This document shows, one piece after another, positions 1-64,000 of a stretch of DNA of 64,000 nucleotides. The position numbers were made by a program, and so were the translations under genes. This DNA is from a virus, in IMG/VR virus record IMGVR_UViG_3300023179_009503, positions 10,615 through 74,614 of that record, one strand, 5' to 3'. Below the pieces are notes generated by a model. That model was not told the origin of the DNA. It did no database searches and saw nothing but the letters and a program-made list of their open reading frames with translations. The stretch's first letter is position 1. Every line of letters starts with the position of its first letter.

Positions 1-1104
1 AGCAAGGCCTATACTTTCTGAAATGGTCTTTAGCCCCGGATCAGTTATTTCATACCCTTCTCTATTTAACTGAGTTGCAGTTATAACTGGGCAATTAAAG
101 CTATAGGATAGAGCTCTAAGTTGTTCGGTGCAAATTTTTACTCTTTCATAGCTAGAATCACCCATAGTTGAGTGTAACAAGTTAACATAATCAAGTACAA
201 TTGCGTCTATTTTAATACCTTTTTGTGCAAGCTTTTTAATAAAGGCTTTTAGATTGTTAGGGGTAATAGTAGCTGGTGGAAATTCTTTAATAATAATTTT
301 TGCATTAGGATTCTCAATGCAATATTCACCAATCTGCGACTTTAGAGATTCAGATTCTAATTTAAGCTGACTTAACGGTATCTTAGATACACTAGATACT
401 AATCTTTTAGCATAAATTATTTCAGGCATTTCTAAAGATACAAGTAAGACTGTTCTCCCTTGTTCAGCTATATTAATAGCTACATTACCTAAGAAAATAC
501 TCTTACCAATATTAGTTTCACCTGCAAACAAATATAATGCTCTACCATCCTCTAAAAACCCACCACCTATTTTATCATCTAACCATTTCCACTTAGAAGG
601 AATATATTTTTCGTTTGAATTTAAATCTTGAATAACTCGATCAAGATCAGCATACAAATCTAATCCTATTTCGGTGGTTAAAGATATATTACATGCTTTT
701 TCAAACTTTGATAAAATCTTAGATGTGTCTACTGTATTTTTATTAATATCATCTACAACGTCCATCATCGTATGGTACACAGATTTTTCCTTAATAAATG
801 TTTCTGTATTTGCAGATAGCTCATCATTATTAAAATTCTTATCAAGATTATTAAACTGTGTTACCACTGCTTTAAATGAATTTTTAAGATCATCATTAAC
901 AAGGTATGATTTTATTTCAGTAAGTGTTGGACAAGCGTTTCTCTTCTCGTAAAAGTCTCTAATAATTGTAAAGATTGCTTTAATATCTTTATTTTTAAAA
1001 AAAATCGGCTTTATATGATCAACAATAGATGCCAGATAAGTTTCATCAGTTAACGACTTATAAGCAATAACAGTTTCAAAAAAGTCTAAATCTAGCTTAA
1101 CCAT
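1..1104 (-). CDS. gp41: Replicative DnaB-like helicase (T4 gp41-like), truncated by window edge
   Basis: Not in ORF track. Read manually from ATG at 1104: MVKLDLDFFETVIAYKSL..., Walker A FAGETNIGKS, VSLEM, IIKEFP, VLDYVNLL. Runs off the left edge. Confidence 0.93.
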   Translation of the reverse strand, partial: MVKLDLDFFETVIAYKSLTDETYLASIVDHIKPIFFKNKDIKAIFTIIRDFYEKRNACPTLTEIKSYLVNDDLKNSFKAVVTQFNNLDKNFNNDELSANTETFIKEKSVYHTMMDVVDDINKNTVDTSKILSKFEKACNISLTTEIGLDLYADLDRVIQDLNSNEKYIPSKWKWLDDKIGGGFLEDGRALYLFAGETNIGKSIFLGNVAINIAEQGRTVLLVSLEMPEIIYAKRLVSSVSKIPLSQLKLESESLKSQIGEYCIENPNAKIIIKEFPPATITPNNLKAFIKKLAQKGIKIDAIVLDYVNLLHSTMGDSSYERVKICTEQLRALSYSFNCPVITATQLNREGYEITDPGLKTISESIGLA

Positions 1105-1124
1105 TATTTAATAATATATTAAGT

Positions 1125-1817
1125 TTACACAGAATCAATGTCACTATATTCCTCTAGGAATTTTTCTTGACTATTAACAAAATTTGAATCATCAAAGCTC
1201 AGCAACCCCGGAGAAGAATGAACGACCCATATAGGGACAACCCCTATTTTAAGCTTTTTATTGTTAGCATCAATACAGCTAGCTATGTCATAATGATGAA
1301 ATCTATAATTTTCATTAAACTTCCAATCTTTATTTAAATAACATTCTGTTTTAACGCTGATAAATAGGCCATCTATAATTGCTACACGAGATGGTGTTGG
1401 GCCAAAATTTGTCATGCCTATCTGATCTTTATTAACTTTATGTGCTACCGCTCCTCTTAGATTACCACCATGAAACCCTCCACACATTAAATGCCAAAGA
1501 GCGGGTTGCTTGATAACAGGATTAAGGCCACCTGCTATACCTACTATATCAAACGTTTGATGCGCATTTTCAAGCTTGCTTACAACACCTAAATCATCAA
1601 CATAAACATCATCATGAAGAAAAACAATATTATCAAATTCTTCTGCATGAAGCTTGAGAGTATTATTATATTTCTCGCTTAATCCAATTTTATTATTTGT
1701 ATCGTAAAAAATATCGAACTTCCAAGGTGTCGTACTTTTTATTCTTGAAAGTGACTTAAACGCGTACGTTTCTTCTGCTTCTTTACATTTAGTGCAAAAA
1801 TAAAAAGCTGTTTTCAC
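1125..1817 (-). CDS. Glycosyltransferase family 2-like protein
   Basis: GT-A motifs VFLHDDV, IDGLF, FHHYDI...C. Confidence 0.75.
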   Translation of the reverse strand: MKTAFYFCTKCKEAEETYAFKSLSRIKSTTPWKFDIFYDTNNKIGLSEKYNNTLKLHAEEFDNIVFLHDDVYVDDLGVVSKLENAHQTFDIVGIAGGLNPVIKQPALWHLMCGGFHGGNLRGAVAHKVNKDQIGMTNFGPTPSRVAIIDGLFISVKTECYLNKDWKFNENYRFHHYDIASCIDANNKKLKIGVVPIWVVHSSPGLLSFDDSNFVNSQEKFLEEYSDIDSV

Positions 1818-2497
1818 GGGGTAAAAAACGGTGAGTTGGTTTGAAATACGCCTACCGAAGTAATACCTTCTTTAGTTAGAAGATACAAAACACCTTCCTC
1901 AAGAGCTACAAATTCCTGCTCTTTTAAAGAAGAAAAATCGTTTGACAAAAAATTTGCAAATACAGTACTCCCGGATCTAGCAAGAAATATATTTGCAGAT
2001 TTTTGATTATAAATCCATAAACCGAACGTACCTTTTAGCTTTGACAACGCTTTACAAATTCCTGCAACCTCATCATCTAAATCTTTAACATGCTGGTTAA
2101 TAAATGGAGCTATAACCGAAGAATCCACCACATTATAAGCTTTCTTATCTTTAATTTGTTTCTTAAGTTCTTTATCGTTTGTTAAAACACCGTTATGTGC
2201 GATTATCCAATCTTTGTATTGAAATGGATGTGATGTGTTAGGTGAAAATGCTCTTTTCTCAGAAGTAGGTGCTTGTGTATGGCCTAAAAAAGTATCAAAA
2301 TCTGTTATACTCTTCTTTTTTTTGCCATACTCTATTACTAATTTATTAGATAAATTAGCGGTACCTGGTGTCTTTAAAATAGCATGAAGTTTCGATCCAA
2401 TTAATAAACCTCCATAAGAAAACGTACCACGTTTCTTATTGCTCTTATAAAGCTTTACATAAGTTGTAAAGTCTTTAGAACCAAATATACCGCAAAT
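1814..2497 (-). CDS. Class II (Ntn) glutamine amidotransferase, apparent ATT start
   Basis: Frame is open upstream of the 1814..2131 ORF: ATT-CGIFG...KRG...GHTQAPT...SHPF...AHNG...VDS. N-terminal Cys is the Ntn nucleophile. AGGAGG lies 8 nt upstream. No in-frame ATG/GTG/TTG upstream before the next in-frame stop. Confidence 0.85.
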   Translation of the reverse strand: MCGIFGSKDFTTYVKLYKSNKKRGTFSYGGLLIGSKLHAILKTPGTANLSNKLVIEYGKKKKSITDFDTFLGHTQAPTSEKRAFSPNTSHPFQYKDWIIAHNGVLTNDKELKKQIKDKKAYNVVDSSVIAPFINQHVKDLDDEVAGICKALSKLKGTFGLWIYNQKSANIFLARSGSTVFANFLSNDFSSLKEQEFVALEEGVLYLLTKEGITSVGVFQTNSPFFTP

Positions 2498-2544
2498 AGC
2501 TATAACCTCCTGATTTATTATAATATAAAGAATAAATAATTCAA
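2498..2544 (-). promoter_or_regulatory. Sigma70-like promoter plus Shine-Dalgarno of the amidotransferase
   Basis: TTGAAT-N16-TATAAT, then AGGAGG-N8-ATT. Confidence 0.7.
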
Positions 2545-2545
2545 G

Positions 2546-3448
2546 ATGAACAAAGATACAAAGCTCATTTTCGAAGCGTATTTAACTAACAAACCTAAGG
2601 TTTTAAAAGAAGCACCTATATATGCTGACGAACTAGGGTATACCGGCGATATTGAAAAGGCACCTGGCAAAGGCTATGGAATAGGTAAAACAGCTGCAAA
2701 AGAAGGTAAAACAAAAGCAGAAATTGCAAACCGTTTACTTCAAGCAATACAGACAAAGCTCTTTAAACCTGCAGTTCATACTATAGATGGTAAAGAATAT
2801 AAACTTTATTATCCGGGATCAAAAATGAAATTTAGAACAGATCTAGAAAATTTAATTAAAAACGAACTCAAGCTCGGTGGTACTGAAGCAAGATACACTG
2901 CTAGAATAGTTGACAATTTGTTAAACGTTTTAAGAGTAGATGTAGAAGGTGGTGCAGCGGCTAGCCCTGCGCAAGTCAAGCAAGCTGTTACCTCTGGAGT
3001 AGAGGGTAAGAAAGTAGTTGCTCCCGGCACACCTGGTACTTCACCTGCAACACCAGCTCCTACAACAAATACTTTTATAAAAAACGATGTTAGGTTCATT
3101 AAAGAATGGATGCCAATCTTTAATGAATTGCCTGATGAAATAACTGTATCTGGTGGTGGCGATATTTATACTTCACCTGAGCTTAAAAAAGAAGTAGAAG
3201 AGGCTATTATTCGCGCTTATGATGAAAAGATGGCTAAAGACAGCGAAATGGTACAGGACTTTATTGATTCATTAAAATTTAAAAATAGTTTTTCACCTTC
3301 ATCTGAGAAAAAAGAAGGCGAGGGTACCGGTGAAGTGGAAACTGTAGAAGAATATCCTGAAGAAGACGAACCTACTTCAATTGCAAGAGAGCTAGGCTAT
3401 AAAGGCGGAAGAAGCTTCGACGAATTTGACAAATATAGTACTAATTAA
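2546..3448 (+). CDS. Hypothetical protein, probable virion-internal protein
   Basis: 300-aa ORF; TAAATA 7 nt upstream; N-terminus MNKDTKLIFEAY...LKE resembles the propeptides seen elsewhere in the window. Confidence 0.75.
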   Translation: MNKDTKLIFEAYLTNKPKVLKEAPIYADELGYTGDIEKAPGKGYGIGKTAAKEGKTKAEIANRLLQAIQTKLFKPAVHTIDGKEYKLYYPGSKMKFRTDLENLIKNELKLGGTEARYTARIVDNLLNVLRVDVEGGAAASPAQVKQAVTSGVEGKKVVAPGTPGTSPATPAPTTNTFIKNDVRFIKEWMPIFNELPDEITVSGGGDIYTSPELKKEVEEAIIRAYDEKMAKDSEMVQDFIDSLKFKNSFSPSSEKKEGEGTGEVETVEEYPEEDEPTSIARELGYKGGRSFDEFDKYSTN

Positions 3449-3464
3449 ATCTAATAAGCTAGAT

Positions 3465-4220
3465 TTACTTAATCATCTTACACTTATATTTTTCCCAAGG
3501 TATTGAGATTTTATAAGGTAACGGGTCTATATAACCGGAATCTATAAAACCTTTTATTCTCAAAGAGCACGCTGTACACTCTCCACAAGCAATTTGCTCG
3601 CCTTCATAACATGTCCATGTTTCTGCAAAATTAACACCTAATTTTACGCCTAATTTTACTATATCAGCCTTAGATTTTTCAATAAGCGGTGCTTGTACTG
3701 TAATTCTGTTTCTACGATTAAGAGCTGTGAGTTTATTTATTTGAGTTAAAAATTCCTTACTCCCATCCCAATATCCTGCAACACTATCAGCTTGTGCTGC
3801 ACCGTGAAAAATAGTGGAAGCTCCTACATTTTCAGCTATAGCCAGGCTAATACCAAGCATCATTGTATTTCTAAATGGAACGTAATTTACTGTCTGTGGA
3901 TCTCCCATTACATCTTTTGCTTTAGCAACAGGAATTTTAGTATTGAGAAGGGAAGAAATAGAGCAAATATCCTTAAAAAACGGTAATGTAATTATTTTAT
4001 GTATAACGTTCTTTTCACCAATTTTATTTGCAACAGCAGCTAACTGGCGTGTTGCATACACTAATTCCCTGCTATGCTTTTGTCCATAACTAAAGCTAAC
4101 AGCTATAACTTTGTCGTATCTATCTGCAGCAAGATGTAACAATACTGAGCTATCCATCCCCCCGCTAATAGGAACAACTACTTTACTCGACTGGCTCTTC
4201 TTGTTCTTGGTCGTTGGCAT
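3465..4220 (-). CDS. queC: 7-cyano-7-deazaguanine synthase
   Basis: SGGMDS PP-loop, YGQKH, YVPFRN, C-x7-CGECTAC zinc motif. Confidence 0.95.
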   Translation of the reverse strand: MPTTKNKKSQSSKVVVPISGGMDSSVLLHLAADRYDKVIAVSFSYGQKHSRELVYATRQLAAVANKIGEKNVIHKIITLPFFKDICSISSLLNTKIPVAKAKDVMGDPQTVNYVPFRNTMMLGISLAIAENVGASTIFHGAAQADSVAGYWDGSKEFLTQINKLTALNRRNRITVQAPLIEKSKADIVKLGVKLGVNFAETWTCYEGEQIACGECTACSLRIKGFIDSGYIDPLPYKISIPWEKYKCKMIK

Positions 4221-5298
4221 TGTATTTATATTCTTCCGTTAATCTCTTATCAAGCTCAGGTATAATAAACTCTTCATAAAAAGCGGGATCCTTAGCAAAA
4301 GTCTTAGCATATCCTAGTTTATCACCTTTTTTGTATTTACCGCTTGTTACACCAACAGTATATGTTGCACCATTTTGTTCAACGATGCCTCTCACTGCCG
4401 CCATACCAAGAAGACCGCTATACTTGTTTAGACCGGTCTTAAAAGAAAGATACATTTCTGTCTCTAAAAACGGTGGTAGAAAGCGATTCTTAACAGTTAG
4501 AGCGCGAAGTGTTGTACCGCTGTACTTATTGGCTTCTGCAAGCTTTTTATCCTCAGCATCCATAGAATCGCCTTCCCCTTCCTTTTCATGGCGCTTGGCA
4601 AGCTGCACAAGAATACTAGCCATATATACCGGGCCAGAACCACCAGCTTGATTCTTTACTAAGCTCGGAAACATTGAAGCCGGGTCATCATAAGTATGAT
4701 TAGTAAATAAAATCGTCACACCAGCCTTAGCAGCTTTAAAAGTTAGGGTACGGAACATACTCTTTAATGATTTTGCTCTAAGACCCATGTCTGCTGCAGA
4801 TTTATCCTTGGCAACGTCGTCGAGCTCTTTCTGAGAGGCTAAGTTACCAAGACTGTCAATACTAATAATAAACTTACCCCGAGCATCATTTTCAATAATA
4901 CTATCAAGTAAAGCGCTAACTTGATTACGACACTGATCAATAGTATCTACCGGTACATATTTTACATTTTCAGGATCTAAACCAACACCTTTTGTGCTGT
5001 TCTCATCAATGGCAATCTCGGTATCAAATATAACTGGAGTAAGACCCTTCTTCTGAGCAGTAGCAAGAATCTTATTTACAATAAAAGTCTTACCTGTTTG
5101 ACTAGGACCGGAGAACCCTGTTATTCTCCCCTTAGGAACACCACCAGCCCTACAACTCCCGCCAAGTATAGCGTTAAGAGCGTAGCATCCAGTATCAAAC
5201 CACTCATCAACTTTACTAAGTGCATTTTCGTTTAAAAATGAAGCTTCTGTATTTAATTTGTCTAGTGATGCAAATATCTTATTAAGGTCTTTACTCAT
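4183..5298 (-). CDS. uvsX: RecA-like recombinase
   Basis: DTGCYALNAILGG, Walker A GPSQTGKT, IDSLGNL, FTNHTY, VKNRF. Confidence 0.93.
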   Translation of the reverse strand: MSKDLNKIFASLDKLNTEASFLNENALSKVDEWFDTGCYALNAILGGSCRAGGVPKGRITGFSGPSQTGKTFIVNKILATAQKKGLTPVIFDTEIAIDENSTKGVGLDPENVKYVPVDTIDQCRNQVSALLDSIIENDARGKFIISIDSLGNLASQKELDDVAKDKSAADMGLRAKSLKSMFRTLTFKAAKAGVTILFTNHTYDDPASMFPSLVKNQAGGSGPVYMASILVQLAKRHEKEGEGDSMDAEDKKLAEANKYSGTTLRALTVKNRFLPPFLETEMYLSFKTGLNKYSGLLGMAAVRGIVEQNGATYTVGVTSGKYKKGDKLGYAKTFAKDPAFYEEFIIPELDKRLTEEYKYNANDQEQEEPVE

Positions 5299-5340
5299 AG
5301 ATACAGTATAAAAGCTGTCTCGAGAAAAACAAGTATAAAA

Positions 5341-5697
5341 TTATTCGTCGAACAATTTAATTACCGGCGCAGATTCTTTTGCAGGGGTTGCAACAGGAGC
5401 GGAAAAAAGCTTGTTATATTGTTCAACTAGCCTCGGATCATTGTCAATTTCAACACCAAGAACTATTGTATTGAGGTTAAACTTCCAAACGGTACCGTTA
5501 GACTTTGACTTTTCACCAACAAACTCCCTAAAGAAAAGTGGAATTGTCTGAACGTTTAACTGCCCGTTCTGCGTAGGTTGCACGTGAATAATGGCAGGAT
5601 TTTTTACAGTAAGGTGTGTCTTATCCTGGTCAACTAGAGTCGCCAGCATGGTTCTGCCAATATGATCTATAAATGTTACAATATTCTCTTTGCTCAT
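5341..5697 (-). CDS. Hypothetical protein (small beta-rich) in replication block
   Basis: 118-aa ORF between gp43 and uvsX, same strand. Confidence 0.75.
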   Translation of the reverse strand: MSKENIVTFIDHIGRTMLATLVDQDKTHLTVKNPAIIHVQPTQNGQLNVQTIPLFFREFVGEKSKSNGTVWKFNLNTIVLGVEIDNDPRLVEQYNKLFSAPVATPAKESAPVIKLFDE

Positions 5698-5727
5698 GTA
5701 GTTATATTATGATATAATCAATTAAAA

Positions 5728-8316
5728 TCAACTCTCTTTTAACAAATCAAATAAATCAGTTTGTACTTGTGTACCTGGCGACTGAAGCTTCCAGTTTACG
5801 GCTTCATAAAAGCGTTCAATGACTGAAAAAATAATCTTTTCAAACATCATTTCATGGTTTGGTTCAAATGTATCGCTGAACTCTTTTGGAAATGTATACT
5901 TGTAGCCGATAGTGTTAATGCCAAATTTATTGGGTTGCTTTGCATAAAAATATCTTACCTTATCTCCGGAAGAAATCTTTTCATACTTCTTTCCGGTATT
6001 AAACCTATCTAAAAGTATATTATAAAAATAAGCAGCTTTTACATGTATAGGCATATGTTTAGCTGTCTTAAACCCATCACACATTGCGGAGTATTTTTCA
6101 TAGCCTTTAATACCCATTACAAAAGAAATATCTTCGATTTTAAGATTTTTAAATATTTCATACGTTTCGTTAAAAATTTTATTAGTCTGACCTAGGTCTT
6201 TTGTGAGTAGCATTGTCTCAATAATTTTCTTCACGTATGGTTTAATAGGCGCAGGCATTGTTGTTCTTACAACTTCGACTCCCGTATACTTAAACTTACT
6301 ACAGGGTATGCCTTCTTCATCAAGTACGCGTAAAACATATCTCTTTTTTTGTAAAAAGATTCCCGTATCAGCTATAGCTTCTCTCTTAAAGTTTAACCTA
6401 CAGTCAATAGAACCCAATGCAGTTTGACCCCAAACCTTAATATTTTTATTCAAATAATCTTCAATATCTTGAACTTCTTTATAGTATTCAGGTGTTACTT
6501 TACCCTTACTATCTAGCATTCTAAGACCTGTTTTTTCAACTATACTTTTTATAGAAATGTACGAGCTATCTGTATCATTATAGATAATTGGAGTATTCTT
6601 TAATATATCTTCGTCTGTCATCCCTGTCTTACTCTTTACATATTCCTCAAGTAATCTGTTAGATTCTTTAATAACTGCTTGACCTGTTAATGTGATGCTT
6701 TCGGCTAGCTGATCGTCACCAAGAGGGCTATGTTTATTACCAAAGTAGCCATAGATAGTGTTAATTAAGATCTTAATTGTATGCTGAGTAATATTTAGAT
6801 TATCAATTTGACGTTTAAGTTGCTTGTATTCATCAGATCCCTTCTCAAGAGTAATAATCTTTTTCTTTAACAGCTTAAGCTGTCTCTTAATCTCTACCCT
6901 CTTCTTATAATAATGGTCTACTGTCTCAGGTATAATACCTTTTTCTTTCTGAGTAAACAATACTTTAGCTTTAGAAATAGCTATCTTTTCTTTCTTAATA
7001 AAGTCGATAAAATGCTGAGGGGTAAGCTTAAATTCCTGCCCGTTAACATGTTGTATAGTTATCTCCTTATCTGTTTTCTCTGTTATGACTCCAACTTTTG
7101 TTTCGGGGGAGAGGTTCAAAGTAATCATTACGTTTGGATACAGACTATTCGCATCAAAAGAAACAATATTTTCTTGAAATCCTTTTAAAGGCTCGCCTAC
7201 ATAAGCACCTGCGTTCTGCTCATCACTATGTACTTCTTTGTTAAATGTTGGTATTCGCTGGTCGCGTGTTCTCGCTCTAATAGCACATAAACCGGTTATA
7301 ACTGATAATGAGCCAAGAGCGCCTTCAAATGTTGTGAGCCCAGCATAAGCTATCATCCTCAATAGCTCTAAGTATTGAAGTTTTTCTTCAAGTCTAACTA
7401 GAAGATTTACGTCTTGAATGTTATATTCAACAAATAATTCCCAATTATCATCTGCAAGGCTAGTTAAATTAGTATCACCATAATCAATTTTATTTTCACC
7501 TAGCTCTATTTCACCAATTGCATCTAGCTTATAAGACTCCCGTAGTGTAGGGCAAAATCTTTTGTAGATATCTAGATAATCCACACAAGATACACCTTCT
7601 ATATGCCAATGTACTTGCTCTCTACCAAACTTACCTTTAAACATGATAGGTCGTATATAACCTACGGGGGATAACTTTTTTGTTTCATCTTCACCTAGTA
7701 TTCTTGTAATACGGTTAATAATATACGGCACGTCGAAGAATTCGCTATTCCACCCAGATAAAATATCAGGATAATCAGATGTAAAAAAGCTAAGAAACTT
7801 TGTAAGTAAATCCTTTTCAGTCTTGCAGTATATGTAGAGGCCATTATCTAAAGCTTTATGATAAGCTTTAAGCCCCCAGGTTATAAATTTCTTTTTAACA
7901 GTATCGTATACTGTAATAATATTAATCGGGTGAGTTGGGTCTTCGGGTTTAGGAAACTCATCAGGGCTGTAGGTCTCAATATCAATAAAAAGCACTCTTA
8001 TAGGGTGTTGAGTAAAATTATCCTTTTCGTTATGCTCCCAAAAATTATCAATTAAAAATTGCTGTTGAATATTTAAATTTTCAAATACACGAACTATTTT
8101 ATTATCCTTTAAATATCTTGCTCGTTCGGCTTGATTCTTAAATCGCTTCTTCTTTAACTTGGTGTTAAAAATGCTTGTACAATCCGGATGATTATTAGTC
8201 TCAAGATAAATGTAAGGCTCGTAAGTAGTATCTAAGGCTACGCGTTTACCGTCCTGATCCCAGGTAAACAAACGCATAAGCTGCTCTCTAGGCAAGTATG
8301 CAACATTTCTGTACAC
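5728..8316 (-). CDS. gp43: Family B DNA polymerase (T4 gp43-like)
   Basis: Exo DIET, GWNSEFFD; Pol SFDANSLYP, KILINTIYG, YNDTDS, KKRY; GTG start; no intein-sized insertion. Confidence 0.97.
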   Translation of the reverse strand: MYRNVAYLPREQLMRLFTWDQDGKRVALDTTYEPYIYLETNNHPDCTSIFNTKLKKKRFKNQAERARYLKDNKIVRVFENLNIQQQFLIDNFWEHNEKDNFTQHPIRVLFIDIETYSPDEFPKPEDPTHPINIITVYDTVKKKFITWGLKAYHKALDNGLYIYCKTEKDLLTKFLSFFTSDYPDILSGWNSEFFDVPYIINRITRILGEDETKKLSPVGYIRPIMFKGKFGREQVHWHIEGVSCVDYLDIYKRFCPTLRESYKLDAIGEIELGENKIDYGDTNLTSLADDNWELFVEYNIQDVNLLVRLEEKLQYLELLRMIAYAGLTTFEGALGSLSVITGLCAIRARTRDQRIPTFNKEVHSDEQNAGAYVGEPLKGFQENIVSFDANSLYPNVMITLNLSPETKVGVITEKTDKEITIQHVNGQEFKLTPQHFIDFIKKEKIAISKAKVLFTQKEKGIIPETVDHYYKKRVEIKRQLKLLKKKIITLEKGSDEYKQLKRQIDNLNITQHTIKILINTIYGYFGNKHSPLGDDQLAESITLTGQAVIKESNRLLEEYVKSKTGMTDEDILKNTPIIYNDTDSSYISIKSIVEKTGLRMLDSKGKVTPEYYKEVQDIEDYLNKNIKVWGQTALGSIDCRLNFKREAIADTGIFLQKKRYVLRVLDEEGIPCSKFKYTGVEVVRTTMPAPIKPYVKKIIETMLLTKDLGQTNKIFNETYEIFKNLKIEDISFVMGIKGYEKYSAMCDGFKTAKHMPIHVKAAYFYNILLDRFNTGKKYEKISSGDKVRYFYAKQPNKFGINTIGYKYTFPKEFSDTFEPNHEMMFEKIIFSVIERFYEAVNWKLQSPGTQVQTDLFDLLKES

Positions 8317-8350
8317 AAATATATTATAACTACTTTAAATAAAAGTACAA
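8317..8350 (-). promoter_or_regulatory. Sigma70-like promoter of gp43 (leaderless)
   Basis: TTGTAC-N16-TATAAT-N6-GTG. Confidence 0.65.
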
Positions 8351-8530
8351 TTATAAATGCAGTACTATTTTAAAAAGTACAATAGCTGAACAAATAGCTG
8401 CGACTAAGCTTGTAAATGTTCTTAGTAATTCAAGTTTATGATTATGCCTATCAACCCAAATCTCAACTAAGTCTCTTAGCCGGCCTTCTTCTTCTAGCTG
8501 TCTAATTTCTTTTTTAGTTAACTTTCTCAT
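8351..8530 (-). CDS. Small membrane protein (59 aa)
   Basis: Below ORF-track cutoff: MRKLTKKEIRQLEEEGRLRDLVEIWVDRHNHKLELLRTFTSLVAAICSAIVLFKIVLHL; ATGA overlap with upstream gene; C-terminal hydrophobic helix. Confidence 0.7.
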   Translation of the reverse strand: MRKLTKKEIRQLEEEGRLRDLVEIWVDRHNHKLELLRTFTSLVAAICSAIVLFKIVLHL

Positions 8531-9744
8531 AGGTTGTTAATTTTATTTAACAATTTTCTATTAGGATGTCCATAAGGCAAGGTGTAAAGTTCAACATATT
8601 TGTTTATGTTGTCTTCATTTTCAAGCCATCTATCTTCAGCAACTTTTCTATATTTCGCACACATATTCATATATTTGCCCTTTTTAGCCAACGTCTCCTC
8701 TATACACCCGATCATTTCATCACCTGTATTAAATTTAATAGGTGCATTGCTATAAGTAACTAAATCTTGACAAGCAACGGGTAAGCCGTAGCAGCAAGCT
8801 TCAATATACTTTAAATCGCTTTTAGCTTTATTAAATGTGTTGTTTTGAAGGGGAGCGACCATCATATTAACTTTGAGATTAAAGATCTTTTCTGGGTATG
8901 AATAAAGTTGCTGCCAAGTATGAAATTCGAGATCACCATTCTGCACATAAGGTTTTAAAGGTAGAGGAAACGCACCTAAGAATACCCACTGATACTTCTT
9001 TCTAGTTTTTATAATAGCGTCAATAACATGATAAAAATCATCATTCTGATTTACTCTATTATCAACATCAAAGTGAGCACCTGATCCTGCATATAATATT
9101 CTAGGCCTGCTTGAATATTCATCAAAATTAGATGAAATGCGCTTTTCATCGTAATAATTACCCATCCAAAACTTGGGAGGATAATTGGGTATAACCGTTA
9201 TATTCTTGTTAGCGGTCTTACCGAGGTAATACTCCTTCATAAAATCACATGTAACTGTAATTTCATCGCACAGCTCCATGATCTCTTGTGCGGTTTTTCT
9301 AATACTAGGATCAGTAAATGCAGGTTTAAATTTATTATACTCAGGAATATCTTCACTAAAAACTAAATCATCAATTTCATATACCATTCTAAATCCAACT
9401 TTTTGACTTAGTTCTTTTAAAAACTTTACAAATTTAAGCTGGCTAACAGTAGCTTGTCTTTGTATTCTAACGCATTCAGTACCACGGTAATAATTAGGAT
9501 CAAAACACATTACTGTACTACCGTGTACAACTAATTTTTGATGCGCATTTAAAACGTGTTCAGGCCATATCATTCTCCAAAACCCGCACCCGCTATAATC
9601 TGCATAATAGTTTTGCACTCTTTTTAAATCGAGCTCGGGTGGACGCGGGAGAGCGTCTTGAGAGGTGGGTTGCGCTGTACGACCGAAAGGAGAAGCAATA
9701 GGATTAGCAAAAGGCGAAACAAAAGGAGACGCAAAGGGTAGCAT
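8527..9744 (-). CDS. GT-B fold glycosyltransferase
   Basis: GCGFWRMIWP, YEIDD, VIPNY, APLQNNTFNKAKSDLKYIE motif typical of phage GT-B enzymes. Confidence 0.8.
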   Translation of the reverse strand: MLPFASPFVSPFANPIASPFGRTAQPTSQDALPRPPELDLKRVQNYYADYSGCGFWRMIWPEHVLNAHQKLVVHGSTVMCFDPNYYRGTECVRIQRQATVSQLKFVKFLKELSQKVGFRMVYEIDDLVFSEDIPEYNKFKPAFTDPSIRKTAQEIMELCDEITVTCDFMKEYYLGKTANKNITVIPNYPPKFWMGNYYDEKRISSNFDEYSSRPRILYAGSGAHFDVDNRVNQNDDFYHVIDAIIKTRKKYQWVFLGAFPLPLKPYVQNGDLEFHTWQQLYSYPEKIFNLKVNMMVAPLQNNTFNKAKSDLKYIEACCYGLPVACQDLVTYSNAPIKFNTGDEMIGCIEETLAKKGKYMNMCAKYRKVAEDRWLENEDNINKYVELYTLPYGHPNRKLLNKINNL

Positions 9745-9752
9745 AACTAATA

Positions 9753-11564
9753 TTAACTGCTATATTCTTTATAATCAACTCTCTTAGTAATACCGTTAGA
9801 TTTTTCTAAGAAGATGATATCTCCAGTAGCAGCTTTAATGCTTTCCTTTCTATGGCTAATAACCATTATGCATTCGTTATATTTTTCAACACGCTCCTTT
9901 AATATATTAATAACAAGCTCTACACCTCTTTCGTCTAAGCTTGAATCAAACAACTCATCATAGATACTAAAGTTAAACGTTACATCACCCTGTAATCTTC
10001 TAATATCCATAAATGTAAACAAGCATGCTAAATCTATATTTTTTCTCTCTGCGCCGCTAAAGTTAAAGTATGAGCAAGGCTTACCTCTACTGTCTATAAT
10101 CTCTTCTTCGAAATATTCATTAAACGTGCATATGCAATTGGCATCCATCTTCTTTAAATAATATGCTAGCTTACTGTTAAACAACTGAAGCATTTTTTTA
10201 ACAATATATGATTTTACACCTTCTTCTGAAACCACAAACTTAGCTATATCGAGCATATTAAGCTTATCTTTAATGACCTCTATTTGCGTTTTTACAGACT
10301 CCAGTCTATTCTTTTGTTCGGTTATAACATTATCAAATGTTTGATGATCAGATTCTAGCTCTTTTAAATCTTGCTCTAGTTCTTTTTGCCAGGAATTAAG
10401 CTGATCTAATCTTGAAGTTAAATTGTCCTTTTCTTTTACTTTATGCTGATATGACGAAAGATTATCTCTAAGCTTTTGAATCTTATCATCTATTTTACTT
10501 TGTAAAATAACAAATTGTTTTTCTTCTTCTTTAAGCTTAATAATTTTTTCTTCACACGTTTCTATCTCAAGATTAATTTTTTTCTTCTCGCTTTTAATAT
10601 GATTTCTATCTACGTCTTGTATAGTTCTTAAGCATGTTGGACATACGTCTTTATCTGTTCCAACTGACGTCATCTTCTTATTTGCTTGAGAAATAAGCGT
10701 TGTATTTTCAGAGATAGAATGACGTATCTCTTGCAGCTTTTTATCAGTTTTTAAACTATTAGATTCTTGTTCAGCTATATTTTTCTTTATTTCTTGCACG
10801 TCGGGTAAAGTAAATTTTTCTAACTTCTTATTAATTTCAGTAATTTCTTTCGAATTACTTTCCTGCCTACCAATATATTTGTCTTTCTTTCTTTGACGCT
10901 CCTGTGCTTGTAGCTCTTGTTGCTTTTGAAGAGATAGAATATTTTTTGATATCTCATCATGCTTAGTTGCTTCTAAATCAAACGTCTTTTTATTATCATT
11001 AACATCAGCTTTTAGAATGTCTAGCATCTCACCAAATATGCCTAGATTAAAAATATCTTCAATAAACTTTCTTTTCTCTAGCTTCTTCTTAGCCATGAAA
11101 GGTACAACATTATTAATCGTCATAATAACACAGTTCTGAAATACTTCTGTATTACTATTAAACTTTGTAGCTATAAACAAATTAGTATTCGAAATGCTAT
11201 CTCTCGTCTTATCTTCACCGTTTACATATACATAGCACTTTGAAGGCTCTAGTGTTCGTATGATTTGTATCTCTTCTTTACTATCAAGATTAGAGACAGT
11301 TGCATCTAAAATAATCTCGCAATTTTTACGATTAATGTTATTAATAATATTTTCTTTTTTAAGATCTCGTAATGTTTCGCCAAATACTGCAAAATATATA
11401 GCATCTGCAACAGTAGACTTCCCTACACCGTTTCTTCTATCTTCCTTATCTTTATTAATACCGGTAATGATGTGAATTCCTTTCTTAAAATCGACCACGA
11501 CCGGTTGATTGCCTACAGAAAGAAAGTTCTTAATACTAATCTTATTAAAACTAATATACTTCAT
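9753..11564 (-). CDS. gp46: SbcC/Rad50-like recombination ATPase (gp46)
   Basis: NGVGKST Walker A, CPTC hook, FSGAE signature, YDELFDSSLD, ISH. Confidence 0.95.
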   Translation of the reverse strand: MKYISFNKISIKNFLSVGNQPVVVDFKKGIHIITGINKDKEDRRNGVGKSTVADAIYFAVFGETLRDLKKENIINNINRKNCEIILDATVSNLDSKEEIQIIRTLEPSKCYVYVNGEDKTRDSISNTNLFIATKFNSNTEVFQNCVIMTINNVVPFMAKKKLEKRKFIEDIFNLGIFGEMLDILKADVNDNKKTFDLEATKHDEISKNILSLQKQQELQAQERQRKKDKYIGRQESNSKEITEINKKLEKFTLPDVQEIKKNIAEQESNSLKTDKKLQEIRHSISENTTLISQANKKMTSVGTDKDVCPTCLRTIQDVDRNHIKSEKKKINLEIETCEEKIIKLKEEEKQFVILQSKIDDKIQKLRDNLSSYQHKVKEKDNLTSRLDQLNSWQKELEQDLKELESDHQTFDNVITEQKNRLESVKTQIEVIKDKLNMLDIAKFVVSEEGVKSYIVKKMLQLFNSKLAYYLKKMDANCICTFNEYFEEEIIDSRGKPCSYFNFSGAERKNIDLACLFTFMDIRRLQGDVTFNFSIYDELFDSSLDERGVELVINILKERVEKYNECIMVISHRKESIKAATGDIIFLEKSNGITKRVDYKEYSS

Positions 11565-12625
11565 CTTTGTGTGGCTTTCTTATAGAGCTCTAAGCAATAA
11601 CGAGACACATCATTCTTTTTATCTATATCTAATAATGTAATAAATTCTTCTATTGCTTTACTCATGTCTACCCCAGATAAATCGTAGGATTGCTCTTCAT
11701 TAACTGTAATAGAACTATCATATAAAGAGTAATCTACAGATAGGTTAAATGGTTTATATGTAGAGATTTTTTGTATTAGTAATTCAATATTATCACTAGA
11801 GATTTTTTTATCTACCTGAAGTTTAACAATATTATTACCAACAAACTCTTTTACTTCTGTTGCGCTTAAAGATTTAAAATTTAATAATTCAGTAATAGTC
11901 AATTTTCTATGTTTTGGAGAATGCGAATTCTCATAAAAATTATAACTTAAATCATTAAAGTCTAAAATATAATAACCCTTAGAAGAACCAGTATCGCCGA
12001 AATCCATTTCAAAGGGGTTGCCTACATATATAATAGTTTTATCACCGTACTTTCTTTCATCCCTAAGATGAAAATGCCCAGTCATAATTAAATTTGCTTT
12101 TGTTAGAAGCTCAGATGTTTTAATACCGTGATCACAGTGTTTATGGCTATTCATTTTGAAGCTCTCAATCTCTAAGTGACCAAACAATACATCTGAAGTC
12201 TTTATATTTTTTAGACCGACTCCCCAAGGTAGAAATGTAGCTGTCTTGCCAATAATTGTATAGGTTGTAGGTTCGCTAACTACAAGAATATTCTTCCAAC
12301 CGTCTAAAATAGAAAGTGAATTAACGTCTGATCTGTCTTTATAAAAAGAGTCATGATTACCAACTAAAATAACAATATTAAACTCATTCCAAATCTTAAG
12401 AATCTGATTAACAACGTGAATCGTATTTACTGCAATTTCGTCCCTGTAATGATATAGATCACCCAATATAAAAATATCTTTTATCTTTTTCTTGTTAAGT
12501 TCTTCTTTAAGCCAGATAGCCCACTTAAGAGCAGTTTCATGCCAAAAAATACTGTTTTGATGTACGCCTATATGTAGATCAGCAATACAACAAACTTTAT
12601 CTGATTTAAGTGTAAGTTCCTTCAC
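11561..12625 (-). CDS. gp47: SbcD/Mre11-like nuclease (gp47)
   Basis: DLHIG, GDLYH, GNHD, GHLE, GHFH metallophosphoesterase motifs. Confidence 0.95.
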   Translation of the reverse strand: MKELTLKSDKVCCIADLHIGVHQNSIFWHETALKWAIWLKEELNKKKIKDIFILGDLYHYRDEIAVNTIHVVNQILKIWNEFNIVILVGNHDSFYKDRSDVNSLSILDGWKNILVVSEPTTYTIIGKTATFLPWGVGLKNIKTSDVLFGHLEIESFKMNSHKHCDHGIKTSELLTKANLIMTGHFHLRDERKYGDKTIIYVGNPFEMDFGDTGSSKGYYILDFNDLSYNFYENSHSPKHRKLTITELLNFKSLSATEVKEFVGNNIVKLQVDKKISSDNIELLIQKISTYKPFNLSVDYSLYDSSITVNEEQSYDLSGVDMSKAIEEFITLLDIDKKNDVSRYCLELYKKATQR

Positions 12626-13242
12626 CCAGTCGAGTTATAGTTATCATCTGTTGGTTCAACATAGATATGTGCATTACCTGCAACATCAGGATCGAGCATT
12701 AAATCGGTATAAACCTTTTCTCTATACTCATTAAGTACGGCGTGATGTTTATTTTCTTTCTTAATTCTATTAATAAACGCATGAAAGGCAATGGTTGTAA
12801 AATACGAGAATGGGCTAAACCCTGTATCAAGTTTAAACTTCTTATTTCTTAATGCGGAAAACATCTTAACAATAGCATCACCTATCATGTCATCTTTATA
12901 AGAGTAGTTAATAAAATTAGGTGCATAAGAAAGACCGTGAGCAATTTTAGTAATACTCTCTCCTAACTTTTGCGTAACATTGCCAGATTTATAGTAACGT
13001 CTAATTTCTTCTTCAAATTCTTTACCGTTAACATAATGAACCTTGTCTTTACCCTTCTTAACTGGTTCAGCAACTGCTGGTAAAGTACCTGTCTTAAGCA
13101 ACTTTTTAAGCTCTGGATCATTCTCAACAGATTCATCTATATCTGTATCGATATCTTCTTTTAAAGCTTTCTCAGGCTTCTTAGAAGCTTTTTTAAGCTT
13201 CTTGGATTTCTTTAATGGTGTGTTTGATTTGTTCTTTTTCAT
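12622..13242 (-). CDS. gp55: Late-transcription sigma factor (gp55)
   Basis: HYVNGKEF...PNFINYSYKDDMIGDA...PFSYFTTIAFHAFINRIKKE; position next to gp47. Confidence 0.92.
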   Translation of the reverse strand: MKKNKSNTPLKKSKKLKKASKKPEKALKEDIDTDIDESVENDPELKKLLKTGTLPAVAEPVKKGKDKVHYVNGKEFEEEIRRYYKSGNVTQKLGESITKIAHGLSYAPNFINYSYKDDMIGDAIVKMFSALRNKKFKLDTGFSPFSYFTTIAFHAFINRIKKENKHHAVLNEYREKVYTDLMLDPDVAGNAHIYVEPTDDNYNSTG

Positions 13243-14653
13243 ATAAAAGAATTCTTTTATCCATATGCAGTGAGCTATATTTCAAGTCATCTGCAATATC
13301 GAATATTATAAGCTTATCCTTATCCTTATGCAAGCGAAGGCCTCTACCTATTGATTGTACAATTTTAATTTTAGCTTTGCCGCCGCATGCAAAAATAATA
13401 TAATGAAGGTTTTTAATATTAATACCGGTAGAAAATATTTTAGAAATAGCTACCACTACTACATCATTATACTCTTCCATTAGTCGTCGTATTTTTTCCC
13501 TTTCAGTTACCTCTACTTCACCGCGAATAAAATAACACTGTTTCTCCGGGCAAACAGTTTTTATTGTTTTATATAATGCTTCACCATGCTCAATGTAGTC
13601 AACGAGAATAAGAGAATTGTTGTTTAATTTACAAGCTACTTTACCGATAACATTATTTCTAAACGTGTTGCGCATTAAAAAGCGCTGTTCTTCTCTATAC
13701 AAATTAGAAGAAGATATTACTACATCTTTAAAAGGATCTTCTTTATAAATAATTTTTAAAATTTGTACTAGGACATTGCTAACAAAATTTTCTAATCTCA
13801 ATTCATAGCTATTTTTTTCATAAATGATCGGTCCAATCTTTCCTATAATATTCCATTGATCGAGTAAATTCTCGGGCATAGTGCCAGTAAACCCAAATCT
13901 TACTGGTGTTTTAATTCTTTTAATAATTTTATTAACTTCATTTCCTCTTCTAATTTTATGAACTTCGTCAACAATTAATACATCAATATTTTCTAACCAT
14001 GTCAAATCTGTATTTTTACTCTGAAGTATTCCTAAGTTTGCTATTGTAACATTCTTAATATTTTCATCTAAGGGACAATTACCTGTCCATTTACCAACGC
14101 TAAAAGATACATTGTAGTTTTTAAAATCGCTTGATGTTTGTTCAACAAGCCCTAAATCTGGAACAATATATAAGCATTTAAATTCAGAGCCGTATAAAAG
14201 AAATAACTTTGTAAGTAAAGATGCTGCTGTAAGGGTTTTACCTCCGGCAGTTGCTAGTACTATTGTCCCTCTACCTATAGCTAGAGCTTTCTTAACAATC
14301 TCTTCTTGGTAGTCCCTAAGAGGTAAAGAAAGCGGTACTATATCTGTATTAAATTGTGTATTTGTTTTCCATGATTGAGAAGGGCTAATGACATTAAAAA
14401 GAGATTCGTCTGTATTAACATTACCTACATATTGTTGACTGGTAAGATATTTTCTTATTTCATAATAAAGCCCAGGCTCAAATTTGCCTGCAGGTGTAAT
14501 AGCGTAAGTGCGTTGCGGAAGAAATCTGCCATACTTTTTTCTCATAAAAAAAGCGGCCTCGTTTTTTACTGAAAAGTTTTCTCTTATGTCTTCAACCATT
14601 TCGCCGGTAATGACACCCATTCCCTTTTTAGCATCTAAGGAAAAATTAATCAT
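13193..14653 (-). CDS. uvsW: SF2 DNA helicase UvsW
   Basis: LRDYQ, ATAGGKT, VDEVH, GFTGT, FSTGINI, QSIGRGLR. Confidence 0.93.
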   Translation of the reverse strand: MINFSLDAKKGMGVITGEMVEDIRENFSVKNEAAFFMRKKYGRFLPQRTYAITPAGKFEPGLYYEIRKYLTSQQYVGNVNTDESLFNVISPSQSWKTNTQFNTDIVPLSLPLRDYQEEIVKKALAIGRGTIVLATAGGKTLTAASLLTKLFLLYGSEFKCLYIVPDLGLVEQTSSDFKNYNVSFSVGKWTGNCPLDENIKNVTIANLGILQSKNTDLTWLENIDVLIVDEVHKIRRGNEVNKIIKRIKTPVRFGFTGTMPENLLDQWNIIGKIGPIIYEKNSYELRLENFVSNVLVQILKIIYKEDPFKDVVISSSNLYREEQRFLMRNTFRNNVIGKVACKLNNNSLILVDYIEHGEALYKTIKTVCPEKQCYFIRGEVEVTEREKIRRLMEEYNDVVVVAISKIFSTGINIKNLHYIIFACGGKAKIKIVQSIGRGLRLHKDKDKLIIFDIADDLKYSSLHMDKRILLYEKEQIKHTIKEIQEA

Positions 14654-15042
14654 GTCGTTTCTAGTTTGATAATATCAATTATATTCTTTAAATCGTAAGA
14701 TGTAGAGCTTAAGGTCTTTTCTGACTTTTCTAATAATTCTACAACCAACTCTAGTTGTTTAATATTATTATCCATATCAACTAATTCGCTATGCTTTTCA
14801 ACTGTACGCTCAGCGACTGGTAAATTAAGTTTTACAGGGCTTTGTTCTTGAAGCTTCTCTACTAAAGTTCTTTTAAGTAAATCACGCTTTTTACGTAAAT
14901 CGTTAAGCTCTAACTTGTGACGTATACATCTGCCCGCCCACTTATGCTTTACACCAGGTAATCTAAGTTGATAGTCTTTTAGCTCTAACTCACTTATTTT
15001 TAAGTCGTTTTCTAGCTCTTTTATGTAATCTTCTAGTAGCAT
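14650..15042 (-). CDS. uvsY: Recombination mediator UvsY-like
   Basis: Helical ~130-aa protein directly upstream of uvsW; start moved to MLLEDY. Confidence 0.75.
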   Translation of the reverse strand: MLLEDYIKELENDLKISELELKDYQLRLPGVKHKWAGRCIRHKLELNDLRKKRDLLKRTLVEKLQEQSPVKLNLPVAERTVEKHSELVDMDNNIKQLELVVELLEKSEKTLSSTSYDLKNIIDIIKLETT

Positions 15043-15068
15043 TAACTTAAATAATAGTATATAGTTAT

Positions 15069-15332
15069 ATGAAATCAATAGGTCTATTCGAGTCTAGATT
15101 TTTAAGCCTTTTAGAACAAAATGTAGCTGGAGGTGGGGGTAGCGTTTTTGGTGTAGGGCCTGGTGGCGCTCCTGGGCAATACGGTAATCAATTCCCTTCT
15201 CAAAACGATACAGCCTATGCTCCAGGTGATGCTCGTATCCCAAAATTTTTAGGCTCAAAAAAGAAAAGAGGCAAAAAAGGTCCTTTTATACAGCGTAGGC
15301 CGCTTCCTGGATTAGAGCTAAAAAATAATTAA
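15069..15332 (+). CDS. Small protein carrying a copy of the major capsid protein N-arm
   Basis: Residues 38-59 YGNQFPSQNDTAYAPGDARIPK match gp23 residues 81-102; Lys/Arg-rich tail. Confidence 0.85.
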   Translation: MKSIGLFESRFLSLLEQNVAGGGGSVFGVGPGGAPGQYGNQFPSQNDTAYAPGDARIPKFLGSKKKRGKKGPFIQRRPLPGLELKNN

Positions 15333-15340
15333 GTAACTAC

Positions 15341-15766
15341 GTGGAACTAGGACACTGGATTTTAAGTGAAGGAATAACTATAGACGAAAATACCTTTGGG
15401 TTTATATATGAAATAACAAATACGGTTACAAATAAAAAGTATATTGGTAAAAAACAATGTAAATCAAAATTAAAAAGAAAACCATTAAAGGGTAAAAAAA
15501 ATAAAAGAATTGAAATAAAAGAATCGGATTGGAGAGAATATACAAGTTCTTCGACAGAGTTAAATGAAGACATTGTTAAGTATGGCAAATCTAAATTTAT
15601 TTTTAAAATACTTAAAACTTGCGGATCTAAGTGGGAATTAGCTTATAAAGAAATTTCAGAACAAATATCAAAACAAGTTCTACTTAGAGATGATTACTAT
15701 AATGGAATTATAAACGTAAGAATTGGACGTCCTCCAAAAAATTATCTTGAAAAGATTTTAGGTTGA
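15341..15766 (+). CDS. GIY-YIG domain nuclease (single domain)
   Basis: GFIYEITN...KKYIGKK...Y.SS...E...YYN. Confidence 0.8.
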   Translation: MELGHWILSEGITIDENTFGFIYEITNTVTNKKYIGKKQCKSKLKRKPLKGKKNKRIEIKESDWREYTSSSTELNEDIVKYGKSKFIFKILKTCGSKWELAYKEISEQISKQVLLRDDYYNGIINVRIGRPPKNYLEKILG

Positions 15767-15780
15767 GCCATAATCCAATA

Positions 15781-16341
15781 ATGGTTAGTCATCTAGAATT
15801 TAAGCAATATAATTTTAGAATTATAAATTTTAATTTTTTATTTAAGGATATTGAGACAAGTATAATAAATGACCTTCATAATTACGGTCTTTTAAAGGAC
15901 AGAATTTCTTCTAATGCAAAGAAATTTTTTTATCATCATATTATTTTAGGTATTTGCGATTCTCTTTTAAAAAATAAAGTAAAAGAAAAGTCTATTATAT
16001 ACTTTAATAACACCCAACTAGGTTCGTATCAAATCTTAAAATACTTTAAAGAAGAAGATGTTTTAAAACTGCTTAATATAATTTTTAAACAAATTAAAAA
16101 ATTATTGCCTATTAAAATTTTTATATCATCAATTTCATTTGAGTTTCTTATCCATCTTCTACACAAAAACGACGGTAGAAGCGTAGAGCTTATAAACAAC
16201 ATAAGGACCTATTTAGACTCAGTAAATCTTGAGAATTATACATTTAGCAATATTAAAACATTTACAAAAAAATTTGGATTGGTATTTCTTAATAAAGAAT
16301 ACTTTAATCAATTAAAAGCAAAGCAACTTATTATTGTTTAA
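15781..16341 (+). CDS. Hypothetical protein
   Basis: ORF; start moved to ATG 15781, preceded by TTGAAA-N16-CATAAT-N6. Confidence 0.7.
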   Translation: MVSHLEFKQYNFRIINFNFLFKDIETSIINDLHNYGLLKDRISSNAKKFFYHHIILGICDSLLKNKVKEKSIIYFNNTQLGSYQILKYFKEEDVLKLLNIIFKQIKKLLPIKIFISSISFEFLIHLLHKNDGRSVELINNIRTYLDSVNLENYTFSNIKTFTKKFGLVFLNKEYFNQLKAKQLIIV

Positions 16342-16357
16342 TTTAATAAATAATAAT

Positions 16358-16804
16358 ATGACATTTACTGACAAGCTTAATGCATTGTTAAATACATTAA
16401 CAGAAGCGCCTCAACAAGATACAAATACACAGGATGCTGCAGCTCCTGCTCCTGCTGAAGAGCAACCTACTCCTGCTCAGCAGCCCGAACAAGCAGCTAT
16501 TCCCCCTGAAGGTTATGTAGATATGGTAAGGATGCTAGCTAAAGCATTAGTAATGAATATTCCTACTGGGACTATTGATTCGTTGTTCACAACCCCTATA
16601 ACTAAAGAAAACGCAACTACTGTTAGAGAAGGGCTTCAAAGCGCAATTAGATCTAGTGAAACTTCAGAAGATAATGCAATAAGATTGGGTAACCCCGCGT
16701 TTAAAAAATTCGAACAGTCAATAAATGAAAATAACTTTATGGCAAAGTATAAAGAAATTTTAAATGCTATGAAGAAATTTAGCAACGATCCTAAGCTGGG
16801 ATGA
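16358..16804 (+). CDS. Hypothetical, probable virion-internal protein
   Basis: TAAATA-N5-ATG at 16358; MTFTDKLNALLNTLTE|A propeptide-like N-terminus. Confidence 0.75.
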   Translation: MTFTDKLNALLNTLTEAPQQDTNTQDAAAPAPAEEQPTPAQQPEQAAIPPEGYVDMVRMLAKALVMNIPTGTIDSLFTTPITKENATTVREGLQSAIRSSETSEDNAIRLGNPAFKKFEQSINENNFMAKYKEILNAMKKFSNDPKLG

Positions 16805-16805
16805 T

Positions 16806-18392
16806 ATGGCTATCAAAAAAAATAAAAAGCCTTACAGGCCTTTATCTGAAATTTATTTAAAAGAGTCGTTTGCAAGACCTGTACCTTTGCTTCCTAGACA
16901 AACAATTTTAGGGGAAGCAAATGGAATGGCTGAAATATTAATTCAAAAAGACACCGGTGAAGATTTACCAGTATATAAAGTTCCTAATGAAGTGGCTGAT
17001 GAGGTTCTTAAGCGAATTAAAAGAGCAGAACAACAGTTAGGAGATAAAGAAGGGTTTACTGTTGATAAAATTATAGCCCAATGCTTAGAGCTAGACGGTT
17101 GGGCTGGTGAAGGCAAAGGTCAAAACAGTTCAGTATTTAGAGAGGTCGTCAATGCATTTAATGCAGTTGAGCTCAACTATAAAGAATTTAATAAGTTATT
17201 ATCTTTGCAAACGGATAAAGATAATCCTGTAAGAACTGTTTTACTTAATGACTTAAAGCCACATAGTATGGTTGAACTTCTTTCAGACAAATTTAAAGCT
17301 CTTTTTGCTGATCCTGCAGGAGCATTAACTGTACTGCAATCGCTTTGGAGATTAATACCTGATGGTGGTAAAAATGTAAATGTAGGTCCTGGAGAGCTAG
17401 CTTTAACATTAATTAGCGATGCAGTAAAAGGTAAAGAGGGAGACTTACAGTTTGATTTTGGATTAGTTGAAGTTAAAGGTAATAACGCAGCTTTAGGTTC
17501 CGGTAAATATGCAGTGGTTAATACTTATGAAGAGCTTAATAGAATTATGGCTTCTAAAATAGGCGGTGCATCTGTACGGGCTATAAATATCGATAGGCAA
17601 AAATCTATAATCTTAAATTTAATAGATGAACTTATAGCTCAATATGATAAATTTGTTGCAGACCCTGCATCGGTTAAAGCAACGCCTGCAGATACACAAT
17701 TGCATGTAAAAACTAGAGAGTTGCTTAAAAATCTTAAAATAAAAGCAAGCCAAGCTAAGAGTTTTCAGGAACTTGTAAGTGATGTACAAAACTCAGATCT
17801 TAAAGAAGTTAAAAAAACAAGAACAAAGACTCTTCCTGGAGAAAAGGCTATCCTTTTAAAAGAATTAGAATTATTAAGACGTGTAGAAGCAGGTGAGGTA
17901 ACCTCTATAGCCGGGGGTGAGAAAAGTAGATTTAACCCCGCAGTAAATGCATTTTTTAGTAATCCTAACCTTTCCGAAGAAAACAAATTGGAAGGAATAA
18001 AATTTATTGTTTCTGATGAAAAAACTAATAAAGATGAGGTAGCAGAAGTTGCAAAAGAGCTACTTTCATCTTACCCAGATTTATTGACATGGAAAAGTGT
18101 AGGTAAGTCTTATGAGGGCGATTCAACTTCGGATTTAAATAGGTTTATAGGTGCAGTACACTTAGCTGAATATCAACAAGAAAAGAAGTTTAAATACATA
18201 ATATTTTTTAATGCAGATAGAAAAGATATAAATAAATTGCCTACTAGAATAGTTGCGCTTAGTTTTGCTAACAGCTCATTTAAAGAAGATGTAAAGAGAG
18301 TATTCGAGTTTTTTAAAGATAAAGATATTAATGCTTCAGTAAAACTGGGTATCGATAATACTAGAGGGACCGTAAGGATTGCAATATCATGA
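16806..18392 (+). CDS. Hypothetical protein with PD-(D/E)XK-like nuclease motif
   Basis: GPGELAL...GDLQ...VEVKG; N-terminal YLKE|S. Confidence 0.6.
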   Translation: MAIKKNKKPYRPLSEIYLKESFARPVPLLPRQTILGEANGMAEILIQKDTGEDLPVYKVPNEVADEVLKRIKRAEQQLGDKEGFTVDKIIAQCLELDGWAGEGKGQNSSVFREVVNAFNAVELNYKEFNKLLSLQTDKDNPVRTVLLNDLKPHSMVELLSDKFKALFADPAGALTVLQSLWRLIPDGGKNVNVGPGELALTLISDAVKGKEGDLQFDFGLVEVKGNNAALGSGKYAVVNTYEELNRIMASKIGGASVRAINIDRQKSIILNLIDELIAQYDKFVADPASVKATPADTQLHVKTRELLKNLKIKASQAKSFQELVSDVQNSDLKEVKKTRTKTLPGEKAILLKELELLRRVEAGEVTSIAGGEKSRFNPAVNAFFSNPNLSEENKLEGIKFIVSDEKTNKDEVAEVAKELLSSYPDLLTWKSVGKSYEGDSTSDLNRFIGAVHLAEYQQEKKFKYIIFFNADRKDINKLPTRIVALSFANSSFKEDVKRVFEFFKDKDINASVKLGIDNTRGTVRIAIS

Positions 18393-19600
18393 TATCTTTT
18401 AAGCAATTTGTTCTTGAAGGAGGTGCAGCTGGTCATATGGCTCATCCGTTTGATTTGCCTAATGTAAATTCTGGCAAAGATCTTATTAATTTTTTTAATA
18501 AAGCTATTACCAGCTTAACAAAAAAGCCTGCTTCTGTAAAAATTGACGGTGTAAACACTTCTATTAAGCTAATTACGAATAGTGAGGGTAAAAAAGAGTT
18601 TGCTATGGATAGAGGCTCAAATAAACCTGAAGATATAGAAGGTGTTACAATAGCAAGATTAAGTCAAAGATTTCCTGAAGGGCATGGTATGTTAGAAACC
18701 GGTAAAACTGTTTTATCTATCTTCAATTCAGCTCTACCAAATATAGAGAAAGATTTAAAGAAATTAAAAATGTGGGATAATCCAAATATTCTTTTTAATA
18801 TGGAATTTGTTAAAGGCTCTACTAATGTTATAGGCTATGCAACTAACTTTGTAGCAATTCATGGGTTAAACGAAATTATTAAAGTCAAAAGTCCTGTTAG
18901 AGGCAGTGTGAGTAGAGCTTCAAGAGAAATAACTTATGATAAAAAAGCATTGCAGAGTTTAATAGAAAAAGTTAATCCTATTGCTAGAAAGCAAGGTTTT
19001 GATGTGGAGCATGAATTTACTATAAACTTAAAAGAAAAAGTCAATTTTAATAATGCGCTTGATTCCGATTTTACAGTAAATTACGATTCAAAAAACGCGA
19101 TTAAACAGCCCTTAAAAAATTGGCTTGCAAAAGCAAAGAACCCTAGAGCAGAAAAAATAAAATTAACTTCCGGAAAAACTATAAGCGCTATGAGCTTAGA
19201 AAACTTTAAAAATATATCTAGCGGTGTTCCTATGGATCATTATATCGGTAATAACAAAAAAGATATTGAAAAGGCTGTAAACGGTGCAGTATTTTATCAA
19301 GCAACAATTTTACTTGGTGATGCAGTAAAAAATGCTGCATCTTCTGCTTTAGGTTCTTTATCAGCACAAGAAGGTATAGTAATAAGAGATCCTTCAATTT
19401 CTAGCGCACCGGTTAAAATTACTGGAAGTTTTATAACGGGTAAAGAAGCTAGCAAATTCAGAAAGCAAGAAAATGAAGAGGGTATAAAAGGTGTTATATC
19501 TAATACCAATACTGTTTTAAACAAAACTAATTATCAAACTAACCCACCTTTTGGTAAGGAAGGTGCTAGATTAGTACAAACACCTGGAGTACAACTATGA
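18389..19600 (+). CDS. ATP-dependent (RNA) ligase-like nucleotidyltransferase, DUF6267-like
   Basis: Ligase motifs I SVKIDG, III NMEF, IIIa FVAIH, IV EGIVIR, V VKITG; N-terminus MISFKQFVLE|GGAAGHM. Confidence 0.65.
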   Translation: MISFKQFVLEGGAAGHMAHPFDLPNVNSGKDLINFFNKAITSLTKKPASVKIDGVNTSIKLITNSEGKKEFAMDRGSNKPEDIEGVTIARLSQRFPEGHGMLETGKTVLSIFNSALPNIEKDLKKLKMWDNPNILFNMEFVKGSTNVIGYATNFVAIHGLNEIIKVKSPVRGSVSRASREITYDKKALQSLIEKVNPIARKQGFDVEHEFTINLKEKVNFNNALDSDFTVNYDSKNAIKQPLKNWLAKAKNPRAEKIKLTSGKTISAMSLENFKNISSGVPMDHYIGNNKKDIEKAVNGAVFYQATILLGDAVKNAASSALGSLSAQEGIVIRDPSISSAPVKITGSFITGKEASKFRKQENEEGIKGVISNTNTVLNKTNYQTNPPFGKEGARLVQTPGVQL

Positions 19601-20253
19601 AATTTGACCAATTAGTAAATGAAATATTAATGCCTCAAAAGAATAATCTTATTGTTATTTTTCCAGGTAGGTTTCAGCCTTTTCATTTGGGGCATAAACG
19701 CTTTTATGATTTAGCAAAAAAGAAATTTCCGGGTGCTGATTTTTACATAGCTAGCTCTGATATACCGGAAAAAGCTGCAACTAAAGAGCCTGGTCGCTAT
19801 CCTTTTAATTTTGCAGAAAAAAAAGCTATTATGATAGCTGCAGGCATACCTGAAAAAGAAATTGTTCAGGTCAAACAACCTTACAAACCTATAGAAATTT
19901 TAAAAGACTATGATCAAAATTTTGCAAAAGTAATTTATATAGTTGGTGAAAAAGATATGAAAAAGGACCCTAGATTTGCATTTGGCATGACTAAAAAAGG
20001 AACCCCTACTTATTTTCAGCCTTTTAAAAGCTTAAACGAGTTACAGCCTTTTAAAGAAGACGGTGGCCATGGTTATATATACTCTCCTGGAACTATAGAA
20101 TTTAATGTTAACGGAAAAAATATTACTAGTGCATCTGAATTAAGAGAGCTATATAAAAATTCTAACGAGCAAAGTAAAAAAGAAATTATTACACAAATTC
20201 TAGGTAAATTCGATACAAAGATTTATAATCTATTTAACGCAAAAATTATTTAA
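19597..20253 (+). CDS. HIGH-family nucleotidyltransferase (cytidylyltransferase/NMNAT-like)
   Basis: FPGRFQPFHLGH, PFNFAEK, VGEKD, TSASELR. Confidence 0.85.
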   Translation: MKFDQLVNEILMPQKNNLIVIFPGRFQPFHLGHKRFYDLAKKKFPGADFYIASSDIPEKAATKEPGRYPFNFAEKKAIMIAAGIPEKEIVQVKQPYKPIEILKDYDQNFAKVIYIVGEKDMKKDPRFAFGMTKKGTPTYFQPFKSLNELQPFKEDGGHGYIYSPGTIEFNVNGKNITSASELRELYKNSNEQSKKEIITQILGKFDTKIYNLFNAKII

Positions 20254-20888
20254 TTTTTCTTCTTATTTTCAAGAAGTATTATAGTCTCAAGTAAAACTTT
20301 CTCTAAATTTTCAACGCTTTCTCTTTTTAGTACTTTGCTTATCTGACTTAAAAGGGCATCGCCACCTTTAGATATAGCAGAAAATAGTTCTTCTTCATTA
20401 TTTTCTTCTAAATTACCGCATGCACCGTGCATAGGGTTTTTAGCAGCTTCATAATCTTCATAACCGAAAACTGATTCAAGTTGATCATGTGCATTAGTTA
20501 TCTTGCTTAGTACCCAAGCTTCAACATTATCTTTCCCATTAAGAATATCGTGTAGCATTGCGGATAACTTAAAAATTCTAAACAAAAGTTGTCGCGACAT
20601 TTGTCCATTACTATCATAAGTCGAAGGATCATACCCTTCACAATCCTCGCTTTTACTTTGATTACCTTTACATTCTGGGCAATTATTGCAAGTACAGCCT
20701 TGAGCTGCAGCATGGCAATGCTCTTCTTCTTCGCAGCCACATTCTCTTTTTACAGGAAAATTTACCTTAGTAATTTTTGATGGTGAAGGTGTTACAGACT
20801 GATCACCTAAAGGACCAAGCCCAACGCTTTCAGTAACTATCTTTTTTACATAAAGATCGTTTAAAGCATCAAAGTCGCGTGCAAACAT
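20250..20888 (-). CDS. Hypothetical, probable virion-internal protein with Cys-rich segment
   Basis: TAAATA-N5-ATG; IVTE|S; CGC...C..CTCNNCPEC; EAWVLSKIT motif. Confidence 0.75.
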   Translation of the reverse strand: MFARDFDALNDLYVKKIVTESVGLGPLGDQSVTPSPSKITKVNFPVKRECGCEEEEHCHAAAQGCTCNNCPECKGNQSKSEDCEGYDPSTYDSNGQMSRQLLFRIFKLSAMLHDILNGKDNVEAWVLSKITNAHDQLESVFGYEDYEAAKNPMHGACGNLEENNEEELFSAISKGGDALLSQISKVLKRESVENLEKVLLETIILLENKKKN

Positions 20889-20920
20889 ATAAATATTTAT
20901 TCAAAATTATAAATAATTTT
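20889..20920. promoter_or_regulatory. Back-to-back late promoters
   Basis: TAAATA on - (20899..20894) and TATAAATA on + (20908..20915), each 5 nt from an ATG. Confidence 0.75.
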
Positions 20921-21208
20921 ATGTTATTCGAAAAAGCTTTTCTACATGCTCTTGAACAAGATATAATTGAAGAAAAAAAAGGTGCCAGGTGTACTAAAGT
21001 TACAGGTCAGCAATCTTCTACTAGATCTGATAAAAAATATATGCGCTGTACACGTGTAGATGGTAAGTTGAAAAGAATACATTATGGCGATCCAAATTTA
21101 CGTATAAAAAAATCTAACCCCAAGAAACGTAAATCATTTAGAGCGCGTCATAAATGCTCGTCCGCAAAACCAGGTACTGCAAAATATTATAGTTGTAAGA
21201 ACTGGTAA
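20921..21208 (+). CDS. Basic Cys-containing small protein (DUF6321-like)
   Basis: YGDPNL...RKSFRARHKC...YYSCKNW; TATAAATA-N5-ATG at 20921. Confidence 0.75.
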   Translation: MLFEKAFLHALEQDIIEEKKGARCTKVTGQQSSTRSDKKYMRCTRVDGKLKRIHYGDPNLRIKKSNPKKRKSFRARHKCSSAKPGTAKYYSCKNW

Positions 21209-21594
21209 CCTTTACTAGTAGAGTAATAAATCTTTTTAAAATTAAGCTGCTCTAAAAGTGAAGTACAGCCTTCACAAGGTTTAGATAAATCTAGCTGATG
21301 ATTACGATTAATTCGTGTATTAACTATAGTAAATTTAGAGCAGTCTTCTTCTCCTAGTTTTAATATTGCAGAAAGCTCAGAATGCACTCCTATAGTATGA
21401 GAAATATCTTCACCTTTTCTATTGTAAAAGCCTATTTCTAAATTTTTAGGGTGTGTCTTTGTCGGATTATTAATTCCTATGGAGATTAATCTATTTCTCT
21501 GAAAGATAAACGAGAAATGCTTGCAGCGATAATTACCATGCTTTTTTAATAAAGCGTAAGAAATTTCGGTACACTTTTTAAAGATATTATCCAT
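21187..21594 (-). CDS. Zinc-dependent cytidine/dCMP deaminase-like protein
   Basis: HSE...SKPCEGC zinc-binding motif. Confidence 0.8.
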   Translation of the reverse strand: MDNIFKKCTEISYALLKKHGNYRCKHFSFIFQRNRLISIGINNPTKTHPKNLEIGFYNRKGEDISHTIGVHSELSAILKLGEEDCSKFTIVNTRINRNHQLDLSKPCEGCTSLLEQLNFKKIYYSTSKGYQFLQL

Positions 21595-21639
21595 AATACT
21601 ATTATCATGAAAACCTCTTATTAATCAATAAATATCTTT

Positions 21640-22302
21640 GTGCAGTCGTTTAAAGAATTTTATGATAAGCCAGTATTCGGAGTTAATGAGCTCATCGAAA
21701 TTGATGGTATTGGAAAACTAAAAGCTAAAGTAGATAGTGGTAATGAAGCATATAACGTTTTGCATGGAGTAGATATATCTGAAGAAGGTGAAAATGTCAC
21801 CTTCACTACCGTTAACGACAAAAAAATAACAAAACCTAAAACAGGCTCTATAACCATCCATATTGGGAGTGGAGTAAAGGAAGAAAGACCGACGGTTGAA
21901 TTCGATATTAAGGTAGACGGGAAGCAGTATAATGGTGTGACATTTAGTATAGCTGATAGATCAGAGAATGAAGATCCTATTTTAGTGGGAGAACCCTTTT
22001 TGAAGAAATTAAACGCTGTTATTGATGTTAATAAGGATCAAGTACATGAATCAATAAAATATAAAGTTGTTGCTTTAAATAAAAAGGATAAGCTTGCAAA
22101 AGATTGGAAAAGGTCTAGTTATTCAGAAAATGCAATTCGTGCAATAGCTAATAAACAAAAGACACTAATTGTTAATAAACACGGTAGTCCAAAATTTAAA
22201 GGCAAAGAAACATTAAAAATCTTTAACCCAATTACTAAAAAACCTTTTATTATTTTAAAGAAAAAATTAAAAGCCTCTGAATCCGATACTCCTCAAGATT
22301 AA
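21640..22302 (+). CDS. Retropepsin-like aspartic protease (RimK-associated type)
   Basis: AKVDSGN, EERP, FSIADR...ILVG; GTG start after TAAATA-N5. Confidence 0.75.
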   Translation: MQSFKEFYDKPVFGVNELIEIDGIGKLKAKVDSGNEAYNVLHGVDISEEGENVTFTTVNDKKITKPKTGSITIHIGSGVKEERPTVEFDIKVDGKQYNGVTFSIADRSENEDPILVGEPFLKKLNAVIDVNKDQVHESIKYKVVALNKKDKLAKDWKRSSYSENAIRAIANKQKTLIVNKHGSPKFKGKETLKIFNPITKKPFIILKKKLKASESDTPQD

Positions 22303-22590
22303 CTGCACATTTCTTGCATCTATAATATCTGTTACATAAATTGTCGGGCTATAATGAAAATCTTTATCGATTCTCATACCTTCCTCTTCTCCGAAAGCTG
22401 TTAACTCATCTACGTAATCCATAGCACCGAAGTTTTTAAGATAACGATGATAAAAGTCTTTCTCAGCTATACATTCAATTATTACATCTAAATCAAGATA
22501 TTCATGTGCAATAAAAGTTATATCCCTTACACACGATATTGACGACGGAGGGTTTATTAAATCGCCATTTATTAATAGCGACTGACTCAC
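22267..22590 (-). CDS. Hypothetical protein
   Basis: 107-aa ORF; TAAATA-N5-GTG. Confidence 0.7.
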   Translation of the reverse strand: MSQSLLINGDLINPPSSISCVRDITFIAHEYLDLDVIIECIAEKDFYHRYLKNFGAMDYVDELTAFGEEEGMRIDKDFHYSPTIYVTDIIDARNVQLILRSIGFRGF

Positions 22591-22621
22591 ATAATTATTT
22601 AGTCAAATATTAAATAATATT
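22591..22621. promoter_or_regulatory. Back-to-back late promoters
   Basis: TAAATA on - (22601..22596) and + (22611..22616), each 5 nt from a start codon. Confidence 0.75.
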
Positions 22622-23098
22622 ATGGCTGATGTAACAATATCTGGATTAGATAATCTATCACCTGCAGGGTCTAGTTTTCTACCTATTTCAACCGGTTCTT
22701 TAACAGGTAAAACAACTATAGCATCGCTGCCAGTAGATTATAATAGCATTACGAATAAGCCAAATATTCCTGTAGTAAATAATTCACAGCTCGCAAAAGC
22801 ATGGGTATGTTTTAACGGTCAGGGCTCTAACAGTACTAATCAGCTTATAAAAGCATCTTTTAATGTTACTAGTGTTTATAAAAACGGGAGTGGTAGTTAT
22901 ACTGTTAACTTCACCCCAGGTACATTCGCTAACGGTAATATAGTTGTTGTGGGCACTTTTATGCACGTTCCTAATGTATCGTGGGGAGGAGCAGCAGTTC
23001 CTAACGCAGAACCAACAGCAAGCTCAGCCACTATTTTTACCGGTGACCATGGTAAAGGTCTTGTTAATTCTGCACACGTGTCGGTAGTCTTTTTTTAA
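22622..23098 (+). CDS. Short tail-fibre-like/virion appendage protein
   Basis: AKAWVCFNG...SFNVTSV...G.YTVNF module; N-terminal ISxL module shared with 61777..62361. Confidence 0.65.
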   Translation: MADVTISGLDNLSPAGSSFLPISTGSLTGKTTIASLPVDYNSITNKPNIPVVNNSQLAKAWVCFNGQGSNSTNQLIKASFNVTSVYKNGSGSYTVNFTPGTFANGNIVVVGTFMHVPNVSWGGAAVPNAEPTASSATIFTGDHGKGLVNSAHVSVVFF

Positions 23099-23748
23099 AT
23101 AAGTTTTCTATTTTGCGCAAATTCAATGAACTTATAAAACTCGTTTCTAGAATTATCTTTATCATCCAAAAATGCTCCGGACATTCTCGCTGTACGCATT
23201 GTTGAATCATGTCTAATACCGCGGTTTGAGCAGCAAGTGTGCGCGGCTTCAATCATTACAGCTACACCCTTATTCTTTAAGCATACCTCATCAATATACT
23301 TGTGTACTTGCATTGTAAGGTTCTCTTGAACCTGGGGGCGGCGAGCAAACCAATCAACAATTCTATTAAGCTTACTCAAGCCAATAACCTTACCATCTTT
23401 AGAAGGAATATAAGCAACATGCGCAAATCCCATAAACGGGGCATGATGATGCGAACAAAGTGATGTTAATTTAATATTAGTTTGTGCTACAATACCGTCA
23501 TACTTATCTACGTTATCAAAAGCTGTAACCTTAGGTGGGTTACTATAACAACCCCAAGCAAAATCTTCAACAAATGCCTTAGCGACTCTATGCGGGGTAT
23601 TATCGCTGTTAGGATCATTTCTCCAATCATATCCTAAAGCATCCATATAAGCTTCATATGCTTTGGCTGCTCTTTCTATTATTTGCTCTCTTTCTTCTTG
23701 AGTATGAGGATGATTATGATTCGCAAAAGCTAATTTCTTCTTAAACAT
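23095..23748 (-). CDS. folE: GTP cyclohydrolase I
   Basis: TPHRVAK, SLCSHH, GLSKLNR, RRPQVQE, HTCCSNRG. Confidence 0.96.
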   Translation of the reverse strand: MFKKKLAFANHNHPHTQEEREQIIERAAKAYEAYMDALGYDWRNDPNSDNTPHRVAKAFVEDFAWGCYSNPPKVTAFDNVDKYDGIVAQTNIKLTSLCSHHHAPFMGFAHVAYIPSKDGKVIGLSKLNRIVDWFARRPQVQENLTMQVHKYIDEVCLKNKGVAVMIEAAHTCCSNRGIRHDSTMRTARMSGAFLDDKDNSRNEFYKFIEFAQNRKLI

Positions 23749-23804
23749 ATTAGCTATTATATGATAAGATGTAACGAGATCAACATAAATAATAGTGTAA
23801 TATT

Positions 23805-24239
23805 ATGAAGTATAATGACATAATTCTTGAAAGCTTAAAGAAAACAGCTTTAAAGCGTATTAGGATTAAGGTTGATCCTGCGTGTGTCAGTGCTGAAGCA
23901 GATTTTTCTAATATTGATGGTTATGAGGGGTATGTTTTAGAAGAAGGAAAAAGCCATTTAAAGATTTTAGTAATTACTCCTGAGCTTGGAATACAAGATG
24001 TACCTATTGAATTTATTGAGGCTATAGCAGATGATGCAGACTATGATTCTTTTTGTAGCTTAAAAGAATATATTGTTAAAACACTCTTTAAGGATGGTGT
24101 AGTAGAAAACGATCCTATTATAATTCAAATATCTAACAGCAATTGTTTAAACGATATTGAAAGAATAATTAATCAAAAAGGATATACAGGAGATAAACTA
24201 GCAGATCTGTATAAAAACTTTATCACCAATGATGAATAA
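23805..24239 (+). CDS. Hypothetical protein
   Basis: 144-aa ORF; MKYNDIILE|S N-terminus. Confidence 0.7.
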   Translation: MKYNDIILESLKKTALKRIRIKVDPACVSAEADFSNIDGYEGYVLEEGKSHLKILVITPELGIQDVPIEFIEAIADDADYDSFCSLKEYIVKTLFKDGVVENDPIIIQISNSNCLNDIERIINQKGYTGDKLADLYKNFITNDE

Positions 24240-25422
24240 TTTTGATAATTTAGCCAACCTTGCTTTGAACGAAAAACTATTTTCTGATTACATGAAAGAT
24301 GCTATGAAAATAGCACAAACAGCTAAACAAAAAGCGGGTAAGCCTTTAAAAAGAGCTGTGCAAAAAACGAGAATTGGGGCCCGGAAGCTTGGAAGAGATA
24401 TTATTGATGATCCTGAAAAAGTTGCTAAAGCTGCAGTTACTGGGGCAGCAAAAGGTGTAGCAAAGGGTGCAGATGTACTGGGAGGTGCTGCTTTAGGAGC
24501 TGCAGGAGCTGCAGCTAGAGGCATAGGTAAAGCAGTTACAAAAGTACCGGGAGCCCTTGCGGCAGCTCCTGGAGCAATACGCGGTGTAACAGATTTCTTT
24601 ACCGGTAACAGACCGAGCCAGCAAATTGCTGGTGCATTGGGTAAGCTACAAGCAGGTATTGATAAAAAAATGCAAGATAGAACAGCTAAGTCTTTAGGAT
24701 TAAGAACAGAAAATCCAAAGTCTGGTGATAATCTTTCTATTGAAATAGGTCGCAATCCTACTGCAGGGGTAGGTATAAAAATACCTGTTTCAGGTAATGT
24801 GGGGACTAAATTTGGTAAAACATCTAAATTCCAGAACATGACAATATATGATGTACCAATTAATAATAATAAAAATATAGCTTTAATAAAAGTAGGTGTC
24901 GGCGATCCTAAAGATTCAAATGTACAGCTTTATTATTTTGATCAAAATAATCAAAAAGTAGATGGTAGAGGGTTAGGTCTACCTGCTGCTGCGATTTTAA
25001 ATTACAGTAATAAAGTAAATGGATGGAAAATAACCGATAAAGAACCGCCCGGTATTGAAGAGTTTAGTCTTGTTAAGGTTAAGCAAGCTATGCAAAAAAT
25101 GGCAGCACAGCAACAGCAAGCACAACAAACCACAGTTACACCTACAGCACCTCCTGCTCCGGGTACCCCGGTCTCGGGCACGGTTTCAGCACCGGGAGCT
25201 GTTACCGGCGGTACTGCAACCCCGGCTAGTGCTGCAGGTACAGCATCAGCTGCGACAACTGCTCCTACAACAGCAGGTACACCTGAACCTACTAAACCTT
25301 CTTCTGCTAATGTTATACCTAAAGTAAATGATGTATTTAATATTGAAGATAGGTATGGTAAATTAAAGAAATATAAGATATCTGCTGTAGATAATGATAC
25401 AGTTTACGCGTTTCAGGTTTAA
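24229..25422 (+). CDS. Hypothetical Ala/Gly-rich protein, probable ejected protein
   Basis: Ala/Gly-rich helical segment and a Thr/Pro/Ala linker; LNE|K propeptide-like N-terminus. Confidence 0.7.
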   Translation: MMNNFDNLANLALNEKLFSDYMKDAMKIAQTAKQKAGKPLKRAVQKTRIGARKLGRDIIDDPEKVAKAAVTGAAKGVAKGADVLGGAALGAAGAAARGIGKAVTKVPGALAAAPGAIRGVTDFFTGNRPSQQIAGALGKLQAGIDKKMQDRTAKSLGLRTENPKSGDNLSIEIGRNPTAGVGIKIPVSGNVGTKFGKTSKFQNMTIYDVPINNNKNIALIKVGVGDPKDSNVQLYYFDQNNQKVDGRGLGLPAAAILNYSNKVNGWKITDKEPPGIEEFSLVKVKQAMQKMAAQQQQAQQTTVTPTAPPAPGTPVSGTVSAPGAVTGGTATPASAAGTASAATTAPTTAGTPEPTKPSSANVIPKVNDVFNIEDRYGKLKKYKISAVDNDTVYAFQV

Positions 25423-25450
25423 AACCAATAGCAGTTTAATAAATAACTAT

Positions 25451-25651
25451 ATGCCGGCAAAATCTGAAAAACAAAAAAGATTTTTTGGTGCAGTTATGGG
25501 CGCTAAAAAAGGGCAAAAAGGTATTAAAGGTGCAGCTAAAGAAGTTGCAAAAGAAATGCCTAAAAAAGAGATTAAAAAGTTTTTAAAAAAAGAATCTTTT
25601 AATGATACAGTTAATAATATCCTTAGAGAATTCTTTAAACCTACTGAATAA
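25451..25651 (+). CDS. Small basic protein (DUF3008-like)
   Basis: MPAKSEKQKRFFGAV...; TAAATA-N5-ATG fixes start at 25451. Confidence 0.75.
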   Translation: MPAKSEKQKRFFGAVMGAKKGQKGIKGAAKEVAKEMPKKEIKKFLKKESFNDTVNNILREFFKPTE

Positions 25652-25809
25652 TGTCTGCTATAGACAAAATTAAGAAAACCTCACACTTTATTCTTCTTCC
25701 GGATCAGAAGGCCTATTCTGACGAACACGGAAATATTATCTATTTTAAAACGGCCAAAGAAGCTTTTAAATATTTAAAAGAAAAAAAAATTGACGGAATA
25801 GTAAAATAA
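25651..25809 (+). CDS. Small hypothetical protein (52 aa)
   Basis: MSAIDKIKKTSHFILLPDQ...; TAATG overlap with upstream stop; fills the gap. Confidence 0.55.
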   Translation: MSAIDKIKKTSHFILLPDQKAYSDEHGNIIYFKTAKEAFKYLKEKKIDGIVK

Positions 25810-25869
25810 TAGTTGATTTTATTAAATTTATACTTATAATATTATAGATAATAGAAAAGACTATTACCG

Positions 25870-26544
25870 ATGATATACGAGAGTACAAAGATTATTGAGT
25901 TAGGTTCTTGCGCATTTAGACAATGGAAAGCTAATCATAGCCATTGCAAGTTTATTCATGGTTATAGATTACAAGCTAAATTTTGGTTTGGATGTACAAA
26001 TTTAGATGATAAAAATTGGGTAGTCGATTTCGGTGGTTTAGATGATTTAAAAAAAATACTACAAAAACAATTTGATCATACATTATGTGTAGCTGCAGAT
26101 GATCCTTTACTAGAAGGATTTAAAACTTTACATACTGCAGGTGGCTGTGATTTGAGAATAATGGAAGGCGGTGTTGGTATAGAAAAGACCGCTGAATGGT
26201 GTTTTAACACAGCTAATGCTTATTGTCAAACCATAACAAGTGGAAGATGTTGGGTTAATAAAGTAGAAGTTTGGGAACATGAAAAAAACTCTGCAATTGT
26301 TTCTTTTCAAAACTCACAAAACTCTGAATTACCTCCTCCTGTACACGCAGCTTTTCAACGCCCGGTAAATCCAATTCGAGAAACTATTAATGAAATAGAA
26401 AAAGAAACAGGCGTACCTATTTCGAACGTTTTAAAACAGATTCCTGTAAGCAATACTCAAGCTGGTACAAGACCTGCGCCATTAAAGAACCCTAAATCCG
26501 AAGGATATTCGAATTTATTCGGCGGTACAAGCTGGGGTTCATGA
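25870..26544 (+). CDS. queD: 6-carboxy-tetrahydropterin synthase with C-terminal extension
   Basis: HCKFIHGY, WVVDFG, FDHT, VEVWEH. Confidence 0.92.
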   Translation: MIYESTKIIELGSCAFRQWKANHSHCKFIHGYRLQAKFWFGCTNLDDKNWVVDFGGLDDLKKILQKQFDHTLCVAADDPLLEGFKTLHTAGGCDLRIMEGGVGIEKTAEWCFNTANAYCQTITSGRCWVNKVEVWEHEKNSAIVSFQNSQNSELPPPVHAAFQRPVNPIRETINEIEKETGVPISNVLKQIPVSNTQAGTRPAPLKNPKSEGYSNLFGGTSWGS

Positions 26545-26720
26545 ATTTAGATAAAAATAACCCTGAAATAAGACAGCAATTATACGGGGGAGAAATTTCA
26601 GATTATTACAAAGAAGTTAAAAAAGAAAGCCAACCTTCATTAAGTCAAATTTACGATAGAATATTAAAGTCAGGCCTTAGGCTTAATAGTAGCAATAACT
26701 CTGACAAGAAACTTAAGTAA
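26541..26720 (+). CDS. Possible small hypothetical protein (59 aa)
   Basis: MNLDKNNPEIRQQLYGG...; ATGA overlap with queD stop. Confidence 0.45.
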   Translation: MNLDKNNPEIRQQLYGGEISDYYKEVKKESQPSLSQIYDRILKSGLRLNSSNNSDKKLK

Positions 26721-27407
26721 CTTACTTCTTGTTATATCATCTTCAGTAAAATGAAAAACATTTATACCGTGATCTTGACTATCCTTTGAATCAAAACCAT
26801 TCATTATATTTTTAAAGCCAGATTTTTGAATATCAGATTGTAAGGAATCGCCTATAACAAACATCTTACAATTTCTTCCATACCTAGTTAAAATAGTTAC
26901 TAATTCACTATGCTCTAAATTTTGAGCTTCATCAACTATAACAACACTGTTTGCAAACGTCGCTCCTCTTAGAAAGTTAACAGGAGTACATTTAAGATAT
27001 TCGTTCTCAAACAACATATTAGTAATTTGTTTACCTACCAACTCATCGCATTTCTCTATTAATGGAATACTCCAAGGCTTAAACTTGTCGTCTACTTCTC
27101 CAGGTAAACTACCTAGCTTTCTAGTAGCTGATTCTACTATACTTCTTATATAGATAATTTCATCTATCTTTTTCTCCTTAAGCATAGACAAAGCAACATA
27201 GGTTGCGCAGTAAGTTTTAGATGAACCTGCTGGGCCATCACAAAATACAATATGGGTATTATCTTCAAAAGCTTTATCGACAAAAGCTTTGTGGTGATCA
27301 TTAAAATGAAATTTTTGCTCTACTTTAAAATTGAGAAAAATATCAGATTTTATGAGCGCTTTATCGTCTCGGGCAGCTTTTTTAAGCTGTCTATCCTTTT
27401 TCGACAT
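26670..27407 (-). CDS. phoH: PhoH-family ATPase
   Basis: GPAGSSKT, LGSLPG, FLRGATF, DEAQN, GDSLQSD. Confidence 0.93.
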   Translation of the reverse strand: MSKKDRQLKKAARDDKALIKSDIFLNFKVEQKFHFNDHHKAFVDKAFEDNTHIVFCDGPAGSSKTYCATYVALSMLKEKKIDEIIYIRSIVESATRKLGSLPGEVDDKFKPWSIPLIEKCDELVGKQITNMLFENEYLKCTPVNFLRGATFANSVVIVDEAQNLEHSELVTILTRYGRNCKMFVIGDSLQSDIQKSGFKNIMNGFDSKDSQDHGINVFHFTEDDITRSKLLKFLVRVIATIKPKA

Positions 27408-27459
27408 CTATTAATATTTATTCTTGAACAATGTAAATTATGTATTATAATAATAAAAA

Positions 27460-28203
27460 ATGAGTGATAAAACTATTTTTCTAAGTGACGATAAGATATT
27501 TTATACAATTGAGGGGGAAGGGGAGTATGTAGGTAAACCATCTGTTTTTATGAGACTTTCAATGTGTAATTTAACATGTAAGGGGTTTGCTTCAGCAGAT
27601 TCGCCTAACGGTTGTGATAGTTTTATTAGCTGGTCTGTAAAAAATAAACTTTCATTTGATGAAGTTTTTGAATTTATGGCGCAACATAGCTATAACTGCC
27701 ATCTTAAAGACGGAGCTATATGGAAAATAACTGGTGGTGAACCTCTTATACAGCAAAAAAATCTTCTTGACTTAGTTGATCAATTTATTTTTAGATTTAA
27801 TTTTCTTCCTAAGATTGACTTTGAAACAAACGCAACAATTTTACCAGATCAACAATGGGTTGATTGGAAAGCTACATTCACTACATCACCAAAACTTAGC
27901 AATAACGGTGACCCTGAAGAAAAGAGGTACAAGCCGGCAGTTTTAAAATGGCATGTTGATCATGGTTCAAGTTTTAAATTTGTTATAAATGAAGAAAAAG
28001 ATCTTGACGAAGTATATGAAAAGTATATTTGTCATAATAATATCTTAGTACCAAAAGATAGAGTATGGTTAATGCCGTGTTGCGGAAGTCGCTCCGAACA
28101 TGTTGAAAAAGCAGCTATGGTTGCAGAGCTCTGTAAAAAACATCACTTTAATTTTAGTCCACGCTTACAGCTTGTTATTTGGGATAAAGCACTTAAAGTA
28201 TAA
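27460..28203 (+). CDS. queE: 7-carboxy-7-deazaguanine synthase (radical SAM)
   Basis: TIEGEG, FMRLSMCNLTC...CDS, TGGEP, ETN, SPKL, PRLQ. Confidence 0.93.
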   Translation: MSDKTIFLSDDKIFYTIEGEGEYVGKPSVFMRLSMCNLTCKGFASADSPNGCDSFISWSVKNKLSFDEVFEFMAQHSYNCHLKDGAIWKITGGEPLIQQKNLLDLVDQFIFRFNFLPKIDFETNATILPDQQWVDWKATFTTSPKLSNNGDPEEKRYKPAVLKWHVDHGSSFKFVINEEKDLDEVYEKYICHNNILVPKDRVWLMPCCGSRSEHVEKAAMVAELCKKHHFNFSPRLQLVIWDKALKV

Positions 28204-28204
28204 T

Positions 28205-28942
28205 ATGAGAATCGCTATATCCGGAAGTGCATGTCAAGGTAAAACAACACTTGTAAAAGATATACTTAAAAATTGGCCAGTTTATAACCGATCAAATGAA
28301 TCTTACAGAAAGCTTCTTAAAAAAGAAGATATAAAAATTAATAAAGAGGTTAATAAAGACGGGCAGTGGAAAATTTTAAATTGTTTAATTGATGATATTC
28401 AACACACTGCAAAAGGTGATAAAGTAATTTTTGATAGATGCCCGCTAGATAATTTAATTTATTCTTTATGGGCAGAAGATAAAAAAAGTTCTGATATAGA
28501 TAAAGAATTTATTGATAAGTGTATTCCGTTGGTACAGGAAAGCATGAAATCTATCGATATAGTTTTCTTTTTACCTATTACTAAAGTTGCTCCGGTTAAG
28601 GTTGAGGAAAAGACTAATAGAGAAATCGATACTCTTTTTATTCAAGAGATTGATAATATTTTTAAAGCAATAGAACACAATCTTATGAGAAATGGGATAT
28701 GCCCTTTTCTTTCAAAAGACGATAGACCGCCTATTATAGAAATATTTGGAAATCCAGAGCAAAGAATAGAAATGATTAAGTTTTATCTTAACGAAAAAGG
28801 TGATCTTATTGAAGATGAAACGAGCGTTTTAGATCAAGAGAATATATCAGATATGGAAAGACTTTTAACTGCACAAAAGAGTGCATTATTTGAGGAAAAA
28901 CAAGAAGATCGTATACGCAAAAAAATCATTACAGGTAGATAA
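28205..28942 (+). CDS. P-loop nucleotide kinase (AAA_28/NadR-like)
   Basis: MRIAISGSACQGKTT, FDRCPLD; start moved from 28100 to the ATG after the queE stop. Confidence 0.8.
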   Translation: MRIAISGSACQGKTTLVKDILKNWPVYNRSNESYRKLLKKEDIKINKEVNKDGQWKILNCLIDDIQHTAKGDKVIFDRCPLDNLIYSLWAEDKKSSDIDKEFIDKCIPLVQESMKSIDIVFFLPITKVAPVKVEEKTNREIDTLFIQEIDNIFKAIEHNLMRNGICPFLSKDDRPPIIEIFGNPEQRIEMIKFYLNEKGDLIEDETSVLDQENISDMERLLTAQKSALFEEKQEDRIRKKIITGR

Positions 28943-28953
28943 ATAATATTGTA

Positions 28954-29163
28954 ATGAAGTTTAACGAAAACTATGATCAAATCATGGAAGGATTTGGTTA
29001 CCTAAAAACTGTTAAAAAAGAGTTTTACCCTAAAAACTTTAAGCTATCAGAAGAGTTTGTTAAAACATTTAAATCAGAATTTAAAAGACTAGTAGACGAG
29101 GGTATACATCCAAGAATAGCTTTAGCTAGAATTAATAAAGCTTTAATGTTCCACTCGCGTTAA
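28954..29163 (+). CDS. Small hypothetical protein
   Basis: 69 aa; MKFNENYDQIME|G; upstream TAAATA. Confidence 0.65.
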   Translation: MKFNENYDQIMEGFGYLKTVKKEFYPKNFKLSEEFVKTFKSEFKRLVDEGIHPRIALARINKALMFHSR

Positions 29164-29861
29164 TAAGTATAAAGAATGCGCCAAAAAATATTTGTGGCTA
29201 CCGGGACATTATATCCTAAATTTACCCTAAAAGATAAATCGTTTATCGAGCTTCTATCTTGATTAATATCTGTAACGTAAGGAGCTGCTGATACACGAGA
29301 AGTTGCGGTACACAAAAAATGTAATGGTCTTAAAGACGTACTACTAAACTGGGTGTTATTTTGATAGAAGTTACTAATAATAATTATATCAAAAGGAGTA
29401 CCGGCATCAATAGTAGCAGTGCCATCATAATCAAAAACTCTCTTATATTGAGTGTTCTGCCATGCAGTTACATTGGGAATTATAGTTTGTGTTATTAAAT
29501 TGTATTCAGGAGAGCCGAGAACATAAGATGCTGTTGTTACTAAACCACCATTTAAAGTAAATCTATTGTAATATGCATTTGTACCGTAATAGCCCTTTAC
29601 ATTATTTGCATAATAGTTAACAGCTCTTACGTCATTTGATGCTGACAAAGTTGTAAATTGCGCAGTAGCTAGACCAGAGATTGTGCCTGCAACAGTAGCA
29701 TTGCCAGCAGCATCTGTCTTTACAACATTAAAGTCATTAAAAGTTATCGTACTGGTACCGCCGTCAGTTTGCACTATAAGTAAATCATTACCAAAAACTT
29801 GTTGCGTTTGTGGTAAATTACTAATATTGACGTAGTTGCTATTAGATGTATTGATTGCCAT
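29160..29861 (-). CDS. Virion fibre/appendage-like protein
   Basis: N/T/S-rich beta composition; ISNLP...DLLIV...T module; TATAAATA-N6-ATG. Confidence 0.6.
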   Translation of the reverse strand: MAINTSNSNYVNISNLPQTQQVFGNDLLIVQTDGGTSTITFNDFNVVKTDAAGNATVAGTISGLATAQFTTLSASNDVRAVNYYANNVKGYYGTNAYYNRFTLNGGLVTTASYVLGSPEYNLITQTIIPNVTAWQNTQYKRVFDYDGTATIDAGTPFDIIIISNFYQNNTQFSSTSLRPLHFLCTATSRVSAAPYVTDINQDRSSINDLSFRVNLGYNVPVATNIFWRILYTY

Positions 29862-29893
29862 CGTTATTATTTATATTAAAATAATAAAATTAT

Positions 29894-30691
29894 ATGGGTA
29901 AAATAGGTATAGGCATAGTTACATGTAATAGACCTTCTTTCTTTCTAAAATGTTTTAGATCAATACCTGATAATTATTTAATAGCAGTTGTCAATGATGG
30001 TTCAGATTTTGAAGATATTGATAAACTTCAAAAAGAAAAGAGCTTTACCTATTTTCATAATAACGTTAATTTAGGGGTAGGTAAATCAAAAAATATTTTA
30101 TTTAGATATCTATTAGATAGTGATTGTGATCATATTTTTATAATAGAAGATGATATAATTGTAAAAGACAAAACAGTTTTCGAAAAATATATACAAGCTA
30201 GTAAAAAAAGCGGATTACAACATTTTTTGTTCGGATATCACGGACCTGCAAATAGAGGTAACGTTTCAAAAGGTACACCTCAACCAAGATACATTATAGA
30301 CTACAAAGACTGTAAAATTGCATTTAATGCAAATTGTGTTGGTGCTTTTTGCTATTATTCACGCGATTCGCTAAAAAAAGTAGGTTTAATTGATGAAGAC
30401 TATATTAACGCGTTTGAGCATGTAGATCATAGCTATAGATTAGCTAAAGAAGGTTTTTGCACACCTTATTATCATTGGCCAGATTTAGCAAATAGCTATG
30501 AGCTGTTAGATGAAGTTGAATGCTCCGAAAAGAGCAGTGCAATAAGACCGAGAAATGATTGGATGGATAATATTAAAAAAGGCGCTATACTTTTTAAAGA
30601 AAAGCATAATTATTCACCAGCATGGCAAAACGCAGTACCAGATACACCTCCGGAAAAAGTGCTTACTTTTTTAAAAAAAATTAAACAATGA
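29894..30691 (+). CDS. Glycosyltransferase family 2
   Basis: IVTCNR, VVNDGS, NLGVGKSKN, IEDD, FEHVD. Confidence 0.88.
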   Translation: MGKIGIGIVTCNRPSFFLKCFRSIPDNYLIAVVNDGSDFEDIDKLQKEKSFTYFHNNVNLGVGKSKNILFRYLLDSDCDHIFIIEDDIIVKDKTVFEKYIQASKKSGLQHFLFGYHGPANRGNVSKGTPQPRYIIDYKDCKIAFNANCVGAFCYYSRDSLKKVGLIDEDYINAFEHVDHSYRLAKEGFCTPYYHWPDLANSYELLDEVECSEKSSAIRPRNDWMDNIKKGAILFKEKHNYSPAWQNAVPDTPPEKVLTFLKKIKQ

Positions 30692-31422
30692 AAATTGCAT
30701 TATTATTACCTACAAGAGAAAGACTTAATAATAAAATAAGCTTTATTATGTCTGCTCTTGCAAGATGCAAGGACCCTAGCAATTATAATTTATATCTAGG
30801 GTTAGATCCGGATGATCCTACTCTAGAACGATGCAAAAAAATTGCAAAAGGATTTACCAATTTAAAAATAGTTATAATACCGCCTAACCCTACCGGTAAA
30901 TTTAGTCTAGGTTATTTTTGGAATGTTTTAGCTAATAATTGTAATGAAGAAATAATTTCTATGTTAGGAGATGATTTTGTTTTCTCTACAGATAACTGGG
31001 ATGAAGAGATTTTAAATGAATTTAAAAATTGCCCTGATAAATTTAAACTCGTTTGTGGATTTGATGGGCATAGACGAGATGGTTTTGCTTCTTGGCTCTT
31101 TATTCACAGGTTTTACATGGAAAAGACAGGATACTTTATGAGAGAAGAGTTTTCACGCAATTGGATTGATCAATGGCTTGACAATATGTACTCAGCTTTT
31201 AATAGAAAAGTTTACAGAAAAGATATAACAATAACACACAATCACTGGGTATTTGGTTCTTCCAAGTTTGATAAAGTTGCAGAAAAATTACGTGAACATG
31301 AAGGTAAAGACAAAGAGTATTCAGATAAAATTTGGCCTGAACTATACAACGAAAGGATTAAGGAGGCAAAAATGTGGGAGCAGGTGTTAAATATAACGCC
31401 AGACCTAAGTAAAATACAATGA
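30688..31422 (+). CDS. Glycosyltransferase family 2-like
   Basis: LLPTRER, LDPDD, MLGDD, WIDQW, HNHW. Confidence 0.82.
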   Translation: MKIALLLPTRERLNNKISFIMSALARCKDPSNYNLYLGLDPDDPTLERCKKIAKGFTNLKIVIIPPNPTGKFSLGYFWNVLANNCNEEIISMLGDDFVFSTDNWDEEILNEFKNCPDKFKLVCGFDGHRRDGFASWLFIHRFYMEKTGYFMREEFSRNWIDQWLDNMYSAFNRKVYRKDITITHNHWVFGSSKFDKVAEKLREHEGKDKEYSDKIWPELYNERIKEAKMWEQVLNITPDLSKIQ

Positions 31423-32144
31423 AAAAAGTTGTTAGTTTTAGCCTTTATGGCTATGCAGATTATTACAGAAAAGGGGCTTTAAAAAATTTAGAGCTCTGTA
31501 AAATACATTACCCGGACTGGGAAGTCTGGATGTATGTGTCACCTACTATACCTAAAGAAATAGTTACAAGCTTAAAAGAAGGCGGAGCAAAAATTTATAT
31601 TGTAGAGGACGGCGATACACCGTTTTTTATGAACTATAGATATTTTCCTGCTTCCGATGAATCGGTAGATTATGCTATTTTTAGAGACACGGATTCACGT
31701 ATTGATGAAAGAGAGGCAGCTGCTGTAAATGAATGGATTAATAGTGGTAAGAGCCTTCATATTATGAGAGATCATCCATGGCATGGTCCTGCACCGCTTC
31801 ATCATATGATGCTAGGTGGTATGTGGGGTGTAAAATGCGATAAACTACGCGACGCAAAAGATATTATTCTCGCAAATAAAATTCCCTGTAATCATGGATA
31901 TGATCAATATCTTATTACCAAATATTTTTATCCCAAATTTACGGAAGATTATATTGCGCATGATGAATTTTTTGAAAAAACAAAATGGCCTCTACCACGT
32001 GTAAAGCGGTTTATACGGGCATTTAATAGAGAGATGTATCTATTTACTGGATGTCAGTACGACTGGGATGATCAGCCTCTTCACCCTGAACATTTAGCAA
32101 TGGTTGAAGATTATTTAAAACAGAATAATTTATTACCAGAATGA
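31419..32144 (+). CDS. Putative GT-A glycosyltransferase
   Basis: VVSFSLYG, RDTDSR (DxD), HIMRDHPWH, GGMWG, DQ. Confidence 0.65.
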   Translation: MKKVVSFSLYGYADYYRKGALKNLELCKIHYPDWEVWMYVSPTIPKEIVTSLKEGGAKIYIVEDGDTPFFMNYRYFPASDESVDYAIFRDTDSRIDEREAAAVNEWINSGKSLHIMRDHPWHGPAPLHHMMLGGMWGVKCDKLRDAKDIILANKIPCNHGYDQYLITKYFYPKFTEDYIAHDEFFEKTKWPLPRVKRFIRAFNREMYLFTGCQYDWDDQPLHPEHLAMVEDYLKQNNLLPE

Positions 32145-33013
32145 ATTTTCTTTTTATTCAAGAAGCCGGGAGGCATGAAGCTAATAAACATTTTAGAGAA
32201 AGCCTATGCTTAAAAAACTCTATTAATAGAATTCAAGGTCATTCTGCAGAAGTTTGGGGAATGAACTACCCAAAGTTTAATGAATTTGAGGAGTTAGAAA
32301 AATGGGCTGATGTTATTTTTATACTAGAGAATTATACACCCGATTGGCTTCCATTAGATAAAATTAGTAAAAGTAATAAGCTTAAAATTTATTGGAGTAT
32401 AGATAGTCATTGCGTACTGCCTATGCATATTGATGTATGTAAAAAATTAAAGCCCGATATACATTTAAATTCTACAGAATATTATCTGCAATATTTTAAT
32501 GATTTTTCAAAATATACATATTGGTTTCCTAACGCTTATCCTAGCGATTTAATTAAACCTATTAACAATGTAGATAAGAAATATGACTTCGGATTTTGTG
32601 GCAGCCTTCACAATGAAAGAAGGGACATTATGAATGCATTAGCTGAGTTTAACCCTAAGGTAGATAATTTTGTTATAGGTGATGATATGGTCAAAGCAAT
32701 TAACTCCTATAAAATTCATTTTAATAGAAATTTAGGTAATGACATAAATTATAGAACTTTTGAAACTTTAGGTTGTAAAACTTTTTTAATAACCAATCAC
32801 ACACCAGGGCTAGAAAAATTATTTGATATTGGTAAGGATTTAGTTACATGGGACAATATGAATGATTTGAAAGAAAAAATACGGTACTACCTTGACAACC
32901 CTAAATCGAGAGAAGAGATTGAAAATAAAGGATATGAAACAGTACTTAAAAAGCATACATATGATTCAAGAGCAAAGTACTTATTAAGAATAATTTCTGG
33001 AATTAGCAAGTAA
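32141..33013 (+). CDS. Glycosyltransferase, CgeB/Glyco_trans_1_2-like
   Basis: FCGS...R, KIHFN, NYRTFETLGC, HTYDSR. Confidence 0.85.
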   Translation: MNFLFIQEAGRHEANKHFRESLCLKNSINRIQGHSAEVWGMNYPKFNEFEELEKWADVIFILENYTPDWLPLDKISKSNKLKIYWSIDSHCVLPMHIDVCKKLKPDIHLNSTEYYLQYFNDFSKYTYWFPNAYPSDLIKPINNVDKKYDFGFCGSLHNERRDIMNALAEFNPKVDNFVIGDDMVKAINSYKIHFNRNLGNDINYRTFETLGCKTFLITNHTPGLEKLFDIGKDLVTWDNMNDLKEKIRYYLDNPKSREEIENKGYETVLKKHTYDSRAKYLLRIISGISK

Positions 33014-33031
33014 TTATATTATAATTAAAGC

Positions 33032-33622
33032 ATGATTTTAAAGGATATTAAAGTATACGACGGTAGTTTATTACACTCAAGATTTGCATATAGGTTTTTT
33101 AAAGAACGTACTCTACCGATTGGCAATGTTATTGCATTTAGAGCACCTATGAAGGTAGAGGCTGCTGGTATGATTGACAGTGAAGATATTATTAATAATG
33201 ATTTCATTTATAGTGATGATGCTATTAATTTTCTTTGGGAGATACCTAATTTAGATTCTTTTGGTGCAGTTGCTTGGCAGAGGCTTTTTAATACCCAGAT
33301 TGCAAATATTTTAAGTACAAAATACTTAAAAGCGCCTATTGAAGTTGATGGAGACGATCTAATTGTTCATAAAGAACATAGCCAAGGTGGAGTTACGCAA
33401 ACTAAAGGGAAATGTTCTGTTAGTATTACATATGTAAATAATAACATAGCTTTAGGCCATACCGGTATTAATATTGTAGCGGGTAAAAAAGCGCCGGCAT
33501 TTGCTTATTCTACTAATCTCACAAATGAACAAGCTGATGAATTTATGAAAGATATTATTGGGCTTTTTTATACTATGAACGATGATATTTTTATTGCTAC
33601 GTCAAAAGTTATTTGTAAATGA
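33032..33622 (+). CDS. DUF366-like protein (biotin/lipoate ligase-like fold)
   Basis: YDGSLL, IAFRAP, VDGDDL, GKCSVSI, HTGIN; family recalled from memory. Confidence 0.6.
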   Translation: MILKDIKVYDGSLLHSRFAYRFFKERTLPIGNVIAFRAPMKVEAAGMIDSEDIINNDFIYSDDAINFLWEIPNLDSFGAVAWQRLFNTQIANILSTKYLKAPIEVDGDDLIVHKEHSQGGVTQTKGKCSVSITYVNNNIALGHTGINIVAGKKAPAFAYSTNLTNEQADEFMKDIIGLFYTMNDDIFIATSKVICK

Positions 33623-33996
33623 CAATATTTGATCATATATCAAGTATTCTTTTCTTAAAAAAGAAAATAGTTTCAAATGTTGAAGAAGAAAGCGAATTTT
33701 CACCTTATTTAGTCAATAGATGGGCAAGCATGTATTCACCTTCAGTAGCTAGTGTCAGTAATGTAGTTAATAAATACCTTCAAGTCTTTAATAATAAAAA
33801 AGATCTGTTTAATCTTTTTTTAGCAGTTTTTCCAAAAGTTCAAAGTAAAAAAATAACTTACTTTAAAAGGCGTAAAGATGATGAAACTGACGAAATTGAA
33901 AATTTAGAGTTAATAGCAAAATACAGAGAAATAAGCAAGAGAGAAGTTTTAGATAATATTCAAACATTGAAAATGCTCAATACACAATTAAATTAA
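33619..33996 (+). CDS. gp62: Clamp-loader small subunit (gp62-like)
   Basis: FSPYLVNRWASM...LIAKYREIS..E pattern; size. Confidence 0.7.
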   Translation: MTIFDHISSILFLKKKIVSNVEEESEFSPYLVNRWASMYSPSVASVSNVVNKYLQVFNNKKDLFNLFLAVFPKVQSKKITYFKRRKDDETDEIENLELIAKYREISKREVLDNIQTLKMLNTQLN

Positions 33997-33999
33997 CAT

Positions 34000-34461
34000 A
34001 TGCCATTAGACATTGATACGCTGCCTACGCAAAAGAGTTTAATCGATTTATCAGAACTACCTAAAAATTCATTTAACTCAGTATTCTTTGGTTACAATCT
34101 TAAAACAGTTCTTGATGATGTGTTGTTAGTAAAATACGTTGACGAGACAGAAGATGGATCTTCGATAGTAAGAAACGGTATTGTAGTTCCTATTAATGCT
34201 GATACACGCGCTTGGAGAATTGGTGAAGTTATACTTTGCGGTCCAACAGCTAAACATGTAAATAAAGGTGATTACGTTTGTTTTCCCAACAATCTAGGCG
34301 TACCGGTAGCTAATCTTGATATCGATGGATACGGTACCCTTAAGAAAGGTTTATTTTTAAACGAGCAACGTATTTTCGGTATTTGTTCATTAAGAAAAGA
34401 TGATGAAAGCGTCGCTAGCCACATTAAAAAAACTTCTTCTAAACAACGTGGCAGAAATTAA
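34000..34461 (+). CDS. GroES-like co-chaperonin
   Basis: VLDDVLLVK...GIVVP...GEVILCGP...VNKGDYV. Confidence 0.75.
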   Translation: MPLDIDTLPTQKSLIDLSELPKNSFNSVFFGYNLKTVLDDVLLVKYVDETEDGSSIVRNGIVVPINADTRAWRIGEVILCGPTAKHVNKGDYVCFPNNLGVPVANLDIDGYGTLKKGLFLNEQRIFGICSLRKDDESVASHIKKTSSKQRGRN

Positions 34462-34777
34462 ATTTCTAAGGAAGAGACCACGGCCTGGCCTTCCTCCCAC
34501 GCGTAGAATGCTATGTACCAATTCGCTTCCTCTGCTCAACAGCCCTGAAGGGAGAATAGCTTTAAATTATAGAAGAGCTATTAATAGAGTAAAATATGAC
34601 CCAGATTCAAAAAATATTTTAATTACTTGGGACATACTTATGCAAGATTATAGGTGTATTAATATGGCAGCATGCGATCTTGTAAGTGTTATTCCAGTGC
34701 AGCAATTTTGGAAGTTTTTTAATGAAAAGCTGGCTCTTATGCCAGCTAACGAAAAAACGAGATTTATGAACTCATGA
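34400..34777 (+). CDS. WYL-like/DUF2693 protein
   Basis: EIKF.RK...RRMLCT...TWDI...YRCI pattern. Confidence 0.6.
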   Translation: MMKASLATLKKLLLNNVAEIKFLRKRPRPGLPPTRRMLCTNSLPLLNSPEGRIALNYRRAINRVKYDPDSKNILITWDILMQDYRCINMAACDLVSVIPVQQFWKFFNEKLALMPANEKTRFMNS

Positions 34778-35121
34778 CATCGCCATTAGAAATAGAAAAG
34801 GCTATTAGCGATCATCTTCAGAAAACTGTACAGTTTTCTATTGAAACAAAAATACTTAAAAAAGGTAAATTAATATTATTTTGTATAAAAGATTTCTTTT
34901 GTGTATTTACATTATTATGTGAAGAAAAAAAGAATAAAAGAATTATTTACGAAATACCTTACCCCTTTGATTTACAGGTAATGAACGATAAGCTTATTTT
35001 TGATTATACTTTAAATACATTTTGCAGAGTTAATAAAGAGTTATCAAAAGCTATAAGCTTATTGCCTATAAAAAAACCTGCTAAAATTTTTAATAAAAAA
35101 ATTACTATTACACCGCTTTAA
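34774..35121 (+). CDS. Hypothetical protein
   Basis: 115-aa ORF with ATGA overlap. Confidence 0.7.
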   Translation: MTSPLEIEKAISDHLQKTVQFSIETKILKKGKLILFCIKDFFCVFTLLCEEKKNKRIIYEIPYPFDLQVMNDKLIFDYTLNTFCRVNKELSKAISLLPIKKPAKIFNKKITITPL

Positions 35122-35151
35122 TTTTGCAAAATAGATATTATAATATAAGTT

Positions 35152-36783
35152 GTGTTTAGCAGATATTTACTACATTTTCCTAAAGAGTATAATCCGAGCT
35201 CACAGCAAGTTAAACTTATTAAAGGTGTGGAAAAAGCTTTTAATAATGGCAAGAAATTTGTAATTTGTTGTGCACCGACAGGGACAGGAAAGAGCTTTTT
35301 AGCTAAAACGTTATCTGGATTAAGTTCAGCCCCTACTGATAGATTCAAACATAACATTACCACATACTCTGCATATAAACAAGATTTTGCGGGTAATTAT
35401 ATTAACGAGGTCGATTGCCTGTCACAGCCACCTTTTGGTACATTTGCATTAACTATAACTAAATCATTACAAGATCAATATTTAAATTTATTTCCGGATA
35501 CAGATATCTTAAAAGGTAAAACAAACTATCTCTGTGACATCGATAATAATTTTGATGTAGAGACTGCTCCATGTGTACTTGTGTCAAAAATTAAAGATGA
35601 ATGCTGGGAGAAAAATAGATGTCCATATTATAATGCTAGAAATAGCGCACTATTATCGAAGTTTGCAGTTTTAAACTATAAGATGTTTATGACATTGCCA
35701 AGTCATGTTAAGAGAAAAAACTTTATAATATGCGATGAGGCTTCAGAGTTAGAAGATGAATTGATAAAAAGATTCTCTGCAGAAATTACATATGATAAAT
35801 TACGCAGCTACGGGGTAGAGTGTAGAACGTTAATAACTGATGATCGTAGTAAAATTCGTGCATGGATGTATGATTTATTGTTTAATATAAGCGAGCAAAT
35901 AAATGTATTAATTAATCGCGCTAATAAAAAACATAGAACATTATCACAGCCAGAAAAAATAAAAATGCAATACCTCAAGACTGTGCATAATTCACTTACA
36001 ACAGTTGACGGGCTTTGGCGCGATGTTGAATATATTATTGACAAAGACACTAAAAAAGTTACATTAACGCCTCTCAAAGCTGACAAATTAACAAAATTTA
36101 TTTTTGACTATGCAGATAATGTTTTACTAATGTCGGCTACAATTATTGATCATAAAAATTTTGCAAAAACTTTAGGTATTAAAGACTATGAGTATGTAGA
36201 GGTAGATAGTGATTTTGATCCCCAGAAATCACCAATTTACGTTTCATCAAAACATAAGTTAAATTATAAAAATCTTACCAATATATTACCACAGATTTGT
36301 GAACAAATAAAAGTTATAACAGAGCATCATAAGACAGAAAAAGGTATTATACATACTCATTCGAATGAAATAACAAAATTTATAAAAACAAAGTTAGCAA
36401 ATAATTCAAGATTTTTGTTTAGAGATGAAATCTCGAATAACGAAGATATATTAAAAGAGCACTATGATACTACGCAGCCCAGCGTTTTAGTATCTCCTTC
36501 GCTAGCTTTCGGTGTAGATCTTAAAGATCATCTTGCAAGATTTCAAATATTAGTAAAAATGCCTTATCCATCTCTTTCCTGTAAGCGTATTAAAAAAATG
36601 TTTGAAACAGACAAAAACTGGTATGAGAATAAAATGTTAAATGCGCTAGTACAAGCATGTGGACGTGCTACACGTAGTAAAAATGATTTTTCAACTACAT
36701 ATATACTTGATGGTAATGCTGTTAACGTTTTAAAAAGAACAAAAGATAAGTTACCAAAAACCTTTATTGACCGTATTTGTTAA
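35152..36783 (+). CDS. DinG/YoaA-family SF2 helicase
   Basis: Q motif, APTGTGKS, Cys cluster, CDEAS, MSATI, GVDL, QACGRATR. Confidence 0.9.
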   Translation: MFSRYLLHFPKEYNPSSQQVKLIKGVEKAFNNGKKFVICCAPTGTGKSFLAKTLSGLSSAPTDRFKHNITTYSAYKQDFAGNYINEVDCLSQPPFGTFALTITKSLQDQYLNLFPDTDILKGKTNYLCDIDNNFDVETAPCVLVSKIKDECWEKNRCPYYNARNSALLSKFAVLNYKMFMTLPSHVKRKNFIICDEASELEDELIKRFSAEITYDKLRSYGVECRTLITDDRSKIRAWMYDLLFNISEQINVLINRANKKHRTLSQPEKIKMQYLKTVHNSLTTVDGLWRDVEYIIDKDTKKVTLTPLKADKLTKFIFDYADNVLLMSATIIDHKNFAKTLGIKDYEYVEVDSDFDPQKSPIYVSSKHKLNYKNLTNILPQICEQIKVITEHHKTEKGIIHTHSNEITKFIKTKLANNSRFLFRDEISNNEDILKEHYDTTQPSVLVSPSLAFGVDLKDHLARFQILVKMPYPSLSCKRIKKMFETDKNWYENKMLNALVQACGRATRSKNDFSTTYILDGNAVNVLKRTKDKLPKTFIDRIC

Positions 36784-36794
36784 TAAATAATAGT

Positions 36795-37607
36795 GTGAAG
36801 AACCAAACGTTTCACTTTGAAATTAAAGATGTTCTAACGCAATTTGTTGCTGCGTTTGATAACATTATTATACGACGGTTTGATAAGAATAGAGAACCGC
36901 AAAACAGAGTACAAGTTAGATATGTTTATGCTCCAAAGCAAAGAGTTATTTACGATCTTGTAAATAAAGCTCAAAACTTAACAGTACCATGTGTTGCAGT
37001 TAATATCACTTCTGTTAGTAGAGATGAAAATAGAGTCTTTAATAAAAATAACGGTTTTTATATTACTCGCGGTGGTAAAGAAAATAATTACAAATTAACT
37101 TCTGATTACTACCGTACGCCTGTACCAGTTAACATTTCTATCTCTATGTCTATCTTAACAAAATTTCAAACTGACATGGATCAGATTATTTCAAACTTTG
37201 TACCATATACTAACCCTTACATTATTATTTCATGGAAAGTACCTGAAGATTTAGCTACAGGATTATTTTCTCCCAAACAAGAAATAAGAAGCGAAGTATT
37301 ATGGGATGGTAATATAGCTTTAAGCTATCCAACAGATATAAGCGCTAACGAAAAATATAGAATTGTAGGCGACACCACTTTTGTAATTAAAGGATGGTTA
37401 TTTCCATATGTTCAAAATCCTTATGGCAATATCTATTATATAGATGCAAACTTTAGATCATCATCAATAATCACTACGTACGACTCGCTTTCGGACAACA
37501 CATATTCTTGGCCTGTTAGTACAGGGCTTATTAATGAGATTGAAACAATATCTCTATCTGGCAATCCTCTAATAACAAATGTAGATTATACTAATTATAG
37601 TCCTTAA
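36795..37607 (+). CDS. gp15: Tail terminator/sheath stabiliser (gp15-like)
   Basis: FVAAFDNIII.R...V..VYAPK, PVPVNI...D.DQI...F; GTG start after TAAATA-N5. Confidence 0.8.
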   Translation: MKNQTFHFEIKDVLTQFVAAFDNIIIRRFDKNREPQNRVQVRYVYAPKQRVIYDLVNKAQNLTVPCVAVNITSVSRDENRVFNKNNGFYITRGGKENNYKLTSDYYRTPVPVNISISMSILTKFQTDMDQIISNFVPYTNPYIIISWKVPEDLATGLFSPKQEIRSEVLWDGNIALSYPTDISANEKYRIVGDTTFVIKGWLFPYVQNPYGNIYYIDANFRSSSIITTYDSLSDNTYSWPVSTGLINEIETISLSGNPLITNVDYTNYSP

Positions 37608-37621
37608 ATAATTAATACTTT

Positions 37622-39421
37622 ATGGCAGATCCAAATAGAGAGAGTTCATTCGGGAGAGAGTTAGTTAAGTTTATTTCCTCTAAACTACCTTACCAGTCTA
37701 TAGGCATTGAGGATCAAATAAACAAGCTCAATCCTAAGTATGAAGAATTTTTTAATAAGGGTACTAAAAGAGAAGAAGCTCTAGCAAGACAATCTGTTTC
37801 TTCTTCTCTTAGCTTTACTGATGATTTATACGCTAATGTAGTACAAAATAAAGACTACCATAACTTTATGTACGCAAATCTTCAGCCCGATAAGGGTAGA
37901 AGGTTGATGGATTATAGGGTTATGGCTGCTTTTGCAGAAGTAGCAGATGCGCTAGATGAAATTTGTGATGAATTTATTAACAAAGATGATAATGGCGATA
38001 TTGTTAAAGTACAATTTAAGTCCGCTACCCTTTCCGAAGATCAAAAAGAAAAATTAAAAAAAGAATTTCAAAAATATGTAGGTTTTTTTGATTTAGAGAA
38101 TAAAGGGTGGGAGTATTTAAGACAGCTTTTAGTAGATGCTGAGCTTTATTGGGAACATATTATACACAAAAAATATCCCGAAGAAGGTATTCTAGGTGTA
38201 GTAACAGTACCCCCGGATGTTATAGACCCTATCTTTGAAAATGTTCAAAATCAAATAGTGAGAGGGTATTTACTTAGAAAAAATATTTACGATGCAAAGA
38301 ATCCCGGTAAAGTAGCTAAAGTAGAGCTGGTACCAATGGATGTAAACCAAATTACATATATTAATTCAGGTATATGGAATGAAACAAAAACAGTTAGATT
38401 ACCGTTTATTGAAAATGCACGTAGAGCTTACAGACAGCTATCTTTAATTGAAGATGCAATAGTAATTTACAGGCTTGTAAGAGCTCCGGAACGACTCGTA
38501 TTTAACGTAGATGTTGGTAATATGGCCCCGCCTAAAGCGGAAGCCTACCTTCGTAAGTTAATGCAAAACTATTGGTCGCGTAGAACTTATGATGCAGATC
38601 AAGGCGCTTCTGTACAAAAATTTAATCCACAAAGTATGTTAGACAGCTTTTGGTTTGCAAAGCGTGCTGGTAGTACCGGAACTGAAGTCGTTCAACTCCC
38701 TGGAGGAGCGAATCTCGGTGAACTAACAGATTTAATGTATTTTGTACAGAAGCTTTATAAGTCTCTCAAGGTACCAGTTACTAGATTAAATGTAGAGGAT
38801 GTCTTTAAAGATGGTGTAGATATTTTGCGCGAAGAATTAAAATTTGCTAGATTTATAATTAGACAGCAACAACGATTTGCATCTGGATTAAAGAATGGAT
38901 TTATTACTCATCTTAAATTAAGAAAACTTTGGGAAGAATATAAATTAAGAGAAGTAGATATTGATCTGGTATTTAATGTTCCTACTAATTTCTACGAATT
39001 AAGAGAAAATCAAAAATTCCAGCTTAAAGCTGAAAACTTTAATAATATTACACAAAGTGATCTCGTGTCGAAGACATTTGCACAGAAAAAGTATCTTGGC
39101 TGGTCTGAGATTGATATTATGGCAAATAGAGAGTTTCTTAGAAAAGATAGAGAATTTTTATGGGAGTTAGATCAAATTTCTAATAGCGGTCCAAACTGGA
39201 GAGAACTAGGTGCTACTGCTCCTGGTAGTAGTGGCGCAGAAGAGCCCGGCGGCGGTGGGTTTGGTGGAGGCGCTGCAGCTGCAAGAACGCCTCCAGAATT
39301 CGGACCTGGCCCGGCAGGTGCAGGCGGGGCTACAGAAGCGCCTGTTGCTGGCGGTGAACCTGCAGCCGGCGGTGCTGCTCCTGCGGCAGGAGGAGCTCCT
39401 AGTGCAGGCCCTACAGCTTAA
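37622..39421 (+). CDS. gp20: Portal protein (gp20)
   Basis: EDAIVIYRLVRAPERLVFNVDVGNM, LPGG.NLG, LYKSLKVP..R, ILREELKF; Gly/Ala/Pro-rich tail. Confidence 0.96.
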   Translation: MADPNRESSFGRELVKFISSKLPYQSIGIEDQINKLNPKYEEFFNKGTKREEALARQSVSSSLSFTDDLYANVVQNKDYHNFMYANLQPDKGRRLMDYRVMAAFAEVADALDEICDEFINKDDNGDIVKVQFKSATLSEDQKEKLKKEFQKYVGFFDLENKGWEYLRQLLVDAELYWEHIIHKKYPEEGILGVVTVPPDVIDPIFENVQNQIVRGYLLRKNIYDAKNPGKVAKVELVPMDVNQITYINSGIWNETKTVRLPFIENARRAYRQLSLIEDAIVIYRLVRAPERLVFNVDVGNMAPPKAEAYLRKLMQNYWSRRTYDADQGASVQKFNPQSMLDSFWFAKRAGSTGTEVVQLPGGANLGELTDLMYFVQKLYKSLKVPVTRLNVEDVFKDGVDILREELKFARFIIRQQQRFASGLKNGFITHLKLRKLWEEYKLREVDIDLVFNVPTNFYELRENQKFQLKAENFNNITQSDLVSKTFAQKKYLGWSEIDIMANREFLRKDREFLWELDQISNSGPNWRELGATAPGSSGAEEPGGGGFGGGAAAARTPPEFGPGPAGAGGATEAPVAGGEPAAGGAAPAAGGAPSAGPTA

Positions 39422-39444
39422 CATTCAATTAAATAAATATTGAT

Positions 39445-40521
39445 ATGGATTGCTCTGCTATTACTCCTATAACAGCGTTTCAAAGCACTAATCTTAGTAG
39501 CAAAATAGATTCTTTCTCTAGATTAGGTGACAGAATTTCCCGTACATTAGGTGCGCCAATGATAAATTTAGAAATACATCATGATCAACTATTTGAAAAT
39601 ATTTCTATAGCTTGCGAAATGTTTGCAAAGTTTGCCGGGTATACAGAAGAATATCTTATATTTGATTCAGATCTTTATGAAAAAAATAAAGGATTAAAAC
39701 TGGATGAGTTATTTACTATTACACCTTATTTTAATAAGGTAATCGACCCTTCACCCACAGTTTATGCCGCCACTTCTTCTATTCCATCTAGTTATTTCCT
39801 AACTTCACCTACTCTTTCTTCAACTTATAAAGATGGTATTTTTGAGAATCAAATACTAACACAGACAAATTATTTATCTGTAATTAATTTTAATGGCGTA
39901 CTAGGTGAATACTTTAAACCTTCTTCTAATTCACAAATTAAATTTGTTAATAGTTTTGATTATGATATTATGGACTACAGAAAAGTAGTTGATATAATAG
40001 ATTTTGAAGAAGGATCATCTACTGGTGTTAATACCTTATTTACAATTGAGCAAACACTGGCGCAGCAAACATATTTTAGCTATGCAATGGGTAATTACGG
40101 TTTTGATCTTGTTAGCTGGTATGTATTAAAAGACTGGCTTGAAACGCGTGAAAAGCTTTTAGCAATAAGAAGATATTTCACGTTTGATGATAGAACTCAG
40201 TATCTTACTTTTTACCCACCACCTAAAACTCCAAGCTCAGGCTCTAGATTTTATGGTATAATAGGTGCATATGTTGAGAAAAGATTAAAAGATATTATTA
40301 AAGAACCTTGGGTCTATCAATATGCATTAGCATTAAGCAAGATAGCTGTTGGTAATGTAAGAGGTAAATATACCGGTACAACGATGTTCGGTGGTGGGCA
40401 AATAAATTATAACGATCTATTATCTCAGGGATTGAGGGAAAAAGAAGAATTAGAAAGAAAGCTTTACGAAAGCGCGCCTGGCTTTGGAGATGCTGCTCCA
40501 CCTCAATTTTTTGTTGGATAA
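39445..40521 (+). CDS. gp13: Neck protein (gp13-like)
   Basis: LGAPMINLE...WVYQYALAL.K...G..RGKY....GG.IN...E...LE...P.FFVG. Confidence 0.85.
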   Translation: MDCSAITPITAFQSTNLSSKIDSFSRLGDRISRTLGAPMINLEIHHDQLFENISIACEMFAKFAGYTEEYLIFDSDLYEKNKGLKLDELFTITPYFNKVIDPSPTVYAATSSIPSSYFLTSPTLSSTYKDGIFENQILTQTNYLSVINFNGVLGEYFKPSSNSQIKFVNSFDYDIMDYRKVVDIIDFEEGSSTGVNTLFTIEQTLAQQTYFSYAMGNYGFDLVSWYVLKDWLETREKLLAIRRYFTFDDRTQYLTFYPPPKTPSSGSRFYGIIGAYVEKRLKDIIKEPWVYQYALALSKIAVGNVRGKYTGTTMFGGGQINYNDLLSQGLREKEELERKLYESAPGFGDAAPPQFFVG

Positions 40522-40982
40522 TGATACCCTTAAATAAAAGCGATAAATTTAGACAGGGATTATTTCGTCCAAAAAATACGAGTAAATACGTTGGCCGCAC
40601 TCCACCAGTTTATAGATCAGGGTGGGAATTAAAATTTTTTAGATGGTGTGATGAGAATACTAATGTAGTTGAATGGGCAAGCGAGGCAGTAATAATACCT
40701 TATACAAATCCGCTAGATGGTAAAGTTCATAGATATTATACTGATGGTATAATTGCTATTAAAGAAAATGGTATATTAAACAAATATATTATAGAAATTA
40801 AACCATCTACTCAAGTAGAAGCTCCAAAACCTGGCAAAAAAAAGCATAGTACTGTAATTTATGAAAATAAGAGATATATACAGAATATGGCTAAGTGGGA
40901 ATCTGCTAAAAAGTGGTGTAACCAAAGAAATTATAAATTCTTAATATTAACAGAAAAAGAATTGGGACTTAATAAATATTAA
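40521..40982 (+). CDS. gp4: Head completion nuclease (gp4, TnsA-like)
   Basis: PKN..KY.G, YRSGWE..F..WCD, WASE...IPY, HRYYTD, IEIKP, AKW. Confidence 0.92.
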   Translation: MIPLNKSDKFRQGLFRPKNTSKYVGRTPPVYRSGWELKFFRWCDENTNVVEWASEAVIIPYTNPLDGKVHRYYTDGIIAIKENGILNKYIIEIKPSTQVEAPKPGKKKHSTVIYENKRYIQNMAKWESAKKWCNQRNYKFLILTEKELGLNKY

Positions 40983-40983
40983 T

Positions 40984-41655
40984 ATGGCGCTTCGTCTACT
41001 AGTCGAAACACCTGCTTCTGAAGAGCAGTTTGAATATATTTTAGAGGAAAAAAACCCTAAAGAGCCCGCAAAACTCTATATTCAAGGTCCTTACATGGTT
41101 TGTAATGAAGTAAATAAGAACCAGCGTATTTACGAGCGTGATGATATGCGTCGTGAAGTTGAACGCTATATAAAAGAAATGGTTTCAACAAACAGAGCGA
41201 TGGGCGAGCTTAATCATCCCACATCCGCAGAAGTTAATCTAGAGAGAGCCTGCCATCTTGTTACAAATTTAAAATTTGAAGGAAACCAGGTAGTAGGAAG
41301 ATCACAAGTACTTTCAACACCGATGGGTCAGATTGTACGTAATCTTATCAATGATGGTGTAAAGGTAGGAATGTCTAGCCGCGCACTTGGAAAATTAAAT
41401 GAAGAAACAAATGGTATTAATCGTGTAACAGATATGAGATTAATTGCTGTTGATTGTGTAGCTGATCCGTCATGCCCTAAAGCATTTGTAAATGGAATAT
41501 TAGAAAGCAAGCAATTTATTTTAAATACTAAAGGTGAACTAGAAGAAGTTTATGATGCTTTCGAAAAATCTATTAATAATTTACCTCGAAAAGACGTACA
41601 AGCTTATTTAAAAGAGCAAATTTTGACGTTTTTTAAATTTTTAAGAACTACTTAA
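40984..41655 (+). CDS. gp21: Prohead maturation protease (gp21)
   Basis: NKNQRIY, GELNHP, TPMG, GMSSRALG, DCVADPS...AFV. Confidence 0.95.
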   Translation: MALRLLVETPASEEQFEYILEEKNPKEPAKLYIQGPYMVCNEVNKNQRIYERDDMRREVERYIKEMVSTNRAMGELNHPTSAEVNLERACHLVTNLKFEGNQVVGRSQVLSTPMGQIVRNLINDGVKVGMSSRALGKLNEETNGINRVTDMRLIAVDCVADPSCPKAFVNGILESKQFILNTKGELEEVYDAFEKSINNLPRKDVQAYLKEQILTFFKFLRTT

Positions 41656-41703
41656 TATATGAAAAGCCGTAGAAAAAATAGCAAAGGCAAAATAAATAAT
41701 TCT

Positions 41704-41874
41704 ATGGCAAAGGCTAAGAAAGACTCAAGGATTGACGAAAATAATAATATTGTTAAATTTTTAAAGTCAATTTCTCAAAAAAATTATTCTGAAGCTAATA
41801 AATATTTACAGAGCGTCATCGATTCGAAGATTAAATCTAAGATTGGTGGCTCTCTAAAAGAAAAATTATTTTAA
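41704..41874 (+). CDS. Small prohead-core-type protein
   Basis: Between gp21 and gp22; TAAATA-N5-ATG fixes start at 41704. Confidence 0.55.
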   Translation: MAKAKKDSRIDENNNIVKFLKSISQKNYSEANKYLQSVIDSKIKSKIGGSLKEKLF

Positions 41875-41877
41875 TTT

Positions 41878-42762
41878 ATGGAAACAAACATTAGCAAAAC
41901 TCTAAAAGAAGCGACTAAAGATATTCTCACAGAGGATGTTCTTAAGGAAATCGAAACTGCATTTGAAACATCAGTTAATGAAAAAGTTCAAATTCATGTT
42001 GAGAAAGCTCTCGCTGAACAAGATGCTGATTATTCCAAAAAATTAGAGACTTTAGTAGAAGCAATAGATACAGATCATACCAACAAGCTTAAGAAGGTTG
42101 TTGAAGCAATTGATGCTGATCGTGCTGCTAAGCTAAAGACGGTAGTAGAAAAATATGAAGCAGCATTGAATAAAGAAGCTTCTGAGTTCAAGAATAGCAT
42201 TGTTGATGAAATAAGCAAATATCTTGATCTCTATATTGATGAAAAACTACCCTCAGCTTCAATTACTGAAGCTGTAAAGAATAAAAAGGCTATTTCTCTT
42301 TTAGAGAATTTACGCCAGGTTCTTGCTGTTGATATGGCACTCGCTAAGGATAATATCCGCGATGCTGTAGTTGATGGGAAGAATAAAATAGATGAAGCTG
42401 CTAGCCAGCTTGAAGCCGCTACAAAAGAAGTAGCTAGATTGTCAGAAGAGAATAAGAAGCTCTCCGCTAAAGTAATGCTTGAGGAAAGAGTTTCTAAGCT
42501 CGAAGAAGACAAAAAGACTTACATGAAGAAAATGCTTAATGGTAAGTCTGCAGAGTTTATTAAAGAGAACTTTGACTACACTTTGAAGCTGTTTGAAAAG
42601 ACAGAAGAAGAGCGGCTGAAAGCATTAAAAACGGAAGCGGTTTCTGAAACTGTATCTGCACAAGTTGATAGACCAGTAATTGAAGAAGCTGTACAGCCCC
42701 AGGAAGTAAATGAAGCAGATCCAATGTTTAATACTTACATGGGCGAGCTTTCGAAGTATTAA
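41878..42762 (+). CDS. gp22: Prohead scaffold protein (gp22)
   Basis: Glu/Lys-rich coiled coil, C-terminal DPM..Y; directly upstream of MCP. Confidence 0.88.
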   Translation: METNISKTLKEATKDILTEDVLKEIETAFETSVNEKVQIHVEKALAEQDADYSKKLETLVEAIDTDHTNKLKKVVEAIDADRAAKLKTVVEKYEAALNKEASEFKNSIVDEISKYLDLYIDEKLPSASITEAVKNKKAISLLENLRQVLAVDMALAKDNIRDAVVDGKNKIDEAASQLEAATKEVARLSEENKKLSAKVMLEERVSKLEEDKKTYMKKMLNGKSAEFIKENFDYTLKLFEKTEEERLKALKTEAVSETVSAQVDRPVIEEAVQPQEVNEADPMFNTYMGELSKY

Positions 42763-42839
42763 TTTTGCTTTTGTTGAGGGTTTAACCCCTGAATAGTTTA
42801 TAAAAGGTCGACATATTATATTGGAGAAATATAATTTAT

Positions 42840-44363
42840 ATGGCTAAACAAATTCGTCCTACACAGGCTTACATTGATGAGTCACGCGCTAAGGTACTTC
42901 TCGAGAAGTGGGGTCCAGTTCTGGATTACTCTTCCGATAACGTCCGCGCTATCGAAGACGATCACACACGCTTAAACACCGCTATCCTTTTGGAAAACCA
43001 AGAGAAGTGGTGCTTTGAGGCTAGCAACACAGTCGGTGGAAACACTGGCGTATTCGGCGGCGCTATTAATAATGGCGCTTACGGTAACCAGTTCCCTTCA
43101 CAGAATGATAATGCTTACGCCCCAGGCGATGCGCGTCTACCGAAGATCCTCATCCCGATGATTCGCCGTACGTTCCCTGAGTTGATCACTAACGAAATCG
43201 TTGGTGTTCAGCCCATGAGCGGTCCAGTAGGTCTTGCTTTTGCCCTCCGTTATAAGTACGAACCCACCAGCTTAGGTTACAATCCCGATGGCAAGATCGA
43301 CGCAAGCAACTCTACAACAAAGTATGCTAGCTCGTTCTTACAGTCATTGTCGACAAACCCTGAGCTAGGGTATCAGTTCCTCGCTTCCGGCTTTACCGGA
43401 ACGCAGCAGCCACAATTGTCGGGTAATTCCGACTTCACAATGCTAACACAAGATCAGGGTGTTGCTCAGCTACTCGGCCAGTTCGAGTTGAATGCAAACA
43501 TTCCTCAGGTCGTTGTAAGCTTTGAGAAGACAGCAGTCGAGGCCGGCACACGCCGTCTCGCCGCTCGCTGGTCAGTTGAGCTCGAGCAGGATCTTAAGAA
43601 CATGAACGGTATCGATATCGATACTGAGCTCACAAACGCTATGTCGTATGAGCTACAGGCCGAAATCGACCGTGAAATGATCATTCGCATGATCCAGACA
43701 GCACTCAATGCTGGCTACGGCACAGGTTATTCAATCTGGTCGCCCGTATCAGCAGACGGTCGCTGGCTCGTTGAACGTAATCGTGACTTCTATCAGAGAC
43801 TAATCGTCGAAGCTAATCGTATTGCAGTACGTAATCGCCGTGGTTCTGCCAACTTCGTTGTTGCAACACCTCGCGTTTGCGCTATCCTAGAAATGCTCCC
43901 TGAATTCCAGTGGGTACCAGTACAGGGTAATGTTAATACACAGCCCGTCGGTGTTGCAAAAGTAGGTTCGCTGGGTGGCAGGTTCAACGTTTACCGTGAT
44001 ACTCGTACAGAAGCTCAGGCTGAAGCTTATAATACTGGTGGCATCCCTCCTGGTAATTTCCAGGGTCAGGGCTGGCCAACAGCTTATGGCACCCAGAACT
44101 TCTCGCGTCAAGTACGCCTCGAGTATGCACTCCTTGGTTACAAGGGCCCGGAATTCTACGACACTGGTATCATCTATTGTCCGTACATCCCGGTAATGGT
44201 TCAGAGAACGATTGGTCCTAATGATTTTGCTCCTCGCGTTGGCTTACTAACACGTTATGGTGTAGTAGACAACATCTTTGGTGCTAATCTTTACTACCAC
44301 GTCATTATTCTCAAGAACCTCGGTACTCCGTTTGTTCCTGGAACACAGTCGGTCTACTTCTAA
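42840..44363 (+). CDS. gp23: Major capsid protein (gp23)
   Basis: LLENQ, IRRTFP, GVQPMSGPVGLAFALR, RRLAARWSVELEQDLK, EIDRE, YCPYIP, TRYG. Confidence 0.98.
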   Translation: MAKQIRPTQAYIDESRAKVLLEKWGPVLDYSSDNVRAIEDDHTRLNTAILLENQEKWCFEASNTVGGNTGVFGGAINNGAYGNQFPSQNDNAYAPGDARLPKILIPMIRRTFPELITNEIVGVQPMSGPVGLAFALRYKYEPTSLGYNPDGKIDASNSTTKYASSFLQSLSTNPELGYQFLASGFTGTQQPQLSGNSDFTMLTQDQGVAQLLGQFELNANIPQVVVSFEKTAVEAGTRRLAARWSVELEQDLKNMNGIDIDTELTNAMSYELQAEIDREMIIRMIQTALNAGYGTGYSIWSPVSADGRWLVERNRDFYQRLIVEANRIAVRNRRGSANFVVATPRVCAILEMLPEFQWVPVQGNVNTQPVGVAKVGSLGGRFNVYRDTRTEAQAEAYNTGGIPPGNFQGQGWPTAYGTQNFSRQVRLEYALLGYKGPEFYDTGIIYCPYIPVMVQRTIGPNDFAPRVGLLTRYGVVDNIFGANLYYHVIILKNLGTPFVPGTQSVYF

Positions 44364-44421
44364 GAAGTACATCGGTTTAGAAAAAGAAAGTAATTTTCAC
44401 CTGGTAAGTCCCAGGAACTTT

Positions 44422-44451
44422 AAAAAAGGGCATCTTGCGGTGCCCTTTTTT
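44422..44451 (+). terminator. Intrinsic terminator after gp23 (possibly bidirectional)
   Basis: A6-GGGCATC-TTGC-GGTGCCC-T6. Confidence 0.88.
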
Positions 44452-44495
44452 ATGTTTAAATTCAAAAAAAACACATAAAAAGAATAAATATTTGT

Positions 44496-44864
44496 ATGGC
44501 ATTAACAATATTTTCTAATATAGTAGCTGACCCTGCAGCAACACTACCTACAGCTTTTAACCTAACAACATCAAATAACGGTGTTACAGCTACAAGCTTA
44601 GGCAGCAATGCAAAAGCTATTTTGTTTAATGCAAAAACAACAACATCTACTTGGAATAATCTACAATTTTTAGTAGATGGTGTTACAACCTCGTTTGCTG
44701 TTGCTAATGAATATAATGGTGAAACCTTTGCTTTATTACTTAATAGTGGCGATTCTTATACATATACAATCAATACTGCCTCGGTATTACAGAAACTTTC
44801 TGCCTATAATGCTTATGATTCAATAAGCACTGAAAAAACAAGACTTTGGAACTTAAACGGTTAA
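44496..44864 (+). CDS. Hypothetical virion protein
   Basis: TAAATA-N5-ATG; T/N/S-rich; follows gp23. Confidence 0.7.
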   Translation: MALTIFSNIVADPAATLPTAFNLTTSNNGVTATSLGSNAKAILFNAKTTTSTWNNLQFLVDGVTTSFAVANEYNGETFALLLNSGDSYTYTINTASVLQKLSAYNAYDSISTEKTRLWNLNG

Positions 44865-44865
44865 T

Positions 44866-45780
44866 TTACTGCCTTACAGTCTTAGTAAAATACTTATATT
44901 CGTCTATTAGCGCTTTATCTAGAAGACTATAGTTACTAGCTCTTGTAGGGTTAATATCAATACCACCGCGCCTTACGTATAGACAGCTCACAACAAGCTC
45001 TTCAGGTTTAAACAGTCTAAATAAACGCATATAAATTGTTTCACAAATCTCCTCATGAAAATGACATTCATCTCTAAAAGAAACAATATATTGTAAAAGA
45101 GATGTTTGATTAATCTCATACTTGCCTTTATAGTGAATATAAACATCGCCCCAATCAGGTTGAGAAGTAACTCTACAATTACTCTTTAATAAAGCAGAAT
45201 GAAATCTTTGTACTTTAGCTTCAGGGATCTCTATTGCAGATAAAATAGAAGGATCCTCTACATATGATCTAGATTGTATCATAGTAACATCAATATTATT
45301 TTCAAGTGTAGGATAATCTTTATTGCTAAATACCGGTGGATAATACAAATCGTCTGACACCGCAGCCGTAGATCTTACATATACTTTGACATCCGTCTCA
45401 AGTAAACTGGACAAATCCTTTGCAATAGTACTCTGTAATTCGTTTAATACTTGAATCATGTTACCTTTAAATACTTGCATATTAAAAGAATTCATGTATA
45501 GCTTAATAGACTTTGATTCTACAATATACTTGTTCTTAGCAGGATAAACTATTTTAGCAATTGCTGCAATAGGCATACCTTCCTGTGTTAAGCAAGAAAC
45601 TTCATATGCATTCCAAATATCAAAACCACCGAAAGGTGCGTTTTCGTCTGTGATATCTAAATGCTTACGATTGTTGATTCTTGGCTCACGTACTAAAAGT
45701 GAAGGATCATAAGTCGACTTATACCCTGTTACTTTACCTAAATGCTTCGAAATGTTGCTATTGTCTAATACCTTGTTCAT
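44866..45780 (-). CDS. queF: NADPH-dependent preQ0 reductase (bimodular QueF)
   Basis: DIWNAYEVS, QueF motif ESKSIKLY, catalytic SNCRVTSQPD, FHEEICE, RRGGIDINP. Confidence 0.95.
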   Translation of the reverse strand: MNKVLDNSNISKHLGKVTGYKSTYDPSLLVREPRINNRKHLDITDENAPFGGFDIWNAYEVSCLTQEGMPIAAIAKIVYPAKNKYIVESKSIKLYMNSFNMQVFKGNMIQVLNELQSTIAKDLSSLLETDVKVYVRSTAAVSDDLYYPPVFSNKDYPTLENNIDVTMIQSRSYVEDPSILSAIEIPEAKVQRFHSALLKSNCRVTSQPDWGDVYIHYKGKYEINQTSLLQYIVSFRDECHFHEEICETIYMRLFRLFKPEELVVSCLYVRRGGIDINPTRASNYSLLDKALIDEYKYFTKTVRQ

Positions 45781-46345
45781 ATAGTTTAATTTTAATCTGT
45801 TCTAAGCGTTCTTCAACTGTTCCTTTTAAAATAGTTACTCTATCTCTCCATGAAGGTTGATTCAAATAATGATCTTCGTATAAATCTATAATAGCATTCC
45901 TAAACTCAATATCAGTACTTCTCTCTCCGTCATCAACTAACTTAATTTCATGAGGATCAGGATAAAAAATAATATCATACTCATTATAAAATCTGTACCA
46001 ATAATGAACTGCTTGTTGCCATACTTGCTGAGTTACTAATTTCTTTTTAAAGAAATATTCTGTATAAACCAACCCGTCAAGCAGACATCTATCATGAACA
46101 ACGCCTTTACACCAATCGCCCATACCCCTACATGTAAATAAATTCTTTAGTTCTTCGTTTATAATTAACAATTGAGTTATATCATTAGCACCTTCTTCAT
46201 TAATAGGTATATTACATTCATCTCTTATTTTTCTTGTAACTTCATCAATATAAAAGAATTTATCAAAAATACCACCACTACTCTTCATTAATTTAAGCAA
46301 AGTAGTCTTGCCCGAACATTGCGGCCCAGTAAACGTAATATTCAT
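45758..46345 (-). CDS. P-loop nucleotide kinase (dNMP kinase/AAA_28-like)
   Basis: TGPQCSGKTT, HDRCLLD..VY, DDGER. Confidence 0.8.
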   Translation of the reverse strand: MNITFTGPQCSGKTTLLKLMKSSGGIFDKFFYIDEVTRKIRDECNIPINEEGANDITQLLIINEELKNLFTCRGMGDWCKGVVHDRCLLDGLVYTEYFFKKKLVTQQVWQQAVHYWYRFYNEYDIIFYPDPHEIKLVDDGERSTDIEFRNAIIDLYEDHYLNQPSWRDRVTILKGTVEERLEQIKIKLYEQGIRQ

Positions 46346-46367
46346 TAAACTATTATATACTAAGAAC

Positions 46368-46715
46368 TTACTTACACCACTTTTTTCTTTTAACTATTTC
46401 TGCAATAATACAATAAACAGAAGTATCACTAAAAGCATCAAATATAGGCTCATTAGCTGACTCAAATGTCTTTTTACGTAGAACTAAATTAATTAGACGT
46501 TGTATTTTATCATTTAATCTTACCACTATAGCGGATATTGATGCAACAATATCTTCTTTTTTATGAAGATCTGAACCAAGACTTATATTATGCGGGCCGT
46601 AGTCAAATTGCTTTTTGCAAAATGTTTCATATTGCTCGCGTTGAATTTTTTTAAATTCTTCACAAGTCTCAGGATACGTGGCTTCAACGCTCTTAATATA
46701 GTCTTCCGGATTCAC
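46368..46715 (-). CDS. Nucleotide-modification-associated protein (DUF1599/Nmad1-like, MazG-like helical fold)
   Basis: KKQFDYG..NI, VRLNDKIQRL, NEPIFDAFSD...Y. Confidence 0.8.
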   Translation of the reverse strand: MNPEDYIKSVEATYPETCEEFKKIQREQYETFCKKQFDYGPHNISLGSDLHKKEDIVASISAIVVRLNDKIQRLINLVLRKKTFESANEPIFDAFSDTSVYCIIAEIVKRKKWCK

Positions 46716-47683
46716 AATCTTACCCCGTAACCAACTTTACTTAAACTAAGAGTATTTAAATTGCAACCCCCCGCATAACTAATAGCGCTTTGCAAGTCCT
46801 GTGTAATTTCTAAAAGCTTTTCTTCGTAAGTAAAAGAATCGGTTTCCATAAGCTTCATTGTACCTTCAATGTTCTTTTTATCCATCTTATTGTGTATGCT
46901 AGCAGATCCGTAGTACTGTTTATATCGTCGTCCAGAAGCGTCTTTTACTACCGGTGCGGGGCTATCTGAACATGCAGCAAATATTGACCCACACATAACT
47001 ATCTTAGCTCCTGCAACTAAAGCTTTCGCTATATCACCATTACAGCGAACACCTCCATCCGCAATAATAGGTATATCAAAATTTGTTGCATCATTATTAG
47101 CACACTCCATAACACAACTAAACATTGGATAAGTAAATCCTGTTTTATCTTTTGTAGTACAAGCATAGCCGCCTCCTATACCAACCTTAACTGCATCAGC
47201 ACCCGCCATAGCTAAATATTCTACCCCATTACGTGTTGCAACATTACCTGCAATTACTTTTGTGTTAGGCAAATTATCCTTAATTATTTTAATTTGATCA
47301 GCGACTTTAGAGTGATGTCCGTGTGCGACATCTATAGTAATAAAATCCACTCTAAGCTTATGGTTACCTAAATTATTAATTAAAGCTTTATCTTTAAATT
47401 GTATTCCCACGCTAATTGAAACATTATTAAAACACGCCTCGTTTGCATCTCTGACAAATGCAAAAATATCATGATCAAACCTATGCATAATGTAAAAATA
47501 ATGCTTTGAATCTAACATTTGACAAGTATCAAAATCAACACAGCATTTCATATTCGCCGGTACCACTGGTAAGCGAAAGGTTTTATCTAAAAAATTTACC
47601 TCCGTACTAATGTCTGCTCTTGTTCGAACAGAATTAAAGTTTGGCTTTAAAAAAACGTTTTCGTAATGTAAGGATATGTCCAT
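46712..47683 (-). CDS. guaC: GMP reductase
   Basis: PANM, IDVAHGH, AGNVAT, KVGIGGG..CTT, IIADGG, YYGSAS, LQSAISYAG. Confidence 0.92.
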   Translation of the reverse strand: MDISLHYENVFLKPNFNSVRTRADISTEVNFLDKTFRLPVVPANMKCCVDFDTCQMLDSKHYFYIMHRFDHDIFAFVRDANEACFNNVSISVGIQFKDKALINNLGNHKLRVDFITIDVAHGHHSKVADQIKIIKDNLPNTKVIAGNVATRNGVEYLAMAGADAVKVGIGGGYACTTKDKTGFTYPMFSCVMECANNDATNFDIPIIADGGVRCNGDIAKALVAGAKIVMCGSIFAACSDSPAPVVKDASGRRYKQYYGSASIHNKMDKKNIEGTMKLMETDSFTYEEKLLEITQDLQSAISYAGGCNLNTLSLSKVGYGVRL

Positions 47684-48252
47684 TATTTTTCTAAGATTTT
47701 ATAACCGGTAAATAAGCTTTTCCACAAATCAAATGCAACTTCATGTAACTTACTGTATACGTCTGGGAGTGTAAGATTTTCTATACCTATACCCTGACTT
47801 AACAGAATTTCACCTGCATCTACCTCGGGTACTACTCTATGTATAACGCAACCTGCATGCTTATACCCTTCTAGGAACGCTCTCTCTTGCGGATTAAACC
47901 CTTTAAGAGAAGGGTACTTATCAATAAGACCGGGGTGTAGATTATAAATTTCGTATTTATTACAGATATCTTTAGGTATAATTCTCAGATAGCCGTGCAG
48001 AGTTATAACTGGATTACTAAATTGACTTAAAATATGCTCATAGCTTTCTACAGACGGTTTAGATTGCAACATATACCATATAGTCCTATTAAGTTTATGC
48101 TCCCTAAACGTGGTTGTAGTCAGCAAATCTTTATTAACACCATCTGTGGTCAAGCGGTTTGTAACAATTGCATCAGGGTAAATGCTAAGAGCATTACAAA
48201 GATTATTAATCTCTGTACCTGTTTGTGAAAAAAAAGCTATCCAAGGTCTCAT
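47683..48252 (-). CDS. dpdN: PurN-like formyltransferase (DpdN-like)
   Basis: FSQTG, LHGYLRII, NLHPG, GCVIHRV...DAGEI; lies next to the DpdA-like gene in the que operon. Confidence 0.75.
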   Translation of the reverse strand: MRPWIAFFSQTGTEINNLCNALSIYPDAIVTNRLTTDGVNKDLLTTTTFREHKLNRTIWYMLQSKPSVESYEHILSQFSNPVITLHGYLRIIPKDICNKYEIYNLHPGLIDKYPSLKGFNPQERAFLEGYKHAGCVIHRVVPEVDAGEILLSQGIGIENLTLPDVYSKLHEVAFDLWKSLFTGYKILEK

Positions 48253-49061
48253 CTTCTAATAATCTTTTTAAACATCGATGTATTATATTTGATTAATTCT
48301 AGCTGATCATCAGTAACTTGATGTGAAATTAGATCAGCTAACTTAGTAGTTGGCTTATTGCTTAAACCGTAATCAGCATCATATTTTAATCCGAATATTG
48401 CGCATACAATAGGATTACTAGTATCACAAGAGACAATATTGTGTATGTTTCTATCGACATAATAACGAAATTCTTTTGCTAAGGAGCAGCCTAAAAGATG
48501 ATGAGGCTTGCTCCAATCCCATACATTACTATTTATTAAATCAGCTATAAAACGTTGCCGACCTGAACAATACCGCTCAAGATTTGTCTTACCGTACCCT
48601 GTAGTTTGATAATAACTAAAATCAAAACTAATAGCTATCATATCTGCGTTATCAGACATAAATTTGTAGCAATCAACCAAATCTTTCCAGGTTTTCCCTT
48701 GTACTGCGCCAATAGCTTTTGTATAAAAGCTCTGCTTTAATGAATCAGCTTTATCTTCAAAAGATCCCCAACTTTCTACGGTGCCGTCCGCATCTTCTAA
48801 AACATCCGGTACAATAAACATATTTGGTTTAATATCTAGCCCGGCTTTATAAAATTCTTCTGAATCAAACGCTTTGCCTAATTCAAATATAGAGTTATCT
48901 AATAAAACCTCTCTATTATAAGTATCTCTTGCTGACTTAAAATAATTGTAATATTCCAGGTAATCTTTAAATAGATGAACTAATGCATAGTCAAAATCGT
49001 TGTAACTTCTTGATTCATTTAGTATAGATATAGGCGATTCGTGCGAAACTTTCATTAGCAT
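48249..49061 (-). CDS. dpdA: TGT-fold 7-deazaguanine transglycosylase (DpdA-like)
   Basis: LLDNSIFE, VPDV, GAVQG, HHLLG, SCDTS motifs; heads the queF operon. Confidence 0.72.
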   Translation of the reverse strand: MLMKVSHESPISILNESRSYNDFDYALVHLFKDYLEYYNYFKSARDTYNREVLLDNSIFELGKAFDSEEFYKAGLDIKPNMFIVPDVLEDADGTVESWGSFEDKADSLKQSFYTKAIGAVQGKTWKDLVDCYKFMSDNADMIAISFDFSYYQTTGYGKTNLERYCSGRQRFIADLINSNVWDWSKPHHLLGCSLAKEFRYYVDRNIHNIVSCDTSNPIVCAIFGLKYDADYGLSNKPTTKLADLISHQVTDDQLELIKYNTSMFKKIIRR

Positions 49062-49097
49062 AATTATATTATAAATGTAAATAATAAGTAGATCAAC

Positions 49098-51935
49098 ATG
49101 AATTATCCCAAATACTATGGTAATTATCTAGGTATAGTCGTACAAAATAATGATCCACTTAAAAGAGGTAGGGTAAAAGTCTTTGTACCGCATATTTCGC
49201 CGACTGTTTATAAAAAATGGAATGAAGTTTCTAAAGATAAAAAGTTTAGATTTATAGGTGCAAATGTTTGCAGTGATATAACAGAAATTCTAGAAGATTT
49301 AAAATTAATTTTACCATGGGCTGAAATGGCTGCACCTTTAGCAGGTGAAAGCGCTAGCGGTAGATTTAATGCTTTTTTAAACGCTTCAACTATTAGTGAT
49401 AGTAGTAATTTCGAAACTGCTTTTGTTAATTTAAGTTCTTGTGAACCAAATCAAGAAGAAGTGTCCGAAGATACACAAAATGTAGATAATATAGGTGAGA
49501 AACCCGCTAACATATATGATATTTCGTATTTTAAATTAAAAGATGCATTTAGTAATCCTGCAGAAGTTAATGCCAATACGGCTAATGAATTTTCTTTTTG
49601 CTATAAACCTGAAGCATATAGTAATTGTGCTAAGGGAGCATTTCCTCTGCTTAGAGTTGGTGCGCATGTATGGGTATTTTTTAATGACGGAGATCCGCTC
49701 AAACCAGTAGTATTTGCCGCATCTTTTGGAAGTGAGGATTGGAAAGGCATACATGACATAATTGATGATGATGTTGGTAGTAATGAGCCTGATGAAGGTA
49801 TGGATTACCCAGGGACATATGAAAATGTCGCTAAAACAGAAAATGAAAATGAAGATATTAATACACAGACTTATCGAAATAAGTATGTCATCAATCAAAA
49901 AGGCGGTACAATAGCATTCGTTAACACAGATAACAAAGAAGTTTTAAAATTGACTCATTATTCAGGGTCTTTTAAAGAGTTTAATAACAAAGTAAATATT
50001 GAATTAGCTACAGGTAACGATCAGAAATTAGTTTTAAGAAATCAATTTTTAACAGTAAGAGGAAGTAGAAGTGAGTTTACAGAGCTAGATTATGATAGTA
50101 TAGTTCGAGGTGACTTTTATAAAAAAATAGGTCTGCTCAATACAGACGTACATGAACAATGGAAAGAAAAGGTTTCTCTCATTAATCAGATTAAAACTTT
50201 ATTTAATATTGATAGAGCTAGCGGAGGAAATTATGATGTATGTCCATCTTGTAACAAGCCTATAGATAAAAGATTTTTAATTAATTCTTATGTTGAAGAA
50301 GGTAATAACCAACAATTTTTGTTTGATATTATGAACGCTACATCTTCTTCCAGTAAAGCTAATAGCGCTTGGAGCAAAGGGCTTACCCCTTCTGGGTTAG
50401 TTGAAAATATTAAAGTCGGGCCTAAAGGGCAACCAGTCTTAAAAGATCCTACAGAAACTATTGATGGTACAGCAGATGGCAGCTCTTTCTTTCCTCCCCC
50501 TGGTAATGCATTTGGCTCGACTTGTAAAACTTGTGGTGGATCAGGAAATAGTCCTAGTTCTGCGGGTGGCAGTTTTTCAAAAACACCAGAAAAATCACAA
50601 ATACCAGATTTAATTAAAGGAAAAATAGGAGAGCTTACAGAATTAGAAAAACAAATGGGGCTAGGTGGAAGTGAGATTATTGAAATAACAAAAAATAAAA
50701 TTGAAACTATTGGTATGACTATGAATGATTTTTCTCCTTTAAGAGTCGATCCTGAAGGTAGATTACTAATATCAGAAGTCGCAGTATCTAAATACGGTGC
50801 ATATACAGCAAGAAAACCCTCTCCATATTTTGAAAAAGTTCAAGTTGATGATCTACCTGGCGGCTCATACACATTAAACGTATGCAACAAATATAATGTA
50901 ATGGTTGGTGCAGGGGGACTGAACTTAAAAAGCTTTGGTATTGTTAATATTGCTGGTGCTATGACTAATATAACAGGCATGCAAGTTAATATAGGTAGTC
51001 AGCATGAAATTAATATTGATGGTGGACAGCGACTGAATTTAATTGCTGATACTGTAAGCGTCTCGCAAAGAGAAAATAAGCAAGTTGTTGTAGGTGGGTC
51101 GCTAGGTGTTACTCATAATGTTACGATTGAAGGCGGTCTTCATGTAGAAGGAGAGCTTTCCTGTAACCACTTAACTGTGCCTATGCAAGCACTAGAAACC
51201 GGAGAAGCAAATGTATATGCATCTCCAAATACAGATGCACAAAATAAAAACGGTTATGTTATAGGGTTTGCTGTTCCAATGTCTAATTACGCCACAGTTA
51301 ATGATGCAAAAAATAAAACGTATAAAGAAGGACAGCCTAAAGATACCGGTGAGCCGTATTTAGGTTTTACAGATGCATCTGTAGTCGCAGGTCGTATTAA
51401 GAAAAAGACAAAAATAGGATATCTCAAGAGAGACGAGGTTATAGGCTATATTGACCCTACTGATTATAATAAAATATTTGCACCGGATGTAGGCGGCCCG
51501 TGTTATGGGAGCCAGCGCATACCGATTTACGCCACTAAAAATGTTAATACATTAGAGGATGTTCCTGTCTTAGCTTCTGATGTCGGCGAAGAAGCTGATG
51601 CTAAAGATATTCCGATTTATGGGTCCGGACCCGGTGATGATGCAGATCTTCGAAATGGTACGGTTCGAGCTAGTATTAAAGGATCTGATGCAGGAACAGG
51701 CGGAAAAGACCCAGAAAAAATGCCATTTATTGTATACGGCTCTGGCGCAGATCCGGATTCTATTTTAAGCTATCCTCATACACATACATATCAAACACTT
51801 GCTGTTGATCTAAAGAAAGCGCAGTATGAAGTAAGACAAGAGGTAATCGATCGAGGCGACGCGCGCGGAATGGCTAAGCTGCCTACAAATGCTCCTCAAG
51901 GTGATAACCGTAGTATTAATTCAATTGAAGGTTAG
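49098..51935 (+). CDS. gp5: Baseplate hub/central spike protein (gp5/VgrG-like)
   Basis: OB-fold GIVVQNNDPLKRGRVKV...LPWA...VWVFF..GD...PV, HYSGS..E, beta-helix region, C-terminal HTH (His-Thr-His); no lysozyme domain seen. Confidence 0.8.
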   Translation: MNYPKYYGNYLGIVVQNNDPLKRGRVKVFVPHISPTVYKKWNEVSKDKKFRFIGANVCSDITEILEDLKLILPWAEMAAPLAGESASGRFNAFLNASTISDSSNFETAFVNLSSCEPNQEEVSEDTQNVDNIGEKPANIYDISYFKLKDAFSNPAEVNANTANEFSFCYKPEAYSNCAKGAFPLLRVGAHVWVFFNDGDPLKPVVFAASFGSEDWKGIHDIIDDDVGSNEPDEGMDYPGTYENVAKTENENEDINTQTYRNKYVINQKGGTIAFVNTDNKEVLKLTHYSGSFKEFNNKVNIELATGNDQKLVLRNQFLTVRGSRSEFTELDYDSIVRGDFYKKIGLLNTDVHEQWKEKVSLINQIKTLFNIDRASGGNYDVCPSCNKPIDKRFLINSYVEEGNNQQFLFDIMNATSSSSKANSAWSKGLTPSGLVENIKVGPKGQPVLKDPTETIDGTADGSSFFPPPGNAFGSTCKTCGGSGNSPSSAGGSFSKTPEKSQIPDLIKGKIGELTELEKQMGLGGSEIIEITKNKIETIGMTMNDFSPLRVDPEGRLLISEVAVSKYGAYTARKPSPYFEKVQVDDLPGGSYTLNVCNKYNVMVGAGGLNLKSFGIVNIAGAMTNITGMQVNIGSQHEINIDGGQRLNLIADTVSVSQRENKQVVVGGSLGVTHNVTIEGGLHVEGELSCNHLTVPMQALETGEANVYASPNTDAQNKNGYVIGFAVPMSNYATVNDAKNKTYKEGQPKDTGEPYLGFTDASVVAGRIKKKTKIGYLKRDEVIGYIDPTDYNKIFAPDVGGPCYGSQRIPIYATKNVNTLEDVPVLASDVGEEADAKDIPIYGSGPGDDADLRNGTVRASIKGSDAGTGGKDPEKMPFIVYGSGADPDSILSYPHTHTYQTLAVDLKKAQYEVRQEVIDRGDARGMAKLPTNAPQGDNRSINSIEG

Positions 51936-52126
51936 TTTTTATTTTTCCAGTCAACTCTATGTTTTATATTCCAGTCTAATAAAGCACGTTCGAACCCTAC
52001 ATCTTTACCTTCTTTTTCAGACATAAACCATTTATGTCGTAAGATTTCTTCGCGTTCTTTAAAAAATTCTTTATAAAGATTAGAATTTCTTAAAATAGTA
52101 TCTGAAGACGACAGGGAGCTCGTCAT
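51932..52126 (-). CDS. DUF4032-like small protein
   Basis: EREEILRHKWFMSEKEGKDVGFERALLDW. Confidence 0.75.
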   Translation of the reverse strand: MTSSLSSSDTILRNSNLYKEFFKEREEILRHKWFMSEKEGKDVGFERALLDWNIKHRVDWKNKN

Positions 52127-52150
52127 ATTATTATTTATTTAATAAAGTAT

Positions 52151-52218
52151 AAAAAACACTAGTCACCTCAAAGGTGCCCACCGTCCCACCCCTAGTGCAT
52201 ATATGCTTTGCTCCTTCT
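52151..52218 (-). ncRNA. Candidate late small structured RNA
   Basis: TATAAATA-N5 start, closing stem CACUAG/CUAGUG, inner hairpin, 15-nt G-rich bulge, U6 tail. Confidence 0.4.
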
Positions 52219-52231
52219 AAATTTATTTATA

Positions 52232-52456
52232 TTACTCTAACAGCTTTTTTTTCAAAGAATTAAAAATTTCTTTTTTTTCGTCTAATGCTTGCGTTTGTAA
52301 AACATCAATCATTTTTAATATAACATTTAATCTTAGCATTTTTAAATACTGAAACTTAGCACTAATGTTAATCGGCTCAAACATTTTTTCACAAATCAAA
52401 AATAATATAGAAAGCTCATCATCATTAAGAGATCTTAATGTTTGCTCGTAGATCAT
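52232..52456 (-). CDS. Hypothetical protein
   Basis: 74-aa ORF with ATGA overlap with nrdB. Confidence 0.65.
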   Translation of the reverse strand: MIYEQTLRSLNDDELSILFLICEKMFEPINISAKFQYLKMLRLNVILKMIDVLQTQALDEKKEIFNSLKKKLLE

Positions 52457-53517
52457 AATTTTATATCTAAAAATGATTCTTCTGTTATATTAGTATCGCG
52501 TGCGCCTATTTTATAGGAAGAAATCTCTGTCTCTTGAGGCGCAACCTGAACTTTGCTACTATCTAAATAACTATCCAGCCACCCAGATATAGGATTTTCT
52601 TTTTGATTATATATTTTCTTGTAACCTAAGGATCTTAATCGATTATCACAAAGCCACTTTGCATAACCGCCTAATACATCTATATTAAGCCCTAATAATG
52701 ACCCTTTACTAAACAAAAATTCTGCCCACTCTATTTCATTCTTAACAGCTTGCTCATATATAGCATATATTTTATCTTCACTCTTTTTTACTATAGAAGT
52801 AAATCCTTCTTTTTCTTCGTCGCGCAAAATTTTAAGTAAATTTTGTGTTATAGCAAAATGTTGAGATTCATCTCTTTGAATAAATTTTATAATCTTTGCA
52901 TTGCCTTCCATCTTACCCCGATATCCAAAATAAAATGAGCATGCAAAGCTCACATAAAAAACCAGCCCTTCCATTACATTAACTGACAAAATACAATCAA
53001 ATATTTTCTGCTTTAAATCTTTTCTATCTTCATCACCAAGAATTTTATCATAATTATTTCTAATTAATTCTGCTCTACGAACAATTTCTTTATCTTCCAT
53101 TATGCTATCAAAAAAAGCAGAAGCATCAGGGTGTACATTATTTAAAAGATAAGAATAGCTATAACTATGTATACCTTCAAAACGTTGCCAAGTATTCATG
53201 CATATCTCTAATTCTGGATTTGAAACATAGTCTTTTAAGGAATGTATAGACCTAGAGAGCATGCTATCCCCTAATGTTTGAAATCTCAAGTTTTGATCAA
53301 AAACAAATCTTTCTTCTTTAGAAAGCTCTTTATAATCACTCCTATCTTTACCTAGCGCTATTTCATGAGGCCACCAAAAAAACTCTTCTTGTTTTTTAAA
53401 TAGTTCAAAGAAAATCGGGTATTTAAATTTGTCATATCTCTGTAAATTCAAATCTTCACCAAAAAAAAGCGGCTGCTTTGTATGGTCAATTTGCTTTAAA
53501 TTTAAAACAGATTTCAT
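52453..53517 (-). CDS. nrdB: Ribonucleotide reductase class Ia beta subunit
   Basis: FFWWPHEI, EGIHSYSY, EGLVFYVSFA, RDESQH, QVAPQETEISSY. Confidence 0.96.
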   Translation of the reverse strand: MKSVLNLKQIDHTKQPLFFGEDLNLQRYDKFKYPIFFELFKKQEEFFWWPHEIALGKDRSDYKELSKEERFVFDQNLRFQTLGDSMLSRSIHSLKDYVSNPELEICMNTWQRFEGIHSYSYSYLLNNVHPDASAFFDSIMEDKEIVRRAELIRNNYDKILGDEDRKDLKQKIFDCILSVNVMEGLVFYVSFACSFYFGYRGKMEGNAKIIKFIQRDESQHFAITQNLLKILRDEEKEGFTSIVKKSEDKIYAIYEQAVKNEIEWAEFLFSKGSLLGLNIDVLGGYAKWLCDNRLRSLGYKKIYNQKENPISGWLDSYLDSSKVQVAPQETEISSYKIGARDTNITEESFLDIKL

Positions 53518-53526
53518 AAAAGATTA

Positions 53527-55779
53527 TTATAGCTTACATGCACCACTAGAGCAATCATGTTCTTTTTGAGATTGCTCTTTATCACCGTCATCAGTATTGT
53601 TGTAATATAAACTCATAAGCCCCATACTATACGCATACATTATTTCTTTCATTACCTTTGCATCTGGCAGTACATTATTCTCATAATGATTATAATTATA
53701 ATATAGATTAGTTGATATTGCCATGTCAATATATTTTTGCAAGACGGCATTAAGGTGAATAATACCGGTATTATCTTTTAACTCATAAGCAAATTCATAA
53801 TTTTCATGATACTTACCAATACCCGGGACAAGCACTGGTAATTTACCCATCTTAGAGGTTTTAAATGTGACTAAAGAGCGAACAGGCTCAACACCATTTG
53901 TTGAACTTTGAATTACAGAACTGCTCTCGCAGGGCATACAGCAAGAAAGAGTTGAATGCCTTAATCCATGCTCTTTGATTTGATCTCTAAGTTTATCCCA
54001 ATCTAAGCTAAGCTTACGCTTTACTATTTCATCAACTTTCTTTTTGTAGGTGTCAATTGATAAAATACCTTTTGAATATTTTGTTCTATCAAACTTCTCA
54101 CACTTACCTTTTTCTTTGGCAAGATTTAAACTTGATAAAAGAAGATAATATTGAAAATGCTCCATGTACTCATCAACCAAACTTAAAGCTTGCTTTGAAT
54201 TATATGATACATTATTTTTAGCTAAAAATGCTGCAAGATTGGTAATTCCAATTCCTAGGCTCCTTCTCTTTTTTGCAAAATTTTCTGCAGCTTTATTAAA
54301 GTACGCTTGTATATCTATAATCTCTTCTAAAAACCTTACTGCAAGATCAGTAGTTTTCTCTAAATCTTTCCAATCTTTTATTTCAATCATATTAATAGCA
54401 GAAAGAATGCACATACCTATCTCTGCATCAGGATCGTGATAGTCTTTTAACGGTATAGTGGGATGAATAACTTCTGTGCAAAGATTGCTCATTGTGACTT
54501 TATCTAGCCAAGGCGTGTGTTCATTAGCAGTATCAACATTAAGAATATAAATTCTACCAGTTTCGACCCGTTCTTTAACAATTAATGAAAATAGCTTTCT
54601 TGCGGAAATTTTCTTCTTAATTTTTATTTTTTTGTCTAGCTCACATTCTTCATATATTTTATTAAATTTTGACGTTCCCCAAGCTTCATATAGATGAGGC
54701 ACTTCATGTGGACTAAATAAAGTAACATCATCATTCTTTATAACACGATCATAGAACAATCGCGACATACCTACAGTGTAATCTAATTTTCTAACCCTAT
54801 TATCATCTGTACCTGCATTGTTTTTTAATACAACAACATCATCAATTTCATAGTGCCACCATTGAATATTGGTTGTTGCTGATCCGCCCCTTAATCCGTT
54901 TTGTTGCCAAGCTTTAACTGAAGCTTCAAATATCTTTAAAAAGGGTATAACCCCGGTATGAACAACCTCTCCATTATTTACCGAAGAACCGATAGCTCTT
55001 ATTTTTGAAATATCTATTCCAATACCGCAACGACTAGCTGTTGCAATAGACACTGCAGTGCCCGATGCAGTAATTGACTCTTTATTATCATCTACTCCTA
55101 TCAAACAGCAACTTGCATAACTTTTAGAATTTGTCCTCACTCCAGCCATTATGGGAGTGGGTAAATTTATTTTATGTTTTGATATCGCATTATAAAACCG
55201 CCTTACATATTCTAATCTTGTATCAGCAGGGTAATTTATAAATGCATAAGCAGAAATTAATATATAAGCAAATTGCGGGGTCTCAAAAATTTTATTTGTT
55301 ACTCTATTCTTAATAAGATATTTGTCACATAATTGCTTTATTCCGGAGTAAGTAAAATTAAAATCGCGATCATGATCAATAAATTCTCCTATTTTATTAA
55401 TTTCATCTTCAGTATATTTTTGAAGAATTTGTTCGTCATAAACCTTATTCCTTATACCATGATAAATTACGTCAATTAATCTAGGTGCGTGCTTACCGCC
55501 CCAGACATCTTTTCTTAATTGATAATTTAAAAGCCTACTAGCAACAAATTGATAATTTGGTTTATCAATAGAAATTAAATTTGCTGCCGATTCAATTAAA
55601 ACTTGATGTATTTCTCTAGTAGAAATATTTTCTACAATATTTAACTTAGCATTAATTTCTATTTCTGATAAGCTTACTCCAGAAATATTTTCTATCGACC
55701 AATTAATAACTTTATGAATTTTATCTATATTAAATTTTTCTTGCTTTCCATCCCTCTTTTTAACCATTATAGCACTCAT
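53527..55779 (-). CDS. nrdA: Ribonucleotide reductase class Ia alpha subunit
   Basis: ATP cone, PTPIMAG, SCCL, SNLCTE, MPCESSS, C-terminal CSSGAC. Confidence 0.97.
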   Translation of the reverse strand: MSAIMVKKRDGKQEKFNIDKIHKVINWSIENISGVSLSEIEINAKLNIVENISTREIHQVLIESAANLISIDKPNYQFVASRLLNYQLRKDVWGGKHAPRLIDVIYHGIRNKVYDEQILQKYTEDEINKIGEFIDHDRDFNFTYSGIKQLCDKYLIKNRVTNKIFETPQFAYILISAYAFINYPADTRLEYVRRFYNAISKHKINLPTPIMAGVRTNSKSYASCCLIGVDDNKESITASGTAVSIATASRCGIGIDISKIRAIGSSVNNGEVVHTGVIPFLKIFEASVKAWQQNGLRGGSATTNIQWWHYEIDDVVVLKNNAGTDDNRVRKLDYTVGMSRLFYDRVIKNDDVTLFSPHEVPHLYEAWGTSKFNKIYEECELDKKIKIKKKISARKLFSLIVKERVETGRIYILNVDTANEHTPWLDKVTMSNLCTEVIHPTIPLKDYHDPDAEIGMCILSAINMIEIKDWKDLEKTTDLAVRFLEEIIDIQAYFNKAAENFAKKRRSLGIGITNLAAFLAKNNVSYNSKQALSLVDEYMEHFQYYLLLSSLNLAKEKGKCEKFDRTKYSKGILSIDTYKKKVDEIVKRKLSLDWDKLRDQIKEHGLRHSTLSCCMPCESSSVIQSSTNGVEPVRSLVTFKTSKMGKLPVLVPGIGKYHENYEFAYELKDNTGIIHLNAVLQKYIDMAISTNLYYNYNHYENNVLPDAKVMKEIMYAYSMGLMSLYYNNTDDGDKEQSQKEHDCSSGACKL

Positions 55780-55826
55780 TTTTTTGTAAAAATAAAAAAA
55801 TATTTATCTAATCTTTTCTAAAAAAA

Positions 55827-56411
55827 TTAAGGATTTGTATACTTTTTTACCACTGCATGTAAAAAATTATTTGTTGTGTTTTTATATATATTTTTATTGC
55901 TTAATACATAAATAACAAAATAACCTAGTGATTGAAATTTATTTAATCCTGTACAATCTAAAACCTTGCTGTATAATTCTTCTTGTGTAATTTTTGAATC
56001 AGTAAAATATTCTAAATGCTCACTATCTATAGGGTATACACCTTTTCTTAGATAAGCAAAACAATTATTACAGCTTAAATTATATTCATTAAGTGTTTCA
56101 ACATAAAAAGTTTTATCGATTTTTTCTGATAAATGGGTCCCTAATGATTCAAGTTTTGTTAGCAGATAATTAAACTTTGGATTAATATTAATTTTTATTC
56201 CTCTAAAAAACTTAGGCATTACTGTCTCACCAGGTATAAGATGAATAATATCCTTAGGATTATATTTTTCGTTAATCTTTAGCCTCTTTTGATCATATAA
56301 ATTTTTTAATTGAAAACCAAGTAAACAGTAAGGATAATCCGCATCACTTAAATAAGAAAATGTATCTATATTTAAAGGCTCATCTACAAGATTAACGTCT
56401 AACACTGTCAT
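55827..56411 (-). CDS. Hypothetical protein
   Basis: 194-aa ORF; TTGATA-N16-TATAAT-N6-ATG. Confidence 0.7.
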   Translation of the reverse strand: MTVLDVNLVDEPLNIDTFSYLSDADYPYCLLGFQLKNLYDQKRLKINEKYNPKDIIHLIPGETVMPKFFRGIKININPKFNYLLTKLESLGTHLSEKIDKTFYVETLNEYNLSCNNCFAYLRKGVYPIDSEHLEYFTDSKITQEELYSKVLDCTGLNKFQSLGYFVIYVLSNKNIYKNTTNNFLHAVVKKYTNP

Positions 56412-56441
56412 ATCTCCATTATATGAACAAAGATATCTATA

Positions 56442-56828
56442 TCAACGTATTATCAGTTCTTTTAATAAAATAACAAAAATAGAGGTTAAAGTTGCAAGTA
56501 AGGAGGTAGTAATAGCTGTTTTAAAATTCCACATCCCTTCGGTCTCGGTTTTGCGTTTACTAAACTCTGTAGTAATTTGACCAGATAAATTATTAAATTT
56601 TTCTGTGACAACATCAGCAATATGGGAAAATTTTAATTGAATTTCTTTTTCTAATGAATTGATTCTTTGATCGAGGTTTTCTTCCAACGATTTAATTCTA
56701 TGGTCTAAACTTGTTAATTGCGTTACGAGTGAAGGTTTACCATTACCATGATAAACAGTCTTAAAAACCGTATCAACGTCTTGTTGTAGCTTTTTTATAT
56801 GCGAAACTGATGGAGATTTTTTTGCCAT
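56442..56828 (-). CDS. Coiled-coil protein with C-terminal TM helix (holin/lysis-like candidate)
   Basis: GNGKPSL, coiled coil, ITTSLLATLTSIFVILL. Confidence 0.6.
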   Translation of the reverse strand: MAKKSPSVSHIKKLQQDVDTVFKTVYHGNGKPSLVTQLTSLDHRIKSLEENLDQRINSLEKEIQLKFSHIADVVTEKFNNLSGQITTEFSKRKTETEGMWNFKTAITTSLLATLTSIFVILLKELIIR

Positions 56829-57061
56829 TAGTTAACTTGAAAAGAATACGTAAGAATACCTTTCGGTAAACTGTATACCTTACCCCTCATTTTACCTGAT
56901 GAATCTTTTGTAACGACAGTCATCTTATCTTGTGTAACTACTGGTCCATTAACGATTTCAACAGATCCTAAATTTAAAGAATAAGTCTTAATTCCCTTTT
57001 TTACATCAAAAACGTTTATTGTGTTTTTACCTGCTAAAACAGCAGAATAAAGCTTAGTCAT
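56828..57061 (-). CDS. Hypothetical protein
   Basis: 77-aa ORF; TAAATA-N6-ATG. Confidence 0.65.
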   Translation of the reverse strand: MTKLYSAVLAGKNTINVFDVKKGIKTYSLNLGSVEIVNGPVVTQDKMTVVTKDSSGKMRGKVYSLPKGILTYSFQVN

Positions 57062-57112
57062 ATTAATTATTTATCGTTGGTATTTACCATTTTAGAATAA
57101 ATATATAAAAAT

Positions 57113-58342
57113 ATGGCTGACACCATTACAAAGATCTTGATACGTCAAGGTACCGATATTCAGCGCCGTACGGCTAATTTAACGGGTGTTGTATTTAGTA
57201 GCGGCGAGCCTGGTTATTGCGTCGATACTAAGCGCTTGTATATCGGCGATGGTAGCACCTCAGGTGGTAACGCTATTGGCATTCAAAATCTTGGAACTTT
57301 AGATAATTTGTTCGGAAATTACCAAAATGGACTATCTTATGAAGCTATTACAACTATTTTAAATAAAGGCGCAGCTACTGGCGATATTGTTTATGATGAA
57401 ACGACAAGAGGTCTTTATGCATTAACTAGCGTCAATACATTTCCTCCGCTTTCTTCAGAGTTTGTAAAATTCGATTTTGTTACACTTATCAACGACACTC
57501 AGTTAGAGTATAATAGTCTAGACCAATTGCAGATAAAAGATCAGGGTATTGGACCAAGACAGCTATCATTTGCTGTAGTAGATAATTATACAATTGGTAA
57601 ACCAGCGCTAAACGCACCAATTGGACTGCTGGAAGACTCAGTTGAAAATAGATTTCTACAAAATGTTCCCGGAAATACGTTTAAGTGTAACTATACAAAC
57701 GCGAGCAATAACCCGCAAGATTTATTTGTAAGGCCTAGCACTGTTTTAGGTAGAACTGCTACCTCAAATTTAACATGCTTTTCATTCTCTACAATTCTAC
57801 AAGAAGCTACATTTACAGCACAAAATGGTATAACTATTAATCAATCTGTTAACCCACCTGTATTTTCTTTAGACGCGGCAAAATTTACAGTTGATCAACC
57901 TGGTAGTAGCACCCTGGGTACAATTACATTAAGAAGACCAACTACTGTATCCGGAAATCTTACTGTAAATGGTACCGGCACCTTTACACAAACACTAAGG
58001 TGTAACCAAGACGTTATAGCGTTTTTTAGTTCAGATAGAGACTTAAAAGAAAATCTTAAACCATTAAAAAGCAGTCTAGATACTGTATTGAAAATTACTG
58101 GTTATTCTTTTGATTGGAAAAATGTAGCGTCCGATTATCCTCAATATGCTCATTTACAAGGAAGCGATATTGGTCTTGTTGCACAAGAAGTAGAGGCCGT
58201 TATTCCAGAAGCAGTCGAAACCAGAGAAGATGGGTTTAAGGGTATTAGTTATGTAAAGCTTATTCCCTATTTAGTTGAAAGTATAAAAGAGCTTAAAAAA
58301 GAAATAGATTTTTTAAAACTTCATAATAAATTACGCGGATGA
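57113..58342 (+). CDS. Tail fibre protein with C-terminal intramolecular chaperone (peptidase S74)
   Basis: N-terminal KILIRQG...GEPGY..DTKRLYIGDG; C-terminal SSDRDLKEN...GLVAQEVE.V.PEAV...Y..L...LVESIKEL. Confidence 0.88.
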   Translation: MADTITKILIRQGTDIQRRTANLTGVVFSSGEPGYCVDTKRLYIGDGSTSGGNAIGIQNLGTLDNLFGNYQNGLSYEAITTILNKGAATGDIVYDETTRGLYALTSVNTFPPLSSEFVKFDFVTLINDTQLEYNSLDQLQIKDQGIGPRQLSFAVVDNYTIGKPALNAPIGLLEDSVENRFLQNVPGNTFKCNYTNASNNPQDLFVRPSTVLGRTATSNLTCFSFSTILQEATFTAQNGITINQSVNPPVFSLDAAKFTVDQPGSSTLGTITLRRPTTVSGNLTVNGTGTFTQTLRCNQDVIAFFSSDRDLKENLKPLKSSLDTVLKITGYSFDWKNVASDYPQYAHLQGSDIGLVAQEVEAVIPEAVETREDGFKGISYVKLIPYLVESIKELKKEIDFLKLHNKLRG

Positions 58343-58533
58343 AATTTGATCAAGAATTAAAAAAAATCTTCGAAGATTTTAATATTTACCCTCAGCATCA
58401 AACTGCACCAAGTACAGGTCCAGATATAGGAATGACATCAGGAGATATTCAAAATACATTTCCTAGTAAACAAAAAACAGTAAATTTAAAATTACCTAAA
58501 AAAATTAAGAAGAAGCTAAAAAAAGACCGATAA
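58339..58533 (+). CDS. Small protein, propeptide-like N-terminus and Lys-rich tail
   Basis: MKFDQELKKIFE|D; ATGA overlap. Confidence 0.6.
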   Translation: MKFDQELKKIFEDFNIYPQHQTAPSTGPDIGMTSGDIQNTFPSKQKTVNLKLPKKIKKKLKKDR

Positions 58534-59071
58534 CACTTTTAGCTCTATTACCTACCTGAGAAGCCCATTTACTATTTTTTAGTTCTTCTGCTGCTTTAAC
58601 ATAATCACCTACAATAATAGCTTCTTTGGTTTTTATAAATTTATTAAGCCTGTTAATACCCATATTAAAAGACAGATCGAGTATAGCTAGCTTTATATTT
58701 TTAGGTAGCCCGTCAAAATTAGTAATCCATGATTTTGAATCTTTGTAAGCTATTGTAAGTGTTATTTTAAATATTTCTTTTATTTGATTATCTGTAAGTT
58801 CTGATTTTCCGGAAATAATGTTATTGTAATTTGCTCCTACTTGATTTAGGATTTTTTTAGCATCTGGTCTAGTTAGATTAAACCCTATGCCAATTGTAGG
58901 TATACCTAATGAATCATTATATACCTTTGGTCTATAGCCTTCATGGTCCTTAATAAATTTAAAAATATCATCAAATGTAAGCTTTGTATCCTCTGCTTTT
59001 TGTATAATAGCAGGAGGAGGTAAATCAGCTACATCTTCTAATAAAAAATTAACTAGGTCGTCAAATCGCAC
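58505..59071 (-). CDS. Phage lysozyme (GH24-like) with propeptide-like N-terminus
   Basis: HEG.R...Y.DSLGIPTIGIG, D.SFNMG, F, SKWASQVG.RA. Confidence 0.9.
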   Translation of the reverse strand: MRFDDLVNFLLEDVADLPPPAIIQKAEDTKLTFDDIFKFIKDHEGYRPKVYNDSLGIPTIGIGFNLTRPDAKKILNQVGANYNNIISGKSELTDNQIKEIFKITLTIAYKDSKSWITNFDGLPKNIKLAILDLSFNMGINRLNKFIKTKEAIIVGDYVKAAEELKNSKWASQVGNRAKSVIGLFLASS

Positions 59072-59075
59072 CTAA

Positions 59076-59741
59076 TTATTTATTGTTTTTACTCAAAACA
59101 AATATACCAACACCCTCCCACCACTCTAGTCTTTGATTGCCAAAATTATGTTTATGTATCTCTAATCTATAATCTTCATTGAGATTTAATTGCTTTATAG
59201 CCTCATTAGTACCTTCTACTGCATTAGGGTCTATCCAATCATCGACAATAAAGATAAAATTATCTGCTAGCGTTTCGTAGTAATAGCTTAACGCTTGAAA
59301 TTGTTCATGTTTTTTATGACCACCATCATAAAAATATACATTTACATTATTAATATCAGTCTTTTTTAAATCTAAATCAAAACAATCAGCTTGAATAAAA
59401 TTAGGCTCTTTACCAACATGTGTTCTAAAATTATTTAAAAATAAATTCATTAAACTAAGATCGTAGTTTGACCAAATCCAATTATCGATAAGCCAGTGTT
59501 TATCTATATTATCGATATTGTCTTTTAGAGCAGATACAGAAGTAGATCCCCCGCAAATACCTATTTCTAGGTATCTGGTTTTTTTACCTACAGTGCGTAA
59601 TAAATGATTTAAAAACTGTCTAAATCTATTACCGCTCATTCCTTCAAGTCCAAAAACTTGATAAGGGAGCGTATTTTTTGTGTCATCGTTAGCTAAAGCA
59701 AGAGCAGTTTCAACATAATTTTGAAGCTCTTTAGAATCCAT
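59076..59741 (-). CDS. Class I SAM-dependent methyltransferase (Methyltransf_24-like)
   Basis: YLEIG...GST, IDNW, FYDGGH, IVDDW. Confidence 0.82.
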   Translation of the reverse strand: MDSKELQNYVETALALANDDTKNTLPYQVFGLEGMSGNRFRQFLNHLLRTVGKKTRYLEIGICGGSTSVSALKDNIDNIDKHWLIDNWIWSNYDLSLMNLFLNNFRTHVGKEPNFIQADCFDLDLKKTDINNVNVYFYDGGHKKHEQFQALSYYYETLADNFIFIVDDWIDPNAVEGTNEAIKQLNLNEDYRLEIHKHNFGNQRLEWWEGVGIFVLSKNNK

Positions 59742-59756
59742 AAAGTTACTTATTTA

Positions 59757-60323
59757 TTAATTTAATACTGCAACTTTAACTACTTTAGGATATTTACTTG
59801 CAAATAGCATGGCATCTTTTTTATGTTCAAAGAAAACATCTATTACAGGAAGCTTTCCGTTTGATGCGCTTTTTGCAACTACAGCAGAGCCGGTATCTAC
59901 AGCTTTTACTAAACCTACATTAGGTATTATGACTTCTTTTCTATAAGGAATAATGCGCGGATCAACTGCAATAGACTCACCTTGTTTTAAAGTATAGCCG
60001 GTAGAGCTTTTCTTTTTAGAGCTATAATAATCTGTACCATCACCTTTAGCCCAATAAACTGTAAGTCTAACTGTCATAATTTTAAATCCACTATTATTTG
60101 TTTTAGGTATAAACTCATCTTTATATACAACACCGTCTGCTTTTACTTTAATATTCTTTGAGACCACTTTTTCTTCTACTAATGGCAATGATTTTAATTC
60201 TGCTTTAACGTCTTTAATAGTTTTTTTACTTTCATTAAATCCTGTATAGCACAATTGCGCTGTAGAGACAATTAAGGCTGTTATGATTAATACTAGCTTG
60301 TTTATTTTTGTGTTAGTTTTCAT
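59757..60323 (-). CDS. 3D-domain (MltA-like) cell-wall enzyme with N-terminal signal/TM
   Basis: LTVYW, SSTG, IAVDPRIIPY, AVDTGSAV, IDVFF. Confidence 0.85.
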   Translation of the reverse strand: MKTNTKINKLVLIITALIVSTAQLCYTGFNESKKTIKDVKAELKSLPLVEEKVVSKNIKVKADGVVYKDEFIPKTNNSGFKIMTVRLTVYWAKGDGTDYYSSKKKSSTGYTLKQGESIAVDPRIIPYRKEVIIPNVGLVKAVDTGSAVVAKSASNGKLPVIDVFFEHKKDAMLFASKYPKVVKVAVLN

Positions 60324-60385
60324 AAAAGATTAGTTCGCCTTAGCGGCTGAAGCCCATATATGGGTTAAAATAATATGTCTTATAT

Positions 60386-60841
60386 TTATTCTAGTTTAGC
60401 TATTTCCCAAGGAAAGTCAAGCCAAATATTATCGTCAAATTCTCTCACATAATAAGTAGGTGTAAATTTAGTAGATTTTTTTATATAAAGTGTTGCAAAT
60501 CTATAATATTTAAATTCGTGTGTATCTAGATAATCTTTGACACACAGTAATGTTGAACCTTTATCTGATAAATCATCTATGACTAAAACTTTTTTATCTC
60601 TATAATCTGAATTAAACTTTATTCCTGGAGGCTGAGTTACAACAATATCCCCAGCTAGCTTTTCTTTGTAGCTTTTTAAGCCAAAATTAAAAACTTTGCA
60701 GTCTAGCAAATGAGATAGCATAACACCAGGTACTAACCCTCCCCGGCCTAATGAAAGTATAGCATCGCAATATTTAACCTCACCTGCAAGTATTGTACAG
60801 TCTTGTTCTATTTCAGACCACCCGAGCGCTAACTTATGCAT
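60386..60841 (-). CDS. Purine phosphoribosyltransferase (XGPRT-like)
   Basis: RGGLVP, VLVIDDLSDKGSTL, WLDFPWE. Confidence 0.9.
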   Translation of the reverse strand: MHKLALGWSEIEQDCTILAGEVKYCDAILSLGRGGLVPGVMLSHLLDCKVFNFGLKSYKEKLAGDIVVTQPPGIKFNSDYRDKKVLVIDDLSDKGSTLLCVKDYLDTHEFKYYRFATLYIKKSTKFTPTYYVREFDDNIWLDFPWEIAKLE

Positions 60842-60872
60842 TTATTTTATAATAATCTATATTATTAAAATT

Positions 60873-61145
60873 TCAAATTTTAGTTATTAATTTAGTAATA
60901 TCTTCTTTTAGTTTGTTTAAGTTAGTAAGAATAAAATGGTAATCGTCTTTTAGTCCTCTAGAAGCTCTTTGTGTCATATTATTGAGATCTAAAGCTATTC
61001 TTCTTTTTAATGTTGTATCTTCTTCACCCTCACTTCTCACAGTACTATATTCTTTAGGAGCATAAGCATAAGAATCAGTATTACGCTCAGTATGATTAAT
61101 GCCCTGATTATATGATTCAAATAGGGCTTTTATATCCTTGTTCAC
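60873..61145 (-). CDS. Hypothetical, probable virion-internal protein
   Basis: MNKDIKALFE|SY, similar to the N-terminus of 2546..3448; TAAATA-N5-GTG. Confidence 0.7.
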   Translation of the reverse strand: MNKDIKALFESYNQGINHTERNTDSYAYAPKEYSTVRSEGEEDTTLKRRIALDLNNMTQRASRGLKDDYHFILTNLNKLKEDITKLITKI

Positions 61146-61157
61146 TTAAGTATTTAT
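61146..61157. promoter_or_regulatory. Overlapping divergent late promoters in a 12-bp gap
   Basis: TAAGTA + (61147..61152) and TAAATA - (61156..61151), each 5 nt from a start codon. Confidence 0.7.
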
Positions 61158-61394
61158 ATGGCTGATGATTCTGAAGCTATAAAAAAACGAAAAGCAGCTG
61201 CGGCAAGAATTTGTAAAGATGCACAATATTATAAAGTCTGTGAAGGTTGCGAATCAGTCGTTCTAGAAGATAGTGTATTTTGTCCAGTTTGTGATGCTTA
61301 TAGATTTGATAATAATGTTGAGAGAATAAAGAAGACGGTTAACGAATTAGCAAAAAGAGAGAGAACAGCGGTATTACCCTCTGATTTTATCTAA
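61158..61394 (+). CDS. Zinc-ribbon protein
   Basis: CEGC...CPVC; TAAGTA-N5-ATG. Confidence 0.75.
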   Translation: MADDSEAIKKRKAAAARICKDAQYYKVCEGCESVVLEDSVFCPVCDAYRFDNNVERIKKTVNELAKRERTAVLPSDFI

Positions 61395-61535
61395 AGGAAC
61401 GTAGTCATTTAAATAGTGTGAAAGAAGAATAACCTTCTTCATAATTTCTTCCTTCTTAGCACCTTTACTTTTTTTTGCTTCAGCGTATAAGTCTAATATC
61501 TGATCGGCGGTAATTTTTTTTCTCCCCGCATTCAT
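61374..61535 (-). CDS. Small hypothetical protein
   Basis: TAAATA-N5-ATG fixes start at 61535 (MNAGRKK). Confidence 0.55.
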   Translation of the reverse strand: MNAGRKKITADQILDLYAEAKKSKGAKKEEIMKKVILLSHYLNDYVPLDKIRG

Positions 61536-61592
61536 AATAATATTTATTCTTAATCGAGTTGCATTTTTATTCAAGTATAATAATATAAGTAT

Positions 61593-61787
61593 ATGTCAAA
61601 CGTTAACCCTCTTACATTACAAGAACATGTTGCAACCTTTACTGCCGAATACGAAAAGTTTTCTAGCGGTAATAATGCCGCAGGAACTCGCGCTCGCAAG
61701 GCACTTCAAGAAGTAATTAAGTTTGCTCGTGAAGCTCGCAAAAGCGTTCAGGAAGAAAAGAACGCCCGCAAAGCTTCTAAGTCTTAA
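61593..61787 (+). CDS. Hc1-like (histone H1-like) nucleoid protein
   Basis: GNNAAGTRARKALQE...R..VQE.KN. Confidence 0.78.
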   Translation: MSNVNPLTLQEHVATFTAEYEKFSSGNNAAGTRARKALQEVIKFAREARKSVQEEKNARKASKS

Positions 61788-62361
61788 TACAAAACATTAA
61801 GGCTACATTACGTGGCCGGGTCTCCGTGCCTATTCTTGGCGTACCGTTAATACCGTCCTGTACTACAGTACGTGCATAAAAAGTAGGGTTTGCAGTATCA
61901 CCACCTGTACCCGCAAAAGGTTTATTATATGGTGCACCAGATGTGCCGGTAAAACCATCATTTGTCGAATGCCAGTGACCTTGAAATTGATCTAATTGAC
62001 TTGATCCTATTACTCTACCGGAATCAATACCTCTATTATTATCCCAACCTCTTGGGAACTGACCTCTCATATCAGGTAAATTGAAAGTTGTAGAACCATC
62101 ACCTGCACCATATGTTGTTTGTAAAATGTTGAATAAAGCAGAGTACGTAGTGCGGTTTACTGCTTGACCGTTACATTCTAAATAGCCTTCAGGCGGAGTG
62201 GTGATTGCCCACATTATAATTGAACCTGTAATTGCACCCGTAGTCCCTCTTATCTGAGATACTGTTGCTTTAAGTGTTTGATTGCCATCAGATATCGGTA
62301 AAACATCTGTGATATTAACGTTTGCTGCAGGATTTAATCTACTAATGGTTATATCTGCCAT
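61777..62361 (-). CDS. Tail collar-domain fibre protein
   Basis: GSIIMW...PEGYLECNGQ...Y..LF...YGAGDGSTTFNLPD.RG.F.RG, ETRPRNVAL. Confidence 0.9.
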   Translation of the reverse strand: MADITISRLNPAANVNITDVLPISDGNQTLKATVSQIRGTTGAITGSIIMWAITTPPEGYLECNGQAVNRTTYSALFNILQTTYGAGDGSTTFNLPDMRGQFPRGWDNNRGIDSGRVIGSSQLDQFQGHWHSTNDGFTGTSGAPYNKPFAGTGGDTANPTFYARTVVQDGINGTPRIGTETRPRNVALMFCIKT

Positions 62362-62415
62362 AATAATTATTTATCTATTTTTTAGATAACAATTTATAAA
62401 TAATATTGTATAATT

Positions 62416-64000
62416 ATGGATTGGTTAGATGATTATTTAGATGCGCTATCGGACGGCAAAAGTTATAATTTTCCGCCTGATAAAATAACCTGGAATAAAC
62501 CAGTACCTAACCAAGTACAAAAAAAATTAATTTTTGATTCAATGGCTGATTCGGAGGCCGAAAAGCGATTATTATTTGAAAAAAGATTTCATGAGCTTAG
62601 TAAGCTAGAAGAGGAGTCAGCAGGAAGTTATACAGCAGGCGATATAGGAAATATTACACAAGAATATTCCGTTAATAATAACGGTGAAATAATAACGCTT
62701 TCGCCTACTTCAAACATATTACAGGTTACCGTTTCTAATACAGTAACATATTTTACAATACAAGGTGATGGTTTTTCTTTTAATGTTTTAAATGACTTTG
62801 ATGTAAATGATTTCAATAGCTGCTATCTTTCAGCTTTTAATTTAGTTAACATAACGACTGACGATGATCAAATATTTGTCGGTGATAGTTCAAGCTTTGT
62901 TACATCTCAATCACTTTATTATACGTGGTTTTATACAAGTACCGGATCTGCCATTTTTACCTTTAATAAGACAGAATCACCTGCAGTTACACCTTCAGTT
63001 ACACCTACAACAACACCTACACCTTCAATTACACCCTCTAAGACTGCTACACCAACAACAACATCGAGTACAACGCCCACGCCGTCAGTTACTACTACAA
63101 CTACACCCACTACAACACCAACATCTACTCCCGGGGCAACGCCTACAGTAACACCAAGCATCACACCTTCAAATACATTTACAACAACTCCTACTAATAC
63201 ACCAACTAACACTTCAACAAGCACACCTACTAATACACCAACAAATACCAATACACCAACTAATACCCCATCTGTTACAGTGACGTCAACAGTTACAAGA
63301 ACACCTACAAATACAGTAACTTCAACAGTTACAACAACACCTTCTGTTACACCATCCAATACACCTACAATAACACAAACGCCATCTAATCAGCCTATAG
63401 TACCATCACAAACACCAACAAATACAGTAACACCAACTAACACACCTTCTAATACAGTAACGCAGTCTATTACCCCGACCAACACGCCTTCAGAGACACC
63501 TACTAATACACCTTCTAAAACTGCTACAAATACACCAACACCTACACCAACACCAACTTTAACACCAACAGTAACTGTTACAGTTACTAATACAGTAACG
63601 CCTTCAATAACTGTTACACCTACGATAACGCAAACAGCAACACCTACAGTCACATCAACAGCAACACCTACAAATACACCAACAAACACAGTAACACCTA
63701 CAATAACACCGTCTAATACTGTAACTGTAACGCCTAGTATTACAGTTACATCTTCTATAACACCTACTAATACTCCTTCTGAAACACCCACAAATACACC
63801 AACAAATACGGTAACACCGACGGTAACAGTAACAGTAACAGAAACACCAACCAATACTCCAACTAATACACCAACTAACACTGTCACAGTAACTAATACA
63901 TCATCTGAAACACCGACTAACACACCATCCGAAACTCCAACCAATACGCCTTCTGAGACACCGACTAATACACCGTCTGAAACACCAACTAATACACCTT
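62416..64000 (+). CDS. Large protein with mucin-like Thr/Pro/Ser/Val region, truncated by window edge
   Basis: Not in ORF track. Open frame from ATG 62416 (MDWLDDYL...) to the window end; from about 62975 nearly every second residue is Thr. Confidence 0.88.
63904..63999 (+). repeat. Four 24-nt coding repeats (SETPTNTP)
   Basis: Protein-identical units with variable third codon positions. Confidence 0.8.

Follow-up and report, generated by a model that had tools for sequence, protein, structure and literature searches.

A small basic protein encoded beside uvsY in uncultured phages carries a copy of the mature N-terminus of the cognate major capsid protein

A small open reading frame, ORF87, is encoded beside the uvsY gene in the window, the term being used here for the whole stretch of 64,000 nucleotides of DNA from an uncultured T4-like phage that was analysed. 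Its product combines a leader, a copy of the N-terminus of the mature major capsid protein (gp23) and a strongly basic tail, and its gene is separated by 22 kb from the module that encodes the phage head. The features concerned are, by position in the window:

12622-13242, gp55-type late sigma factor
15046-15053 (+), late-promoter-like box CTTAAATA, 23 nt upstream of the ORF87 start
15069-15332 (+), open reading frame of ORF87 (P0001), a small basic protein of 87 aa
15069-15116 (+), ORF87 leader, residues 1-16, a predicted helix with LFE and LLE
15117-15245 (+), ORF87 residues 17-59, copy of the mature N-terminus of gp23
15246-15332 (+), ORF87 residues 60-87, Lys/Arg run and tail, pI 11.8
20921-21208 (+), P0042, a second, probably late small basic protein with an ORF87-type leader (leader matrix)
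40984-41655 (+), T4-type prohead maturation protease (phrog_207, E = 1.5e-57)
41878-42762 (+), putative scaffold (gp22-like) protein between protease and gp23 (weak phrog_237 match, E = 5e-4)
42840-44363 (+), gp23, the major capsid protein, 507 aa (Pfam Gp23, E = 3e-88)
43011-43187 (+), gp23 residues 58-116, the segment copied by ORF87 (hhalign)

Genes of the ORF87 type are always divergent from uvsY, with uvsW behind uvsY, and are followed downstream by a SegE-like GIY-YIG gene and a 190-aa ORF; ORF87 has a positional orthologue in every related genome examined. No gene occurs at the equivalent position in the T4 uvsY neighbourhood or in phage Melnitz. The SegE-type GIY-YIG gene directly after the small gene, located at 15341-15766 (+) in this window and at L078:6662-7072, L117:2216-2647, L101:1767-2198 and L222:2172-2423 in relatives, keeps its position across genomes that share only about 80 % identity in gp23, which is unusual for a mobile homing endonuclease, and T4 segE likewise lies beside uvsW.

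The 26-nt gap between uvsY and ORF87 contains the box CTTAAATA, and a late-type box also precedes the small gene in loci that have diverged. Of the 59 gene starts, 21 have a box reading NATAAATA or NTTAAATA in the 30 nt before them, where about one would be expected; the portal, protease and tail-fibre genes are among these. The conserved late-type box, together with the encoded gp55-type sigma factor, suggests that ORF87 is expressed late. The late-type box often begins only 13-15 nt before the ATG (e.g. 16345-16352, 20908-20915, 40971-40978 and 44483-44490), and the starts with this spacing have no Shine-Dalgarno sequence, suggesting that many late mRNAs may be leaderless or nearly so.

Searches of Pfam and PHROGs with ORF87 gave no match. 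When it is compared with the gp23 encoded in the same window, BLASTP aligns ORF87 residues 18-67 with gp23 residues 63-110 (29/50 identities, E = 1e-14), and a profile-profile comparison (hhalign) of 40 ORF87 homologues (A2) with 35 gp23 sequences (A3) aligns ORF87 residues 14-83 with gp23 residues 58-116 at 99.6 % probability (E = 2.5e-24), with a single 10-residue gap that corresponds to the ORF87 lysine run. In this alignment E16 of ORF87 is placed on E60 of gp23, LLE followed by Q falling on CFE followed by A, and the tail sequence I-Q-R-R-P-L-P-G-L is aligned with gp23 residues 108-116. The span indicates that the copy runs from the presumed cut through the mature N-terminus and reaches into the conserved R-R-x-F/L-P stretch. 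The homology is restricted to gp23 residues 58-116, which encompass the maturation cut, the equivalent of the N-fist and the start of the N-arm, while the HK97-fold body of gp23 (PF07068) is wholly absent from ORF87, which does not match the Pfam model of this family. Within residues 17-59 of ORF87 a Gly-rich part comes first, then a segment that is specific to the lineage, and then the constant core YAPGDAR-x-PK. The leader contains two candidate prohead-protease sites, LFE (residues 6-8) and LLE (residues 14-16), and AlphaFold2 predicts a helix at residues 6-18, with the remainder disordered; the presumed mature part (residues 17-87) has a pI of 10.5.

The original prediction had described ORF87 residues 38-59 (nt 15180-15245) as identical to gp23 residues 81-102 (nt 43080-43145) at 20 of 22 positions, with third-base differences in 12 of the 20 common codons, and these values proved exact on re-checking; the upstream alignment of LLE with CFE and the Lys/Arg-rich tail (nine K/R within residues 63-87) were likewise recovered. 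Its description of the protein as a mimic of the N-terminal arm needs to be narrowed. A stand-alone copy of the mature gp23 N-terminus is indeed present, but alignment of this gp23 with that of T4 places the copied stretch at T4 residues 66 to about 95, extending slightly beyond, and thus at the N-fist and the first part of the N-arm and not at the whole N-arm. ORF87 is best explained as a paralogue of the gp23 gene's 5' portion that is probably expressed late.

A word-indexed search yielded 39 clusters of ORF87-like proteins of 78-88 aa, and an exhaustive profile search extended the family to at least 169 representatives (50 % identity), almost all of which have lengths of 55-125 aa. All members derive from metagenomes and uncultured phages; three of them found no tblastn match among 50,697 deposited phage genomes, and the closest cultured relatives of this gp23 share only about 33 % identity with it. 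The order of parts is constant across the family: a leader, [LI]xE, N-x-A-G-G, a Gly-rich part and a variable segment are followed by Y-A-P-G-D-A-R-x-P-K-x-L-G, a Lys/Arg run and an [IV]-x-R-R tail, which in some members continues in a gp23 N-arm-like manner. The leader, lysine run and tail are conserved and without counterpart in gp23, and hhalign of the family against T4 gp23 gave no match, as expected. Nei-Gojobori pN/pS among 32 orthologues is 0.40 overall and 0.18 in the motif (pN 0.126 versus pS 0.71), with pS saturated and the motif value overstating the constraint, the collection of homologues having leaned on this same conserved motif. The profile used for the locus scan was derived from a 12-member subset; the 42 divergent members were aligned too loosely. 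Together these comparisons indicate that the gene is real and that purifying selection on its motif is strong.

The small gene and gp23 could be paired from the same contig in 14 genomes. Local alignment scores of ten pairs favoured the cognate combinations (p = 0.004), and a second test was restricted to the 16 residues upstream of the invariant YAPGDAR, in which one canonical genome and six variant lineages were permuted. Among the 5040 permutations of these seven lineages the cognate pairing was the single best, and 13 pairs, which are not mutually independent, gave p of about 1e-5; in five of the seven lineages the small protein and its own gp23 each ranked the other first. Unpaired gp23 genes and unpaired small proteins also show mirrored spectra of variant segments. 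The exceptions are G012, G013 and G031, where the segment of the small protein has drifted and gp23 is canonical, and single P-to-Q or P-to-A changes in gp23 that have no mirror in the small protein. The body of gp23 is nearly invariant in the clade, and the copied segment is among the most variable parts of the protein.

Between 55 and 76 % of the identical residues are coded by different codons in the two genes (e.g. Ser AGT versus TCT and Arg AGA versus CGT), indicating that the likeness between the small protein and gp23 is held at the protein level. Recent gene conversion is ruled out by these codon differences and by the saturated synonymous sites. The co-variation may reflect co-evolution, or else an ancient conversion or repeated rounds of duplication whose products purifying selection then preserved, which would look the same. 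The contention that the match is maintained by selection on the protein and is not a recent DNA duplication is thus borne out by the codon differences and the motif pN and pS, and two proposed checks, a search for homologues and a comparison of the motif with the gp23 of each relative, came out in its favour with the cluster count and the permutation result, save for the three genomes named above. Lineage-by-lineage co-variation constitutes the strongest evolutionary argument so far for a functional resemblance between ORF87 and the N-terminus of gp23.

An [LI]xE motif immediately precedes the copied segment (residues 9-20) in 74 of the 84 family members, spread over all deep branches, where shuffled sequences give 9.5 on average and 18 at most, with the proviso that the motif is short and that its conservation among related sequences does not amount to independent evidence. 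Its frequency and its alignment with the cut site of gp23 make a cut after the Glu in ORF87 plausible. The same type of leader recurs on P0042: a 13-position matrix derived from the ORF87 family scores 28.2 bits at the N-terminus of this protein, compared with a maximum of 1.1 over 15,990 internal positions. P0042 is a Cys-rich, basic protein of 95 aa, encoded behind two TATAAATA boxes, with a core that matches phrog_7595. Its family, of at least 467 clusters, combines a constant Cys-containing core with hypervariable leaders, of which 118 of 121 contain [LI]xE, typically abutting the core, and the leader types run parallel in the ORF87 and P0042 families. As P0042 shows, the leader alone could suffice for targeting, in which case the idea of loading gives no account of the gp23-like segment. 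A run of late-type genes at 16358-20253 (+) also encodes proteins with N-termini that resemble removable leaders ending in Glu; these match no Pfam family, and only the last has a PHROG match, to a cytidyltransferase.

Eight clusters of fused proteins (162-198 aa) contain the whole ORF87 module followed by diverse, unrelated C-terminal domains, and further N- and C-terminal fusions of the module exist. The junction between module and cargo reads QRR-x-L-x-E in all eight fused forms, where stand-alone forms have G. No Pfam family was found above the cut-off for the cargo domains. In one 220-aa fused form (L078:6001-6669 and protein P0361) the module is followed by an acidic linker and then by a C-terminal domain that contains the motif D-G-N-H-R and is weakly similar to the ParB/Srx-fold protein SbnI (E = 0.018).

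In the head module, the T4-type prohead protease (40984-41655) is the presumed processing enzyme of ORF87, and the scaffold protein is a candidate for the binding partner shared by ORF87 and the N-terminus of gp23, a role suggested by T4 genetics (PMC9546572). A 71-aa lysine-rich ORF at 41659-41874 (+), between the protease and scaffold genes, matches no family and is possibly a small core protein. The near-complete relatives (G012, G013, G001 and G026) each have one Gp23-family gene, and no gp24-type vertex protein is detectable in them with the Pfam model. In the T4 head before expansion, gp23 residues 66-97 lie on the inside and are disordered; they probably contact the gp22 core, and the head-length mutations A66D, A94V and G97S are located within them (PMC9546572). 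On expansion this stretch moves outward and forms the N-arm and N-fist, elements that bind to four subunits and contribute to the Soc site (PMC9546572; PMC9958956). The prohead protease of T4 cleaves after L/I-x-E and strips the internal proteins of their 10-residue targeting leader (PMC9026906).

By analogy, ORF87 would be brought into the assembling prohead by its leader, and possibly by the gp23-like segment too, presumably through the contacts that the N-terminal region of gp23 makes with the scaffolding core. The T4-type prohead protease would then cut ORF87 after the leader, as it does gp23, and the product would be a disordered, very basic peptide of about 7 kDa, which might be kept with the DNA or the shell or might exit via the capsomer pores. 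The module in the fused lineages could act additionally as a tag for the loading and release of cargo, with the LxE at the junction as the release site. Prohead targeting, cleavage, binding partner and peptide fate are all inferred from such parallels. A complex prediction with two copies of gp23 (residues 103-507) and ORF87 (residues 17-87) returned a score of 0.01, a result that gives no answer and counts neither for nor against binding. The preferred reading, to which a probability of roughly one half is attached, is that ORF87 is a prohead-incorporated, protease-processed head peptide or loading module.

Several other roles have to be weighed against this, among them the three conjectured in the original prediction (filling of portal-vertex sites, tethering of DNA and immune decoy). 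The processed N-fist copy might, as that prediction mainly held, be a structural stand-in that docks in N-fist or N-arm sites of the mature lattice to which no subunit donates its own segment, such as those beside the portal, its lysine tail tying the DNA to the shell. This is unlikely: in the expanded T4 capsid the copied segment makes contact with four neighbouring subunits (PMC9958956), a lattice contact would agree with the co-variation between the small protein and its cognate gp23, and the ORF87 tail is basic, but the N-fist of T4 finishes on the outside of the shell, a core peptide processed by the protease would start from the inside, the fused cargo forms and the shared leader are left unexplained, and a segment that varies beside a nearly invariant gp23 body is odd for a contact with that body. 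Docking at gp24-vertex sites was rejected, as the single Gp23-family gene in near-complete relatives argues that there are no gp24 vertices to leave empty sites.

It is similarly doubtful that ORF87 is a transient regulator of assembly that competes with gp23, either for the scaffold core (against the N-terminus of gp23) or for the protease (against its cut site), and so tunes nucleation, head size or the timing of maturation before the peptide is degraded or expelled. Such a role would accord with the T4 head-length mutations, which are located in gp22 and in the corresponding residues of gp23 (PMC9546572), with the effects of the small T4 core proteins gp67 and gp68 on head shape (PMC9026906), and with the predicted disorder of ORF87, the T4 capsomer pores of 14-17 Å allowing peptide exit. 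The conserved lysine run and tail would, however, have no obvious part in competition, and the fused cargo forms suggest delivery and not regulation.

A broader proposal holds that the peptide matches the gp23 of its own phage and serves as a decoy or substitute for the most variable, exposed portion of that protein, the free copy masking this segment from host capsid sensors or replacing it in the lattice or on the scaffold. This is improbable; if true, it would represent the first virus-encoded, co-evolving mimic of a virus's own capsid protein. An immune decoy in the strict sense, in which the free copy occupies or blunts a host sensor of the N-terminal segment of newly made capsid protein, is improbable as well. 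Capsid proteins trigger bacterial immunity (CapRel, PMC9712102), and the need to match the epitope of its own phage would yield co-variation of the kind seen, in a segment among the most variable of an otherwise very conserved gp23; the probable late co-expression of the small gene with gp23 would fit too. A decoy does not, however, account for the [LI]xE leader, for the same leader on P0042 or for the LxE at the cargo junctions, and conservation of the design as far as T4 argues for a core assembly role. That ORF87 is a non-functional remnant, a foreign gp23 fragment dragged in by the adjacent GIY-YIG homing endonuclease, can be dismissed, for although a SegE-like gene follows directly at 15341-15766 and the synonymous differences could come from a foreign donor, the idea is refuted by the breadth and constraint of a family with positional orthologues in every related genome examined, at least 169 clusters at 50 % identity and a low pN/pS, whose members also have a leader, a lysine run and a tail that are conserved and absent from gp23.

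If the preferred reading, a processed head peptide or loading module, is correct, the part of gp23 that is imitated is one that contacts the scaffold and is later exposed on the surface, and the copy is kept matched to it as the segment evolves. An unrecognised player would be added to one of the best-studied virus assembly pathways, with a bearing on the control of head size and maturation, and the module would offer a natural loading tag for putting proteins into capsids.

Among the known T4 components, gp67 and gp68 are small core proteins that are cut by gp21 and have roles in head shape, but gp67 is acidic and their genes are located between the portal and protease genes, whereas ORF87 lies beside uvsY and has no PHROG match. 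As a precedent for likeness to gp23, gp67 was considered and set aside, its faint local likeness just before both cut sites not being significant (E = 0.6). The internal proteins IPI, IPII and IPIII and the Alt protein of T4 have a short N-terminal leader that is cut at L/I-x-E by the prohead protease, and the internal proteins are small, basic and packed with the DNA, with a leader that is portable between unrelated proteins (PMC9026906; PMC3012670). ORF87 is similar to them, at the motif level only, in its leader ending in an L/I-x-E site, and in the portability of this leader, which recurs on P0042. The mature internal proteins, however, show no sequence relation to ORF87, which is encoded outside the ip locus and has a copy of the capsid protein as its body.

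The closest parallel is found in the product of T4 gene 61.1, a 54-aa protein (phrog_1823) annotated as a hypothetical protein, and a search of open-access papers and preprints found none on its function. The remark in the original prediction that it knew of no described equivalent needs qualifying, as a T4 gene of the same design is already annotated. Like ORF87, gp61.1 consists of a leader, here ending in I-K-E, a copy of the gp23 cut and N-fist, and a lysine run (P-K-K-K-K); its residues 2-38 share 17/37 identities with residues 57-93 of T4 gp23 (E = 6e-9). Its leader resembles the 10-residue targeting sequence of IPII and IPIII, a leader confirmed twice in the T4 genome, and its junction E-D-M-V-A-G is common to several ORF87 relatives. 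The gp61.1 gene differs in adjoining the primase gene and not uvsY, and the protein in having an acidic tail in place of the QRR-type, N-arm-like end of ORF87. The hhalign comparison of the ORF87 family with gp61.1 covers 17 columns, in the leader and junction only (E = 1.8e-4, 49 % probability). One ORF87 relative matches phrog_1823, in the leader only (E = 0.005), while ORF87 and four of the five relatives tested do not match it at E <= 1, and family searches of five related genomes gave no phrog_1823 match. The single phrog_2086 match in these five genomes is a 153-aa ORF (L222:1297-1758) of G027, a complete relative of 248 kb; it lies three genes downstream of the module gene and matches the N-terminal domain of phrog_2086, which is the long form of T4 gp61.1. 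The sequence homology between gp61.1 and ORF87 is accordingly borderline, and common family membership is not established, but the two are alike in architecture. Should the proposed role be correct, T4-type phages as far apart as T4 of E. coli and the members of a large aquatic clade, as yet uncultured, retain a small mimic of the N-terminus of the capsid protein that each of them encodes.

Follow-up and report, generated by a model that had tools for sequence, protein, structure and literature searches.

In the window analysed here (the whole stretch of viral DNA, 64,000 nucleotides), four coupled genes, coding for proteins termed P1 to P4, can be read as a late-transcribed cassette of head-internal, injected proteins, in which P3 and P4 would carry out adenylyl transfer for counter-defence. 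We put the probability of this reading at about 0.6. P1 to P4 are probably injected with the DNA, because their N-terminal tags match the head-loading signal of T4.

Organization and expression of the operon

The phage is an uncultured, divergent T4-like myovirus. According to the ORF list and coordinates, the operon spans positions 16358-20253 (Table 1). P2/P3 and P3/P4 overlap by ATGA, at 18389 and 19597 respectively, and a single nucleotide lies between P1 and P2. A sequence-only reading of this DNA had described four coupled genes behind a single promoter box; the four ORFs, both overlaps and the box were all found.

The box, AATAAATA, is likely a late-type promoter of the phage, as a motif and not a mapped transcription start. 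Its spacing is kept in 24 related loci, including those with another upstream gene, and the box-N5-start arrangement occurs at 33 ORFs of the genome, among them the gp21 protease, gp15 and other head and tail genes. Because this conserved box is common to head and tail genes, late expression of the operon is likely.

Table 1. Positions of the operon features and of the head-assembly genes in the window (a slash marks the putative cleavage point)
Feature	Positions	Strand	Remarks
AATAAATA late-promoter-like box	16345..16352	+	5 nt upstream of the P1 ATG
P1 ORF	16358..16804	+	148 aa, counted from ATG
P2 ORF	16806..18392	+	528 aa
P2 long leader, ..KKPYRPLSEIYLKE/SFARPVPLLPRQTILGE/A	16806..16928	+	about 41 aa, of a type (about 35 aa) conserved among slot proteins
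P3 ORF	18389..19600	+	403 aa
P3 CTS-like decapeptide, MISFKQFVLE/GG	18389..18418	+	match to T4 IPII/IPIII at positions 4, 7, 8 and 10
P4 ORF	19597..20253	+	218 aa
P4 CTS-like leader, MKFDQLVNE/IL	19597..19623	+	among 23 separate P4 genes, 21 have the Glu
gp21-type prohead serine protease	40984..41655	+	Pfam Peptidase_S77, 6e-35
gp22-like scaffolding core protein	41878..42762	+	Pfam T4_CASP below cut-off; 24 [LIVM]xE sites
gp23 major capsid protein	42840..44363	+	Pfam Gp23, 3e-88, match from residue 101

N-terminal leaders and the T4 capsid targeting sequence

In T4, the ipII and ipIII products start with MKTYQEFIAE, and that of ipI with MKTFKEF. Mapping of the T4 capsid targeting sequence (CTS) assigned residues 4 and 7 to targeting and residues 8 and 10 to processing (PMC9026906). 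P3 has F4, F7, V8 and E10 at these positions, and in P4 the set recurs with an offset of one residue. Of the 97 genes, three have a strict N-terminal pattern derived from the T4 CTS, where 0.17 would be expected (P = 7e-4); P3 and P4 are among the three. The propeptide-like N-termini previously picked out from the letters read exactly as described. One P4 orthologue (locus L024) is without the leader Glu.

The P3 leader, disordered in the AF2 model, appears separable from the domain behind it; many P3 homologues begin exactly at MGGAAGHM, without a leader. Comparison of related loci further suggests that the leaders are modular. The P2-type leader of about 35 residues is kept over non-homologous bodies (55-80% identity between the leaders of slot proteins, the bodies being 20-34% identical or unalignable). 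In other phages it also precedes the P3 domain, replacing the short leader (locus L025 is an example).

The P1 and P2 leaders show no match to the 10-residue T4 CTS, and what speaks for them as tags is that they are conserved and, by analogy, that ipI has a leader of 19 residues. Leaders of the CTS type are also carried by cyanophage homologues of P4 (MKNFSSFLTE in S-CREM2, MKSFLQFLKE in S-SCSM1), the same MK.F..FL.E leader being present in those of Syn9 and P-SSM2; a clear leader is absent from Syn9 gp183. In phage Melnitz-3, four consecutive genes have CTS-like leaders.

P1, P2 and the hypervariable slot

P1 is acidic (pI 4.8). Behind its 16-residue leader, MTFTDKLNALLNTLTE/A, come a linker rich in Pro, Ala and Gln and a C-terminal domain that is conserved. 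It has no match in Pfam, PHROG or NCBIfam. In 27 of 80 related loci a homologue is found at this position, with the L-x-E of residues 14-16 retained.

A search of 5.8 billion proteins returned no more than 9 close homologues of P2. The PD-(D/E)XK-like motif proposed earlier for its GE...D...EVK stretch corresponds to E197, D213 and E222-x-K224, and an alignment of 24 sequences shows no variation in six columns, G194, E197, G212, D213, E222 and K224. The nuclease assignment is borne out at the motif level only. Structure prediction and Foldseek, which had been suggested as a check, gave an AF2 model of pLDDT 83, with low values of 48-63 in the leader, and only weak Rai1/DXO matches (E~0.2); a helical insert at 256-364 dominates what the fold searches return. 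The body of P2 may thus be described as PD-(D/E)XK nuclease-like at the level of its motif. Sequence comparison indicates that P2 lies in a hypervariable, fast-evolving slot where the leader is kept and the body swapped or diverged.

P3, a ligase-like nucleotidyltransferase, and P4, an HxGH nucleotidyltransferase

P3 is a basic protein (pI 9.6) in which the ligase motifs recognized earlier (KIDG, E, F, EGIVIR, VK) stand in order. In 54 homologues, K51, D53 and G54 of the K51-x-D53-G54 motif are invariant, and conservation at E139, E328, G329 and K343 reaches 90% or more. The predicted ligase-like fold agrees with this. For the AF2 model (pLDDT 86.7), every one of the top 25 VIA structure matches is a ligase or a capping enzyme, the best being T4 Rnl1 (Z 8.8) and other RNA ligases matching at Z 6.5-7.5, about 1-2 lower. 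One of the matches in BFVD is annotated 'RnlA RNA ligase 1 and tail fiber attachment catalyst'. P3 is tied to Pfam DUF6267 via Atlas, its score against the Pfam DUF6267 model itself being below reach. Taken together, the alignments and the model point to a divergent covalent (lysine) nucleotidyltransferase, RNA-ligase-like and sister of DUF6267. P3 shares its nucleotidyltransferase core fold with ATP-dependent RNA ligases (T4 Rnl1, Naegleria Rnl, the fungal Trl1 ligase domain, T4 Rnl2 and REL1), as well as motif I KxDG followed by motifs III, IV and V in order, at an identity of about 12-16%. Unlike these ligases, it has an insert of 125 residues that separates motif IIIa from motif IV, a single lysine in motif V and an N-terminal element, GGAAGHM.HPFD, that is invariant, and it is without a recognizable C-terminal or OB domain.

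P4 is likewise basic (pI 9.4). Its GRFQPFHLGH segment, previously taken as the signature of a HIGH nucleotidyltransferase, matches Pfam CTP_transf_like (PF01467) above the cut-off (30.3 bits against 21, E 5e-7), and PDB 2qjo (NadM-Nudix) is matched with E 0.0016. That P4 is an HxGH (HIGH) nucleotidyltransferase, closest to the NadM-type NMNAT, therefore holds. With NadM-type NMN adenylyltransferases it shares GRFQPFHxGH, a C-terminal SxSxxR-type motif (TSASELR in P4) and the PF01467 fold family. However, NCBIfam NMNAT models match it weakly (19-21 bits), far under every equivalog cut-off (127-397), and it has no Nudix domain. No NadV partner for P4 was seen in the operon.

Conservation of the P3-P4 pair

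P4 adjoins P3 in 68 of 80 related viral loci, and 36 fused ORFs occur among these loci, in both orders. A CTP_transf_like match is present in 13 of 54 long P3 homologues, and phage Mel-JY01 has a P3-P4 fusion (hhalign 98.3%). Adjacent or fused in most of the 80 loci, P3 and P4 form a conserved two-enzyme unit, as the proposed examination of gene neighbourhoods brings out.

The counterpart of the pair in cultured cyanophages is Syn9 gp183/gp184, where gp183 (DUF6267, 1e-98) adjoins gp184; pairs of this type are adjacent in at least 10 further cultured phages. The 'cytidyltransferase' or NMNAT-like virion-associated protein of cyanophages (Syn9 gp184, P-SSM2 PSSM2_194, S-SCSM1 ORF91, S-CREM2 ORF154) is, as P4, an HxGH nucleotidyltransferase with an MK.F..FL.E leader, and it adjoins a KxDG/EG.V/K ligase-like protein (DUF6267, Syn9 gp183) as P4 adjoins P3. 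Sequence similarity between the two pairs is distant only (P4 and S-CREM2 gp154, BLASTP E 8e-5 over 43 aa), and the cyanophage NMNAT-like proteins, at 286-424 aa, are longer than P4 and contain additional linker and C-terminal segments. Neither the CTS nor the ligase fold is mentioned for the cyanophage proteins in PMC10665884 and PMC9602691.

More distant P3 homologues lie within multidomain proteins of 600-1600 aa, together with HxGH, Amidase_2, GNAT, Tad3 and retropepsin-like domains. They fit the theme of injected multi-enzyme effectors set out for polyvalent phage proteins (Iyer et al., 2017, PMC5512222). Unlike in those proteins, the domains are here separate genes, each with its own leader. 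RNA ligases were not seen associated with polyvalent 2H domains (PMC5512222), and a term search of that paper returned no mention of adenylyltransferases.

Evidence for packaging in the head

Packaging of the operon proteins is well supported, if indirectly, by sequence and analogy. The earlier proposal that the enzymes are packaged and injected gains from the CTS match of P3 and P4, the presence of gp21 and gp22, the late-type box and, by analogy, the leader-bearing cyanophage homologues detected by MS: the NMNAT-like homologues of S-CREM2 and S-SCSM1 were detected in virions (PMC10665884, PMC9602691). The gp21-type protease would be expected to cleave on the C-terminal side of the leader Glu; its own N-terminus, MALRLLVE/T, parallels the LIE-9 site of T4 gp21 (PMC9026906 for the T4 site), and the N-terminal propeptide of gp23 has LLE at residues 20-22 and 50-52. 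The basic charge of P3 and P4 (pI 9.4-9.6) is also counted in favour of packaging.

The closest known system is that of T4 IPI, IPII, IPIII and Alt, which are CTS-targeted, processed by gp21 and injected. Their leaders have an aromatic or hydrophobic residue at 4 and 7, an aliphatic one at 8 and Glu at 10, as here, and a gp21-type protease and gp22 scaffold are encoded in both genomes. Like the P2 slot, the T-even IP loci combine a conserved leader with a hypervariable member, and Alt is an enzyme cargo, as proposed here. Unlike T4 IPs, the cargo would comprise large enzymes (ligase-like, NMNAT-like and nuclease-like) in one operon; the P1 and P2 leaders (16 and about 41 aa) are longer than the T4 CTS, and mature P1-P4 are without sequence similarity to any T4 IP or Alt.

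Alternative interpretations

It is conceivable, albeit rather unlikely, that P1 to P4 are ordinary late cytoplasmic proteins whose N-terminal segments are native amphipathic helices, their likeness to the CTS being convergent or compositional. A bare [LIVM]xE within the first 20 residues is common by chance (about 30%, an estimate); the observed match nevertheless falls on the four functionally mapped CTS positions, with an enrichment of P = 7e-4. Most P4-P3 fusions in related loci start with MKIIAIYPGRFQPF, without a leader, and the leaderless ones retain an internal hydrophobic-x-E segment before GGAAGHM. Since fusions in both orders keep this segment internally, it could belong to the domain family instead of being a targeting tag, whereas the disorder of the P3 leader, its absence from many homologues starting at MGGAAGHM and the conservation of a 35-residue leader over unrelated bodies argue for a tag. 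Likewise, NMNAT-like homologues were found repeatedly in the virions of four cyanophages (PMC9602691), but the authors of the MS papers warn that late proteins present in abundance may be carried along when virions are purified (PMC10665884, PMC9602691).

Other enzymatic roles can also be considered. P4 could be a true cytidylyltransferase making an activated sugar or polyol (e.g. CDP-glycerol), which P3 would attach or process on virion proteins or modified phage DNA, late, in the producing cell. This seems improbable: the Pfam family of P4 does include sugar and polyol cytidylyltransferases, the genome has a PHROG glycosyltransferase match and expression appears late, yet among named proteins P4 is closest to NMNATs and not to TagD-type enzymes, the fold of P3 is that of polynucleotide ligases and capping enzymes and not of a glycosyl- or phosphotransferase, the pair is unlinked to glycosyltransferases in the 80 loci, and the leaders are left unexplained. 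Very little probability is given to P3 being, like T4 gp63 (Rnl1), a late assembly helper with an RNA-ligase fold, for instance in tail-fibre attachment, and not an injected enzyme. T4 Rnl1 also promotes tail-fibre attachment, and it is the best structural match of P3 (Z 8.8); the similarity is, however, limited to the shared nucleotidyltransferase core, with other RNA ligases at Z 6.5-7.5, the catalytic residues of P3 are invariant, and its obligate pairing or fusion with an HxGH enzyme would be unexplained.

Proposed mechanism

In the packaged-cassette reading, the leader of each product would attach it to the gp22-type scaffolding core while the prohead assembles, in the manner of the T4 CTS, and the gp21-type protease would then cleave after the leader Glu. 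Mature P1-P4 would be retained in the head and enter the cell together with the DNA. P1 would be delivered as an acidic protein and P2, with its nuclease-like body, as the current occupant of a fast-evolving slot, while the P3-P4 pair may transfer adenylyl groups as soon as infection begins. The targets suggested in the sequence-only reading, tRNA repair and NAD+ or signal handling, are conjectural. Two tasks seem likeliest for the pair: to seal or adenylylate a nucleic-acid end that bears a 5'-phosphate, and to produce a dinucleotide of the NAD type, each of which would serve in counter-defence.

Candidate capsid targeting signals in the operon

In T4, the first 10 residues of the internal protein IPIII suffice for head targeting, positions 4 and 7 (Tyr/Phe in T4) serving targeting and positions 8 and 10 processing (PMC9026906). 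This capsid targeting sequence (CTS) reads MKTYQEFIAE/A in ipII and ipIII and MKTFKEF…ITE/A in ipI (the slash marks the expected cut site). The leader of P3, that is, its N-terminal segment ending in Glu, reads MISFKQFVLE/G and carries all four mapped positions (F4, F7, V8 and E10). In the leader of P4, MKFDQLVNE/I, the same positions are shifted by one residue (F3, L6, V7 and E9), and both proteins thus show the targeting as well as the processing residues. The 10-residue CTS is not matched by the leader of P1 or by that of P2. A pattern built from the four CTS positions was found at 3 of 97 gene starts, with 0.17 expected (P = 7e-4). In the 120 P3 homologues listed, the N-terminus follows MxxFKQFLLE-GGAAGHMxHPFDLP with almost no exceptions, and nearly all have Glu before GGAAGHM. 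Orthologue leaders include MKSFYEFILE, MKTFSQFILE and MKTFKQYISE, and 21 of 23 P4 genes keep the leader Glu.

The same tag is borne by P4 homologues of cyanophages, namely Syn9 (MKKFSAFLSE/A), P-SSM2 (MKSFSQFLTE/T), S-SCSM1 (MKSFLQFLKE/A) and S-CREM2 (MKNFSSFLTE/A, behind TATAAATA). Mass spectrometry of purified virions detected S-SCSM1 ORF91 (PMC9602691) and S-CREM2 ORF154 (PMC10665884), and both papers remark on the 'frequent detection' of proteins of this kind in virions of cyanophages (PMC10665884, PMC9602691). Products of neighbouring genes in S-SCSM1 and S-CREM2 were also detected in virions. Moreover, four consecutive genes of the Methylophilales phage Melnitz-3 (locus L156, 704-5367) begin with CTS-like decapeptides: MQGFKTFLSE, (L)INFSKYITE in a DUF6267-like second gene, MKKFSELTSE, and MKKFSEIIE in a fourth gene encoding an HxGH protein. 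As a cultured T4-like phage with four such genes in a row, Melnitz-3 makes a tractable model for packaging tests.

Fused forms of the two proteins argue against packaging. Most P4-P3 fusions open with strand 1 of the HxGH fold, yet an LLxE segment is found inside them, ahead of GGAAGHM, and the P4 leader is retained inside P3-P4 fusions. These internal leader-like segments can mean retained protease sites of a polyprotein, or else parts of a domain. Syn9 gp183 has no clear leader. Overall, what the sequence-only reading had observed is confirmed, and its proposal that the operon encodes capsid-packaged enzymes injected with the DNA is supported by sequence and by analogy, virion detection being that of the homologues.

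Genome setting and probable late expression

The 74.6-kb IMG/VR record of which the window is a part is that of a divergent T4-like myovirus, whose major capsid protein shows a best identity to gp23 of cultured phages of only ~32%. Genes in the window include those for a gp20 portal, the gp21 prohead protease (Peptidase_S77), a gp22-like scaffold, gp23, gp15, DNA polymerase and gp46/47-like SbcC/SbcD subunits. A gp21-type protease and a gp22-type scaffold, both expected of a CTS system, occur in the same genome, and the N-terminus of the protease, MALRLLVE/T, mirrors the LIE-9 site of T4 gp21. The TnsA-like and SegE-type endonucleases (see table) are probably homing endonucleases. The 87-aa late ORF next to segE repeats the gp23 segment GxYGNQFPSQNDxAYAPGDARxPK (residues ~78-103 of the phage's own gp23) behind the leader MKSIGLFESRFLSLLE/Q, and its position ahead of segE is shared by 24 related loci.

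Coordinates of the operon and of the features discussed (positions in the window)
Feature	Position	Strand	Remarks
87-aa late ORF	15069-15332	+	
SegE-type GIY-YIG endonuclease	15341-15766	+	two genes upstream of operon
AATAAATA box	16345-16352		promoter-like
P1	16358-16804	+	148 aa
P2	16806-18392	+	528 aa
TATAAATA boxes inside P2	17582-17589, 18227-18234	+	exact
P3	18389-19600	+	403 aa
P4	19597-20253	+	218 aa
95-aa very basic, Cys-containing protein	20921-21208	+	late box; leader MLFEKAFLHALE/Q
220-aa protein	21640-22302	+	GTG start; begins MQSFKEFYDK…; weak Zn_protease match (PF05618, retropepsin-like)
TnsA-like endonuclease gene	40521-40982	+	directly 5' of gp21 protease gene
gp21-type prohead protease	40984-41655		Pfam Peptidase_S77, 6e-35
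gp22-type scaffolding core	41878-42762		Pfam T4_CASP 7.5e-5, below cut-off
NATAAATA examples	36782-36794, 39432-39444, 40971-40983		
CTS-like late-box genes	2546, 20921, 21640, 23805, 28954		
CTS-like late-box genes	20888, 59071, 61145	-	
CTS-like late-box gene	-6935		record position relative to window

The four ORFs, with their lengths, two ATGA overlaps and N-termini as originally described, are all present in the sequence. The promoter-like box AATAAATA precedes the P1 start with a 5-nt spacer, a spacing that recurs in 24 related loci, five of them with a different upstream gene. Throughout the genome, ATAAATA lies just 5' of an ORF in 33 of its 47 occurrences, mostly with a spacer of ~5 nt, and 33 ORFs have NATAAATA ~5 nt ahead of their start codon (ATG, GTG or TTG). 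Such an arrangement implies late promoters with near-leaderless mRNAs. Among the ORFs so preceded are those of the gp21 protease and gp15 and further structural genes, the conserved AATAAATA box being common to head and tail genes; it looks like the late promoter of this phage. P2 contains two exact TATAAATA boxes. The one 155 nt before the P3 start could drive P3 and P4 independently of the gene at the P2 position.

P3, a ligase-like relative of DUF6267

More than 1378 homologues of P3 were found in metagenomes. A tblastn search with P3 returned no homologue from 50,697 phage records, and the operon and P3, used as DNA and protein queries against these records, found nothing; relatives among cultured phages surfaced only via structure, the Atlas clusters and a fusion protein of phage Mel-JY01. 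Sequence searches of the PDB with P3 and its profile gave no match.

Ligase motifs had been read in P3 in the expected order, and motifs I, III, IV (E328-G329-x-V331) and V (K343) do follow one another, motif V having one lysine, not two. In an alignment of 54 diverse sequences, H19, K51, D53, G54, N56, D74, D82, G85, N146, R176 and G310 are invariant, and conservation reaches 90% or more at E139, E328, G329, V331 and K343. Motif I of 54 long P3 homologues keeps its lysine and glycine invariant and its aspartate at least 90% conserved. The AF2 model (pLDDT 86.7; residues 1-11 and 360-403 disordered) was submitted to an exhaustive structural search (VIA-align), in which the top 25 matches were all ligases or capping enzymes, in agreement with the fold proposed earlier. 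RNA ligases rank first, with Z-scores of 8.8 for T4 Rnl1 (rmsd 4.1 over 185 aligned residues), 7.5 for Naegleria Rnl, 7.3 for Trl1 and 6.9 for Rnl2 and REL1. Foldseek against the PDB gave weak matches (E 0.02) to the same nucleotidyltransferase family. The KxDG motif, motifs III, IV and V and the modelled core fold point to a covalent nucleotidyltransferase, and P3 is a putative lysyl-NMP enzyme. The modelled structure stops near residue 355, with no OB-fold or other nucleic-acid-binding C-terminal domain; for lack of an OB domain, the readings of P3 as a DNA ligase and as a capping enzyme were rejected.

In a protein-language search, the neighbours of P3 were Atlas clusters in which 21-24% of the members carry Pfam DUF6267. 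P3 itself did not match DUF6267 (PF19782) above the cut-off, and it is placed as a sister group of DUF6267, not a scored member. Direct hhalign comparison of Syn9 gp183 with the P3 profile was weak (36%); the link is based on Pfam, Atlas, motifs and synteny. No mention of DUF6267 was found in the papers searched.

P4 and the P3-P4 unit

The GRFQPFHLGH segment singled out in P4 by the sequence-only reading belongs to a Pfam CTP_transf_like domain (PF01467, 30.3 bits for a cut-off of 21), and the protein has the C-terminal motif TSASELR. Its nearest named relatives are NadM-type NMNATs. NMNAT equivalog models gave 19-21 bits, none reaching its cut-off (127-397). P4 is thus best described as a predicted NMNAT-like HxGH nucleotidyltransferase.

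The neighbourhood is conserved, P4 adjoining P3 in 68 of 80 related viral loci, and 36 ORFs fuse the two in both orders. Among the 475 proteins recovered by an all-against-library HMMER search, many are of 500-1600 aa and combine an HxGH domain with the P3 domain. CTP_transf_like is present in 13 of the 54 long P3 homologues, single members of which carry, among others, a Tad3 or a retropepsin-like Zn_protease domain; Amidase_2 and GNAT domains are also joined to the P3 domain. The Tad3 domain (Pfam PF25185, E 8.6e-29) occurs in one long protein of the alignment of 54 distant homologues. Tad3 is a phage Thoeris inhibitor that binds the ThsB sensor (PMC13728456). Among cultured phages, Microcystis phage Mel-JY01 encodes a 640-aa P4-P3 fusion (hhalign 98.3%) ~2.6 kb upstream of the terminase gene, and Syn9 encodes gp183, a DUF6267 protein (1e-98), and gp184, a cyanophage 'cytidyltransferase'. 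The gp183- and gp184-type families were found in 467 and 557 phage records, respectively, and at least 10 of the records that both searches listed have them side by side. P3 and P4 make up a single functional unit. The surroundings of an 1181-aa fusion (locus L131) hold only a primase and unknown genes, and a viral-contig scan with the fusion protein P0187 gave no match.

A hypervariable slot between P1 and P3

Only nine close homologues of P2 were found. Where P1, P3 and P4 are 65-85% identical to those of the window, the gene in the slot between P1 and P3 keeps its leader, KKPYKSLxxIYLxESFAKPVPxLPRQ…E, at 55-80% identity, and the bodies behind this conserved leader are 20-34% identical or unalignable. 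Pfam, PHROG and NCBIfam gave no match for P1, for P2 or for ten further slot proteins, and the genes flanking the P3-P4 pair in Syn9, S-SCSM1 and Melnitz-3 are not homologous to P2. Other phages have this long leader directly in front of the P3 domain, for instance at locus L025, where the slot body is absent; the leader is therefore a transferable module.

The nuclease-like motif reported in P2 withstood comparison, E197, D213, E222 and K224 being invariant in 24 sequences 18-64% identical to P2; G194, G212 and Y456 are likewise invariant in the alignable set. Around the motif, the model has a helix (197-202), three strands (214-216, 219-224 and 228-230) and a second helix (235-251), to be compared with the alpha-beta-beta-beta-alpha-beta core of PD-(D/E)XK nucleases. 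Fold searches with the model were captured by a helical insert (256-364), and the best Foldseek matches, to Rai1/DXO enzymes, were weak (E~0.2). At the motif level, P2 carries a PD-(D/E)XK-type signature. With its conserved leader and changing body, nuclease-like here, the slot is a candidate counterpart of the T-even internal-protein loci, which it resembles.

Other candidate head-loaded proteins

At least nine further late-box genes have CTS-like leaders ending in Glu, such as MKYNDIILE/S, MRFDDLVNFLLE/D, MNKDTKLIFE/A and MLFEKAFLHALE/Q. Judging by these leaders, the number of different proteins loaded into the head may reach a dozen or more. The 95-aa basic protein, which has no family match, is 82-93% identical among close relatives, and in 36 of 80 loci, distant ones included, its gene lies no more than a few kb from P3. 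A homologue of the 220-aa protein comes after P4 in locus L064, and PF05618 recurs in one distant homologue as a fusion with the P3 domain.

Possible function and significance

The pairing of P3 and P4, their basic charge (pI 9.4-9.6) and the fusions with Tad3 and peptidoglycan amidase domains fit an early role in counter-defence. The likeliest activities would be adenylylation or sealing of RNA or DNA ends and synthesis of an NAD-type dinucleotide. NAD+ salvage of the NARP2 type was rejected as the whole story, no NadV-like partner having been found in the operon. It can be proposed that the T4 capsid targeting signal is ancient and in wide use among aquatic T4-like phages (Kyanoviridae and relatives), loading into the head a conserved unit of two enzymes, one of them DUF6267 RNA-ligase-like and the other NMNAT-like. 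The unit would act before phage gene expression, either to restore an NAD-type cofactor or to mend or cap a nucleic-acid end that host defences have cleaved, beside a hypervariable arms-race slot for an injected nuclease-like protein. We give this full proposal a probability of roughly one in three.

With respect to the literature consulted for this topic, three points are new: the link to the CTS, a ligase fold for the DUF6267-type partner and the hypervariable leader-plus-body slot. The slot is a candidate arms-race locus in which counter-defence proteins could be sought, and the tags, if they work as in T4, could serve to load the heads of environmental T4-like phages with proteins. DUF6267, widespread in marine T4-like phages, gains a putative ligase-type fold and catalytic lysine. 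Finally, a T4-type tag would explain how NMNAT-like 'cytidyltransferases' reach cyanophage virions, a recurrent and so far unexplained result of proteomics.
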